A stretch of DNA of 64,000 nt, taken from positions 580,568,001-580,632,000 of the forward strand of contig NC_067399.1 in NCBI RefSeq assembly GCF_016432865.1, given 5' to 3'. This document shows, in pieces, positions 1 through 64,000 of the stretch. The position numbers and the translations under genes are program-made. A model generated the notes under the pieces. The model made no database searches. It saw nothing but the letters and a program-made list of their open reading frames with translations, and was not told where the DNA came from. Every line of letters starts with the position of its first letter. The first letter of the stretch is position 1. Source of the DNA: Antechinus flavipes (lineage: Eukaryota).

Positions 1-2024
1 CGGTTTCTGAATATTTCGTCACCCGTCCTGTGGTCACCTGTGGGCCATGCCCCATCCCCTCCCTGGGGACTCCAGCTGGTGCTTGTTCCCACTCCCGATC
101 CCGAGGTTGGGAACCTGCAGCACAGATCAAAGGAAGGCATAGGTGTCAGGGGAGGCCATTCCAGCTATCCTCCGGCCTCCAGCAAGGGCAACTGATCCCC
201 TAGCCCTCCATCCTTTTATCTTATCCACCTCTTAGATTACTGGAGTCAGCCTCCCACTAGCACCACCATCATGGGCTAGAAGTTTGTTTTTGTTTTTCTC
301 TTCAGTGTCTGAGTTCCAACCTTCTGCTGCAAGTTGAGCTCAGTATCCTTAGATAGTCCTGAGCCCCGAGCAGAACCAGCCTTCCCATCCCTGGATCTTC
401 TGATCTCCACAGCCTTAGATTGAGCAGGCTGGGCCAAAAGGAGGCAAGAAGCATTTCTCCCTGCCAGCCTCCTGCCTCCGGGCAGGACCCCAGGACCTCC
501 TTGATAGCACTGCCTATCCTCACCCAGGTGCTGAGATCAGCCTGAAATGATTACACATGGGAGCAGTGAGAGCTGAAGAAGTATCAGGGCTCCTCACTAT
601 AGATGAAGGGACAAGAACAGTCTCCCCTTCCGATCCTTCAGAAACAACAGTGCTTCCAGAGGCATTGGGCTCCAGGGTCACCAGGAGGTACCTGTGTGGC
701 AAGTCACTTCCCTGAGTTTCTTCAACTGAAAACGAGCTTCTAGACTACAGGTTTCATTCTAGGTCAAGAATTATGTTCCTGACAACAAAGTAGATGCCTA
801 ATAAATGCTTCTTGACTGACTGATTATGACCCGATTTAGAGAATGCTGGCTCTTCCATCTTTTAAAACTGGGTCTCAGGTAAAAAGAAGTTGAACTAGAT
901 GGACTTCTACGATGCTTTCTACTTCTAAATCTACGATCAGGCCTGAGCACCCTATTTGGGTTTCTTTCCCCTGCTTCCCTTCTGTTCTAGCCCAGCCCCT
1001 TCATTACCTGAGCTGGGGGGATCCAGAGAGCCAAAGAAGAATTCCCACTTGGCCCGGGCAATCCGCTGGGCATGAGCAGACACTTCCCGGGCAGAGGAGC
1101 AGCAGTCCCCCTGGGACAAGGAGATGAGACACAGACACATACATGCAGATAGAGACCGAGACACCGAGCGAGATTATCCAATATACAGAGACAGACCCAT
1201 GGAGAGAGGGGGGAAGAAAAGAAAGAAGAGATTCAGCAGGGACACAAGGACGGTGGGACTGCTCACAGGGAAAGCCCAGACTTCTGGCTCCAGTGCCTCT
1301 CAGCACCTCCGGAGGGGTCTGGGGCAAGGGTAGGAAAGGAGCAGCAGCGGGTCCATACCTGGTTCTGGCAGTTAATGCCTGAGGGCCCTTGGAGCAGAGT
1401 GGTCAGGTCCTCTGGAGGCCCACCCAGACCATTTGGGAGGGAGGAATAGAGGTTATCTCCACCTGTGGATGGCTGGGCTGGGGATCCAGGCAGGGGGCAG
1501 CATCGGGCAGTGAGGAGAGCTGAATTCCCTCCAGCAGGTAGTGGGTCTGAGGTGGAAGCCTCCAGCCGGAGCTTCCGGCCCAAGCCAGAACTGGAACCAG
1601 AACTAGGGGCTAGGGTGGGGGCAAGTCGCTGGGGGGGGGATGAGGTACCAGGGGAGGGAGACCCAAGGTCCAGGCTTCTGCTGAGGCCCCCATTCACTGT
1701 CCTCACATTGGCCTTTTCCACAAAGCGGAAGATGACCACTGAGCTTTGGGGGGGGCCAGCGGGTGAAGGGGGGGTCTGGGGAGCAGGCGTACACCGTAGT
1801 GGCGTACAGGGTGCTGTCACCCGCCCCAGCTCCCTGCTCCCACCACTGGGACACACCACACGTCGAACTAGGGAGCCCATACTGCCATACATGCCCAGTT
1901 GGGCCCTCCCACCCCCGGGGGGGCTCTCAGGCATAGGGCCCCCTGGAAGCCATCTTCGAGGGCACCGAGGGGGTGAGATGGCACAGTCTCCCTCAGAGCA
2001 GAAGCGCATGGTTCCTTGGGCCAT
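1..2024 (-). CDS. PSD: PH and SEC7 domain-containing protein 1 (EFA6A, Arf6 GEF), 5' coding part; continues beyond the left edge
   Basis: Coding exons 2024-1359 (MAQGTMRFCSEGDCAISPPRCPRRWLP...NCQNQ), 1110-1008 (GDCCSSAREVSAHAQRIARAKWEFFFGSLDPPSS) and 114-<1 (...GRVTKYSETD). All have GT/AG boundaries and stay in frame. The peptides match recalled human PSD N-terminal motifs. Confidence 0.96.
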
Positions 2025-2431
2025 GCTGAGGGGAGGCCGGGGATTGAACAGGTCAGGCAGGGGAAGCCAGGAGGGGGAGGCCAGCAGTGGGATTGGGGGA
2101 AGGCATGCTCCTCAAACAGGCCTAGAGGAGGAGGAAGACAAGGGTGAGTTGAATAGAGGAACCTAAGAAAAGACAGTCAATAATCATATCTGTTTGAGGC
2201 TCATTTGAATCTCTCCCTTCCACCCTCCCCCACAAGTAAGATGGGGACCACCCTCCTAAACAGTCCCACAAGTCTGGGAGAAACCTCAGGATCCTGGGCT
2301 TCAATTTAGTTTTCTGCCCCATACAAAGTCTGCCCCCCAAAAAAAAGAAAAACAATTGGTCTGGATGGGGAGGTAAGATTGGGGGGAGAATAGAAGCTAT
2401 TTCAGGAGGTATGTGGGCCTGAGCTCTAGGT

Positions 2432-2445
2432 GTCCCCATGGCAAC
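2432..2445. promoter_or_regulatory. RFX X-box motif (GTCCCCATGGCAAC) in PSD intron 1
   Basis: Matches the X-box consensus GTNRCCATGGYAAC with a perfect GGCAAC half-site. Confidence 0.5.
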
Positions 2446-2996
2446 CAGGAGCAACTCATTGGGGTAAGGGGGACTGGAAGGGGAGAGGACTGTAATTCAG
2501 GGACCGAATCCCCTCAACTGAATCCCTTCTGGGTCCTGCTGAGGAGGATCCATAGTAATAGGAGTGGGGGTGGGTAGGGAAGAGGTTACCCAAGGACAGG
2601 CAGAAGGAAAAGAACTTGGGTGCTGAGGGGAAGAAGGGTCTGAATAAAGAAGCACACACATGGATTAGCACACAGGCACACACACCTCAGCGCCACTGCT
2701 CCCCACCTCCCCCACCCGGAATAGCTCTGGGGTAAATGTACCTTAACACAGACAAGACTAGGCTGAGCCCCTGATTCTGGTCCAGGCATCTAGATGGCCC
2801 AGAGAATGGGGCAAAGGTCAGGGTGGACCCTGAGGGTCCTGACTGGTGTGTGTTGGGGTGGGGACCACTGTGCTCCTGCTTTCACTGGGTCATATCCCTC
2901 CCCCCCTCTTTCCCCTTCCCATCTTTTACTCCCCTAAGGTGATGTTACCGCCCACCCAATCACCTCCCCCAAACACAGGCCACTCCATGCACTCAC

Positions 2997-3110
2997 CGCT
3001 GCTGCAGGCCAAGCAACCAGGGCCAGCCAGAGCGTGATGAGGCTTCCTGCTACCTCGCTGCTCCAGCATCTCCCTCCACCCTGAGCTGGTCCCGCCTCCC
3101 TCCCCTCCTT
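2997..3110 (-). other. PSD: Candidate alternative non-coding first exon of PSD
   Basis: Strong donor GCG|GTGAGT on the minus strand at 2996, in a GC-rich stretch next to the (AC)n repeat. The 5' end is approximate. Confidence 0.4.
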
Positions 3111-3131
3111 CCTCCAGCTCAGCTAATCCCC

Positions 3132-3133
<2 letters not shown>

Positions 3134-3181
<48 letters not shown>
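3134..3181. repeat. (AC)24 microsatellite
   Basis: Perfect dinucleotide run seen directly. Confidence 0.98.
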
Positions 3182-3183
<2 letters not shown>

Positions 3184-4026
3184 CAAGACCCCGGGAGGAG
3201 GAGGAGACCGAACCCACCCCCTCCACACGCAGCGGATTCTGAGGGTCTGGGAGGGGGCGGCTTCTGCCCTTCTTAGAGAGGGCCCATGTGGCTGGCCACA
3301 CGCCCCACGCCGGACAGGCCCTCCCTAACACACACAGCGCCCCCCCAGCGGCGCATGCTGCTGGGTCGCAGCCCTTCATGCATCGCTCTGTGCCGCACGT
3401 TTCCCACTGCATGCCATGGATGCCAGCCGTTAACGGCCCGGGGGCTCTGCTGCAGGCTACACCAGCCCCACCACACACACATGTTCCATGTTCCATGCAT
3501 GTCTAGCTACTCATTAGCTTCATGCACCACCACACACTCCGTGTCCTTGCTATAAGCCACACATAGGACTACATGCTGCACACGTATGTATTTACATGCT
3601 GTGCACTGGGCCTGTCTACATACCATATACATGTCCTACTTACACAGCACATGTGTGCGCCCTGGATTTGCTCCCTGAGGCCACTTTTCCAATGAGCAGG
3701 AGGTGAATTCCCTCCGGGAATGGAGGGAAAACTGAGGCTGGGATAACCCGCCCCAAACTGTAGAATTGAGACTGGAACCCAGGAGTCCAGGATCACAAAG
3801 GAATACAGGATGCCCCCCACACCTAAGCTCCTGAAGGCACAGAAAAAGGGGCAGAGACTAGACTGTGGGAGGAACTTCCCAGAGGCCCCAGTAGGAGTCT
3901 GGAGGATCAGAGCAGAATGAGGAAATGGAGCCTTAAGCTCGGAGGCAGGGGACAGGATGGGGTGACCCCAGGGGGTGACCTTGTCTGGGCAGGGGCGGGG
4001 TCTATTTTAGGGGCGGGTGGCCCAGT

Positions 4027-4040
4027 GTTACCATAGTAAC
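4027..4040. promoter_or_regulatory. RFX X-box motif (GTTACCATAGTAAC) near the PSD promoter
   Basis: Near-palindromic match to the X-box consensus inside the PSD CpG island. Confidence 0.55.
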
Positions 4041-4151
4041 GCGGCGAGGAAGGGGAAAGGCAAGGGCTGCAGAGCACAGGGCAGTGGGTAGTAAAGGGGA
4101 CCAAGGGGTTGAACTAAGGGAAGGGGTGCTATGGGGACGGTCGGGGCTCAC

Positions 4152-4290
4152 CGCGGGAAGGGGAGGGGGCTGCACGGGTTCCGCGTGGTGCTGAAAGGGA
4201 CAGCGCCCGGCGGGGGCCTCACTGCGCAGGCGCCTTGACTGCCCCGAACAAAGGGGGGGCGGGGAGGAGGGGGATTGCGCGGGGGGCGGG
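4152..4290 (-). promoter_or_regulatory. PSD: PSD CpG-island promoter and non-coding first exon
   Basis: CpG-rich stretch about 4000-4300, donor CGG|GTGAGC at 4151, GC boxes, NRF1-like TGCGCAGGCGC at 4223-4233. Confidence 0.6.
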
Positions 4291-4435
4291 GCCACATGAA
4301 GGACGGCATCCTTGTGCCAACCCCCTGTCTCCCTGCAGTCCCAGGTTTCCAGACTCCTTCCAATCCTTTCTCAGGTGTAACGTCTAGTCCCTCCAACCTC
4401 CTTCTGCCCTTATACAGGAACCCAATCCCCCAAAA

Positions 4436-5300
4436 CAATTCCACAAACATTTATTAAGCACCTACTAGATACCAGGTACAATGCAGACCAAGCTAGGAAA
4501 AGAAACATCAGGGGTTCTAGTTCCCCGTGGCTTGCTATGTGATCCTTAAAGTTATTTTCCCATTATGAATGTTTCTTCCTCTGTAAAATGAAATTAAACC
4601 AATGTGTTTTACTTCCAGATTCCTCCCAGTCCTGATAGTCTATGGTTCAAAATCAGGTTCTATTGAGGAACATGGGACTCTGGTCAAGTTATCAACTTGA
4701 TCTAGATCAAAATTTCCTTATCTGAACAATGAGGACAGCAATACCTGTCCAGTGTTCCTCGTAGGGCTGTCCTAAGGATCTAATGAGATCACGAAAGTGT
4801 ATTTGCATTCCACACAGCTTTTTTGGAATCTATGTGTGCAAAGCCTCATTCCAAGCTAGATCCTGAAGAGGAGACACATTTTATGCTTCAACAGACATTT
4901 ATTAAATGCCTATTATGTGGAAGACACTATACTAGACACTCAGAATAAAAAGACCAAGTGAAAAAAGTCACTTCCCTCAAGAAACTTACATTTAACTGGA
5001 GAGGTAGGAATATAATATTTAAAGTGATAAATACAATATAATTTTGAGGATGGTGAGGCCATTAACGAGAAAAAAAGCTTCTTATGGGAGCTGCATCTTG
5101 AGTTGATCCTTGAAGGAAGATAAGGACTCTTAAGAAGCAGAGATAAAGAGGGAGTAAATTCCAGGCAAGCAGGGCAGCCCATGTAAAAAGCATGGAGGTT
5201 AAAGATGGAATGTCGAATTCAAAGAAGTATATTAGTTAGACTGGAACATAAGAAGTGCCTAAAGGGGAATAATGTGAAATAGCACACAAGAGATGTTCCT
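4436..5300. mobile_element. L2 and MIR fragments
   Basis: L2 tail motifs (acatttattaagcacctact; acatttattaaatgcctatt) and MIR core-like pieces. Family names are from recall. Confidence 0.55.
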
Positions 5301-7039
5301 AGACCTCAGGAAACTGGGAGGAGAGGAAGAAATAAAAGTCTTATAAAAGTCCTGAAAATGCTTAATAATTTCCATAAACTATTAATCCAATGATCATTAT
5401 TTAGTACTTTTCAGTGTATTTTCTATATAACTGTCCTGTGAATTGTGTGCCACAAGTATTATCCCCACTATTCAAATGAGGACCAGTCAAGAGAGTGTGA
5501 CTAACCCAATGAAACTCATAGGTATGTGTCCCAGCTAGGTCTCAAACCCAGGGCATCTGATGATATGACATTGTAATGCATTTTAATGGCACAAGAATTT
5601 TGTGCCCTTTTGAAGCCCTATAAAGTCCAAATTATACTGTTCCTTGCCCACTGTCAATTTCTGCTCTCCATTCTCCAATCTATAAATAGTTGGGAAGGCT
5701 CTGAAGACCCCAAACCAGCCCTAGGTTATTAATTTTGTTTGAGCAAAAGCTTCAAAGTGATCAGAATATAAAAGAGCAGGATTAGTTGGAAGGAACTTTC
5801 AACTTTGTAGAAATTTGTAGACTTCATTCCTCTCCCAGCTGTCTTCCTGCAATTTTTCCATCCTTACCCACACTCCCACTTTGGAACAGAATAGGACTAG
5901 GTTGCCCTGCAGAAGATGGAATAAGGTTTTGGTTCTGTTTGTCCCACAAGTGTCTCAGCATGGCCACCTGAGATATCCTGAACAGTGAGAGTGCAAAGAT
6001 CTGTGGACACATGCTTTCCACCTCCCAATGTTGTTATCCAAAAGTAAAATGGTACAGTCAAAAATATTGACATACGGGCGAGAACATGCCCTTGAGAAAG
6101 AAGTGTGACTCAGTGAGGAGAGAAAAGAGCCAGCATTGTGCATCAGGAGGACAGTCTTGGCTCTTTCCACTCATTCAATCAGAGTGGACACTTACGAAAT
6201 GTCCTCATCTCTTGTGGTGCTGTAAGGACCAAGAGCTGCTAAAATGTGATTCCCATACTTTAGAGAAGGCAGATAGATGCAAGAGCATTTGCTCTATCTT
6301 AATAGTGCCCTGTAATATGTTCGGTTGTTATACTAATGGAGATATAGAGAAGGGAAATAACATGGGGGTAGCAAAAGATCCTAAATCTAACAGTCATTAC
6401 ATCTCATCTCAGCTGTGATTCGAATTTGACTTTGAGAATCACTTCAAATGAAATGAAAATTTTATTAAGTCCTTACTAGTTCTAGGCTAGGAATACAAAT
6501 ACAAAAGTAAAACAATCCCTAACCTAAAATTGGAGGACACAACATACTTAAGGGACTCTAAAAGTCATTTATCTACTTAAAGGTTATTTGACCAGTAAAT
6601 ACCCTTCCAACTCAGAAATTGGGTGGTAGAAAGAAAGGTTACGGAGAGGCAAGTCTCAGCTTTTTGCCTTGGGGAATGTGCCCAGGGGACTTCAAAGTCT
6701 GACTTTCTATATGAGCCCCCTCCTCCCTTGCTTGCTAACTCCTCGACAGCGATAAAAGTAGGGGATGTGGGGAAGGAGACAGTATTCTACCATTCAGCCT
6801 GACTTTTCTAGCCACTACTAATTCATACGATAGAATTTTGAGCCATACGGGTCCTTGTGGATCGTTTAATCCACCCAGCCTCTGTTCTATAGGCTGGAAA
6901 ACTGAGGCTCTAAGAAGGGGAAATATCTTGTCTAACGCCAGCTAGCTAGGTAAAGCAGAACTAGATGGCAAATGACAAGGGGATGGAGAGTGTACACAAG
7001 TTTAAGATCTTGCTCCTCTCCCAACGACCTCTGCTAAGT

Positions 7040-7422
7040 CGTGGGCTGGGACACAGGGCTCCAGACCCGTAAGGGCTGTGCTCCTTTTCCCCGGACTAAG
7101 TCGGCTCCTGGATCGTTCCAGCCTCGAATCTCTTTGGACCAACTACCTGCGGGACGTGCACTCTCGCATTCGCCCCCCGCAAGTTCAGGAACCGCAGTAA
7201 CTCGTCATCTCTTTGCCGTTCCTTCCTAAAACCATCGGACCGGCCCTCTGGGCCTCTAGCTCAGGGTTCTGCCGGGAGATTTTGAGTATAGGACGCTCTG
7301 GGAGACGGCGATCGATTGAGCCGGTCTGACGGCTTTGCTAGGCGGCTCCTTAGCCTTCGTAGCTGCCGGAGGAGAGCACTGCGCAGGCGCAACGAAGACT
7401 GGCAGAGACTTCGGGGCTACAG
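7040..7422 (+). promoter_or_regulatory. FBXL15: FBXL15 CpG-island promoter and 5' UTR
   Basis: CpG-dense region that extends over exons 1-3. NRF1-like TGCGCAGGCGCA at 7380-7391. Divergent from PSD. Confidence 0.7.
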
Positions 7423-9241
7423 ATGGAGCCGTCCGGGGGGGAGCAAGAGCCGGGGGCCGTCAGGTACCGAGGACGGGAGGGGCCCAGGAAAGGAGACACC
7501 CCTCCCTCCTTCCTCCCTCTGCTAGGTCAGGCAGGCTGGGGAAGGGAAGAATGATGAAAGGAAAGGTCCCCAGGGAGAGAGTCCTATAGCCCCACACCAA
7601 AGGAATCTGGAGGAGACCACCGAGGGACACTCGTGGGGATATGGACGGGGGAGATGGAGGAACTATGGGGTCACGCGTGGGGTGAGGAGGTTTGTGGGAC
7701 CCTGCCCAAACCTGGGGGACTGCGTGAGGCGGGGGGGTAGGCAGGGTACAGACCCTTTCTGCCCCGCCCCAGGCTCCTGGACCTGCCGTGGGAGGACGTC
7801 CTACTCCCGCACATCCTCAGCCGCGTCCCCCTGCGGCAGCTGCTCCACCTGCAGCGCGTCAGCAAAGCTTTCCAGGCGCTCGTGCAACTGCACCTGGCGC
7901 GCCTGCGCAGTTTCGACTCGGCACAGGTGACTCCGCCCCTCCCTGCGGCCTCGGGGCGGGGCCTCGGGGCGGGGCCTGGAGGGGCGGGATGTGCGGGCGG
8001 AGGCGGGAAGGAGCACATCCCCTAGTCAGAACCTGGGTTGGGGTGTTGGGAATAAGGGGAGAGGAGGTGGGCGGGCTAGCGATGGAGGCCGGGTGCCCAA
8101 CCCGGGGCCCAGGTGTGAGCCCCGTGGGCACCTCCCCCAGGTGGGCCCCCAGGTTCCCAGGGCAGCCCTGGGCCGGCTGCTAGGTGACTCGGAGGGGCTC
8201 CAAGAGCTGTGTCTGGAGTCGTGCCGTGACTGGCTGTCCGATGAGGACCTGGAGCCGGTGCTGAGCCGGAACCCTGGGCTGCGGCGCGTGGGGCTGGCGG
8301 GCTGCGGGCGGCTCAGCCGCAGGGCCCTGGTGACGCTGTCCCTGAGCTGCTCGCAGCTGCGTTGCCTCTCACTTGCCCATTGCGACTGGGTGGATGGCCT
8401 GGCACTGCGAGGCCTCGCGGATCGTTGCCCGTGCCTAGAAGCCCTGGACCTCACGGCATGCCGGCAGCTCCGGGATACGGCTGTGGCCTACCTGGCCCAG
8501 CGCCGCGGGGCCCAGCTCCGATCCCTCTCCCTGGCAGTCAACGCGAACGTGGGGGACGCCACTGTGCAGGAGCTAGCCCGGTGCTGCCCGCAGCTCGAAC
8601 ACCTGGACCTCACCGGCTGTCTCCGAGTGCGGAGTGACGCCATCAGGTGCTGGGCCCAGGGACTGGGGCTACAAGGTGGGCAACACAGGGAACTTGATAA
8701 AGGACCAGGCTAACCACTAGACTGTCCAAAGTAGTGCAAGCCACCTCCCGTCAGGGGGTGTTGCAACAGGTGGAAGGGACCACCCTAGAGGGTACTCTCC
8801 TAGCAAGGAGATGGTGCTTTTTGAGGTGAGGCTTGTCTATGGTCATGTTATGAAGAGGCTAGACCTAGTGCAAAGTTCCAGAATAGCTCTACTATCTTTT
8901 GAGGGCTCTTAAAAGGAGTCTCTGTCTCTCCCTGGGCCTGTTAAACAGGGGGACTGGGCTTGATGACCCCAAAACCCCTCCTCTCTGTCAGGAGAGGCCA
9001 CACATCCTGGCCCTCACAGACCCCCTTTACCTGCCCCCCCCCCCCCCTCAGGACCCTGGCAGAGTATTGCCCTCGGCTGCGCTCACTTCGAGTACGTCAC
9101 TGTCATGATGTGGCTGAGTCTAGCCTGAGTGCCCTGAGGAAACGTGGTGTGGACATTGACGTGGAACCACCCCTGCAGCGGGCCCTGGTCCTGTTACAGG
9201 ATGTTGTGGGCTTTGCTCCCTTTGTCAACCTGCAAATCTGA
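7423..9241 (+). CDS. FBXL15: F-box/LRR-repeat protein 15 (296 aa)
   Basis: Exons 7423-7463, 7773-7926, 8141-8646, 9052-9241 total 891 nt in frame. [14 protein letters not shown] / F-box [13 protein letters not shown] / LRRs / C-terminus [10 protein letters not shown]. Confidence 0.97.
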
Positions 9242-9464
9242 CCAATCAGTGACAGGTGGAGGATTGGGGATTTGGTGAACACAGCTGGACTGTGGATCTG
9301 GAAACAACCTGTGCTGGAGGGCTCCACCTTTGTCTCCTTATCCCTCCCTGGGACCAGAGCCTGGACAGTATCACCATTTTAGAAAGGAGGGGAAAAAGGG
9401 AAAAAGAAAGTGTTTGACTGAGCCTGGGGAGAGGGGTAGATAGCTCTCTCTGGGGAAAGATAGA

Positions 9465-9470
9465 AATAAA
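9465..9470 (+). terminator. Candidate proximal poly(A) signal of FBXL15 (AATAAA)
   Basis: Canonical hexamer 224 nt after the stop codon. A second AATAAA lies at 9661-9666. Confidence 0.5.
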
Positions 9471-9892
9471 AAACTCTACTTGAATCTGACCCAACTCTGC
9501 TGCTGTGGGGGAGAGGATATGGAGAACAGGACAATCCCAGTGTGTGTTCCCAGACCTGGGTGGGTTGGGAAGGGTGAGGGAAATCAGATGACAGTCTTGC
9601 CAGTTGATGAGAAATAAGAGGCCCATGCTACCACATTCCATGACCACCCCCTTGAAGACAAATAAACAGTTCTCATGCTTCACTCCTGCCACTTTACTCA
9701 AATGAAGGAGTTTCAGAAGAGACTTTGAAACTAAGCTTGGCTTGGGAAGAACAAGCTTCATAAACTCCTAGCCAAGAAGACCTTGGTGACAGAACTAACC
9801 CAGCCATCTTATTTTGGCTTGTCAGACCATTATCCCCAACTCCTTTAGACTCCCCTGGCCCACAGTCCTCAACTTCCCCAGAGTGGGGATAC

Positions 9893-12474
9893 TCAGTGGA
9901 ACTTGTACTTCCGGGCTGGTTTGAGGCTGATGTAAGTGGACTTCATCCCTTCAGGTTCTGGCTTCCGAATGTCCTTGTAACGTTCACCCTTGGTACTCAC
10001 CACTTGATTGTCAATGTATCGGATCAGCTTCTTAGGAGCCTGTTAAGAGTACGGGGAGTGAGCATGAGGCCTTGGCCAGAAAAGGGAGTCCTTGTTATCC
10101 CTCATACCCAACCTACTCACCTCCTTGGGGGCCACAGGCCGATGAGTTTTCTGATCTTCTTCGCTGTCCACCATCATATACCTGCCATGATGGAGCCCAG
10201 TTTAGTATGCCTCTTCAGACCCCCTAGGGGGAAGGTCAGAGGCACTTGGGGTAAAACCAGGAGTCCCAATGCAGGCCTTCTAAGTGGAAAGATTCTAACT
10301 GGCTGCTTAGCTAAGTCCTGTAGGACTACTTTATCCTATATAACCATCTCCCTTTCCCCCCAAACTCACTTTTGTAGAATGAAGGATTTCACTTCTTCCT
10401 TCTTGGGAACGCCCTGTAACCTTGACGTGTCCTGGAAGGAAAAGCAAAATGAGACAGCAGATGTGGGCCCATATCTCCATTTATCTGGGGTTTCCTTTGG
10501 CATTCCCCACACTCAGCCCTGGTTGGTTCTATATCCATCTCTCCTCATCTATCCCAGTTCTTTGTATCCCTTCCATCTTTGGCCAGAATAAGGAAGGAAG
10601 TCTGAAGAACCATTTTTGATGGTCTGTGGCAAATACCTTTGAGTTGCTGCCAAAGGCTTGGGGTTCTGCTTTCTCCTCTACCATGATGTGAACAGCCTCT
10701 TCCAGGTCCCCCCGAGCCATGGCCAGTGCTCGCTCTGCCCTCCCCACCGTGCAGGTTGGGAACATTTCCAGTAGCAGTTGTATCCCAGCCTGTAGCTCAT
10801 CGGTTTCAGACATCTCCTGTAAGACAGGCTCAGGTGATGAGTCCCAGAAGCTGGTCACATAATCTCTCCCCAACATCACATAGACATATAAGCACACGAC
10901 TCCAAAAGGTGTAAGACTGGGGGCACTTGTTCTATCCACCTACATCCATTACTTAATACCAATGTAGTACATTGTTAACTGTCTATCCATAAGAGCAATA
11001 ACTCACAATATATGGTAAGTATTACAAGAACAGAAGAGGAATCTGAAGTTAAGAAAGGTGAACTCCCTTGCCCAAGGTCTCACAATCAGTAAATATCACA
11101 GATGGGATTTGACTCCAGGTCTTTCTTGGGTCCACATCCCTTTTTAGGCTGCACTTGACTGCCCACTAAAAAGCCACCTTCTCTTTCCACCATTCAGGGT
11201 ATAACCTCACTGCTTTCTACCCACTCCCATCCATCTCATACCTCAGCCTTTGTGCCTTCTCCCAAGACTGGGGGAGAGGTATGTGCCTGAGACTTTCTTA
11301 TTTCTTGGGTGCCTTCCTCCAGGCTCTGGAGATGTTCTGGAGAAGTGGGAACATTATCCTCCTGGCTCTTGGGACACACATTTTCTTAAAGGTACAGAGT
11401 ACACGGTTTTCAATCAGACCCGGGGATGCAGGGCCAAGTTCCAGATAAGTGCTCTAAAACCCATTCCCTTTCCCAATCCAGAACTCACCCTTGTTCCTTG
11501 CATCACTCAGGCGGCCTGAGAGGTCGAACATCATTTCACAAACTGTCCCACTGAGAAGGAAGCAGGACCAGGGATGAGAGCCTTTCTGTCCTCCCCTCAG
11601 AGCCCCACCCCAGTGAACCTGAAATTATCATCTGATTGTCCTTTCTTTGCCTTCCCAGCCAAGTTCTTCCAATTCTACCCTCTCCCATCCCAAGATAGGT
11701 GAGCATGATAGCCCCAGCATGCCCAGGAAAGATCTGGAAAGAAAAGGGCTGAATCAAGGAGGTTACAAGAAAGCCCAGCACACCTAGGGATCTTGGCAAA
11801 GCCAGGCACGTAGGCATCCATCATCTCTGCAAAAGCTTCCATGTCAAAGTTCTCATCCGATGCCCCTGGAGAACCCAAGTCCTCCAGGACCCCAGTTATG
11901 TAGGAGAAGACAACTTCATCCAAACCACTGTAAGGAATGGAGAGAGAGAGATGGAGGATCAGACAAGAACAACTCCATACTTGCTCCCAGCTCTGGTCCC
12001 CAACTCCTGAGACTTGTTCTCTCACCAAATTGAAGGAGCATTTAGATAAGGCTGAATTCATCTCCCCAGTGATTTTGGATGAGGAGAGCTTATGGCTATG
12101 TAATCCTTATCCTTGACTCCAAGTTCATTCTGTCACTTTAGGCAGATAATTCACATTGAAGCTCAGTCTATGTATCTTTCCAATGAACTAAAAGGCAAGC
12201 ATTCTGGTAGAAATTCCACAATACGATTATCCTTCCCTTCAGAGAAGGACTCCTTAGGAGGACCTGGGGAGGTACCCAGAGGGCATGTTAAGCTATCCAG
12301 TCCTTTCTCCATTCCCCAAATGCCTTCTCAGAGAGATCACTGCAGAGCTCATAAAAGAAGTGCTAACCACTAGAGAAGTAGTCAAGGAGCCAGCACATAC
12401 CTGAGATCAGCATCTGGGACATGAGTTTGGGCAAAGCTGATTAGGGTATCTCGAATGATCCTCTCGAGTTCCAT
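9893..12474 (-). CDS. CUEDC2: CUE domain-containing protein 2 (290 aa)
   Basis: Exons 12474-12401, 11927-11784, 11550-11489, 11384-11242, 10816-10637, 10431-10370, 10181-10121, 10039-9893 total 873 nt in frame. MELERII..., [13 protein letters not shown] domain LLEMFPTC...GDLEEAV, C-terminus [10 protein letters not shown]. Confidence 0.96.
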
Positions 12475-13744
12475 TGCTCTCTCCTTTCCTGAAGGGGCAG
12501 AGAATATATGAGGCCCTCATTGGTTTTTTCCATCCTTGCTTCTGCTCACAAACCTCACTTGTATTGGGGAACACTGTCAGTCTTTTCCTAAGCCTTTATC
12601 ATTAAACTGTCTGTCAGTTAGATGACTTTGCCAAATTTTGCTCTCAGAGACTCAGCCCCCCAATCCCTGCTTCCCTATAGACTGAATCCCTGGGTCCATA
12701 TAAGATCCCTAAAGTTCTCCCACCTTTCTCCTTTTCTTCAGAGATGAATAGTGGGGGAAGCCCAGTCTGTGGGTAAAAGAGGTCTGAGGGACAGTGGGCC
12801 CCTCCTCCAGACCAGCCCTCAGAAGGGACCCTTCTGGCTAGAATCCCAGAGGCCCCAGGGTCAAATGCTTCAGAGCTGGTGGAATCCCAGCCCTTTAAAA
12901 CCCATCTGGCTGAGAGCCTGATCACAAGTGTCCCCATTGTCTGGCCCCCCAGTGGGGGAGAGCTCAGAGTCACAGACCCACCCACAACAGAATCCCAGAG
13001 CCACCCACCTGTTCATTCAGACAAAGGGGCTTTTCTAGAAGGCAGAGGATGGGATAGATTGGAAAAGTTATTTCACAATTTCTCTTCTTCACCATAATAC
13101 CCCTTTACCCATCCCACCAGTCTGGGCCTTTGACTTTTGAATTTCTTCTCTCTCTACTCCAGAGGGATTCCTCAGCTGAGGCCTCAGACTGGGTCTACCA
13201 TCCTTTATTAAGACTTAGTCCCTAGAGAGAGGCTAAGAGAAGATCATCATGACATCCATGGGTCAACCAATCTATGTCAACTGACTAACAGTCAAACACT
13301 AAGGTCACTCAGTCACCACCCTGTTCTCTGGGAGGGGCAATTAACAGTTTTATCAATGGCAAAGTCTTCATGAAAGCACCCCCTATTACACTTGAGTGAT
13401 CAGCTACAGTTTTCTGAGACAGAAAAAAGAAATCACAGTTCTAGATCCCACAGTCTGGTTGAGGAGACACAATCAATTTCCACGTTATTTGCAGAGCAAT
13501 GAAAACGTGAGGCAATGAAGTATGGTGGAAAGTGCTAGCTATGGAGTCAAATCCTGCCTGAGACTTATTCCTTCTGAGACCTTGGAAAAATCATTTCTCT
13601 GAGCCCCAGTTTCCTTATGCATAAAATGAGAAGGTTGAGCTGGATGACCACTAGGGCCCTGTGTGGTCATGCGATCGTATCTGAGAATCAGTAATCTCGT
13701 CAGGATAGTCAAATGACAATAGCTTTTCTTTAAGAGTTGCTCTC

Positions 13745-13769
13745 AAAAAAAAAAAAAAAAAAAAAAAAA
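13745..13769. repeat. A25 homopolymer
   Basis: Seen directly. Confidence 0.95.
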
Positions 13770-14532
13770 GCAACAACTGCATTTTGGCCAGACTGGGCCT
13801 AAACTTGGCTCAGGGGAGGCCTGAAGCTGAGGGGAAGAGTCCTGAGACAACAGATTTTACAGGTGTGAGAACTAGAACATCACAGGAGACTCAGTTGAGT
13901 CCCCCCATGTCACAGTTCAGGAAACTGACTCACTGTAGGAAAGGCTGACTGGGACTATGGTGCCACCATGAGATGCTCCTGGGGAAACCAAGGAGCCGAG
14001 CTCAGGCCCTGAACAACGAGGTGTCCCCCTGCAAGCTTTCGAAGTACCTAGCCTGAGCCCTCAAAGCTCCTTCTCTTAGCCTCTTCCTCTGGAAGCTCCC
14101 AGCAACAAATAAGCAACTTATGCTGTTTCTGAAGAGAAAAATGGTTTTTCTCTTCCCGGCCTCCAAGGCCCTGAAAAATAGCATGGTATCAATGGAAAGA
14201 GCACCAGACCAGAGTAAGGAAACCTGGGTTCTAGAAATGCTTCTGTTCTAACTTACTGTGATCTTTGAAAGTTGTTTCTTTTAAAAATAGTAATAACAAA
14301 AGGAACTTTATTCCTCCTGGGCCTCAATTTTCTCATCTGTAAAATGAAGAGATTGGAATAAAAACCAGCTCTATTCCCCTCTCTTTTTATTCATTTTTCT
14401 GATTGTTTTCTTCAACATTAAAATGGGTTTAGGATGGAAAGACAGGGCCTTACTTGCTGAAGACAGGAGTCAAGATAGAGACACAGAGAGAACGAGAGAG
14501 GAAAGGAAAGGTAAAAAGAGAAAAATGAAGAC

Positions 14533-14824
14533 CTAGTGGTTCTCAACTTGTTAGCTAAGAATCTCTTGAAGTTGTGAAGATTTATTGTAAGGAGTCTGTG
14601 AATATATAAATAAGCATACAGAATATATAATGTACATGTTTTTCAAGTGTACATCATAGGAATAATAAAGTATAACATTACTCTAAAGTCTTACTGAATT
14701 TGTAGCATTTTTTTATCTGTCTTCATAGACTTTTCCAAGGAGATAAAACTATTTATAGTTATGTATGTAGGTACTACAACATTAAAAACGGTTACTTGTA
14801 TCCTCAAAAGGTTGGAAAGCACTC
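14533..14824. mobile_element. hAT/Charlie-type MITE remnant
   Basis: Degenerate terminal inverted repeats TAGTGGTTCTCAAC ... GTTGGAAAGCACT around an AT-rich interior. Confidence 0.5.
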
Positions 14825-15546
14825 CACACAGATATGAGCAGTGTGGTGGAGTAAATGAATGATTTGAAGTAGGAGAAACTTAGCCTCAAATGTTGATTTA
14901 CATATTTATTAGCTGTAAGTTTAGGAATAAATCCCATCAATGTAAGCTTCACTTTTACCTTCTGTAAAAAAAAAAAGGATTAATTATACTGTAATACTTA
15001 CTTCACAGAGTTGGGAGGATCAAATGTACATAAATTACTAGAGTTATTCTCATAGTCCTGTGAAATTGTCAGCTCTTAGGTTTTCCCCAAATGTCCCAGC
15101 AGAGGGCCTAAAAAAGTATTCCTGGGGGAAAAAAAAAGAAAAATAGTTTGCTTAATGTGAATTTTCTTTAAAAATCTATCCCATACACTCCCTCAGATTT
15201 TCTCCCTTTTCCTTCTTTCCCAACCAGCCTCTCCTAGAAAGCCTTTCCTGATCATGACAGCTCACACTACTGACCCCCTCACCACATGGGAGCTGATGTG
15301 GATCTCCTTGGCCAGAAGAAATTCCCCCGGGGCTAAGCCCCAGCTCCCCTCCCCCACAGCCAACGAGCAAAAGGACTAGAATGGAAAGAGGCCAGGGAGA
15401 TAAATTAGGAGAGATGGGGATGAGGATGGGGATGGAGACAAGGATAAGGATCCCGATTAGGGTGGAGAGGAGGGGGGAAAAAGAAAAAAGAGGGAGATAA
15501 TGATTTGTATAAGACTATCATCCAATAAGGGCTAGAATTCACATCG

Positions 15547-16181
15547 AATTTTAAAGTTTGCAAATTGCTTTATATACATTAGATCCTCACAACCTCACTT
15601 TATGAGGCAGGTGCTATTATCACTTCTATTTTACAGGTAAGGAAACTGAGGATAATAGATTTAGTGATGGAGGATGGAGATCGAGAGGAAGATGGAAGTG
15701 ACCAGGACAATAATAATGATAATAGCAATTTAAGATTCGCATCTTAATTTAAGATGCCCTATACAAGCGTTCTCAGTTGGTCCTCACAATGACCTTATGA
15801 GGCAGACGCTATTATCACTTCTATTTTACAGATAAGGAAACTGAGGCTAATGGATTAAGTGATAGGAGGATGGAGGTGACTGGAATAATAATAAAGATAA
15901 ATAGCAATTTAAGGTTCGAAAATTGCTTTATGCAAGTCATTTCGTTTGATCCTCACAACCACCTTATAAGGCAGGTGCTATTATCACCTCTCTTTTACAG
16001 GTAAGGAAACTGAGGCTAATAGATTAAGTGATGGAGGATTGAGGTGACTGGAATAATAATGAGAAAAGCAATTTAAGGTTTACAAACTGCTTTACAAAAG
16101 TTATCTCATTAGATCCTCACCTCGTGAGGTTGTAGCTCTTATCACCCCATTTTACAGATGAAGAAACTGAGGCTAAGAGAG
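15547..16181. repeat. Tandem array of four MIR/CORE-SINE-derived units (about 157-195 bp period)
   Basis: The anchor (g/a)gaaactgagg recurs at 15641, 15836, 16005 and 16162. Flanks tcctcac..., ttatcac...ttttacag and the spacer gatggaggat..ggtgactggaataataat are shared between copies. Confidence 0.85.
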
Positions 16182-16249
16182 ATGACGGGCCGGAGAATGG
16201 AGGGGAGGGGGCTGGAAATGGGAGCCAGGAGAGGTGGGGATGGGCACAG

Positions 16250-16640
16250 TTTGGGGGCGGAGGGGTGCAGGGGCAGCGGAGGAAAGAGGCAGGCGACGCG
16301 GGCCTGCAGGCCCCAAGACCGCGCTCGCGCAGCGCAGAACGGGGGTCTCGGGCTCGCCGCCCATAGAATTTCGGGTCTCCCCGACCCCGGGCCCAGGCCT
16401 GGACTCCCGCCTCCGCTCTCGACGCGGTCTCCGGGTCACTGGGTCGGGTTTGGCCCCGCGGAACAGCGGGAACGAGACAGATTGGGGAAGGAAGGGGGAG
16501 GTCACCTGCTTTCCCGGCGCTGGCGCAGGCAGCCGCTCGTCCCGCGCAGCAGCGCAGTTCCCGCGCGCACCACCGAGAGAAGCGCGTCGTGGCCTAGAGC
16601 GGCCCCGTGTCGGCCATCTTTGATAAGGGAAGGGGGAGGG
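16250..16640 (-). promoter_or_regulatory. CUEDC2: CUEDC2 CpG-island promoter and non-coding exon 1 (about 16620-16506)
   Basis: CpG island, donor CAG|GTGACC at 16505, YY1 motif AAGATGGCCG at 16620-16611. The coding exon acceptor is at 12489. Confidence 0.7.
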
Positions 16641-19600
16641 GGGCGAATGCAGGGGGAGAGGGCTATCCTGAGTCTGACGTTATGGACTCAGACTTAGCCA
16701 CCTAGTGCAATCCGTCCAATTGAACGCGGGAAAACTGAGGTTCAGCCAGAGCAACAATGGTCCCCAGAGGTCAACACCCCCATTTGACATAGGGATACTG
16801 AGGCCCAAAGAGTAGTTCGATGGCTTAAGGTCACACAGGATGCTGAAAACACGCGAGATTAGAAGCCAGTTTTAAGACTCCAGATCCAGGGCCTGTTCCC
16901 TCAGGTCGTCTAGGCTGCCCCCCATCTCTGAGCCTCCGCTCCTCTCCTCTTTGTACTTAAAGTCCTTGGTGCTTGTTTTTCTGTCGTGTCTAACTCTTCG
17001 CCGCCCCATTTGGGGCTCCCATGGCAAAGCTGCTGGAGAGGTCCGCCATTTCCTTCTCCAGCTCATTTGACAGATGAGGAAACTGAGGCAGGCCACAGCT
17101 AGGAAGCGGGTGAGGCCGTTCCGTACCGGCCGCGCCGCCTCAGTGCCCGAAGGCGCCAAATCAAATCCAATTCCACGGATACCGGTTACTCGGCTGCTGT
17201 TTTGTCCCTGGTTCTACATAAGATAAGGAAGCTGGGCCAAAAACCTGGGGTTCGTGTTGATGGGATCTATGGGGTGGGGAGCAGATGACGGCAGGCAGGC
17301 ACCAAAAGCTGGGGCTCGGTCCGGGGAAGGAGCTTCCTCGAGGGTCTGGGCCAGAGGACGTAGGGAAAGTACTTTATTAATAATGTCTGAATCTAGCATT
17401 TGGGGTAGAAATTAACTCAAGCTGACCCCAGGGATCCTCCAAGGAAGCTAGAGATTCGTGCAAGGAATCGGTGGGACTTGCCCAATAGCTTGTGTTTTGG
17501 CACCCACTCAAATGTTATTGAATGTTTCTATTATCTCCTGATATTCCTAAGGAACCTAAAAATACCGACTTTGGGGGAAACTGCCTACGTGCAGATCAAC
17601 CAACTTGTACCCTTGTTTGAACACCTGCAAAGACTAGGAGTAAGGGGTGCCAGCCACACTTATTTCTGGCTCTGTGTCGCTTCACTCTGTTTGCCTCAGT
17701 TTCCTTATCTGTAAAATGAGCTAAAGAAGGAAAAGGCAAACTAATGCAGTATCTCTGCTACACAAAGCCCAAATAGCGTAATATATAACTGAAACAACCA
17801 AACAAGAACAACAACAAAAAAACCTCTGCCAAAACAACTTTTAAAAAATTCTTTCTAAAAATTTTAAAATGATTTTTGCATCAAGATTGATGCAAAACAC
17901 GGATGCAATGCACCATAAAAAGAAAATTTGTATTTAACGAGAAGGTGCTTTACACGGTACTTTTTAGGGTTTGTTTTTGGAAAAGTTATTACATTTGGAA
18001 CTATTCTGAAGCTGTTAATTTAAAAATGTTGCAGGTTTCACACGATCATCCTCCCCCAAAAAACTAGACCCAGAACTTTTTAGATTTTGGTTCTGTTCTC
18101 TGCCAACAAGGGGCCCAGAGTCAGATTCTCATCCTCCCTTTCTGTCTTTCCAGGCTTGCTTTCTTTGGGCTATTCTCTCAAAGCCAAATATAGAAAAGGG
18201 CAGAAGAAATGCTTGTTTCCTCTTCCCTTCCTCCCTACTGAAAAAGCATCAGTCCTTTCCCCACCTCTAAGGGCTGGGCTCTGAGTGCCTGGTTTCTAAG
18301 TCCTTGGGGCACTAAGGGCTGGGCTCAAATTGTAGGCTTCTCAACATTAGCATTTTTGCCAAGGCTGGAGCTGTATGAGTACAAACCTGTTTGAGCGGCT
18401 CCTAAAGCTCTGAGGAGGCTAACCTCCCCCACCCCCACCCCCACCCCCCCAGTTAAGGAACAAGGACTGGAGAAAAAAGATGTTTGCCAGAGAAGGTTTG
18501 GAGTCTGAGACACTGGTGAGTGTCAAGGTCAGGAAGCTTGCTACAATGACTCAGGGATAGGGTGTTTGGAGTTTCCAGCTCCAGTCGCTATGGCCCCTCA
18601 CTCTAGTCCCCTGGCTTTATTTCCTCTTTAAGAATCTAGGCTGAACAGCCAAAAAGTGTCCACTAGAATGTGAACTTGAAAACAAGAATTGTCTTTTGTC
18701 TTCTTTCTTTTTAAACCAGTGCTGAGCACAGTGCCTGGCACATAGTAGCCCCTCAATAAATATTTATTGACTGACAGATGAGAGAGCACTGGAGTGCCCC
18801 GGGAGAAGGAAAAGTCACCTTAGTCAGTCAAGTATGTTCTTGCAAGAGGAGGCAGGTAGGAAGACAGAGGACCAATTTCCTAACGTTGAGTAAACTGAGT
18901 CCACAAGCCGCCATCAGGAATGGTATTCCTCAAACTAAGTCCCACTTTCCCTCCTATTTGTTCCATTTAGTGCCCCTCCCCTTCCCTCCACCTAGACTTA
19001 CTGTTAGTGTGCCTGAATTATGTGAGCTGGAAGCTCCAGCATCGTTTAAAACAAGGAAGAGCAACGGAAGGGTTAACAAGGGGCTGCCAGTTTTGAACCT
19101 CAGCCAATATAGGGGCCCCAAGGAGGGGATAGGGACTTGGCCCCTAGCCTTCATCTGCCCCACCGATCTTCCCCATCCCCTGCCCCCCAGCCTGGCCTCC
19201 AAAGGTCTGCTCCAACCCCTCCAGTCACACCCCCACAGTACCTTAAGTGGCCTCTTCATTGCACAATCCCTAATGACGAAGCTTCTCACATTCCGAGAAC
19301 TTTCCCATTTCCTCTCCAGATGGCCCCATGGGTTCCCACCCCCACCAACCCTCTTTATCTTCCTCTCCTCTCTTCTTTCTATCCCCACCCCATGCTGCAG
19401 AGCTAGAAGAATAAGGGTTAAGAATAAACATTTTTTAACGCCACAGCTTCTAGATTGCTAGGAAAGTTGGGGAGAATGATGAGTGCCCCCCAATATTGAG
19501 TCTGAATGCAGAGATAACTTCTTCTGCCCTCTGATTCATCCTCTACTCCTAAGTTTCTGGTCGGTTGGGGAGATGGAACAGGGTATTGTCCTATTCTTTT

Positions 19601-20548
19601 CAGATGGGGAGCTAGGAAAAAGATTTCACAGATATATAAAAAGGAACCCTTTTTAGCCCCACCTCCACCCAAATGTTGGGGGTTTCAAGGAGGCAACTTT
19701 CTTGGACGTCCATTCACTAGTCTTCTTATTTGGCTAACAAAAGCACTACTTCCTTAGATTCCAGCTTCTTAAAACTGTGATTCAAAACCTTATAACTCAA
19801 AGTGAGGATAACAAAATTATGCTTTATCATCAGTAAATGATTTCTATTCCTATTTCATATACCTATATACCTGGAGTCATGTAAACATTTCTTGGATGAA
19901 AAGTTAGGACTAGAAAAAGTTAAAGAAGCCCTGCCTTAAACCACCACATGCAACCTCAGTTTTTCCCTCCAAAAATCCAAGCAATATTAGCATCTAGATC
20001 CCCCCGTGAGAACTCAAGGATATCAGTCATTTAGCTGGCTATCTTTCCACTCTCCATCTGGGCAGCTAGGTTGATTCTGAGTGACTCCAGCCTCCTGTCC
20101 TTATTTTCCCTCTACCCCAAAGAGCCACCTGTGCCTTCCATTCTCATTAAGAATGTTCTCTTTCCTACCCATGCAACTTGTAATTACTTTCTCACCTTTT
20201 TTATTTTAATTTGATTCCTAGGGTCACACTCTAATGTAGGTAGGATCACCCCCACTTTCATTGCCCATTGTAAGGACGTGTGTTATTTTGATTATCTCCG
20301 TTTACAGTTAATGTAATAGGATTAGAAAGGAGGGAACAATGATTTGTCCAGCATTACAAAGCCAGGAGCAGATCTGAAACTCAAATCTAGACCCCTTGTT
20401 TCTCTAGACTAGTGTACTTTCCATCAAATGGAATGATGATGCTTCCTTTTTAGGGAAAGGGATAGGGGATTGCTCTCTAGCTCAAGCTGAGATTTAAATT
20501 ACAAGAGAAAAGATGTGGGACTTCCTTAATTATGAGGAAAGTTGGAAA

Positions 20549-20719
20549 NNNNNNNNNNNNNNNNNNNNNNNNNNNNNNNNNNNNNNNNNNNNNNNNNNNN
20601 NNNNNNNNNNNNNNNNNNNNNNNNNNNNNNNNNNNNNNNNNNNNNNNNNNNNNNNNNNNNNNNNNNNNNNNNNNNNNNNNNNNNNNNNNNNNNNNNNNNN
20701 NNNNNNNNNNNNNNNNNNN
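20549..20719. other. N gap (171 nt)
   Basis: Run of n. Confidence 1.
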
Positions 20720-20841
20720 TCTGCTTGGTTCCAAGAGCTCTCTCCAAATGTCTTTAAATCCAAAGGTCTGGTCCTTCAGCCTCTGCCTCTGCTTTCTTCA
20801 GCCTCCAGCCAGCTCCAGTCTTCATGTCATTCCGGTGAAAT

Positions 20842-21217
20842 NNNNNNNNNNNNNNNNNNNNNNNNNNNNNNNNNNNNNNNNNNNNNNNNNNNNNNNNNNN
20901 NNNNNNNNNNNNNNNNNNNNNNNNNNNNNNNNNNNNNNNNNNNNNNNNNNNNNNNNNNNNNNNNNNNNNNNNNNNNNNNNNNNNNNNNNNNNNNNNNNNN
21001 NNNNNNNNNNNNNNNNNNNNNNNNNNNNNNNNNNNNNNNNNNNNNNNNNNNNNNNNNNNNNNNNNNNNNNNNNNNNNNNNNNNNNNNNNNNNNNNNNNNN
21101 NNNNNNNNNNNNNNNNNNNNNNNNNNNNNNNNNNNNNNNNNNNNNNNNNNNNNNNNNNNNNNNNNNNNNNNNNNNNNNNNNNNNNNNNNNNNNNNNNNNN
21201 NNNNNNNNNNNNNNNNN
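20842..21217. other. N gap (376 nt)
   Basis: Run of n. Confidence 1.
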
Positions 21218-21270
21218 CACCACATCTGTCTGGGGCCCCAGCTAAGGGGGTAACTAAGCAAGAGAAGGGT

Positions 21271-21452
21271 GGGAATTCCCAATGGGAATTTGTATTCTTG
21301 TCGGGGTCTGGGTCAGGGAGGATTCTACAAGCAAAAAGCCCTCGCCTCCCACACTTTCCTCCCTTCTCAGAAGAGCAGGCTGGGGCAGGCAGAGGGCAAG
21401 GGGTGGGGTGAGGGATCCTATTTAAGAAGCCCTGTGTGAGCCAGGGCTCAGT
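21271..21452 (+). promoter_or_regulatory. Putative pri-miR-146b promoter: kB site, TATA box, Inr
   Basis: Palindromic kB site GGGAATTCCC at 21271-21280, TATTTAAG at 21419-21426, Inr TCAGT with the A at 21450 (31 nt from the TATA T). Confidence 0.6.
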
Positions 21453-21504
21453 GCCTGGCTGAGAGGAGACTGAGAATCAATCAAAGACAAGTTTGGGAGT
21501 CTCG
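21450..21504 (+). ncRNA. Predicted exon 1 of the miR-146b host lncRNA
   Basis: 55-nt ATG-free segment from the Inr to a strong donor TCG|GTGAGT. Confidence 0.5.
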
Positions 21505-22235
21505 GTGAGTGTCACCAGAAGGGACAGAGGCTTTGTCCATCCCCTCATGTCCTGCTGAATTCAGCTTTTGGGAGGTATAAAGGGTGGGAGAAGAGGGCCC
21601 TGCCCCCACTACTTTCTAGGGAAGGGGCTGCAGCACTACCAGCTGGGCAGGATCAGCTTCTTCCCCTAACTGAGGACCTTCCCCTGCCCTGTCCCCTGGA
21701 ACAGCCCTTGAAAGTGAAAGTATCTTTCTGGGAAATCCTTTTTAATAGAATCATAGAATATTAGAGTTGGAAGGGATCTTAGCAATCTAGTCCACTCTAT
21801 TATTTTCATAGCTAAGGAAACTGAGTCCCGAAGACAGTGAGTGTTTGACAAAGCTAGTAAGTCACACGGTTAACTGGGAATTGAACCAAAGTCTGTTTCC
21901 AAGTCACCATTGCTTCTTATGCGTCCCTGGCTCTTCTCTCACACTCTCTTTCTTTCCCCTCCCATTCTCTCCCTCACTTCCTCTCCTTGCTGGAGCTACA
22001 AACAGACAGGGATAAGAACAAGGTCCAATTCCTGGTGGTCTAGGACCCCTGTCAGGGCAAGACCTGCCCACCATCATTATGGGATCTCCATTGGCCCTAG
22101 GATTTCACTATCCTTCCGTAATGCTTCAGAGATAGATTCCAATATCTGTATCTTTCTGGGGAGAGGAGGGAAGTAATTTCTTTTCCTTCTCACAGTTCTT
22201 CTCTCAATGCTACCAGCTGTTCACTATCCTAGAGA

Positions 22236-22410
22236 GAGAAATCTTCACCTGGGGGCCATGAACTTGGTTGTTTTTAGGGATATTTTAATAATTGTATTTC
22301 AATATAATTGTTTTCCTTTTCAATCTGATGTATTTTATTTTATGCATTTAAAAACATCATTCTGGGAAGGGGTCCATGATATAGGAAAAAAGATAATTAA
22401 GAACTCCTGG
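22236..22410. mobile_element. hAT-type MITE fragment (same family as 25905-26135)
   Basis: Shares ttttatgcatttaaaaacat(c/t)attctg(g/a)gaag(g/a)ggtc(c/t)atg with the copy at about 26040. Confidence 0.55.
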
Positions 22411-22796
22411 TCAAAGACAAGCCCTTGGCTGGAACACCACAGTTAAGGTAAAGACCCTTCTAGGAGGAGGGGGAGTGAATCCTTAAATGGTGGGAGGCAG
22501 ATAGAGAAGAGCATGGAAAGTGGGAATGGGTGCAGAGTATGAGATCCTCCTCATGTTCTTCTACCATAGATCATGCTCCTCATACCTTCTCTGGAGAGGA
22601 CAAATACTTAATCCAGGCCAGAGGCTAGTGAACAAGTAAGAAACTCTGCTTTTCCAAAGTAAAGAAGGAAAACAACTAAAAGGGAAGGTATTCAATCTGC
22701 AGAAATGCTGGTGGCTACTAAACAGAGAAAGGAGCTGTAATAGAGATATGGTGGAGTTTATAAAATCTCCTGGTTTACAAATAAAGACCTTCTTCT

Positions 22797-22797
<1 letters not shown>

Positions 22798-22830
<33 letters not shown>

Positions 22831-22867
22831 AGAGAGAGAGAGAGAAGAAAGAAAGAAAGAAAAGAAA
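22798..22867. repeat. Compound A30-(GA)n-(GAAA)n repeat
   Basis: Seen directly. Confidence 0.95.
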
Positions 22868-23391
22868 TTACTCAGAACTTCCTGGAGGCAGAGGAATGGA
22901 GGCAATGACCTTATGAGGCCATCCTTACCAACTCACGGAATGCTATATTCTAGACTTCCTCCAAAGGGACTTTATTTAGGGGTAAGAGGTTAGAAAGGGA
23001 TGTAAGGTTTAGCTAAGTCTCTGGGAAAGCTGGAGCTGAACTCTGACCCACAACTTTACCCTTTTGGACCCCAGATCTACTTTTAGGATGGAACCAATTT
23101 CTATGGGCTCAGAATTTTTCAGTTTGAGCATTCATACCATAGAATCCACAAGGGATACCAAACCAGAGCTTAATTTTAGTATTTTATTGATTGTCTAAAC
23201 TTAAGAAAATGTTAGTAATTCACATTAAACTTAAAAGTGTGTCTTGGATACAATAATTTTTCAGAGAGTCTAGAAGCATCTTCCGCCTAAGATTAGTATC
23301 GTCTGTTCCTGCTTTTATCTGACCTCATATTTTTTTAACCAGTGTCTAATGCCCAAACGTGATGCCCTCGCTTGTGCCCACGCCCTGGCAT

Positions 23392-23464
23392 CTGGCTCTG
23401 AGAACTGAATTCCATAGGCTGTGAGCTCATGCAGATGCCCTAGGAAGTCAGTTCTGGAGCCCGG
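23392..23464 (+). ncRNA. MIR146B: pre-miR-146b hairpin (5p 23399-23420 UGAGAACUGAAUUCCAUAGGCU; 3p about 23436-23457)
   Basis: Exact mature miR-146b-5p sequence, a complementary 3p arm, loop GUGAGCUC as in the eutherian hairpin, and the syntenic position between CUEDC2 and C10orf95. Confidence 0.97.
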
Positions 23465-24079
23465 TGGCCTCAATCTGGTGGAGTCCAGATGCCTAAAGAG
23501 GCAAAGACACTGTATTAGGAATCGAATTGTGCAATACTCCCGTAAATCTGTCTCAGCAGCCATTTCCAAGGCTCTGGGTCAGCTCTACAATTCCTGGAGC
23601 CTTAGCTATTTCAACGACTAACTTGGACACAGATCAGTCTTTGCACCTTTGCACCTGTTTCCCCTTCACAGTGTTCTCTCCCCCATTGTTTATATTCTAT
23701 CCCATCCTTCAAGGTCCTGTCAATTTCTTCCTCTTCCAACGGAGGCAGGTAGGCCATAACGGTCAATAGAATGCTGGACCTGGAGCTGGAAAACCTGAGA
23801 CAAATTTGACTTTTGGAGCCACATGACCCTGAGCAGATCATTCAACCTCAGTCTGTTTCAGTTTTTTCAGTTGTAAAATATTGTAAATAGCACTTACCTC
23901 ACTGGTTGTTGTGAGAATCAAATAAGTTAATAAGTATACTCCATACAGAGTAAGAGCTTAATAAATGCTTATTCTTCCTTTTCTTCTAAAGAAGCCTTGC
24001 CTGATCATCTCAGGTCATTCTGGAATCTTCATCCTTTGGAGCTTTTAGTGATTCCCATTTAAGTGGAAATGAGAGCTTG

Positions 24080-24310
24080 TGCTCTCTTGCTCTCGCTCTC
24101 GCTCTTGCTCTCGCTCTCTCTTCTCTTTATCTCTCTGTTTCTGTTTTTCTCTGTCTCTGCCTCTGCCTCTCTCTGCCTCTGTCTCTTTTTCTGTCTCTGT
24201 CTCTGTATCTATCTGTGTCTCTCTTCTCTATATCTCTCTTTGTGTATCTGTCTGTTTTTGTCTTTGTCTTTCTCTGGTGTCTTTGCCTAATCTGTGCTTC
24301 CATCTCTACT
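24080..24310. repeat. Degenerate (CT)/(CTGTCT) low-complexity repeat
   Basis: Seen directly. It generates spurious Ser/Leu/Cys ORFs. Confidence 0.9.
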
Positions 24311-25904
24311 AGTACTCTGCCTCTCCATATCTGTGCACACATATTATCTCTACTCTTAAGTTATAAACCTGACAGAGCCAGAGATCATGTCTTTGCTAAA
24401 CATGATTTGTCCTCCAGCACCTGGCATAGTGTTCTGTACAGAGGATTGAATCAATATTTGTGGAATGAATGAAATCCTTCACATCTGGCCTAGGATCTCG
24501 AGTTCTTGGGACGTGTGTCATATTCCTCTGCAATCCATGGCCCAGATCTTCATTCAATTCACTCGAGTCCTGTAATTCACACATTGAAAGTATTCTTAAG
24601 AAATTAAAAATTAATATTATAAAAAGAAATTCTCCTGATTCCTTCAGCCCTTTCCTCTGATTGTATGGCCCTTCCCAGAGCCCACAGGTAAAGTTGGTGC
24701 CTAAACCAGCTCAGCCTCATTCTTCTTAAGAGTATCCTCCCGACCTCCTCTACCACACTTTCTTTGGATACCTTAGTCCCCCACAATCCCTAGATTTTCA
24801 GCTTCCTTTTATGTATTTTCTTCCATTATTAAAATGTAAGTCTTTTGATTTCTCTCTACTTGTATTTGTATTCTCAGCAGTTAGCATGAATGCCTAGCAT
24901 ATAGTAAATGGGAAGCTGAGTTTTCCTTGCAATGCATGTAATTTGACATAAAATAAATTCCTACTTGCCATTAAAGAATAGAATTTCTGACATAAAAAAT
25001 TTTAAAGCTTTTTATTTTCAAAACATATGCATAGTTTTCAACGTTCATCCTTACAAAACCTTGAGTTCCAAATTAAAAGATCTTTTTAAAGATGACCTTT
25101 AAATCCATCCCTTACATTGCAATCCTTTTCTCCTCTGTGTGTGGTACCCTAAGGAGCTGCCTAATTTTCCTTCTTTTAGTCCCAGAGCTGGGACTTAGAA
25201 AAAAGAAACTTGGAAGAAATTGCAGCTTACTTAAGCATCCAAGAACTAGGGGCAAAAGTACTGGAATGGTTGTGCCATTTCTTTCTTCAGCTCATTCCAC
25301 AGATGAGGAAATTGAGGAAAATAGGGGAAGTGATTAGACCAGGGTCATACAACTAGTAAGTGTCTGACTCCAGAATGGAGCTCTGTCCATTAAGCCACCC
25401 AGCTGGTGCTTTACTCTTACTATCTGGTACATATTCTGGCTTTCCTTATTTCCAGTTTTACTATTCAACTTGGATAGACGGGTTTCTTAGCTACCTCCTG
25501 TGTGTGTTCATGGTGGAACTGGTTTTTGGTAGGAAAGGAATCAAACCTTCAGTCTAAACCTTGGAGTCCTGCTTCCCCCATTAATGAAACAATGATCAGA
25601 AATTAGCTTGAATTTGACAACTCTATCTCCTAGACTAATAATTTCTAAGGGAATAAATCAATATAATTCTAGTTCAATACTCATTTTCACTGAGGAGAGG
25701 AGAGCAGAGCAACTAAGTTTCTGGCCCTGACCTTCTGCTTCTCTTCCCTGCAGTAAATAAAAAGTTTTCCTTGCAGAAAAGTCTTTAGAGAAAGGGATAG
25801 AAATGTCCATTTTGCCTCCTTTCAAGCCACACAACAATACCTCCATGCTACATGTGGGGGACAGCTCTCATAACCCTTCTGTAAAATAAGGGAATTAGAT
25901 TAGA

Positions 25905-26135
25905 TGATTTTATGAATATTTCCCCTAAAGAGTCCATGCATAGATTTGGAGGATCTGTGAAATCAATGGGAAAAAAATGCATTTTTTTCAATATAATTGG
26001 GTTCCTTTGTAATTCTATAATATATATATATATGTATTCTTTTTTATGCATTTAAAAACATTATTCTGAGAAGAGGTCTATGGGCTTTAACAGTGTCCAA
26101 AGGGGTCAATAAAGCTGAAAAGGTTAAAGCCCCTT
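25905..26135. mobile_element. hAT-type MITE (same family as 22236-22410)
   Basis: Internal homology to the 22.3 kb copy, with a terminal aaaaggttaaagcccct. Confidence 0.55.
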
Positions 26136-27169
26136 GATTTAAGTGTATAATCCTATTGATCCTATAAAGTAGACCTGGAAAGTTAGATCAGATTGAAAAT
26201 GCAGTTCTGGATTTAGAGTCAGCAAGACCTATGTTCAAATTTAGCTTCAGACTCTTACTAGTTGTGGAGTCAGGAATGATATCACCACTGATCACCCAAA
26301 CCTATATCTTTGGAGGTTTCCTTATTCTCAAATAAGCTCAAACTCCAGATTCCCTGGGGTGGCAGCTTCAGTATTGTAATGAATGAAAAGTGTGAGAGAC
26401 ATAGTTTCTGGGTAATTAATAATCAATTTACTAATTGTGGCTAGTAAATAATTAACAAAACTAGGTCAGTAGTACTTTCTCAAAAGACTAAGACAAATCT
26501 GAAGGAATATTGAATGCTTTAAAAAGCTTTTCAAAAAGGAGGTATACCTGAGGGTGGAAATCAAGTGTAATTGGTTAACAATCAATGAGGAGGTAGATGA
26601 GGATGTTGACTGAAAGCTGTTAGTGTCTCATCCTGAGAAATCCTCTGTCTCCAGCTATCTGGACAAAGGCATCCATCTTTACCCAGACAATGAACAATGA
26701 TGGTGGGGTAAGACAATATCATCCATCAGCAATGACCTTCAGAGACTGGCTAAATAACTTATAGGACTTGGTTTCTGAATGAGGAAATAGGAAAGGAAAA
26801 CCTTAATCTGAATTTAATAATTGGTTATTACTATAAGAGAAAAAAAGATTTCTTTCAGTATTAGAAGTGCCACAAATTCCTCCTAGGGACTTATGGTGCC
26901 CAACTTTCCCTCAGCACTTTCCTTCTCTTAAACCAAATGAAAAAGATCAGGATAAAATAAGACTTTATTGGAGAATTAAATAGTAAGGATGATCAAAGTA
27001 GAAATAAGGATTATATAATCTTTCTGCCTGAAGTTCTCCTCTGACACAGAGGATCTAGGTATACTTTAGAGATATCTCATTCTCTAGTTCATTGTCTCTA
27101 CCCAGGCGGCATCTAAGAGTTTCAGTAATTGGCATTTCCCAAAGGGAGCCACTGCCTTCCCTTAAAAGT

Positions 27170-27395
27170 GGGTAGTTAGAAGGTGCAGTAGATAGAGTGC
27201 TAGGCCTAGCGTCAGGAAGCCAAATGTGGCTTCAGGTATTTACTAGTTGTGTGATCCTGGGTAAGTCATTTAACCCTGTTTGCCTCAGTTTCTCATTTAT
27301 ACAATGAGCCAGAGAAAGAAATGGCAAACCACTTCAGTATCTTTGCCAGGAAAACCCAAATGGTGTCACCAAGAATTGGACTGAACAATAACCCT
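27170..27395 (+). mobile_element. MAR1-type marsupial CORE-SINE
   Basis: tRNA-like head (ggtgcagtagatagagtgct), CORE (ctgtttgcctcagtttctcat) and a BovB-like tail (gaaatggcaaaccacttcagtatctttgcc). Confidence 0.75.
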
Positions 27396-27884
27396 TAAAA
27401 ATACTAAGTCAATGATCAAAATTGATTATTGATAATGATCAAAACAAAGTCTAAAAAATGAAGAAAGGACTCACTAACAAATTGAAAGGGAAAAAATTCT
27501 GGAAGCTACCTTTCTGGGTAGTGAGAGGCAATCCCCCACATATAGCATGGGAATGTCATTGTATGACTCAAAGGGAGGTAGAATAGAAATCTCTAGGCTC
27601 TACTTCCTGCCCTCTTCTCCACTTTTCCAAAGGGGAATTAAATTCCTGTCAAGAAGGAGAGCAGGAAGTTGGGGCCAGGAATTTGGCTACTCAGCTTTTC
27701 TCCAAGAGCTGGGGAACTAGGTTAGAATTGTACCTACTTGCTCCCTAAAATATTGTTAGTCTAGGGGATGTGATTTTCAGATTCAATTTCATTTCTGATT
27801 CCATTAATTGGAAAAGCTCTATATGCAAGACTTGATCCTTTTTCCACTAACTATCAACTTCAAAACAAATATACATAAGGTAAT

Positions 27885-28757
27885 TGTAATGGGCTAAGGT
27901 TTGAGTTGATGCACTGAGGTCCCAAGCACGTGAGGCTAAATGGTAATTGGACCATACTCTATTAATATATATGCTCATGGTTTGAGACCCAATGAAATCT
28001 GGCAAATGGATGTGACCCATTATAAATCTTTTGGTCGTCTGTCTTTTATCCACGTTGTGGTAGACACCTTTTCAGGATTCACTTTTGCCACACCAGCAGC
28101 AAAAGAGACAGCCCGAGTGGTCACTGAATTCCTCACGCAAGCATTTGCCTGCCATTAGGGGTGTGCCACAAGCAATAAACACAGACAATGGTCCTGCATA
28201 CACCTCCAAATATTTTGCACACTTTTGTGCACAGTATAAGATTTTACACACCACTGGCATACCCTTTAATCCTCAAGGTCAGGCAATAGTAGAGAGGAGA
28301 AACAGAGACATTAAGATGCTGCTCCAAAAGCAAAAGAAAGCGGGAGATGTAATGGGCTGAGGCTCGAGTTGATGCACTGAGGTCCCAAGTACGTGAGGCT
28401 AAATAGTAATTGGACCATACTCTATTAATATATAAGCTTGGAGAAAGAAAGCCCCCGCCCACTCTTTTTGCAAGTCCTGATGTGTTGTATAGGAAATGAC
28501 GATTTTGGTGGGTGGAGGCAAGGGAGTGGAGAGGGAAGCAGAAAGAGAGACTGCTGGTTGGCATCTGGTCACAGCTGCTTGCATTGCCATTGCGACGGCC
28601 CTTCAGCTCAGATCTCCCTCTGCAAACTGGCTTCCTGTCGCAGCTGCCCATATTGCTATCACAATCCCCCCTCACCTCTACTGAGAATAAAGATTGAAGA
28701 TTTTTCCTTTAACCTGAATTCCTGCCTCCGGCTGATTTTAAATACACGGTCATCACA
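27885..28757 (+). mobile_element. Internally deleted class II (betaretrovirus-like) ERV provirus: truncated 5' LTR (27885-27971), integrase core (about 27975-28345), PPT, full 3' LTR (28348-28757)
   Basis: TG...CA termini, 6-bp TSD GGTAAT (27879-27884 and 28758-28763), an 87-bp LTR duplication, IN motifs GLRPNEIWQMDVTH / TDNGPAYTS / PQGQAIVER, and LTR AATAAA at 28686. Confidence 0.93.
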
Positions 28758-29753
28758 GGTAATTATAAAAGAAACCCATTTATCCAATTTAATCACAAAA
28801 CAGAAATCAAAGGAAATATATATGAATTATATTTCATCTTTCATAAGATCAGAATGCTAGCTCATTCTTTAAAGCTTCTGTTTTTCTAAATGCTACATCT
28901 CCATATCTCTCCCATCATCCCGATATTTTTGATGATATGATCCTTATTTGAACCATCCAGATAAGTCTGCTTAGCCTCAGGCAAACTTAGGCAAGTTAAG
29001 TCTAGCTTGGCTGTGGCCATTCCTGGTAGCTACCTCCCTTCCCCAGTTCCTAATAATCTTCCCACTCACATCCATATCTCCCACTGAATCTTAGAGTCCA
29101 AAGTTGCATTCCTTTTCTCTGGTTTTCTTTCCTTTTTCTTCCTCCAATGTATATGTGAAAATGAACACAAGCTACATCTCAAAAGATTTCCATAAGGGAG
29201 AAGGAGATGGGGCAGATTCACTGCCCTCCATAATGTTTGTCTATGGCTAAAAGAAAGAAGAGTAACTCTATCTGAAGAGCAAAGATATGTCCTTCCCATG
29301 CTTAGGTTAGAAAGCTAACTAATACTGGAAGGTGCTTCTGAGTTCCAGCTTCTCTGTCCTGATAAAGGGATGGAAGGCATTTGGCCTGGACTCACCTCCA
29401 GAGGTACCTGATTGCCCCTTTTCCCCATTTCTAACCTTGCTCAATCCTATTCTCTCTTTTCCTTCCCATTATAGCAGGAATAAGTAAGAAAAGGAGTTGG
29501 ATCAATCATCTTTGGACCTGGTGAAATCAACTGATAATTCTTGGAGCTGTTCATTAGTCATGATTTAAAGGAAGAGATGTGAGAAGAAGACATATTCTCA
29601 TCCCTTTGCAGAAGTGGGAGATCCATAAGTATATTACAGATATTCTTAGATTTTTTTTTTAGTTGTAATCAGTTATACTGATTTTCTTTCCATTTTCTTT
29701 TTTTGTTATAAAAACATTAAAAAATTAATAACCCAAGGCCACCATTCCTCAGA

Positions 29754-29755
<2 letters not shown>

Positions 29756-29826
<71 letters not shown>
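29756..29826. repeat. (TA)35 microsatellite
   Basis: Perfect run seen directly. Confidence 0.98.
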
Positions 29827-29830
<4 letters not shown>

Positions 29831-30545
29831 CAGATTGCCAATATGACAGAAAAAGAAAATTACAAATGTTGGAGGGGATATGGGAAAATTGGGACATTAA
29901 TTCAATTGTTGTTAGAGTTGTAAACCAATCCAACTATTCTAAAGAGCAATTTGGAACTAACCCACAAAGCTAAAATATCGCATATCCTTTGACTTAGAAA
30001 CACTACTAGGTCTACATTCTGAAGAGATTTTTAAAAATTTGTTTTACGAAAAAAGACCTATAGGCATAAAATATAGCAGCTCTTTTTGTGGTAGCTAAGA
30101 ATAGGAAATTGAGGGGATGCCTATCAACTGGACAAGTTGTGGTATATGGTTGTGATGGAATACTTTTGAGATTAGCAAGATGCTTTCAGAAAAACCTGAA
30201 AAGATTTACATAAACTGATACAAAGGGAAGTCAGCTGAAACAGAAGAGCAAGGTGCACAGTAACACCAATATTGTAAGGCTGATCAACTGAAAAATAGCT
30301 ATTTTTAGCAATTCAGTGATCTGAGATAGTTCTGAAGGGCCCATAATTAAAAATACTATCCATCTCCAGAGAAAGAATTGATGGAGTCTAAATGAAAATC
30401 AAAACATACTTTTTTACTTTATTTTAATGGAATGTGCATGACTATACATGTATAACCTATATTAAATTGTTTGTCTTCATAATAAGGAGGAAAGGAGGAA
30501 GGGAGTGAGAGAATTTGGAACTCAAATTTTTTAAAAATCAATATT
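29827..30545 (+). mobile_element. L1 3' fragment (degenerate ORF2 C-terminus plus 3' UTR)
   Basis: Decayed IRLANMTEK...CWRG...GTL sequence typical of the L1 ORF2 end. Confidence 0.75.
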
Positions 30546-30557
30546 AAAGAAATTTTA

Positions 30558-32800
30558 GGGAGGTGGTACTAAGATGACAGAGCAAAGGCAGGAACTCACC
30601 CAGTCTCTCCCCCAAACTGTTCCAAATTCCTTTAAATAATGACTCTAAACAAATTTTAGAGTGTCAGATCACCCAAAAAGATGGAGTGGAATATTTTCCA
30701 GTCAAAGGCAACTTAGAAGGTCAGCAGAAAAGATTTGTAACACTAGAGTGGCAGTCTGGCATGCAGTCCTGGTACAGACAAGCCAGCCCAGTCCTAGCCA
30801 CAGCCTGACCCCAGTCATCAAGGCGGGACCTCTGGATCTGAACTGGTGGCAGTGTTAATGACTGCTGGATCTCTCAACTGAGAGACACCAGGGAGAGCCT
30901 GGAAAGTCAGCAGAGAAGGTCTGTGGCATCGGGGTGGGAGCTCCCGGTGCAGGGATATTTTAGCCAAATTGCAGAAGTCCCAGGTCAAGAAGAAAATATT
31001 GTAAGCATCTCAAAACAAATTCAAGTATGTGGAGTCACAGGATAACACAAGATTTAGCAGCTTCTATGTTAAAGGACTGGAGGGCTTGGAGTATGATAAA
31101 CTGCAGAGCACTGGAGCTGGGATGACAACCAAGAATCACCTACCCAGCAAAATTGAGTATAATCCTCCAGAGGAAAAGGCAGTCATTCGTGAAACAGAGG
31201 ATTTTCAAGCATCCCTGATGAAAAGACCAGACCTGAATGGAAAATTTGATTTTCAAATACAGGATACAGGAGAAGCATAAGGAGGTAATCAGGAAAGTGA
31301 TGTCATAAGGGACCTAATTAGATTTATCTGTTTATATTTCAACATGGGAGGATGATACTTGTAATTTATTAGAACTTTCTCATTATGATGGCAGTTTGAA
31401 AGAATATCTACCTATATCTACATCTCTCTCTATCTATAAACAGAGGGCATAGGTGTGAGTTGAATAGAAGGGATAATATTTAAAAAAAGGGGTGAGAGAG
31501 GAATGTACTGGGAGAAAGGGAGAGGGAGAAATGCAGTGGTTTTAATCATCTACTATAAAAAAAAGAGAGGAGAAAAAGCTTTTACAGTAGAGAGGAAAAG
31601 GGGAAAGAGAGGGTGAATGAATGACCTTACTCTCATCAGAATTGGCTCAAAAAGGAAATAACATACACACTCAATATGGATATAGAAATCTCTCTTTCCC
31701 AGCAGGATAACAGGAAGGGGAATGGGATACAGGAAGGGGGAAGAAGGGGCATATTGGGGGAGAGAGTAGTTCTGTTGCAAAACACTTTTGAGGAGAGACA
31801 AGGTTAAAGAAGAGTTAGCAATCATAATGGTAAAAAAAATTTTGAGACAAGTTTCTCTAATAAGGTCTCATTTTTCAAACATAGAACTGAGTCAAATTTA
31901 TAAAAAATAAGAATCATGCTCCAATTGATAAATGATCAAAAGATATGATCTGTGCCCAAAGAGCTATAAAGTCACTATTATCCTTTGATCTAATAGCACT
32001 GCTACTAGGCATGACTACTAAAAGAGATTTTTTTTTAAAAAGGAAAATGACCTATATGTAAAAAAAAATTATAGCAACTTGCTTCTCAGGGAAAAAAAAT
32101 GGAAATTGAGGGGATGCCCATCAATTGGGGAATGGCTCAATAAATGGTGGCATGTATTTGTGATAGAATATTATTGTTCTGTGGGAAATGATGAGCAGGA
32201 TGTTCCAGGGGGGAAAAAAAAAAACCTTGGAAAGTCCTCCATGAACTCAAGCAAAGTGAAATGTACTGTATACAAAGTAATAGTAATGTTCTATGATGAT
32301 CAGCTGTAAATGATTTTGTTATTTCCAGCAGTACAAGGATCCACAACTACTCTGAAGGACTTATGATGAAAAATCCCATTCATACTCAGAGAAGGAACTG
32401 ATTGTGTCTGAATATAGATTGAAGCATTCTCATTCTCTCTCTCTCATTTTAAATTTAATTTTCTTAAGGGTTTTTTATTTTTATTTGGGTGGGAAATTCA
32501 TGTTTTCTCTCACAATTTGATTTGATGGAAATGTTTTGCATAACTTCACATGTAGTTTCTTAATTGTGAATGGGGATAAGGGAAAGAAATTAGAACTCAA
32601 AAATTTTAAAAACATAAAAAATCTGTTTTAAATGTAACTAGGGAAAATATTAAATCAAAAATGAAAATTTGCATATAATTGGAAAAAATATATATCATAT
32701 GTACTTATATATGTTATGTGGGATGGCTCTCTGAGAGATGAGGGATACTGGGGAAAATTTGATGATATAAAAAATTAATAAAAACAATAAAAGAAATTAA
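30558..32800 (+). mobile_element. L1-derived element: 5' UTR, ORF1 C-terminal remnant, spacer, short ORF2 end, 3' UTR
   Basis: 5' end gggaggtggtactaagatgacagag. ORF 31029-31280 ends ETEDFQASLMKRPDLNGKFDFQIQDTGEA, which resembles the L1 ORF1 C-terminus. Most of ORF2 is absent. Confidence 0.7.
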
Positions 32801-32905
32801 TAGAAAATACATCCTCATTAATCCCTCTAACTCCAAATATTTGGCAAACCTCCAGAGTGCAAGCTCAATATGAGACAGTACTGTGATATGGTAACCCCCA
32901 AATCT

Positions 32906-33050
32906 TTTTTTTTTAATTTTAATTTTATTTTATTTAATAATAGCTTTGTATTGACAGAATCCATGCCAGGGTAATTTTTTACAACATTATCCCTTGAACT
33001 CGCTTATATTTCAATTTTTCCCCTCCCTCCCTCCACCCCCCCAAGATGGC
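32906..33050 (-). mobile_element. 5'-truncated young L1 3' tail with 13-bp TSD
   Basis: Perfect TSD AACCCCCAAATCT at 32893-32905 and 33051-33063, a poly(T) tract, and cctccctccctccacccc...agatggcaa motif. Confidence 0.9.
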
Positions 33051-33149
33051 AACCCCCAAATCTAATACAATCTTAGACTACATTAAAAGACCTAGAATGA
33101 AAGAGGTGATAGATCCACAATAATCTGCCCTAGTCAGACTACTTCCATA

Positions 33150-33260
33150 GTAATATATTTACTTTTAGATGCCACATTTTAATGATATGGATGAGCTTGA
33201 GAGTATCCAGAGGAGGATAACAAAGATAACAAAGGGCCTTATGCATGCCATATAATTGAT
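33150..33260 (+). mobile_element. CR1/L3 fragment
   Basis: ttttagatgccacattttaa...agagtatccagaggaggataacaaagat resembles the CR1 ORF2 3' region (recall). Confidence 0.5.
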
Positions 33261-33627
33261 TAAAGATCCTATGAGTATTAATAAATATTAAGCATCTACT
33301 GTGTGAAAGGAGCTGTGCTAAGTGCTAGAGAAACAAAAAGAAGAAAAACACAATCCCTACCCTCAAGGGGTTGATAGTCTAATGAGAATTTTTCATCTAG
33401 AGATTTGGAGTACGCAAGAATATGAAAGATGGCATAAAGTATTTGATGGGATTTCAGACAGAAGAGCTAATTTTGCTTTGGTTCCAAAAGGAAGAAATGG
33501 GAACACCAGGAAGAAATGACAGCAGCATAATTTATCACAAACAATTAGAGCTATCTAAATGAGGAATCGGATGCCATTGAAAGTAGTGTATCCCACTTCA
33601 TTGGAGTTTTCAAATGAAATGATTAAT

Positions 33628-33991
33628 GAGCTTTTGTGAGGATTATGGTGCTGAAGAAGACTTTTGAGGGTCCTCTAGACAGCAAGGAGGTCAAATCAAT
33701 CAATACTTAAAGAAATTAATTCAGACTATTCACTGGCAGGTCAAATTTTGAAGCTGAATCTTAACTACTTTGGCCACATAATGAGAGCAGACAGGATTCA
33801 CTGGGAAAAAAAATCTTGATGTTGGGAAGGATTGAAGGAAAAAGGAAAAAGGGATGATAGAGGATGAGATATATAGATAGTATCATGGTGGCAATGAACA
33901 TGATTTTGGACGGATTTTGAGAGATAGTGGAAGATAGAAGGGCCTGGTGTCCATGGGGTAAAAAAGAGTTGGAAATGACGGAAGGACTGAA
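33628..33991 (+). mobile_element. BovB-type RTE LINE 3' end
   Basis: Colinear with the recalled BovB 3' terminus: gaagacttttgag.gtcc..gacagcaaggag, tactttggccac, gatgttgggaaggattgaagg, gaggatgagat, ccatgggg..aaagagttgga..tgac..gactgaa. Confidence 0.8.
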
Positions 33992-35520
33992 TAGTGGCAG
34001 TGACAAGTGAGTCAATGCCTTATAGGGAATGTGGCCATATTCATTGGCTGAAGGATGAGGGAGACTCCTGACTGGTTTTCAGTGACTGGATGATAGGCCA
34101 AAACTCAAAGTAGATAACTATTAAAACTGAGCTGACTGGCTTGCTTAATCTTAGCCACCCCACCTCACCCCAAGCCAAACCTTTTCCATGTTCAGACAAC
34201 AGGCCAGAAAGCAGCAGAAAGAACTTGTGTTTGGGGGCAAAGAAGGAATTCTGGGTATGCTTAGAGTCTCCTCTGAGGAGGGATGGCCTTGGATTAGGAA
34301 GCTAATGGGGGCTCCAGAAGCTCACCTATAGAATTCTGAGTATAGTTCTGGGACTGGAAACCTGATGGTATATTTTCCTAGCACAGGAGATAGCAATTGC
34401 TGAGAAAATGATCAGATACCTACAGAAAAACAACCGAAGCATACATGATTGCCCACGTGGTTTGAGAAGGGAGTTTACATTCCTGAACATGAGCCTCCTG
34501 CATAGAGGGGTATTGGGGAATGGAGTGTTCAATTTTCTAGGCAAATGTTACACCAGAAACTTGTTTAAACAAAGAAGTATAATTTTCTGGGAAGTACCAG
34601 CTTTCAGGTTGCCTTATAAGTGATTCCAAGTTTAAAAGTCCTAGAATCCAGTCTTCTCATTTGAAAAGAGGAGTTGCTTAGACTACAAGTTCCTAGAATT
34701 CAGCCTTCTAGGCAAAGAGTGGAAATTACTTTGAAAGTAACATCAAGGTTGAGTTGGGGGATTTGGTTAACTGGATACCATATTTCTTAGAGAAAAATCC
34801 CTTTGTGGTTACAGAAACAGTACAAGTACTAAAGCCACATCGTTTTAAGGTAGACTCCAAAAGATCAGAGCTCCTATTCTTACAGTGAATTATTCAAACA
34901 ATACAGGCCTTATGGCAAAGGATTACTTGTTCAGTAGCCCCAAAAGTGATTGTCTTCCATGGGGAGTCTAATTCCTGGAATTGTATTAAAATCTTGGGAT
35001 GAACTATATAGGACTCAGAGGAATTTCATTAGACTATCAAAGGACTATTTGGATAGCAACCTCAATTAGAATGTTTTTAATATTTTCTTTTCTTTCTTTT
35101 TAAAGCTTGGAGATTTTTTTATTCTTTCTTTTTTTCAGTTCCAAATTATCTCCTTCCTCTGTCTCTCACCCATGGTGAAGGCAAGAAAAACCAAAACCCA
35201 TTATAAATATGTAAAAGCATGCAAAACAAATTTCTATATTAGCCATATTAAAAAAAAGAAGCAAGAAAAAGGGGAAAAAAATTCCATCTGCACTCTGAGT
35301 CAATAAGTTGTTTATTTGGAGTTGGTTAACATGTTTCATTATGGATCCTTGGAAATGTCATGGGTCATTGTATTGATCAGATTTAGTCTTTGAAAAATTG
35401 GTTAGTTTTGTAATATTTTTGTAACTGTGTAGATTATTCTCCTGATTCTGCATACTTTATTTTGCATCAGTTCATATGAGGTCTTCCCAAATTTTTCTGA
35501 AATCATCCCTTTCATCATTT

Positions 35521-35521
35521 T

Positions 35522-35553
<32 letters not shown>

Positions 35554-35686
35554 TTGCTGAGGCAATTGGGGTTAGTGACTTGCCCAGGGTCTCACAACTA
35601 GGAAGTGTTAAGTGTCTGAGGCCAGATTTGAACTAAGGTCCTCCTGACGTCAGGGCTGATGCTCTATCCACTAATCTAACTGCCCC
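35521..35686 (-). mobile_element. Marsupial tRNA-derived SINE (WSINE1/SINE1-type)
   Basis: Poly(T), gctgaggcaattggggttagtgacttgcccaggg...ctgcccc, and an imperfect TSD tccct(t)tcatcattt / tcccttcctcattt. Confidence 0.85.
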
Positions 35687-36229
35687 TCCCTTCCTCATTT
35701 CTTATGACACAATAGTATTTCATCACATTCATATACCATAATTTGTTCAGCCATTCCCCAATTGATGGACATCAATTATAAATATTTTTATACATATGGA
35801 TACTTTCCCCTTTTTTGATTTCTTTTGGGAATGGAGCTAGTGATGGTATTAGTTCAAATGGTATGCTCAGTTTAATAACTTTTTGGAGATAGTTCCAGAT
35901 TTTTTTCTAGAATGGAGTTCATAGCTCTGCTAATAGTGCATTAGTGTTCCTGTTTTCCCACATCCTTCTAGCATTTGTCATATTCCATTTTTGTCACTTT
36001 AGCCAATCTGATGGGTATGGGGTAATACCTCAGAGTTATTTTAATGGGCATTTCTTTACTCCTAGTGATGCAGAACATTGTTTTTCACATGGCTACAGAT
36101 TGTTTTGATTTCTTCCTTTGAAAGCTGCCCATTCAACCTCTCAGATTTGTGGAGGAGGAAGGAATTTGTGACCAAAGAAGAACTAGAAACCATTACTGAT
36201 CACAAAATAGAAAATTTTGATTACATTAA

Positions 36230-36633
36230 TGTTAGGGGTCACGGCCCTAACTCCGAGTGGAACAGCCCTCATGTGACCAGCACTGCCTGTCCACCTGAAA
36301 TGGTGAAGACTGTGAGCAATGAGGGGCGAGAGCCAAAGCGGTGTGAAACTCCATGTGTTACAAAGACTGCAGGTGCTTTTATCATCCTGGTGCTTGTTTC
36401 TAGTTATTACTTTATACGTAATCACATCCTAGCCTATAGTAGATACATGATTCTCTACCAGAAGCTACATATAGATATATTGTGTGCATTCCTTTCCTAA
36501 TAAGGATATTCAAGGTACTCCTCTCTAAGGTCTGGCACGCCTTTCCTGGGAACTGCCACATTGCTCCTTAGGGTGGGACCCCCTTCCTCCCAGCGCCATC
36601 TTGTCACCCTCTTACAATTCCCCCTTTTTGTTT
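36230..36633 (-). mobile_element. ERV 3' LTR (387 bp, 36616-36230) with adjacent polypurine tract
   Basis: The minus strand reads PPT AACAAAAAGGGGGAAT, then TGTAAG...CTAACA (5/6 terminal inverted repeat), with an internal TATAAAG. Confidence 0.8.
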
Positions 36634-37837
36634 ATATGACAAACCTCAGTCACCTCAGGCCCCTGTTCCCTCAAGGTTCTGTTTTGCTTCTGAGAACTGC
36701 CTTTCTTACTCTGCCTTCTCTCTTATCCTTTATTCCTTTTTCACTTACTTTCCCTCTCACTTTTGTTAAGTAAGATAAATTTCTGTATCCATCTGTAAGT
36801 GTATGTGTATTCTTCCATACTTGAATGAGTTCAGATAAAGTGAGGTTCAAGTCTTCACTCTCCTACATCATCTCTTCTATTATACAAACTTTTCTTTGAG
36901 TATCCTACTTATGTGAGATAATTTCTCCCATTCTTTTTCTCTTTCTCCCTTTTCCAGAGTATTCATCTTTTTCACCTTCCATTCTTTTTAAGATTATCCC
37001 AACAGAACAGAATTATGTCCAGGCACTCTGTCCAATTAAACTCTCTCTAATATACCTAGTGATAATAAAGTTCTGAGGTATCCTCTTTCCATGTAAGACT
37101 GTAAATGGTTTAGATTTATTTTAGTTCCTTATAATTTCTCAATTCTTAGACTTTTCTTGAGTTCTGTGTTTTAATGTGAGATTTTTTTATTTAGCTCTGG
37201 TTTTTTCATCTGGAATGCTTGAAAGTCCTCTATTTCAGTAAATATTTATTTTTCTCTTTTGGTATTGAACTCAGTTTTTCTAGGTTATTCTTGTTTGGAA
37301 TTCAAGATTCTTTGCAAAGAAGCTAATCAGTTGCAAAAAGTGCTTTATGCTTTGGGTATCTAGTTACAAGTCACGTTAACAAGCATTCATTAGTCACCTA
37401 ATATGTACTAGGCACTGGACATTAAAAAAAAAAAAAAAAGCAAAAAACAGCCCCTGATCCTAAAGAACTTCCTGTCCAATGGGGAGGTATGTAAAGTATG
37501 TATAGACAAGTACATGCAAGATGAATTGGAGATAATCTCAGAGGGGAGGGTTAAGGATGATAAGTAAAACTTTGTAGAAAATGGTTCTTGAATGAAGCCA
37601 GGAGGTAGAGAAGAAGAGAAAGAGCATCGCAGGTATAAGAGATGGCTTGGGAAATAACCCAATGTTTGGACATGGAATATCTTGTTGAGGCACAACTCTA
37701 GATCAGAATATCTGCAAGGGGGGATAAAGTACAAGAAAACTAGACAGGTAGGAAAATGTCCAATTGTGAAAGGTTTTACAAGCACATTCCTATGACTCCT
37801 TTTCATCTTCTTCATTTTCTGTGGGTTAAAATAAAAG

Positions 37838-37988
37838 TTTTGTTTTGTTTTTGTTTTTTACAAAGCAATGGAGTTAAGTGACTTGCCTGACATCCCACAG
37901 TTAGTAACTGTCAAGTATTTGAGGCTGGATTTGAACTCAGCTCCTCCTGACTCCCGACCAGTGCTCTATCTAATACACCGAATAGCTG
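37838..37988 (-). mobile_element. Marsupial tRNA-derived SINE
   Basis: (TTTTG)n tail followed by gagttaagtgacttgcc...gatttgaactcagctcctcctgactc. Confidence 0.8.
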
Positions 37989-39599
37989 TACTTCATCCCC
38001 CTTTTATGAACAATAAAGATTATTTTCCAATCAATACATAAGTTGCTGCGAGTATTTATATGGACACCCATTATCTATATTTGAAGATTTTCTTAGAGTA
38101 AACTCCTTATCAGGACACTAAGCTGTATAGAAATCACTCTTTAGTTCATCCCAAACCAGTCCATTTGAGCCAAGATGCCAGGGCCACTGGCTATACAAAT
38201 AAATACTGGATAATTAGACATTCAGCATTTGGGAGTTAGGTTGAACCAAACAGTTATTCTAACTTTTCTGTGACAAGGACAATAGGACGAGAAATTTCAG
38301 TTATCATCTAAATAATGACTTTGTGAATTATAAAGCATTTACTGATGACATAAGGGGTTATCGTGGTTTAGAAAGTACTCTGTAGAATTATCTAGATTTG
38401 TTAATAATAAATGGTACAAGAAAACTCTAGTCCAGACACCTGGATCACCTGTACCTAGTGGGGACTTTGCAAAACAGACAATTATCTATCTTAACACTCT
38501 CTCCCAGGGCTGTTGCAAGAATCATATCTTAGAAAAAAAACTTTGAAAAGTATAAAGCACAGATTATAGGAATATATGTAGTTTGCACCCCAAATGCCTT
38601 CACCAAGAAATCTGATCCTTTTCTTTGCTGGGGCAGGGAGAGGACAGCTAGGTAGAATCTAGAAGAAAAAAAGGAGAGAAGCAGAGTAGTCAGGATATGA
38701 AAGAGAAGGGTCAGAAGTAGAACCAGAATTCCATCCCCTTCTTCCATAAGGAATAACAAAAAGTGTGTGCTTTGGATCTAGCTCGGACTTTAGCTAGAAT
38801 CAAAGGGTGTCTAAGCAAAATTCATGTCCTGAGCTGCATAAAGCTGGAATGGGTCTTTTTTGGGGAGAGGGGCCTTTTTTTTTTAACAGGTTCCTAGGAC
38901 CCTGCTCAGAAGCATATGAATCAGTCATCTCAGGCTCCAAGAGAGTCTTGAGGATGTGGCTACTGTAGACCCTACAGAAAAGTGGAAATGAGGACTACAA
39001 GAAAATTTCCCCTAGCCCATGGAAGAGAGGAGAGTTTGGCCCCTTAGACCACAACCCTCTTGGTCCCTCTTTCCTTCACCCCCATTAGACAGGGAGAGAA
39101 ACTTTGACTTCAATCCCTTTATTTCACTTTTAGATACATGAGCCATACAGAACACACTTATAAAATATAATGGGAAACACTTGAAGTTAGTCCAGCCTAA
39201 GGCCTACAGAGGTGGGAAAGGAGTGGGTCATTTATTGTAACATCAGCTCATAAGAAAGATCCTCTGCTTCTCAGCAGAGGCCCCGAGTCATCTAAATTCA
39301 GGACTGCCATAGCCAATAAAAACATCTGAGACATAGGATGAGGGAAAGAAAAAACAGGAGAGCTTGGGCATGGGTGGGTCCTGGATTCCTTTAAAAGGTT
39401 AAGAGAAGTCTAAACCTCTTCGTAATTCTCCCTTCCTTCTCTTGGTCCCCAGGACTCTAGAGAGTTCCCCATAGTAGTGGGGTATATCCAACCGTCAGGG
39501 AAGTGGGAAAGGGGATAGGATCTCAGTAAATGTAGGAAGGTACAAATAGTCTCCCTCCTGAGAGGTGCTTTAAGCAATCCTCAGATATTTCTTCTGATA

Positions 39600-39605
39600 T
39601 TTATT
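39600..39605 (-). terminator. Candidate poly(A) signal of C10orf95
   Basis: AATAAA on the minus strand about 47 nt after the stop codon. Confidence 0.5.
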
Positions 39606-39651
39606 CATTTTCAAAATCCCAGAATAGATGGGCCCCGATGGCTGATCTCCC

Positions 39652-40275
39652 TCAGCTCTGGTTTCTTCTGTTGCCTTCCGCCTCTTCCTCGCCTCTGCTG
39701 ACCTCTGCCTCGATTCCACTGTTGGGGGGGACAGGGGTGCCCCTCACCACCCTCCTCTCCACTCGGTACTCCTGTTGCCCCACACGGGGCTTGCCCCGTA
39801 CTAGGAACTCTCCATCTTGGTAGGTGATATGCACTTCTGTGTAAGGGTAAGTCCCATACACTCGGAGCAGATCATCCCGGACAAAGTCTGGCAGCTCCTT
39901 GATTGGACTCCAACAACGATTTATTCTCCCCCATCGGAGTTCCCCAGAAAAGAAGCTGCCCTCAGACCACACTTCCTGGGATTGCCCGGCCAATCCTGGT
40001 CTTGCCTGGGGGTAAGATGCACCACTCCCATAGGAGAGGTGGTAGAACACCGGGTGCTCCAAGGGCCAGACTGGGTACTGGCAGGGGTAGCCCAGAGGGC
40101 AGAACCAAGCAGCCAAGTCCTGGCTCCTCGCCTGATCACCTGCCGATGGTGGCAGAGGCTGACTATTAAAGTTGTGCAGCGGCATGGGGGGCCACACCAC
40201 TGGGCCAGGCATGTAGGTATAGGCAAAGACTTGTGGCTGGGCGCCCTGAGATGGCAAGTAGCCGAACGGATACAT
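39652..40275 (-). CDS. C10orf95: C10orf95 homolog, uncharacterized protein (207 aa, single coding exon)
   Basis: ACCATG start. The C-terminal block ELRWGR...LPDFVR..L.RVYGTYP..V matches the recalled human C10orf95. Syntenic position; acceptor at 40346. Confidence 0.85.
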   Translation of the reverse strand: MYPFGYLPSQGAQPQVFAYTYMPGPVVWPPMPLHNFNSQPLPPSAGDQARSQDLAAWFCPLGYPCQYPVWPLEHPVFYHLSYGSGASYPQARPGLAGQSQEVWSEGSFFSGELRWGRINRCWSPIKELPDFVRDDLLRVYGTYPYTEVHITYQDGEFLVRGKPRVGQQEYRVERRVVRGTPVPPNSGIEAEVSRGEEEAEGNRRNQS

Positions 40276-41516
40276 GGTCCAAGCCCCTCACACTGCCGGT
40301 GCTTCACTGCATTGCCTCAGACCTGTGTCTGTATCTCCTCTGGAGCTGGGGGCAGGAGGAGAAAGGGTCAGGAATAAAGCTCAAAGGAGGCCTTGTTTCT
40401 CCCCGCCCTCCCTCCCCCCTCAGAGTTATCAATATCCTGGATACCAGAATCACAAGAGAGCTCAGATTTATGCTGCCCTCTCTCCAAGGGGCCAATAGGG
40501 CAGCCCTTCCCACCTCTATCCAACCACCCCAGGCTCACACCTCGTTATCTTCAATGAGACCACCCTATTCCCCAATCCACTAATTCAGCCCCACAAGCAC
40601 ACTCAGAGAAATGATCCCTTTTTACACAGAAGAGGAGCTTGAGAGCCTCTTCCTTCTTTTTCTTGAGGGAGGAAAAAGAACATTTGCCCTTTTCCTATTG
40701 TCCCACCCCTTATTTCACACCCCCTTATACTCACCAGTTTTTATGAGTCTAGCTGTGATTTCAGCGTGTGTGAGGGGAAAAGTCCTTGATACTGGCCTTG
40801 GAACTGTTATCCCTTCCCTCCTCCTTGTCTGGGGCTCTTTCCCTTATTCCCTTTGCCAGGTCATACTAAGCTTAGTCCCTCCCACTTTGCCTGTTACTAG
40901 GCAAAGAGAAACAGTTCTAAGCCTAGGTGTATGTCTATAAACACAGACAAGTATATATACACACACCTACAACTGGCTGGGACCCACCTCTGGGTTGATG
41001 TCCTAATTTCCCTACATTCCCCAGGAATTCCTTCCCTTGTCCTTTCATCCAGCACTTCTCTCCTTATAACCATCAGGGGTCAGCCTTTTTTTCACCCATT
41101 TAAGGCTTGGGGTTTTTTGGGGGGGGACTATAAGTTTTTGAAACTGATGGCTCTTTCCTCAGAGTGTTTTTAAAATCATAAAATAATTCATATAAGATCA
41201 CAAAAGAAACTAATTATACTGAAATAGAATTATCAAAATATTTTTAAAAGCAAATTCATTGACCCCATGCAACCTATCCAAGGATATAGAATTGATATTA
41301 TAATTTATCATTCTTTTGCCATATTCAAGGCTAGGCCTTTGTTCTTCAGCAGTTGGAATATCACCAACTTCAGATGATTTCTTCTTTTTCCTACCTATCA
41401 GACTTCTAACTCAGAGTACTGCTGGTAAAAAAAAAAAAAATGCTAAAAGAAAAAAGTGTGCAGGACACACTTCTTAAGTTTAGTTTGCATTACCAAAATT
41501 TTTCTCCATCATTTTT

Positions 41517-41663
41517 TGGGAGAGGGGGTTGTTTTTGGTGAGGCAGTTGGATTAATTTGCCCTGAGTCACACAGCTAGTAAATGTTGTGTCTGAGACTGC
41601 ATTTGAATTTAGCTCCTCCTGACTTCAGGGCCAGTGCTCTATCCACTATGCCATTTACCTGCC
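41517..41663 (-). mobile_element. Marsupial tRNA-derived SINE
   Basis: gaggcagttggattaatttgccctgagtcacacagctagt...ctatccact...cctgcccc. Confidence 0.8.
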
Positions 41664-41678
41664 CCTCCATTACTTTTT

Positions 41679-41833
41679 TTTTTTTTTTTTAATTTTTTAT
41701 TTAATAATTACATTATATTGACACTCATTTCTGTTCCGATTTTTTTTTCCCCTCCCTCCCTCCACCCCCTCCCCTAGATGGCAAGCCGTCCTTTATATGT
41801 TGGATATGTTGCAGTATATCCTAGATACAATAT
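41679..41833 (-). mobile_element. 5'-truncated young L1 3' tail with 15-bp TSD
   Basis: Perfect TSD CCTCCATTACTTTTT at 41664-41678 and 41834-41848. Confidence 0.9.
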
Positions 41834-41959
41834 CCTCCATTACTTTTTAAAGTTTAGACAATCAATCAAGAAATACATGAAGTCTTGATTTATAGCTATT
41901 ACCCATTTCCAGGGTAAAAATCCTCACACTGAAAATTTAACAGTCAGTTTCTATGAACC

Positions 41960-42360
41960 TTTTTGAGATGTTTTTATATTCCTACCTCCATACTAGTTCT
42001 ATTCACCCTTCAAGGCCCTACCTCTGCCAGGAAACTTTCCATAGGCTTATACTTATCGCTATCTTCTCTGTTCCTACAGTTTCTGCTATCTATATCTCTC
42101 ACTAGGCCCTTATTATATAAAACCTTGGACTGTTTTATTTTTCTCACAAAACTCCCTTCCTCTAGTCCCATTCTGTCCTGCCAAGCTCTGTTGCTCTTGC
42201 CTCCCCAACATCTCCTGCCTTTATCTTCTTTTTACTTGTGTTATCACAATCCTAGTTAAGATGGGCTCTCATTTCCTGTTTGGACTACGATATCAGTCTT
42301 CTAATTGGTCTCCTATCTCTAATTCTTTCCCTCGCCTATCTTCCATATAATGTTGCTAAG
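41960..42360. mobile_element. L2 fragments
   Basis: Decayed L2-like text (cttggactacgatatcagtcttctaattggtctcct). Family name from recall. Confidence 0.5.
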
Positions 42361-42369
42361 ACTCTCATT

Positions 42370-42465
42370 CTCTGTGTAGCTCTCTGTCTCTGTGTCTATG
42401 TGTGTGTCTCTCTCTCTTTCTGTCTCTGTCTCTCTCTATCCCTGTGTCTCTGTCTCTATCTCTTT

Positions 42466-42500
<35 letters not shown>
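42370..42500. repeat. Compound (CT)/(CA)n microsatellite
   Basis: Seen directly. Confidence 0.95.
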
Positions 42501-42502
<2 letters not shown>

Positions 42503-45500
42503 CTTTGGTGTCTCTCTCCATACATGTACACATTCATACATCCCCACACAGCACCTTCTTCTTCAAACTCTTTCTGGAACACCACAGTAGCTTATATAAT
42601 GAAGACAGAGGTGCTTTCCATCACTATTTGTACAATCTACTCTCACTTCCCCACACATATACACATACATTTGTACTTCCTCTATTTATTTCTCACAAGA
42701 TTGTCTGCAGCAATGATGAACACCAGGGTCGACCCCTCCCCACCAGCAGACACCCACTTTGACTTTTCCCTCTCCTGCCCACATTGGGCAGCTAAGTGGC
42801 ACTTGGATAGCACCCAGACTCAGAAGACTTGAGTGATGGTCATGAATTTTGATCTCAAATGGACCTTGGAAAGTCCAAAGATCTCATTTTAATGATGAGG
42901 AAACTAAGGTCAGAAGAGAGGAAAATATTTGCTCAAAATAACATAGCAGTTGTTACAATTCAAATTCTAATCCTTATTAGGTATGAAATGCTGTCCTCAG
43001 TTTTTTCATCTGTTAAATGTGGTAAACAGTGTTTGTAACACCTACCTTAAAGAGTTGTTGTAAATGATTTTAACCATCTGATCTGACTGGACTGCATTTA
43101 TAAGAGTACAACCTCTTCCAGTTGCCAGCAACCTTTGCTCCTCATACTCCCTGAAGAAAAAGATAATTAACCAGTCATTCCCCTTATTCTTAGGTAGGGA
43201 GTTGAGGTGAAGATTACTAAAAGAAGAAGGCCTCAGGCCAAGAATGTCATACTCTAATGCATTGTAGTAAGATTCCTGGAAAGATGTCATAATTCAGGTT
43301 TTACCACAAACCTCCCATAGGATAGTGAACAAATCCCTTTACCTCTTTGGGCCTCAGTTTTCTCATCTATAAAAAATAAAAAAGATGTTCCCCCACAATA
43401 TTGTGGATTAAATGAAATCATGGCTCTGAAAAGTTTTTGTAAACCTAAAATATCTCAGAGATGTGAAAGGGATTGTTATTGCTATAGTATGTATTGTTCA
43501 GCAATGTCTAAAGATACTGGAATGGTTTGCCATTTCCTTCTCCAGCTCATTTTACAGATGAGGAAACTGAGACAAACAGGATTAAGTGACTTCCTGATTC
43601 TAGGCTTGGTACTCTACCCACTGTGCCACTTAGCTACCCTCTATACTTTCCACATCATGATGGTGGGTGGGGTATAGGCATAGAACTCCCAAAGGTCTGG
43701 AAAATCTTCATAAAAATTTCTAGCCCTCCCTTCATATTAGAGAAGAAATCTGGATTTTTTTTTCCTTTGGAATGTTTATAGTAACTTATTGTAAAATTTG
43801 GGTTTTGGTCATATTTTGGTCATAGGATCTATGTCATCTGCTATTGTCTATGGCTTCTTAAAAACTTTTCCCAAATTTACCTTTAATTTTTTAATGCTGA
43901 TTCACAATATAGGGGAAACAAGATGGGGAAAGTTGTTATGTGAAAGGGATAACTGCAGAGTATAGCTGAGCGTCTAAATGCCTGTCTTATGTTTCTATGT
44001 GTGTCTCTTGTGTGTCTGAGCTTGTGTCAGTATTTGGTTTTTAGTATGTGCTTCTGTTTGTATGGTTAAAGATTTTTGGTTTTGTTTTTTGTCTATTGCT
44101 TTCATAGAATTTAGAAACGGAAGAGATTGTAGAAATTGTTTAATTCAACCTTTCCTCTCACTACCCCACCCATGCCTTTTTATAGCCACCAAAAACTAAG
44201 CTTGGTTTGGTGATTTGCTCATAGACGCACAAGCAAGAGCCTTAGATTTGAAAATGAGTCACTAACACTACATCATTCTGGTTGGATGATGCTAACAATA
44301 GCAACAAGAAGAAGAATGAACATTTATACAGTGCCTTAAGGCTTGCAAAGCACTTTAGAAATATGTCATCTTATACCCTCTGCCTGCCCCACTCCTAAGG
44401 CTCTAAAGCAATTCTTTATTGTCTTCAGCAAAATCTGTGTTGACTTAAATGGATTTACAAGATAGAGAGAGCCAGATTCCACCATTTACCCTCATCTGGT
44501 CTTCCAACTTGGTTCTAGGATTCAGAAAAAGGAATAAACAATGTAATAAATGGTAACAATGTGATAGTCTATGAACATTGCACATACTTCCCAGGCTTAG
44601 TTGGGGTGTGTGCATTAGCTAAATTACTCCCTTTTTTTCTCAGAAGTGAGTCAGGTATAAGGAGATTGGTCAGGAGCAGGACTTAAAGGCTTTGAAAACC
44701 TTATTTATATTTGATACTAGAGGGGAGCCACAAGAGTTTATGGAATAGCAGGGTAACATATCAGAACTGCTCTTTAGGAAAATTAATTTGACAGATGATG
44801 GAGTGGAGTGGTGCAAGACTTGAGACAGAGACCAATCAAAAGGCCTATCACAATAATGCAAGTGTGAGATGATGAAGGTCTACACCAACTAAAAAGGAGA
44901 GAAGGAGACAGGAGAAGAAGCAGAAAAAGAGGCAGGAGGGAAAGAAGGAGGAGGAGAGAAGAAGCAGAAGAGGCAGGAGGAGGAGAAGAAGATTATGTTG
45001 ATTCTTTAAGGAAGTCACAGTCTGGATGGAGAAACAAAACATACATACATGGAAGAACTAGATAGAATGGAGGAGAAAATGCAGGTAGGAAGAAACTGAC
45101 TTTCAATCTAAATTTTATCCATACCTTAAGGTTCAGCTTGAGCTCCATTTTGTTCTAGAAGTTATCTTTCCTGTCACTCTGGCTCTATGATCTTTGAGCA
45201 AGTGAGAACAGAACTCCAATTTGCACCACTCATTCTCTAGAGTATTTAATTAAATACTGTTTCATGTTGGAAGATTTCCTTTGTGTCTCCTTGCTACATC
45301 ATGGATTTAGATACAATGTAGATAAACAATTACCCTCATACAATCTCCAATGTGGTGTACAAAACATTATATTAGGAATCAAGAGCCCTGGATTCTAGCC
45401 CTACTTTTGACACTAATCTACTGGTGTAATAATGTTATCTGTTGTGAGTTGCATTTCATTAGTTTGAATTTGTTTTATAAACGAATGCTTAGTATTTTTT

Positions 45501-45574
45501 TAATTTATTGATATCTTTTCCTTTTACATTGCCTTCATTTCTGAATATATCCTTTTCCCTCTCCTCCCCAGCAT

Positions 45575-45745
45575 NNNNNNNNNNNNNNNNNNNNNNNNNN
45601 NNNNNNNNNNNNNNNNNNNNNNNNNNNNNNNNNNNNNNNNNNNNNNNNNNNNNNNNNNNNNNNNNNNNNNNNNNNNNNNNNNNNNNNNNNNNNNNNNNNN
45701 NNNNNNNNNNNNNNNNNNNNNNNNNNNNNNNNNNNNNNNNNNNNN
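45575..45745. other. N gap (171 nt) inside an L1 3' UTR remnant
   Basis: Run of n. Confidence 1.
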
Positions 45746-47199
45746 TACACCCCAAGTAAACCTAGGCAGTATGTGCAATGTTCCACATACATGGTTTCCA
45801 ACATCCATAAAGAAGGGAATTAGGTGCATTATTTTTCCATCTCTTCTCCAGGGTCATCATGGTCATTATAATTACACAGCATTCAGAGTTGGTTTTTCAG
45901 GTTTCAAGTTTTCAGGTTTTCAGGTTTGGTATTTCTTTCCATTTGCATTGTTTATACTGTTTCCCTTGTTCTGCCTACTTCACTCTGCAAAATATCATTT
46001 AAGCCTTTCCTTAATCCTTTTAAAAAATAAATTGATAGCTTTTGTTTCACATTGCCTTTACTTCCTCTGAATCTCTCTTCCTTACCTCTGCTAAAGAGTC
46101 ATCCTATATAACAAATTTCTTAAAGGAAGAGGAAGAATAAAAAAATCACAAAACAAATTAATATTCTAAAATAATCTGACAACATATTAAATTTTCCAGA
46201 TCAAGGAACCCACCCTTTCCTCAAAGGAATGTATGCGTGGGAAGTATCTTATCATATCTGTTCTTTGGGACTAAAAATGTTCATTGTGATTTTATAATAT
46301 CCATTTTAAACTTTGTGGTGCTTGATTGATGTCGTTATACAGATGTTGTTAGAGTGTACATTGCCTTCTTTGCTTTGCGTATTTCACTTGGCATCAGTTT
46401 CTTGTGGTTCTTTGCAGTCATCACATTGCCATTTCTTTTTGTTGTTATCATTTCATGACAGAACCATTGTGATCCCATTTGGGATTTTCTTGATAATGAC
46501 ATTGAAGTGGTTTCCATTTTTCAGCTCATTTTATAGAAGAAGAAACTGAAGCAAATGGGATTACGATGCTCATACAACTAGTAATTGTTTGATGCCATCT
46601 TTGAACTCAAGAAGAGGAGTCTCCCGGGAGTCACCAAGCCAGACATTCTATCCAGAGCGCCACTTTGTTGCCCTTGTAATTTCTAACAACACAGTAATTA
46701 TTTCACTTCATTCATGTACCACAGTTCACTTAGCCATTGATGAATCTACCTTATTCAGTTTTTTGCCACCACAAATATTTTATTGTATATAGGTCCTTTC
46801 TTTATGTCTTTGACTTCCTTGGGGTATATATGTCTAGCAGTGAGATGTCTGGATCAAAAGGCATGCACATTTGAGTAATTTATTTTGTTTTGAAAGCCTA
46901 ATCCCAAATTGTTTCCCTGATGGGTGGATCGATTTACGGCTCGGTCGGCAATTGATTATTGTGGTTGTCTCGCCCAAGACCCTCCTACAAGGGCTGGGAG
47001 CTCTAGTAATTTACTCATGTATACTAGAAGAAGGGATGCCTTAGTCTTAAGAGTTTGGGATAGGATCTAGTGGGGTCCCCTGCCTTTCCTGCAGCAGTTG
47101 CATCCTCAGGGAGACGTGTTGTCCAAGCCTCAGGTACTGCAGAGCAAGTCAAAAAAGACATATAGACCCAAGAAACTGCCGCACATCTCCTTCACGTAC

Positions 47200-47760
47200 C
47201 ACGTCACCTAGGGCAAGAGTCCATATTAAAGATGGCGGCGCTAGCGACAACTTGACCAGTCACCTGCCCCAATGTGCGATTCGAGGGGGACGGGACCGAG
47301 GTGGCGCTGAGCCAATGATGAGCCAAGGATGGGCGGGATTTTCGGAGAGGGGGCGGGGAAAGGATGTGCTGCGCGCAGGCGCTGTGTCCCTGCAGCTCCT
47401 GGTTGTCTCGGAGCTCTCGCAGTAGATTGGCATCGATCGCAGAGGTGAGCTCAAGAATTGATGGGACCGCGGCGGGGTCGGGCCGGGGTGCCTTGGCTCT
47501 GAGTTCCGGGCTCCGGCCGCTCTGGAAGGGCATGCTCCGGGGGCCACCTCACGAGAACACGGGGAGCGAACGCTCGGAAGTGGAGGCGGGAGGCTGGGAG
47601 GGGGGCTCCCCTGATGGCGGAGGAGCTGGCAGTCAGCGGTGCTCGGGCTTCGAGGGGAATCGGCCTGGACGCAGGACGCGGCTCTTGGGCTGGGGGATGC
47701 AGCCCCTTCTGGACGGAGTTTGTTTGGGGGGCCGTGCGGGACCAGAGGGGCGACCCTTAA
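47200..47760 (+). promoter_or_regulatory. MFSD13A: MFSD13A CpG-island promoter and non-coding exon 1 (donor at 47444/47445)
   Basis: YY1 AAGATGGCGGC at 47229-47239, CCAAT boxes, GC box, NRF1-like GCGCAGGCGC at 47373-47382, donor GAG|GTGAGC. Confidence 0.7.
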
Positions 47761-48114
47761 CCTCTCTTGTCTTCCACTTCTTCATTCGTAAAGTGAGGAG
47801 GATAACACTTCTGCTGCTCCTCTCGCAGCCCACCACTGCCTCCTTTGAAGTTATGATCAATTTTAGGAACGAATTAGGGAGAAGAGCAGCCTCAAGTAAA
47901 GAGGGCTGAAGTGAATGGGAATTGTTCCCCAGACAAGTGAGAACCTCAATGGGCTAGTGTTCCTGAGGTTGGAGGAAGCAGAGGAATATTGATTTGGGGG
48001 GGGGGGGAGGGAGGAGGAGAGTCCTGGAAACCCACCTGACGCCACCTCAATTGCTGTCTTGGGGAGTGGGAAGGGAAGGTCTCTCTCCTGCCTGAACGGA
48101 TTCGATCGTGCTGT

Positions 48115-48500
48115 CTGTCCCCGTCTCTCTCCTCTTACCCTCTGTCTCTCTTTTTCCTTCTGTCTCTCCTCTCTCATTCTATTATCTCTTTTCCTTCTGT
48201 CTCTGTCTCTGTATCTTTCTTTCCTTCTGTCTGACTCTCCTTTCACTCTGTCTCTCTCTTTTCCTTCTGTCTTTGACCCTCTCCTCTCATCCTGTTTCTT
48301 TTTCCTTCTGTCTCTCTCTTTCTCTTATCTCTTTTCCTTCTGTCTCTGCATCTCTCTTTCCTTCTGTCTCTGACTCTCCTCTCACTGTCTCTCTTTTTCC
48401 TTCTCTCTGTCTCTGTCTCTGCCTCCTCTCATTGTCTTTTTTTCCCTTCTCTGTTTCTGTCTGTCTCTCAGCCTCTGTTTTTGTCTGTCAGTCTCTCCTA
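48115..48500. repeat. Polypyrimidine minisatellite-like tract (recurring TTTCCTTCTGTCT)
   Basis: About 390 nt that are almost purely C/T on the plus strand, with a recurring 13-mer. Confidence 0.9.
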
Positions 48501-50108
48501 TGTATGTATTCCCCTAGTACAAGTTTCTACCCCCAGAATCATGAAAACATCTCCTTGTATTCATCCTCAGGGATAGGAGAAGGGTCATGGGATGAAGACA
48601 GCCTGAAGTTCTTGGAGCTGGCTGGGGAAACCTAAAGCAACTACCAAACCCCAGGTTGGTGTGGAGTCTTGCTATGCTTGTGTGAAATTTTTACTTCTTT
48701 GAGAAGCACAATTCAGTTCAACAGATGTTTATTAAGTATCTTTTATGCTCCAGGCACTCAGGGGGCTCTGAATTCTGAGAAACTGGTCCTGCCCACAAAG
48801 ATCTTATATTCTATTAGGGAGAAACAATTTACTCATAAAAGAGAGAAGAGAATAAACAGTTATATAGACTATATTATAGAGAACATATATACTATATACC
48901 ACAATAACTCTCTGCAGTAAGTGTTTTTTCCTTAATTGGAGAAATTGAGGCAACCACAGGTTAAGTGACATCACTCCAGGGTCACATTACTAGTAACTGC
49001 CTGAGATTGAATGTGAATTCAGGACTTGCTGACTCCAGGCTCTATCCACTGTTCCACCTAGCTGCCTCAGAAATAAATATAAAACATTCACAAAGCACAT
49101 ACAAAATAATTTGGAGAGGTAGGGTGAGATGAATTAGATATGGGGCCCTTAGTATAGGTTTCCTGGAGGAGGAGGCACTGGAATTGAGGCCTTGAAGAGA
49201 AGCAGGATTTTAGGAGGCAGAGGCACAAACATGGGGAGACAACTTATGGAAAAATCAGAGATGGAATGTTGGGTCTTGGAGAAGTGTCCAGGAAAGGGGA
49301 CATAAGAGCTTTTCCTGTTGTATTAAGCTGTTCCATTAAACAAAGCAAATCCCAAGACATTTTCTTCATCCCCCATACTCTAGTCTACTCAGGAAAGGGT
49401 GCCAGGATGCTGTCTCTTCAAATATTTCCTGCTTCCTTATAATCATTCTTATTTGAAGGTGGAGCTTGGGTGTCTGCCAGATCATTAAGAAGATTCTTTG
49501 TTGGTGGAATTGGTAGGAATGCTAAAGTGAATGATTCCACCCAGTTTTTCCTGTCTCCCTCTTAGGTTGGGAGGTACCTGAAAGGTGAGAGATTGAGATT
49601 GAGGTAGAATTGGGTTGGGCCTTTTATAAACAAAACCACTTGAGCTTTGTGCCTTCTTTACTTGTAGCTATTGTTTTCCTCAATTCCTTCCTACATTTAA
49701 TTTTTCTTTGAAAGGAGGCTGTGGCTATTGGAAAGAATTTTGGATTTGGAGCTCTGGATTTGAATCCTGACTTTGCCCCTAACTCCTTAGATTTTCAGTT
49801 TCCTTAGCTGGCTTTGCCCCTAATTCCCTTGATCCTTCAGTTTCCTTAGCAGTCAGGATAGATGACAAGGAAGGTTCTTTCAGCTCTGGTCCCATCCTCT
49901 TCTGACACTTGATTGGATAAAAAAATCAGAGGAGAATAAAATCTATGGTTGGGAGGAAGGGTTTTTAACCAAACAAGAGGTCAAGGCCATGGGAACACAT
50001 AGAAACATAAACAGAATGAATACAAGGTAATTAGGTCAGACTTTCTTTCTTCCTTTTTTTTTTTTTTTGAGTTACAAACCATTTATAAGTATAGAAGTTG
50101 GAATAATA

Positions 50109-50480
50109 TTTTTATAATAATAGCTTTTTATTTTTCAAAATAATGCAAAGATAATTTTCAATATTCACTCTTACAAAATCTTGTATTCCAAATTTTTCTC
50201 CCTCCCTCCCCAACATCCCCCTCCCCAAATAGCAAGTAATCCAATATTGGTTAAATATGTGCAATTCTTCTAAACGCATTTCTACATTTATCATACTGCT
50301 CAGGAAAAATTAGATCAAAAAGGAAAAAAGTGAGAGACCCAAAAAAAAAAAAAAAAGGAAACAACAATAAAGATGAAAATACCATACTGTGCTCCACATT
50401 CAGTCCCCATCCTCTCTGTACACAGATGGTTCTCTTTATCACAAGTCTATTGGAATTAGGCCAGACTTTCTGGGATGATC
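50109..50480 (-). mobile_element. L1 3' UTR fragment
   Basis: Reverse marsupial L1 3' UTR (ccaaatttttctccctccctcccc...agcaagtaatccaata). Confidence 0.75.
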
Positions 50481-51503
50481 CTTGAGCAATGTCCTGAAAG
50501 AAGTGAGCTAGAGCTGAGCAGGAAGTGCATGGGAGATGGAGTGCCATGTGAACAGTGAAATTCTTTTTGGCTAAACTGTAAAATTTGGGAAGGGAAGTAA
50601 TAAACAATGACTTTGAAAAGGCAAGGCCAAGTCGTGAAGGTCTTTAGAAGTTACATTTGTTTTTGTTCAGTCGTGTCCAACTCTTTGGTTTTGCATTTCC
50701 TTCTCCAACTCTTTTTAGAGATGAGGAAGCTGAGGCAAGCAAGGCAGGGTCACACAGTGAGTGTCTGAGGCCTAATTTGGGCTCATGAAGATGAGACTTA
50801 ACTGACTCCAGGCTTGGTATTCTTTTCCCTGTGCCACCTACCTACCCCTAAAAGTTATAGTTTTGTATTTTATATTTCAAATAGTTTGTGTTTTATCTTG
50901 GAGAAAATAGTAGGCCTCTATTATATTTTTTGAGGAGCTACTAGAATTTGAATAGTAGAATGACAGCAATTAGATTTATGTTTAAAGGAATCACTTTGGC
51001 AGCTTCTTTGGAGGATGAATTGGAATGAGTTGAGATGAGGCTGTGAGATTAGTTAGGAGACTGTTAGAATCTTGGCAAAAGGTAATGAAAGTTTTGAACT
51101 AAGATAGCAGCCATGTTAAGTAAAGTAAAAATAATAGATGGGAGAGATATGGAGGTAAAAATGATATGATTTGGTATCTGATAGAATTTATGGGTGAAGA
51201 GAAATTAAGGTAATGGTTCTGAAGCAGGGAGACTGGAAGACTGAATTTTAAAAAATGTCTCTGCTTATTGTCAAAGAATTTATAATCCAACAGAAAAATT
51301 TATAATCCAACAGGAATGTAAGAATGCTAAGGCTACAATGGCATTAGTTGGATTACTAATCTTGGATGTAAAGCAGGCTTATGGTGGTTTGTACTGACTA
51401 ATTCTGCTTTTTCTTAGGAGCAAGGATGGTGTGGCCCTGGAAAGGGAGTAAGGAAGCAGGTGCACTGGCATCCCTCATCCACTGAGGCCTGGGGCTGTGG
51501 GCC

Positions 51504-54500
51504 ATGGCAGGTCGGCCTCTGGCCTGGCTCTTCAGCCTGCCCACCGCTGTAGTCTATGGTTCATTGTCACTCTTTGTCTCCATTCTACACAATGTGTTTC
51601 TGCTGTACTACGTGGACACATTTGTCTCCGTGTACAAGATTGACAAACTGGCCTTCTGGGTCGGAGAGGTAAGTGTCCCATGAATTCCATAGCAAGCTGG
51701 GTCTGTGATGTAGGACTGGAATTGAGGTCCTCTGACTTCAGAACTGGTTCCTTTTCCACTGGGTCACGTGGCTTCCTATGACTAATCTCTCAAGCACTAT
51801 AGCTGTTCCCAAATCAGGAAGATTATAGCAGACACCCCCTTACAGAATCCTAGGAGCTTGTAACTGGGACTTTAATACTGGGAGCTGGAGAAAACTTGCC
51901 TCCAGATAGACCCTAGAGTGCCCTGGGTACTCCTCCCTTTGACTTGCCTCTCCCTCCCCCAAGCCTGCAGTGACTAGCCAGGCCATGCTGAGTGCTCAGA
52001 CTTAGACTGTATATATTCACAGCCCTTAATTTCCTGCTGGCCCTGAGCAATCAATCTGTGTTAGGACATTGCTATCAGTATAATGGTTCTTTCTTTTCCC
52101 TGTTTACAGACAGTGTTTCTCCTTTGGAACAGCCTCAATGACCCACTCTTTGGCTGGCTCAGTGACCGTGTCTTCCTCAGCTCCTCACCCAGGTGTGTGG
52201 CTTAGGGATGGATGGCTGTCAGAACTTGAAGTGGTTTTATTGATGAAATAGTCCAAATCCTTCATTTTACAGATGGGGAAACTGAGGCCTGGAAACAGGA
52301 AATAAAGGGACTTACCAAGATCACACAATTTAGTGGCTGAATTTCTATGGCTTCCTGTACAGGGTTTTCTCCACTATTCTGTGTTGCCTCAGTTTTTATT
52401 ACCTTTTGAGATCACCCTCTTGCCTAGGGGTGAGGGTCCCTTCTGTATTACTTGGAGTCAGAGGTACTAGAGGTGGGCTCCTAATCCTGAATGCTGTCTT
52501 TTCCTCCTGTTACCAATATGAATCTGGGGGAGGGAGAACAAAGGCAGGAAGGGCCCTATCTAACTGGTTAGTTCCTCTAGTCTCCAGACTAGATGATTCT
52601 TCCCCGTTTCCTTCCCTAATCACTTCCTGCAGGAGCAGGAGTAGAGAGTGGATTCTCTAAGTGGGAAAGCCTGGAAGGATTTGAGAAGGATCTGGGCCTC
52701 TGGTTTAGGGGATGGCTTATGGGGCTGAGACCTTCCCAGGGTCCCCGAGCCTCCGTGTTCCTTCTGTAAATGGAAGTTCAGTAAATTGTTCCCAGATTTA
52801 CATGAGGCAAAGGGGAGGAGATGTGGGCACACTGTGTGGGGATGAGTCTCCTGATTCCTTCCTCTGGTCCTTTTGCAGGGCAGGAGCTTCAATCCCAACC
52901 CAGGATGTGGTTCTGAGCAGGCTCCGGGCTCTCAGCCGGCATGGCCCATTGCTGGCTCTCGCCTTCCTGGCATTCTGGGTGCGGTGGGCACCTACGGGGA
53001 TGCAGTTCTTGCTCTGTTTGTGTCTCTATGATGGCTTCCTGACCCTGGTGGACCTCAATCACCATGCTTTGCTGGCTGACCTGGCTCTGTCTGCTCATGG
53101 CCGAACACACCTCAATTTCTACTGCTCTCTCTTTAGCGCAGCGGGCTCCCTCTCAGTCTTTGCCTCCTACACTGTGTGGAACAAGGAAGATTTTTCTTCC
53201 TTTCGTGCCTTCTGCGTGGTTCTGGCTGTCTTCTCTGGGCTTGGCTTTACTGGAGCCACATGGCTCCTAAGGCAGCGATTTGAGACAGAAGGGAAGACAC
53301 TGGGGGCCCTGCATTCAGCCTCAGAAGGGTAAGTGGTCCATTGTATTCCTAGCTCCCCTTTGATTCTCCACACATTTGTTCTGGGAATACAGAAACAAGT
53401 GACTTTGTGGAGTTTATATGCAACTGGGGAGGGATCTTATGGACTCAGGGAAGTGTTATGTAAGGTAAATTGAGATAAAAGAGTTAACTGACAGAAGGCT
53501 TCCCAGAAGAAGCAGCATCTGAGCTGAGCTTGAGGTGAGAGAAGGATGCTGAGAGATGGGGCTGAGAAGGAGGCAGAAATGGGCAGTAGCTTGTCTCTGA
53601 GGTTCCTGGCTCTATGACCTGCATTTTTTTTTCTTTTCTCCAATTGCCTTATCATTTCTGTTTCTTGATATGTTTTAGTGTTAAAGACACATTCATTTCC
53701 AAACCTATCCCTCCCCACCTCTCATATTCATTGGGCTAGCTTCTATAAATAAAGACGGGGAAAGTCCATCGGCATGGTAACTCTTTGACAGACTCAGAGT
53801 TCCCCACTTCAGTAATGAAGGGGAAAGAGATGCCTTTGTTCAGATCTTCTCTGGGCCAAACAAAGTCCTTATGATACACAGCATTCATTTTTGTTTTATC
53901 TTTATCTCAATTGTAGATTATATTTCTCTGGCTCTTCTATATGTCTTCCTCTGTTTTTCTAAACTCACATGTGTCATTCCACGGTAACATTCCCTGATAT
54001 TAATGTAGTTTGTTTAGCCATTCCTTACTCTATGGTTTTTGTTGTTCAGTCATTTTAGTCATGTATGATTCTTTATGGCCCCATCGGGGGTTTTCTTGGC
54101 AAAGATAGTGGCGTGGTTTGCCATTTCCTTCTCCAGCTCCAGGTTTTACTGATGAGGCAAAGTGACTTGCCCAGGATCATACCGCTAGTAAGTGTTTGAC
54201 CCAGATTTGAGCTCAGGAACTCTATCCCTTGCATCACTTGGCTGCCCACTTGTTGATCCACTGCATGCCCAATTCTTGGCTCTCAAAAAGGTTTTGCTAT
54301 TATTGCAAAAATCTTGCAAATATTTTTTAAACATAGGGCCCTTCATTCTGTCTTTGATTTCTCATTTGGGGGTTAGGAGTGGGAGTGGGTTTATCTTTAG
54401 CAGTGGCATCTTTGGATCAAAGGGTATGAGAATTTTTAGTCGCTTTTTTAAAAGCGAAATTCCCTAATGCTTTCCAATTCACAGCAGCTCTAACAGTGAA

Positions 54501-57500
54501 TTCCTATGCCTGCTTTTCTGCAGCCCCTTGCACACTGATTATTTCCAATTTTTGTCATCTTTGCCAATTTGCTGGATATGAGATAAAACCTCAGTTGTTT
54601 TGATGTGCGTTTCTCTTACTTAGAGATTTGGAGGAATCTTTCATGGGTAAGAGCCTGCCATTCTTTGAAGAGCTGCTCGTTCAGGCCCTTTGCCCACTCC
54701 GCACAGTGGCCTGACTTCTAATTCTCTCTCCCTGACCGGGCCGGAAGGGCCCAGAAGACTAGAAGGGAAGAATTAGGAGATGACAGGGCAGGGCCAGGAA
54801 GGGAAGGCAGAAAAGGAGAGGAAGCCGGGGAGCTCTGGGGATCAGGTGTGGGAGGAGAGCTGCAGCAGCCTGGGCCGTCTGTCTCTGTCTCTAAAGCCCA
54901 GATGGGGAAAAACCATCCACCAATGAGGAGGAAAAGAGGGTCACTCTGGGCGAGTACCTCCAGCAGCTGGCACGCCACCGAAACTTCCTCTGGTTCGTAG
55001 GCATGAACTTGGTGCAGGTATGGGCGTTGTTCTTGTCCTCCTCTCCATGTCCCCTTCCCAGTGCGAGAACCGTGTCCACAGCTGGGGTTGTGGAGCCTAA
55101 GAAAGGGTGGGCTCCCTGTGGGGAGAGCCCTGCAGCGTAAGATCCAGATGGGTAGATGAGAAGCCCTGGGATGGGCGGAGATTGCATTTGTGGGTAGAAG
55201 ACTTGGTTTCAAATACCTCTGCTTACCCATAATCTCTGTATCACCCGTATCAGCTTTGGGCTTCAGTGTTTTGTGGCCTTCATTTTGTGGCCATATCAGT
55301 TCATGTGGCCTTTGAGGTAGTTGGTCTTCATGATCTTTAAAACCTTTTCCAGCTCTGAGTTTTATAACGTGGCTTTCCCCATGTTGTAGAAAATAAAGAG
55401 CATGGTCTGAGAGCCAGCAGCCCCTCTAGCTTACTCTGTACTTAATGAGACCTCAGTTTCCCTTTCTATTAAAAGAAGAGGTCCAAATAGTCTGGAATAG
55501 ACATACTACTTAGTGGTTTGACAATATTTCAACTGCCCAGGAATCTGTGCCAGAGACTCCATTTATGAAAAAGGGGTTCTAGGTCAGGCCACCTGGGGAA
55601 AAAGGGAAGCCCAACTCACCCAGCTTCCCCACCCGCAAGCGAGCTCACAGCGTCCCTGCTGGAGTTGGAATTGAATTTTATCCACAATCCCACCAGTGTC
55701 TTAGCTCGTGACAGTGCAAGCTGGGAAGTCACATTTGAAAATACTGGTATTATTTTACATTGTTCCACTAAAATGCATGTCCTTTAATAAAAACTAGCTG
55801 CAACCGTGTGACTCTTTTTCACTTTTGTGACTATTCAGCATGATTAGTCAGTAGAAAATAGGATAGTTTTCTGTGATTTCCAGAATTTCCCATCTGTTGT
55901 GGGAAGAGGATGCTCCACACAAATTTAAACCTTTTTCTTAGAGATGATAGTAGTCGACCAAAACTGTTTTGCCCTTTAATTGGCCCATTTTACAAAACAG
56001 TGGTCTTTGCTCCCAAAATCTGCCCACTGCCCACGGTGACCAGCTCGGGGCTCCTCAGGGGCCTGCCTCTGCTGAGGGAGACTGCCCAGCAGTCTCCCTT
56101 TGCAGCTCCCTTCCTCATGGCTGCTGTTGGATCCCAGGTCTTCCACTGCCACTTCAACAGCAACTTCTTCCCTCTCTTCCTGGAGCACTTGCTGTCAGAC
56201 CAGATCTCCCTCTCCACGGGCTCCTTCCTGCTGGGTGAGTGGGGGTCTGGACCTCTGTGGTGGGGGCGGGGGCGTTCCAGCCACCCTGTGAACCGCGCCA
56301 GCTCCCCAAGCGAGAGGAGGCCCCTTCTGGCGGCAGAGCCTGCACCTCCCTGGTCCTCCCTAACTTGCCTTCTCCGTGGGGAGGGCTCTGGAGGACAGGC
56401 TGGAGCAGGGCTGGCACGGCCGGGGTGGGGCCTTGCTGGAGGCCGGGTCTTCCCTGGTGTTGGCGTTGGGGGGGAGGGGCAGAGTTGCAGGCTTCTGTGG
56501 TCTTGCCCAGAGTGGTTCCTGGGGTTTGTGGGCCTCGAGGCTGGTCTCGGGTGTCTGAAGGCATCGTCGCCCGAGGCTGGGGCAGGAGCACGGGAACCCC
56601 AGCGCTGCTGCCCAGGCCCACCCTGTCCCTCCTCCAGAAGCCTCCGAGCGCCCTCCTGGAGCCAGGGCTGGGGCCTGGCTCCTCCTAACTTGTGCAAGTT
56701 TTCCCCTAGGGGTGTCCTACATTGCTCCTCATCTCAACAACCTCTACTTCCTGGCGCTGTGCCAAAGGTGGGGCGTCTACGCAGTGGTTCGAGGGCTCTT
56801 CCTTCTCAAGCTGGGCCTCAGCCTCCTCATGCTGCTGGCCGGGCCGGACCACCTCCACCTGCTGTGCATCTTCATTGCCAGGTACCCAGGGACCCCTCTG
56901 GTCCCCGCCTTCCCAACCTCTCTGTGACTGGCTGTTCTCTGGTTCCCTTTCCCTCCTGTGCCAGTCCTACCCCCGATCCTCTCCATCCTCACTTCCTCCA
57001 CCTCCTGCCAACTCCAGCCCAAGACCAGCAGATTATTCCGATTCCCCTAATGCCATGGTTTCTACCCATCTGCAGCAACCGTGTGTTCACGGAGGGCACC
57101 TGCAAGCTGCTGACCCTGGTGGTCACAGACCTGGTGGATGAAGACCTGGTGCTGAACCGTCGGAAGCAGGCCGCTTCAGCCCTTCTCTTCGGGATGGTGG
57201 CCCTGGTGACCAAGCCTGGCCAGACCTTTGCCCCCCTGCTGGGCACTTGGCTGCTTTGCTTCTATACTGGTGAGTGCCCTCCCCTCGAGGAGGGAGGTGG
57301 GTGGAGCGCCCTCAGAGGCTAGTGGCTCTAGTCCCAGCCAGCTGTTCCTCGGCCCCTGGACTAGGTGGGGATGAGCCTCTATGGGGAGGGAATAGCGTTG
57401 GCTGGGTGCCATCTGCCTTGTCCCTCCTTAGAGACTGAGCAGGATCTTCAGGGGAGGACAGTTTGACTTGCCTTTTCCTTTTCCTTATTCTAGGCCATGA

Positions 57501-57750
57501 CCTTTTCCAGCAGCCCTTGCTGACTCCGGTGGGCAGTGCAAGGCCTTGGTTGGACCCCCCTGCCCCACCGCGGGCATCCACTTTACGCCAGGGATGCTTC
57601 TACTTGCTAGTGCTGGTGCCCATCATGTGTGCGCTGCTGCAGCTGATTACTTGGTCCCAGTTCACCTTGCATGGGAGACGCCTGCACATGGTCAAAGCCC
57701 AACGCCAGAGTCTGTCTAAGCCCTGGGCTTTGGACATTAAGACTGTGTGA
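51504..57750 (+). CDS. MFSD13A: Major facilitator superfamily domain-containing 13A / TMEM180 (512 aa)
   Basis: Exons 51504-51668, 52110-52192, 52879-53328, 54897-55017, 56138-56234, 56710-56881, 57076-57269, 57494-57750 total 1539 nt in frame. Motifs [47 protein letters not shown]. Confidence 0.96.
54035..54255 (-). mobile_element. MAR1-type SINE
   Basis: gttgttcagtcatttt...ggggttttcttggcaaagatagtggcgtggtttgccatttccttctccag. Confidence 0.75.
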
Positions 57751-58875
57751 GGGACCTCCAGGGAAGGCAGACTAGGGTGCTGTTTGCCCAGCTACTTTCT
57801 TAACCTAGCCAGGAGCTGGGAGTCTCCTCACCCAGGCTCTTCTCTGGCTTTGTTTCTCAGGTACAACAGGAAGTAACATGGCTGGGGAATGGATCTCCAG
57901 GGTTTTCCTTTGGACCCAGATGCAGAGGTCATAGTTTGCCAGGCTTCCTCTCATCACTCTCTCAACAATTGACTCAGGGCAAAGGCTATGAAGTGGGTTC
58001 TCAGGATGTGGTTCTGGGCTGCTTTAAGCAGCTGAAAAGAACCAGGAATCGGGTAGGGCCGAGTTGGGGAGGGGCACACCGCTCACCCCCAAGTCAGTGC
58101 TCTCTGATTTGTGCCTAACACAGGTATTAATGAAGCTCTTCATTTCCCTCTGCACAAAGAGGGCAGCAGAGAGGGCTGCCTTTTCAGAAGCTTGGGATGG
58201 CCCTGACTACCTGGGCAGAGGCTTATGGAGAGGACCTGTTCTCCATAAATAAGGGTGGTCATTGGACCTACATGACTCCCAGAGGTTGGCCTATGCTGGA
58301 AGGTCAAGGTGGTGGCACTCTGTGGGTGCCTCACTTCCCCAAACTCTTTTTGTCATTTCAAATTCTTTGTACTTCACTTGCCCCAGAAATGGATTCATTT
58401 CCCAGGGACTCATTAAAGCCAGTAAATCACTTTTGCTCCTTAGACTTTTTGTCAGGGCAGGGGTTTATTGCGATTGGCTTCTGCATGAAGAATCGGTCCA
58501 GGTGGCTCAAAGCTGAGGGTGTCACAGCACATGTAGAAGACTGAACACCAGCCAGAGCAGAGGGAGGACTCAGGAGCTAGGAGTGTGAGAAGCCTGAGCC
58601 CAAAGTAGGGCAGTGCAGAGTCCTAGGTTTGACAGAGATTAGAAATCTTGATCTTTCCTCCTGTCCCGGCCTCTTAGTAGCAGACAAACGAATGAGGAGG
58701 TCTCAAGATGAGCCCAAGACAGATGGCAGCACTAATCTAGGTCCGAGGTAGCACCACTCACTTGTGACTGGAAGGGAGCTGGCCAGCTGACCTCTAGTCC
58801 AAGGAGCAATAGTTCCCTCATCTTGTGTGTTGTTGACTGTAGAGAACACCAGGCATCAAGTATCTATGGAACAAC

Positions 58876-58881
58876 TTTATT
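58876..58881 (-). terminator. Candidate distal poly(A) signal of ACTR1A
   Basis: AATAAA on the minus strand about 2.1 kb past the ACTR1A stop. An alternative ATTAAA lies at 60080-60075. Confidence 0.55.
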
Positions 58882-61000
58882 TAAGTACACTGGGCACCAC
58901 CAGGCAACGTGGTTTGGAGACAGGCTGTGCAGGGCAAAGGCTGGGGCTGAGAAGGAAGGTGGAAGGAAGCACACTGCAGTTTGGTTGCCACATTGCTTTC
59001 ACACACACCTGGCCCCCCACTCTGGCTGGGGCCTTTGGTCACGGTGGAGTGGGGGTGGGGAGGACACTGGCATCTTTGGAATTTCGAAATGGGATAGGCA
59101 GGAGCCTGCTACACATCAGGGGAGGGCCACATGATTATTCACAATGCCCTAAGTATCAATGAAGGCAAATAGGCACCCAGGGGCTCCTAGATTACAGGCC
59201 ACTGTTTAGGGAGGAATGGCTCAAGCCAGATGCTTCAACAGAAATTGACCCAGAGCAGGATGTAAAACCATCTCATTGGACAAGGAGTGGGGCACTGCCT
59301 TTCCTTCCTCAGCGCCCGGAGCCCTTGCTTGAAGGCCTAGGCTGAGTTCAGCAGTGTCAACCCTAAGAATTAGATCCCTCTTCCAGTGATTTCTTCCAGT
59401 TCGCCTAGGTAGTCAGCAGCAGGTTAGGGGCCCTCTGTCAGACTCCCTCCACTCCAACTTCCAGCTCTGGCTTTCCTTCTTTCTCTGTTAGGCCTGGGGC
59501 CCATGATGAAGCTAAGGACACGATGCAAAACTTAAGGCTGGCCAGGCCATTGGATTCCCAAGGGTGGTCTGCCAGCCAGTCTACACTGCCACCAAGAAAG
59601 CCAGAGACCAGACTCCTTTGCACCTCTGCCTAAGAACCACCCCCAGAGGGGTTTCAGGGATAAGGCACCTTCACTTCCTTCCCTAGCTTACTTTTCGACA
59701 AAACTACAAAACCCCAGTGAAGGCACTGGCACTCAATGCACCAGAAAAGCCCACTTGGAAGTCTGCCTGGTGACAGAGCTATAAGCTTTACAGGAGGAAA
59801 GGATTAGTGTTGGCAGGAATGCCTTTGCTCAAAACCTTCAGTTCCAACTGGTCCCAGTGCCCATGTCTGCTATCTCAATGGGATACTGTTAAGAGTACTT
59901 AGTGAGACCCGGTGGGTCCCCTATCTCTCCAGGGGCTGGGCTACTACGCTAAGCTTAGGTGCTGTAAACATTAGTGTCTGGAGGGAGACTAGCAAAGGGC
60001 AGATAGTAAGCAACTCGGAATCTCCCCTTGCCTCCTCCTCAGTCCTCTTAATGACTAGGAGGTTTATCAAACACTTTAATAATAAATAAAATCATATGGC
60101 AAATAGGATTTTACTTAAACTGCATTGAAGCAAAGATGGAGGAGGCACATAAAATGTGCCTGAAGCTGCAGCTTCCCCCTCATCTATCCTACCTGCCAAG
60201 AGTGCAACTTGATCCAAAAGGCAGGTTAGCCCCACCTAGGCTCCTTAAAACTCTCCCCTCTGTTTTCTCCAAGGTTTTACAGAGCAGAGGAAGAACAGCA
60301 GCAAGGACATTGTGAGGGATGTGCTTAATTGGCCTGCGCCTCAGCACCTTCCTCCAGCCAGTGACCCCTACACTCCACCAGTTCCTTCCTGTGGTCCTGA
60401 CCCTTAGGTAAACCCAAAGATTCCTGTCCTCTCACCTGTTCCCCTAACCCAGGGATTTCTGTAACAGCCCCGAGTGTGCTTCTCCTTATTCCACAAACAA
60501 AAACAGCAAGAAAACCAAACAGTTCCTGCACAGGTCCCTATGATCAAGTGGCCAGCAAGTAACCATGAAGAGCAAAGGGAAGGTGGTAGGCCTGAGCTCC
60601 AGCCACCTGGGAGGTGGTCAGGGAGATGGTAGCAGGGCCTTTCTTTTAGGTGATTTAGTTTGCCCTCTCCTCTCCCTACAGCAGTAAACATAGTCCCAAA
60701 AAGAAAGAAAAAGGACCAATAGACAAAGAAATGGGGCACTCCAGCCAGGTGTTCTCCCCTCTCAGGAGCAAGTTAGTGGTCAACCCCTGGGTCCTAAGCT
60801 CCATTGTGGGGGAAGTCACCATCTTTGTTGGGCACCGGGCTCCCCGGCCCACACTGGCACACGCACATCCACACGCATACATACCCACACCCACATCCAC
60901 ACATACCCACATACAGGCAGCTCCTCACACACTCCAACTCAAGAAAGCGAGTTTTAAAGTGGAGTTAACTTCGGAGAGAGGTGAAAGAGACGTCCAAACA

Positions 61001-62967
<1,967 letters not shown>

Positions 62968-64000
62968 TTATATCAGAGTTAGAGTATTATATAGCAGATG
63001 CCTACTATCTATAAGATCTACCTTCAGAGCAAAGTTTTTGTGAGAAGAAATGGCTCTAAGGTCTTTCCTTTTCCTTTCACCAGTTTTCACTGCTAGTCCA
63101 ACTCCTGACCACTTGGAACATGTGGCTAAGAAGGTGGGTAACTCACAGTTCTTCCACAGCCATAACTACAATAAGCTTTCTCTTTCCATGTGAGGAATGT
63201 GGCCTTGGGGTGCTCCCTCATTCCCAGCTCAGCTTTCTGTAAGAATTCTTCCTTTTCTTTAGAAGAGGAAAATAAAGGAGGTGGTGAAGGTGTCCTTCTG
63301 GGCACTGACCACCAGAGGGCAGCAATTCAGGAAGCTAGCCTCCTGGCACACCTATTGCATTCTGGCTGCGCAGAAGGAGCTTTCCAAGGAGAGCACAGAT
63401 ATAGTCACAGTGGCCTTCCAAGTCTTTTTTCAATACTTCAAGGATGTGTCATAATGCTGGCAGAGGTGCTTCCTCCTCCACAAAAATGGGTCATGACCCC
63501 TCTAGCACTTAGTTGAGGGTCCTCATGAGTTGCTTTGGCCAAAACATTCATTACCCTGTGAATAAGCACCAGAGTGATGAGTCTCTTTGAATTTAGCTAG
63601 CTTGGTCTTCAAACAGCAGACGTAGAGTTCATCACCTGATTTGTGCCAGAAGCCTTTCCTGCTTGTTAGGGCCCGCCAGAGACTGCGTTCTGCTGGCACT
63701 GCCTTTTAGAGCTCAGGCCTGCCTCCACACCTGGCTAAGGCACTAGAAATCAGCAGAACTTTAGTGGAAGCCTTGTTGCCAAAGGGAAATACAAAGAATC
63801 AATGACATTTGCTAGCAGGGGTGAGACTTGAGCCCAGGCCTTCTGACTGGAAATGCAGAGCTCTTTCCACTACTTGATATAGGCCTCCTCTCCTCTGGAG
63901 AACGAATTGCTGGGAGACTCCCTACCTCTCCTTTCTCCAAAGACACTGACTTTCCTTGGAAGCAACTAGGGAACACAGAGATAAGAGTATTGGACTTGGT

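What the first reader, a model, noticed from the sequence alone, without database searches (positions are those of the whole stretch)
21271..23965. Complete two-exon, kB/TATA-driven host transcription unit for miR-146b readable from sequence
Seen: a perfect kB palindrome (21271), TATTTAAG (21419), an Inr exactly 31 nt downstream (21450) and a 55-nt ATG-free exon ending in TCG|GTGAGT (21504). These are followed by a branch point CTGAC (A at 23322), a pyrimidine tract and AG (23341-23342) only 49 nt before the hairpin, and an L2-derived AATAAA (23960). Known: the paralogue miR-146a lies in exon 2 of a spliced, NF-kB-induced two-exon lncRNA. Inference: marsupial miR-146b has the same exon-2 architecture, so splicing at this acceptor and Drosha cropping could compete. 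This would be an unannotated host gene and may reflect the ancestral miR-146 layout.
Basis: partly seen in the sequence, partly recalled or inferred. Interest (0 to 1): 0.7.

Follow-up and report, generated by a model that had tools for sequence, protein, structure and literature searches.

The report
Marsupial miR-146b promoter, splicing unproven
The stretch holds a genuine miR-146b hairpin and, about 1.9 kb upstream, what looks like the marsupial counterpart of the known eutherian miR-146b promoter; the proposed two-exon spliced host gene cannot be read from the sequence and no RNA reads could be obtained to test it.

Summary

The promoter part holds up:
- GGGAATTCCC occurs once in the 64 kb window.
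- The TATA block CCTATTTAAGAAGC (21417-21430) is identical to the top predicted promoter upstream of pig miR-146b.
- The pig NF-kB site lies about 146 nt upstream of that TATA box, against 148 nt here.
- A STAT-type TTCTCAGAA and a G-rich box lie between the kB site and the TATA box.

This is the orthologue of the eutherian pri-miR-146b promoter, whose start site lies 700-900 nt from the hairpin in human.

The spliced part does not hold up as "readable":
- The donor is strong, about one as good per 1.9 kb.
- The acceptor at 23342 is ordinary, about one as good per 105 nt. Better acceptors lie at 22195, 21619, 23074 and 23671.
- AATAAA occurs about once per 1.3 kb.
- An ATG-free 55-nt exon is unremarkable.
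- In mouse, the hairpin is annotated as intronic to a Tmem180 isoform. That is a rival layout.

Verdict: promoter supported, two-exon model unproven (about 15%). This scan holds no other note on this stretch.

The parts
21271..21280 (.). Perfect palindromic NF-kB site GGGAATTCCC. A second kB-like GGGAATTTGT follows at 21284-21293.
   Evidence: Unique in the 64 kb window. The pig promoter has a predicted NF-kB site about 146 nt 5' of the same TATA box, against 148 nt here.
21364..21372 (.). STAT-type GAS element TTCTCAGAA (TTCNNNGAA)
   Evidence: The motif occurs about once per 3 kb, so on its own it is weak. STAT3/STAT6 sites are reported in human and mouse miR-146b promoters.
21394..21414 (+). 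G-rich Sp/KLF/EGR-like box directly 5' of the TATA box
   Evidence: The pig Sp1/EGR cluster lies 10-40 nt 5' of its TATA box. A conserved EGR site lies in the human proximal promoter. Motif-level resemblance only.
21417..21430 (+). TATA block CCTATTTAAGAAGC (TATTTAAG at 21419-21426), identical to the pig miR-146b promoter prediction
   Evidence: against the 50-mer printed in PMC5940987, compared by eye. My estimate of chance for a 14-mer match between 50 nt and about 2.2 kb is roughly 3e-4.
21447..21452 (+). Initiator-like CTCAGT with A at 21450, the inferred transcription start
   Evidence: It lies 31 nt from the first T of the TATA box. The pig sequence has TGCAGA with its A 33 nt from the T. 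The start site is inferred, not mapped.
21450..21504 (+). Putative 55-nt non-coding first exon
   Evidence: No ATG. The exon status rests on the donor only.
21502..21510 (+). 5' splice site TCG|GTGAGT
   Evidence: 9.06 bits on an approximate PWM. 33 of 2878 + strand GTs score as high. Use not shown.
21735..21935 (-). MIR-type SINE copy (antisense) inside the proposed intron
   Evidence: Weak nhmmer matches to other places in the window. Identification as MIR rests on my own reading of the sequence.
22780..22827 (+). AATAAA, 12 nt, then A30: the 3' end of a retroposed element inside the proposed intron
23224..23229 (+). ATTAAA with a GU-rich downstream stretch, 175 nt before the mature miRNA
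   Evidence: A possible premature polyA site for an unspliced transcript.
23319..23342 (+). Proposed branch point CTGAC (A at 23322), T7 tract and AG
   Evidence: PWM 4.59 bits, about one as good per 105 nt. No AG lies between the branch point and the acceptor. G+C steps up from 0.27-0.35 to 0.50-0.57 at about 23340.
23384..23473 (+). mir-146 (146b-type) hairpin. 5p arm 23399-23420, 3p arm 23436-23457.
   Evidence: Rfam RF00691, 79.4 bits, E 2e-16. Fold.
23735..23985 (+). MIR-type SINE copy (sense). Its L2-related tail carries AATAAA at 23960-23965. A donor-like CAG|GTAGGC lies at 23749.
22180..22195 (+). Stronger alternative acceptor CTTTTCCTTCTCACAG
   Evidence: 12.58 bits, the best AG between the donor and the hairpin.
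23656..23671 (+). Strong acceptor-like site downstream of the hairpin
   Evidence: 10.63 bits. If it were used, the hairpin would be intronic.

Best explanation
Window 21271-21450 is the marsupial orthologue of the known eutherian pri-miR-146b core promoter. It reads, in order: kB site, STAT-type element, G-rich Sp/EGR-like box, TATTTAAG, initiator. RNA polymerase II most likely starts at or near 21450. It makes a non-coding primary transcript that runs about 1.95 kb through repeat-rich sequence to the miR-146b hairpin at 23384-23473, which Drosha then crops. The strong 5' splice site 55 nt after the start is probably recognised by U1. It is either spliced or serves to suppress the polyA signals at 22780 and 23224. 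Which acceptor, if any, pairs with it cannot be decided from sequence.

Shown: the motifs, the hairpin, and the match to the pig promoter.
Inferred: the start site, induction by NF-kB/STAT, any splicing, and the 3' end.
For: - Hairpin: (79.4 bits).
- Neighbourhood as at human MIR146B, from my own knowledge of the human locus: an FBXL15-like LRR ORF at 7991-8713 + and an MFS_2 (MFSD13A/TMEM180-like) ORF at 52712-53332 +.
- A 14-nt TATA block identical to the pig promoter prediction, with matching kB spacing of 146 against 148 nt and a G-rich Sp1/EGR cluster just 5' of the TATA box in both.
- It is the only TATA-like motif on the + strand between 21218 and the hairpin, and the kB palindrome is unique in 64 kb.
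- The human start site was mapped or predicted 700-900 nt upstream of the hairpin, next to an EGR site.
- NF-kB/STAT responsiveness of miR-146b is reported.
- The donor is about one in 1.9 kb.
- There is no coding potential downstream: the longest ATG ORF in 23343-23985 is 20 codons.
Against: - No RNA evidence of any kind.
- The pig comparison rests on one printed 50-mer and on tabulated site positions from a purely bioinformatic paper.
- The start-to-hairpin distance is 2-3 times the eutherian one. The difference is only partly accounted for by recognisable insertions.
- 376 masked bases directly upstream (20842-21217) hide what may be further promoter sequence or another start site.
- In some human cells, pri-miR-146b induction was not blocked by an IKK inhibitor, so kB dependence is not a given.
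Confidence: 0.7

Rival explanations
1. A two-exon lncRNA: exon 1 at 21450-21504, spliced to 23343, with the hairpin in exon 2 lying 56 nt from the acceptor, and polyadenylated after AATAAA at 23960. This shares the promoter of the best explanation.
For: - Strong donor.
- Branch point CTGAC 20 nt before the AG, a T7 tract and no intervening AG.
- G+C steps up exactly at about 23340.
- Splicing would remove AATAAA at 22780 and ATTAAA at 23224.
- The paralogue miR-146a lies in exon 2 of a two-exon gene.
Against: - The acceptor scores only 4.59 bits, about one as good per 105 nt. 22195 (12.6), 21619 (9.4) and 23074 (8.1) score higher within the same intron.
- The G+C step equally fits the edge of the conserved flank of a hairpin.
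- AATAAA is chance-level and comes from a MIR tail.
- No intron is reported for human pri-miR-146b in the papers held.
- No junction reads were obtainable.
Confidence: 0.15
2. Same promoter, wholly unspliced primary transcript, as the human literature implies. The donor acts only through U1 binding or not at all.
For: - The human start site is given as a simple genomic distance of 700-900 nt upstream, with no exon structure. The same source paper is cited for the two-exon structure of miR-146a.
- pri-miR-146b is routinely measured by qPCR next to the hairpin.
Against: - A 9-bit donor 55 nt from the start is unlikely by chance, about 5% per 100 nt.
- An unspliced RNA must read through AATAAA at 22780 and ATTAAA at 23224, which has a GU-rich downstream stretch.
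- Mouse has an annotated spliced first exon upstream of the hairpin.
Confidence: 0.3
3. Same promoter and donor, but the acceptor lies beyond the hairpin: either 23671 or the second exon of the MFSD13A/TMEM180 gene about 25-30 kb downstream. miR-146b would then be intronic, as annotated in mouse.
For: - Two papers state that mouse pre-miR-146b lies in the first intron of a Tmem180 isoform with a distal first exon.
- An MFS_2 ORF lies on the same strand downstream.
- A strong acceptor-like site lies at 23671.
Against: - Tmem180 mRNA and miR-146b are regulated independently in mouse macrophages.
- It is not shown that the mouse distal exon corresponds to 21450-21504.
- No marsupial RNA data.
Confidence: 0.2
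4. The real start site is elsewhere: in the masked stretch 20842-21217, at the CpG-rich region around 16-17 kb, or close to the hairpin. The 21271-21450 cluster would then be an enhancer or non-functional.
For: - CAGE-based predictors placed human miR-146b start sites 16.8 kb and 40 kb upstream.
- CpG-rich segments lie at 16001-17000.
- TATA+Inr pairs alone are chance-level.
Against: - The TATA block is conserved with pig.
- The human start site was confirmed by GRO-cap/Pol II data and 5' RACE near the hairpin.
- No other TATA-like motif lies on the + strand upstream of the hairpin.
Confidence: 0.12

Closest known systems
Eutherian pri-miR-146b promoter and primary transcript (human start site by 5' RACE, Taganov 2006 as cited in PMC3721471 and PMC5737662; pig prediction in PMC5940987)
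   Same: - Same miRNA and same gene neighbourhood.
- Identical 14-nt TATA block.
- kB site about 146-148 nt upstream of the TATA box.
- G-rich Sp/EGR box beside the TATA box, and STAT-type sites.
   Different: - The start-to-hairpin distance is about 1.95 kb here, against about 0.65 kb in pig and 0.7-0.9 kb in human. The extra length includes MIR-type and A-tailed insertions.
- No experimental mapping exists for the marsupial.
miR-146a host gene LOC285628 (MIR3142HG): two exons about 16 kb apart, miRNA in exon 2, NF-kB driven (PMC7202298; PMC3241639)
   Same: - Paralogous miRNA.
- kB-bearing promoter.
- Short non-coding first exon followed by a consensus donor, if that donor is used.
   Different: - Splicing is not shown here.
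- The proposed intron is 1.8 kb, not 16 kb.
- The proposed acceptor is weak.
Mouse Tmem180/Mfsd13a isoform with a distal first exon (PMC2965114; PMC5264274)
   Same: A spliced first exon upstream of miR-146b on the same strand as the downstream MFS gene.
   Different: - The miRNA is intronic there, not exonic.
- Correspondence of the exons was not tested.

Membership tests
mir-146 microRNA precursor (Rfam RF00691), 146b type | Match to the covariance model above the gathering score | tested here: met
   79.4 bits against 50, E 2e-16, full length 1-90.
mir-146 microRNA precursor (Rfam RF00691), 146b type | 146b-type mature sequence and MIR146B neighbourhood | tested here: met
   - The 5p arm reads ...TTCCATAGGCT, as in the pig miR-146b sequence printed.
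- FBXL15-like and MFS_2 ORFs flank it.
- CUEDC2 was not detected by a crude ORF/Pfam scan.
Orthologue of the eutherian pri-miR-146b promoter | Sequence conservation of the core promoter | tested here: met
   14-nt identity at the TATA block with the pig 50-mer, and about equal kB-to-TATA spacing. Only one eutherian fragment was available.
Orthologue of the eutherian pri-miR-146b promoter | Transcription start mapped at the site | not testable with these tools
Orthologue of the eutherian pri-miR-146b promoter | Induction through NF-kB/STAT/EGR | not testable with these tools
   Motifs are present. Function needs reporter or ChIP assays.
Spliced lncRNA host with exonic miRNA (miR-146a/LOC285628 type) | Exon-exon junction in RNA | not testable with these tools
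   No reads. The joined exon model was not built or searched.
Spliced lncRNA host with exonic miRNA (miR-146a/LOC285628 type) | Consensus 5' splice site after a short first exon | tested here: met
   TCG|GTGAGT, 9.06 bits, top 1.2% of + strand GTs.
Spliced lncRNA host with exonic miRNA (miR-146a/LOC285628 type) | A distinguished 3' splice site upstream of the hairpin | tested here: inconclusive
   A branch point, T7 tract and AG are present, but the site scores 4.59 bits. 600 + strand AGs score as well, and several better ones lie nearby.
Spliced lncRNA host with exonic miRNA (miR-146a/LOC285628 type) | PolyA site that defines the last exon | tested here: inconclusive
   AATAAA at 23960 has a U-rich downstream stretch. 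The hexamer occurs about once per 1.3 kb and lies in a repeat tail.

The most novel reading that the evidence does not exclude
Marsupial miR-146b is exonic. It sits 56 nt downstream of a used 3' splice site in a two-exon, kB-driven lncRNA that mirrors the miR-146a host. The exon-2 layout would then predate the 146a/146b duplication and would have been lost or remodelled in eutherians. Splicing and Drosha cropping would compete on the same 56-nt flank.
Probability: 0.15. Interest if true: 0.45.

Novelty: new member of a known kind. Interest (0 to 1): 0.25.

Why it matters
[quoted passage not shown] A TATA/kB core shared by a marsupial and a eutherian (pig) implies the miR-146b promoter is at least as old as the therian ancestor, with the kB site part of the ancestral design. 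If the spliced exon-2 layout were confirmed, it would link the gene structures of the two paralogues. It would also give a natural case of a 3' splice site within about 56 nt of a Drosha cut. As it stands, the promoter is an expected orthologue and the gene model is a hypothesis.

Tried and rejected
- **Reads.** After, no letters of that stretch went to any pattern, collection, paper or findings search. Only local folding, composition, tandem-repeat and script analyses of the window were run on it.
- **Papers not held.** Taganov 2006, Curtale 2013, Xiang 2014 and Shi 2014. The human transcript structure is therefore known only second-hand.
- **Repeat detection.** Self-BLAST of 21218-24300 against the window found only the A-run, a repeat at 22268-22378 and a CT-rich array. 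nhmmer gave only weak support for the two MIR-type copies. No repeat library was available.
- **CUEDC2.** An ORF/Pfam scan for CUEDC2 on the minus strand at 9-17 kb found nothing, probably because the exons are small.
- **Marsupial literature.** Nothing relevant on miR-146b in marsupials.
- **Earlier notes.** They held only this same finding.
- **Script machine.** It was lost, so CpG positions were not tabulated. composition_profile was used instead.
- **Rejected as evidence.** The ATG-free first exon and the AATAAA, both at chance level.
- **Spliced model.** The spliced (joined) exon model was not assembled or searched.
- **Masked stretches.** The N stretches were left untouched.

Full report
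**Observation.**
- GGGAATTCCC at 21271-21280.
- TATTTAAG at 21419-21426.
- CTCAGT with its A at 21450, 31 nt from the first T of the TATA box.
- A 55-nt ATG-free stretch up to 21504.
- TCG|GTGAGT.
- CTGAC with its A at 23322, a T7 tract and AG at 23341-23342.
- AATAAA at 23960.

Rfam places a full-length mir-146 hairpin at 23384-23473 on the + strand (79.4 bits, gathering score 50). It folds as a canonical stem. The 5p arm begins at 23399 and is of the 146b type. It matches the pig miR-146b mature sequence printed in PMC5940987. An FBXL15-like LRR ORF lies at 7991-8713 + and an MFS_2 ORF at 52712-53332 +. From my own knowledge, human MIR146B has the same neighbours. CUEDC2 was not picked up by a crude scan.

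**What exceeds chance.**
- The kB palindrome is the only one in 64 kb. kB-consensus sites number 14 against 5.6 in shuffles.
- On an approximate splice-site PWM, built from textbook frequencies I recalled, the donor scores 9.06 bits. 33 of 2878 + strand GTs reach that score, about one per 1.9 kb. An equal one lies at 21408, upstream of the start.
- TATA+Inr pairs occur 8 times in the window against 3.2 expected.
- The acceptor scores 4.59 bits, matched by 600 of 4869 + strand AGs. It is beaten nearby by 22195 (12.6), 21619 (9.4), 23074 (8.1) and, beyond the hairpin, 23671 (10.6).
- AATAAA occurs 48 times on the + strand.
- A 55-nt stretch without ATG is expected about half the time.

**The promoter.** The decisive evidence came from a paper.
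- PMC5940987 analysed 2 kb upstream of pig pre-miR-146b. It prints the best neural-network promoter, at positions 1335-1385, with the precursor starting at 2001.
- That 50-mer shares the 14-mer CCTATTTAAGAAGC with window 21417-21430. I made the comparison by eye. By my estimate, chance for such a match is about 3e-4.
- The pig initiator-like TGCAGA has its A 33 nt from the TATA T, against 31 nt here.
- The same paper lists an NF-kB site at 1199, about 146 nt before the pig TATA box. The window's site is 148 nt before its own.
- It also lists an Sp1/EGR cluster 10-40 nt before the TATA box. The window has GGGCAAGGGGTGGGGTGAGGG at 21394-21414.
- A TTCTCAGAA element of STAT type lies at 21364.

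In human, the pri-miR-146b start site is reported as follows:
- About 700 nt upstream of the mature sequence, next to a conserved EGR site (PMC3721471).
- 813 nt upstream of the precursor by miRStart, "quite near the verified one" (PMC3241639).
- About 900 nt upstream by GRO-cap/Pol II data, validated by 5' RACE (PMC5737662).

Functional NF-kB and STAT sites are reported for the human and mouse promoters. I therefore read 21271-21450 as the marsupial orthologue of a known promoter. The start at 21450 is an inference.

**The longer distance.** Here the start lies about 1,950 nt from the mature miRNA, against about 650 in pig and 700-900 in human. The interval contains several elements:
- An antisense MIR-type copy at 21735-21935.
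- A repeat with two other copies in the window, at 22230-22420.
- The 3' end of an A-tailed retroposon: AATAAA at 22780 followed by A30 at 22798-22827 and GA/GAAA microsatellites.

An unspliced RNA would have to read through that AATAAA and through ATTAAA at 23224, which has a GU-rich downstream stretch. That is a modest argument that the donor matters, either by splicing or by U1-mediated suppression of premature cleavage. This step is inference.

**The gene model.**
- The proposed acceptor has a plausible branch point, no intervening AG, and coincides with a rise in G+C from 0.27-0.35 to 0.50-0.57.
- Such a rise is also what the conserved flank of a hairpin would give, and sequence scoring does not single the site out.
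- The AATAAA at 23960 lies in the L2-related tail of a sense MIR-type copy at 23735-23985. This is my own reading, with weak nhmmer support.
- The putative exon 2 has no ORF longer than 20 codons.
- Two papers state that mouse pre-miR-146b lies in the first intron of a Tmem180 isoform with a distal first exon, although the two are regulated independently. That gives a concrete rival layout: the same donor, an acceptor beyond the hairpin, and an intronic miRNA.
- The statement about miR-146a (exon 2 of LOC285628, exons about 16 kb apart) is correct.

**What could not be done.**
- No eukaryotic genome collection is at hand, so conservation of the donor and acceptor is untested.
- The masked stretches 20549-20719 and 20842-21217, directly upstream of the kB site, were left alone. 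They may hide further promoter sequence.
- The joined exon model was not built or searched.
- The script machine was lost.

**Verdict.**
- Promoter: supported, about 0.7. It is the expected orthologue of a known element.
- Donor use: plausible.
- The exact two-exon model: about 0.15.
- Unspliced transcript: about 0.3.
- Intronic layout: about 0.2.
- Start site elsewhere: about 0.12.

The three splicing states share the promoter of the best explanation. Novelty is low for the promoter. The exon-2 idea remains a testable hypothesis of moderate interest.

Noticed in passing
window 20549-20719, 20842-21217, 45575-45745: Three N runs of 171, 376 and 171 bases. Two of them lie directly upstream of the kB site, so up to about 550 bases of possible promoter or enhancer sequence are hidden.
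   Followed up: no
window 22780-22865: AATAAA, 12 nt, A30, then (GA)n and (GAAA)n: the tail of a + strand retroposed element inside the proposed intron. No clear target-site duplication was found, only one 9-mer.
   Followed up: partly
window 22230-22420; copies at 41142-41270 (-) and 25984-26084 (+): An AT-rich interspersed repeat with three copies in the window. Family not identified.
   Followed up: partly
window 24084-24276; similar arrays at 42362-42466 and 48114-48496: CT-rich tandem arrays (units CTCTCG and TCTCTG) that recur at three places in the window.
   Followed up: no
window 7001-9000, 16001-17000, 47001-48000: CpG-rich segments (observed/expected 0.48-0.74) in an otherwise CpG-poor window. 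They are likely promoters of FBXL15, of a gene around 16-17 kb (CUEDC2 expected, not confirmed) and of MFSD13A. By contrast, the miR-146b promoter is CpG-poor (0.12).
   Followed up: no
window 23749: A donor-like CAG|GTAGGC (9.5 bits) in the head of the MIR-type copy, 276 nt after the hairpin. If it were used, the hairpin would lie in an internal exon.
   Followed up: no
window 23343-23383: Three CpGs within about 40 nt just 5' of the hairpin, in a CpG-depleted region, read. This suggests a constrained flank of the pri-miRNA.
   Followed up: no
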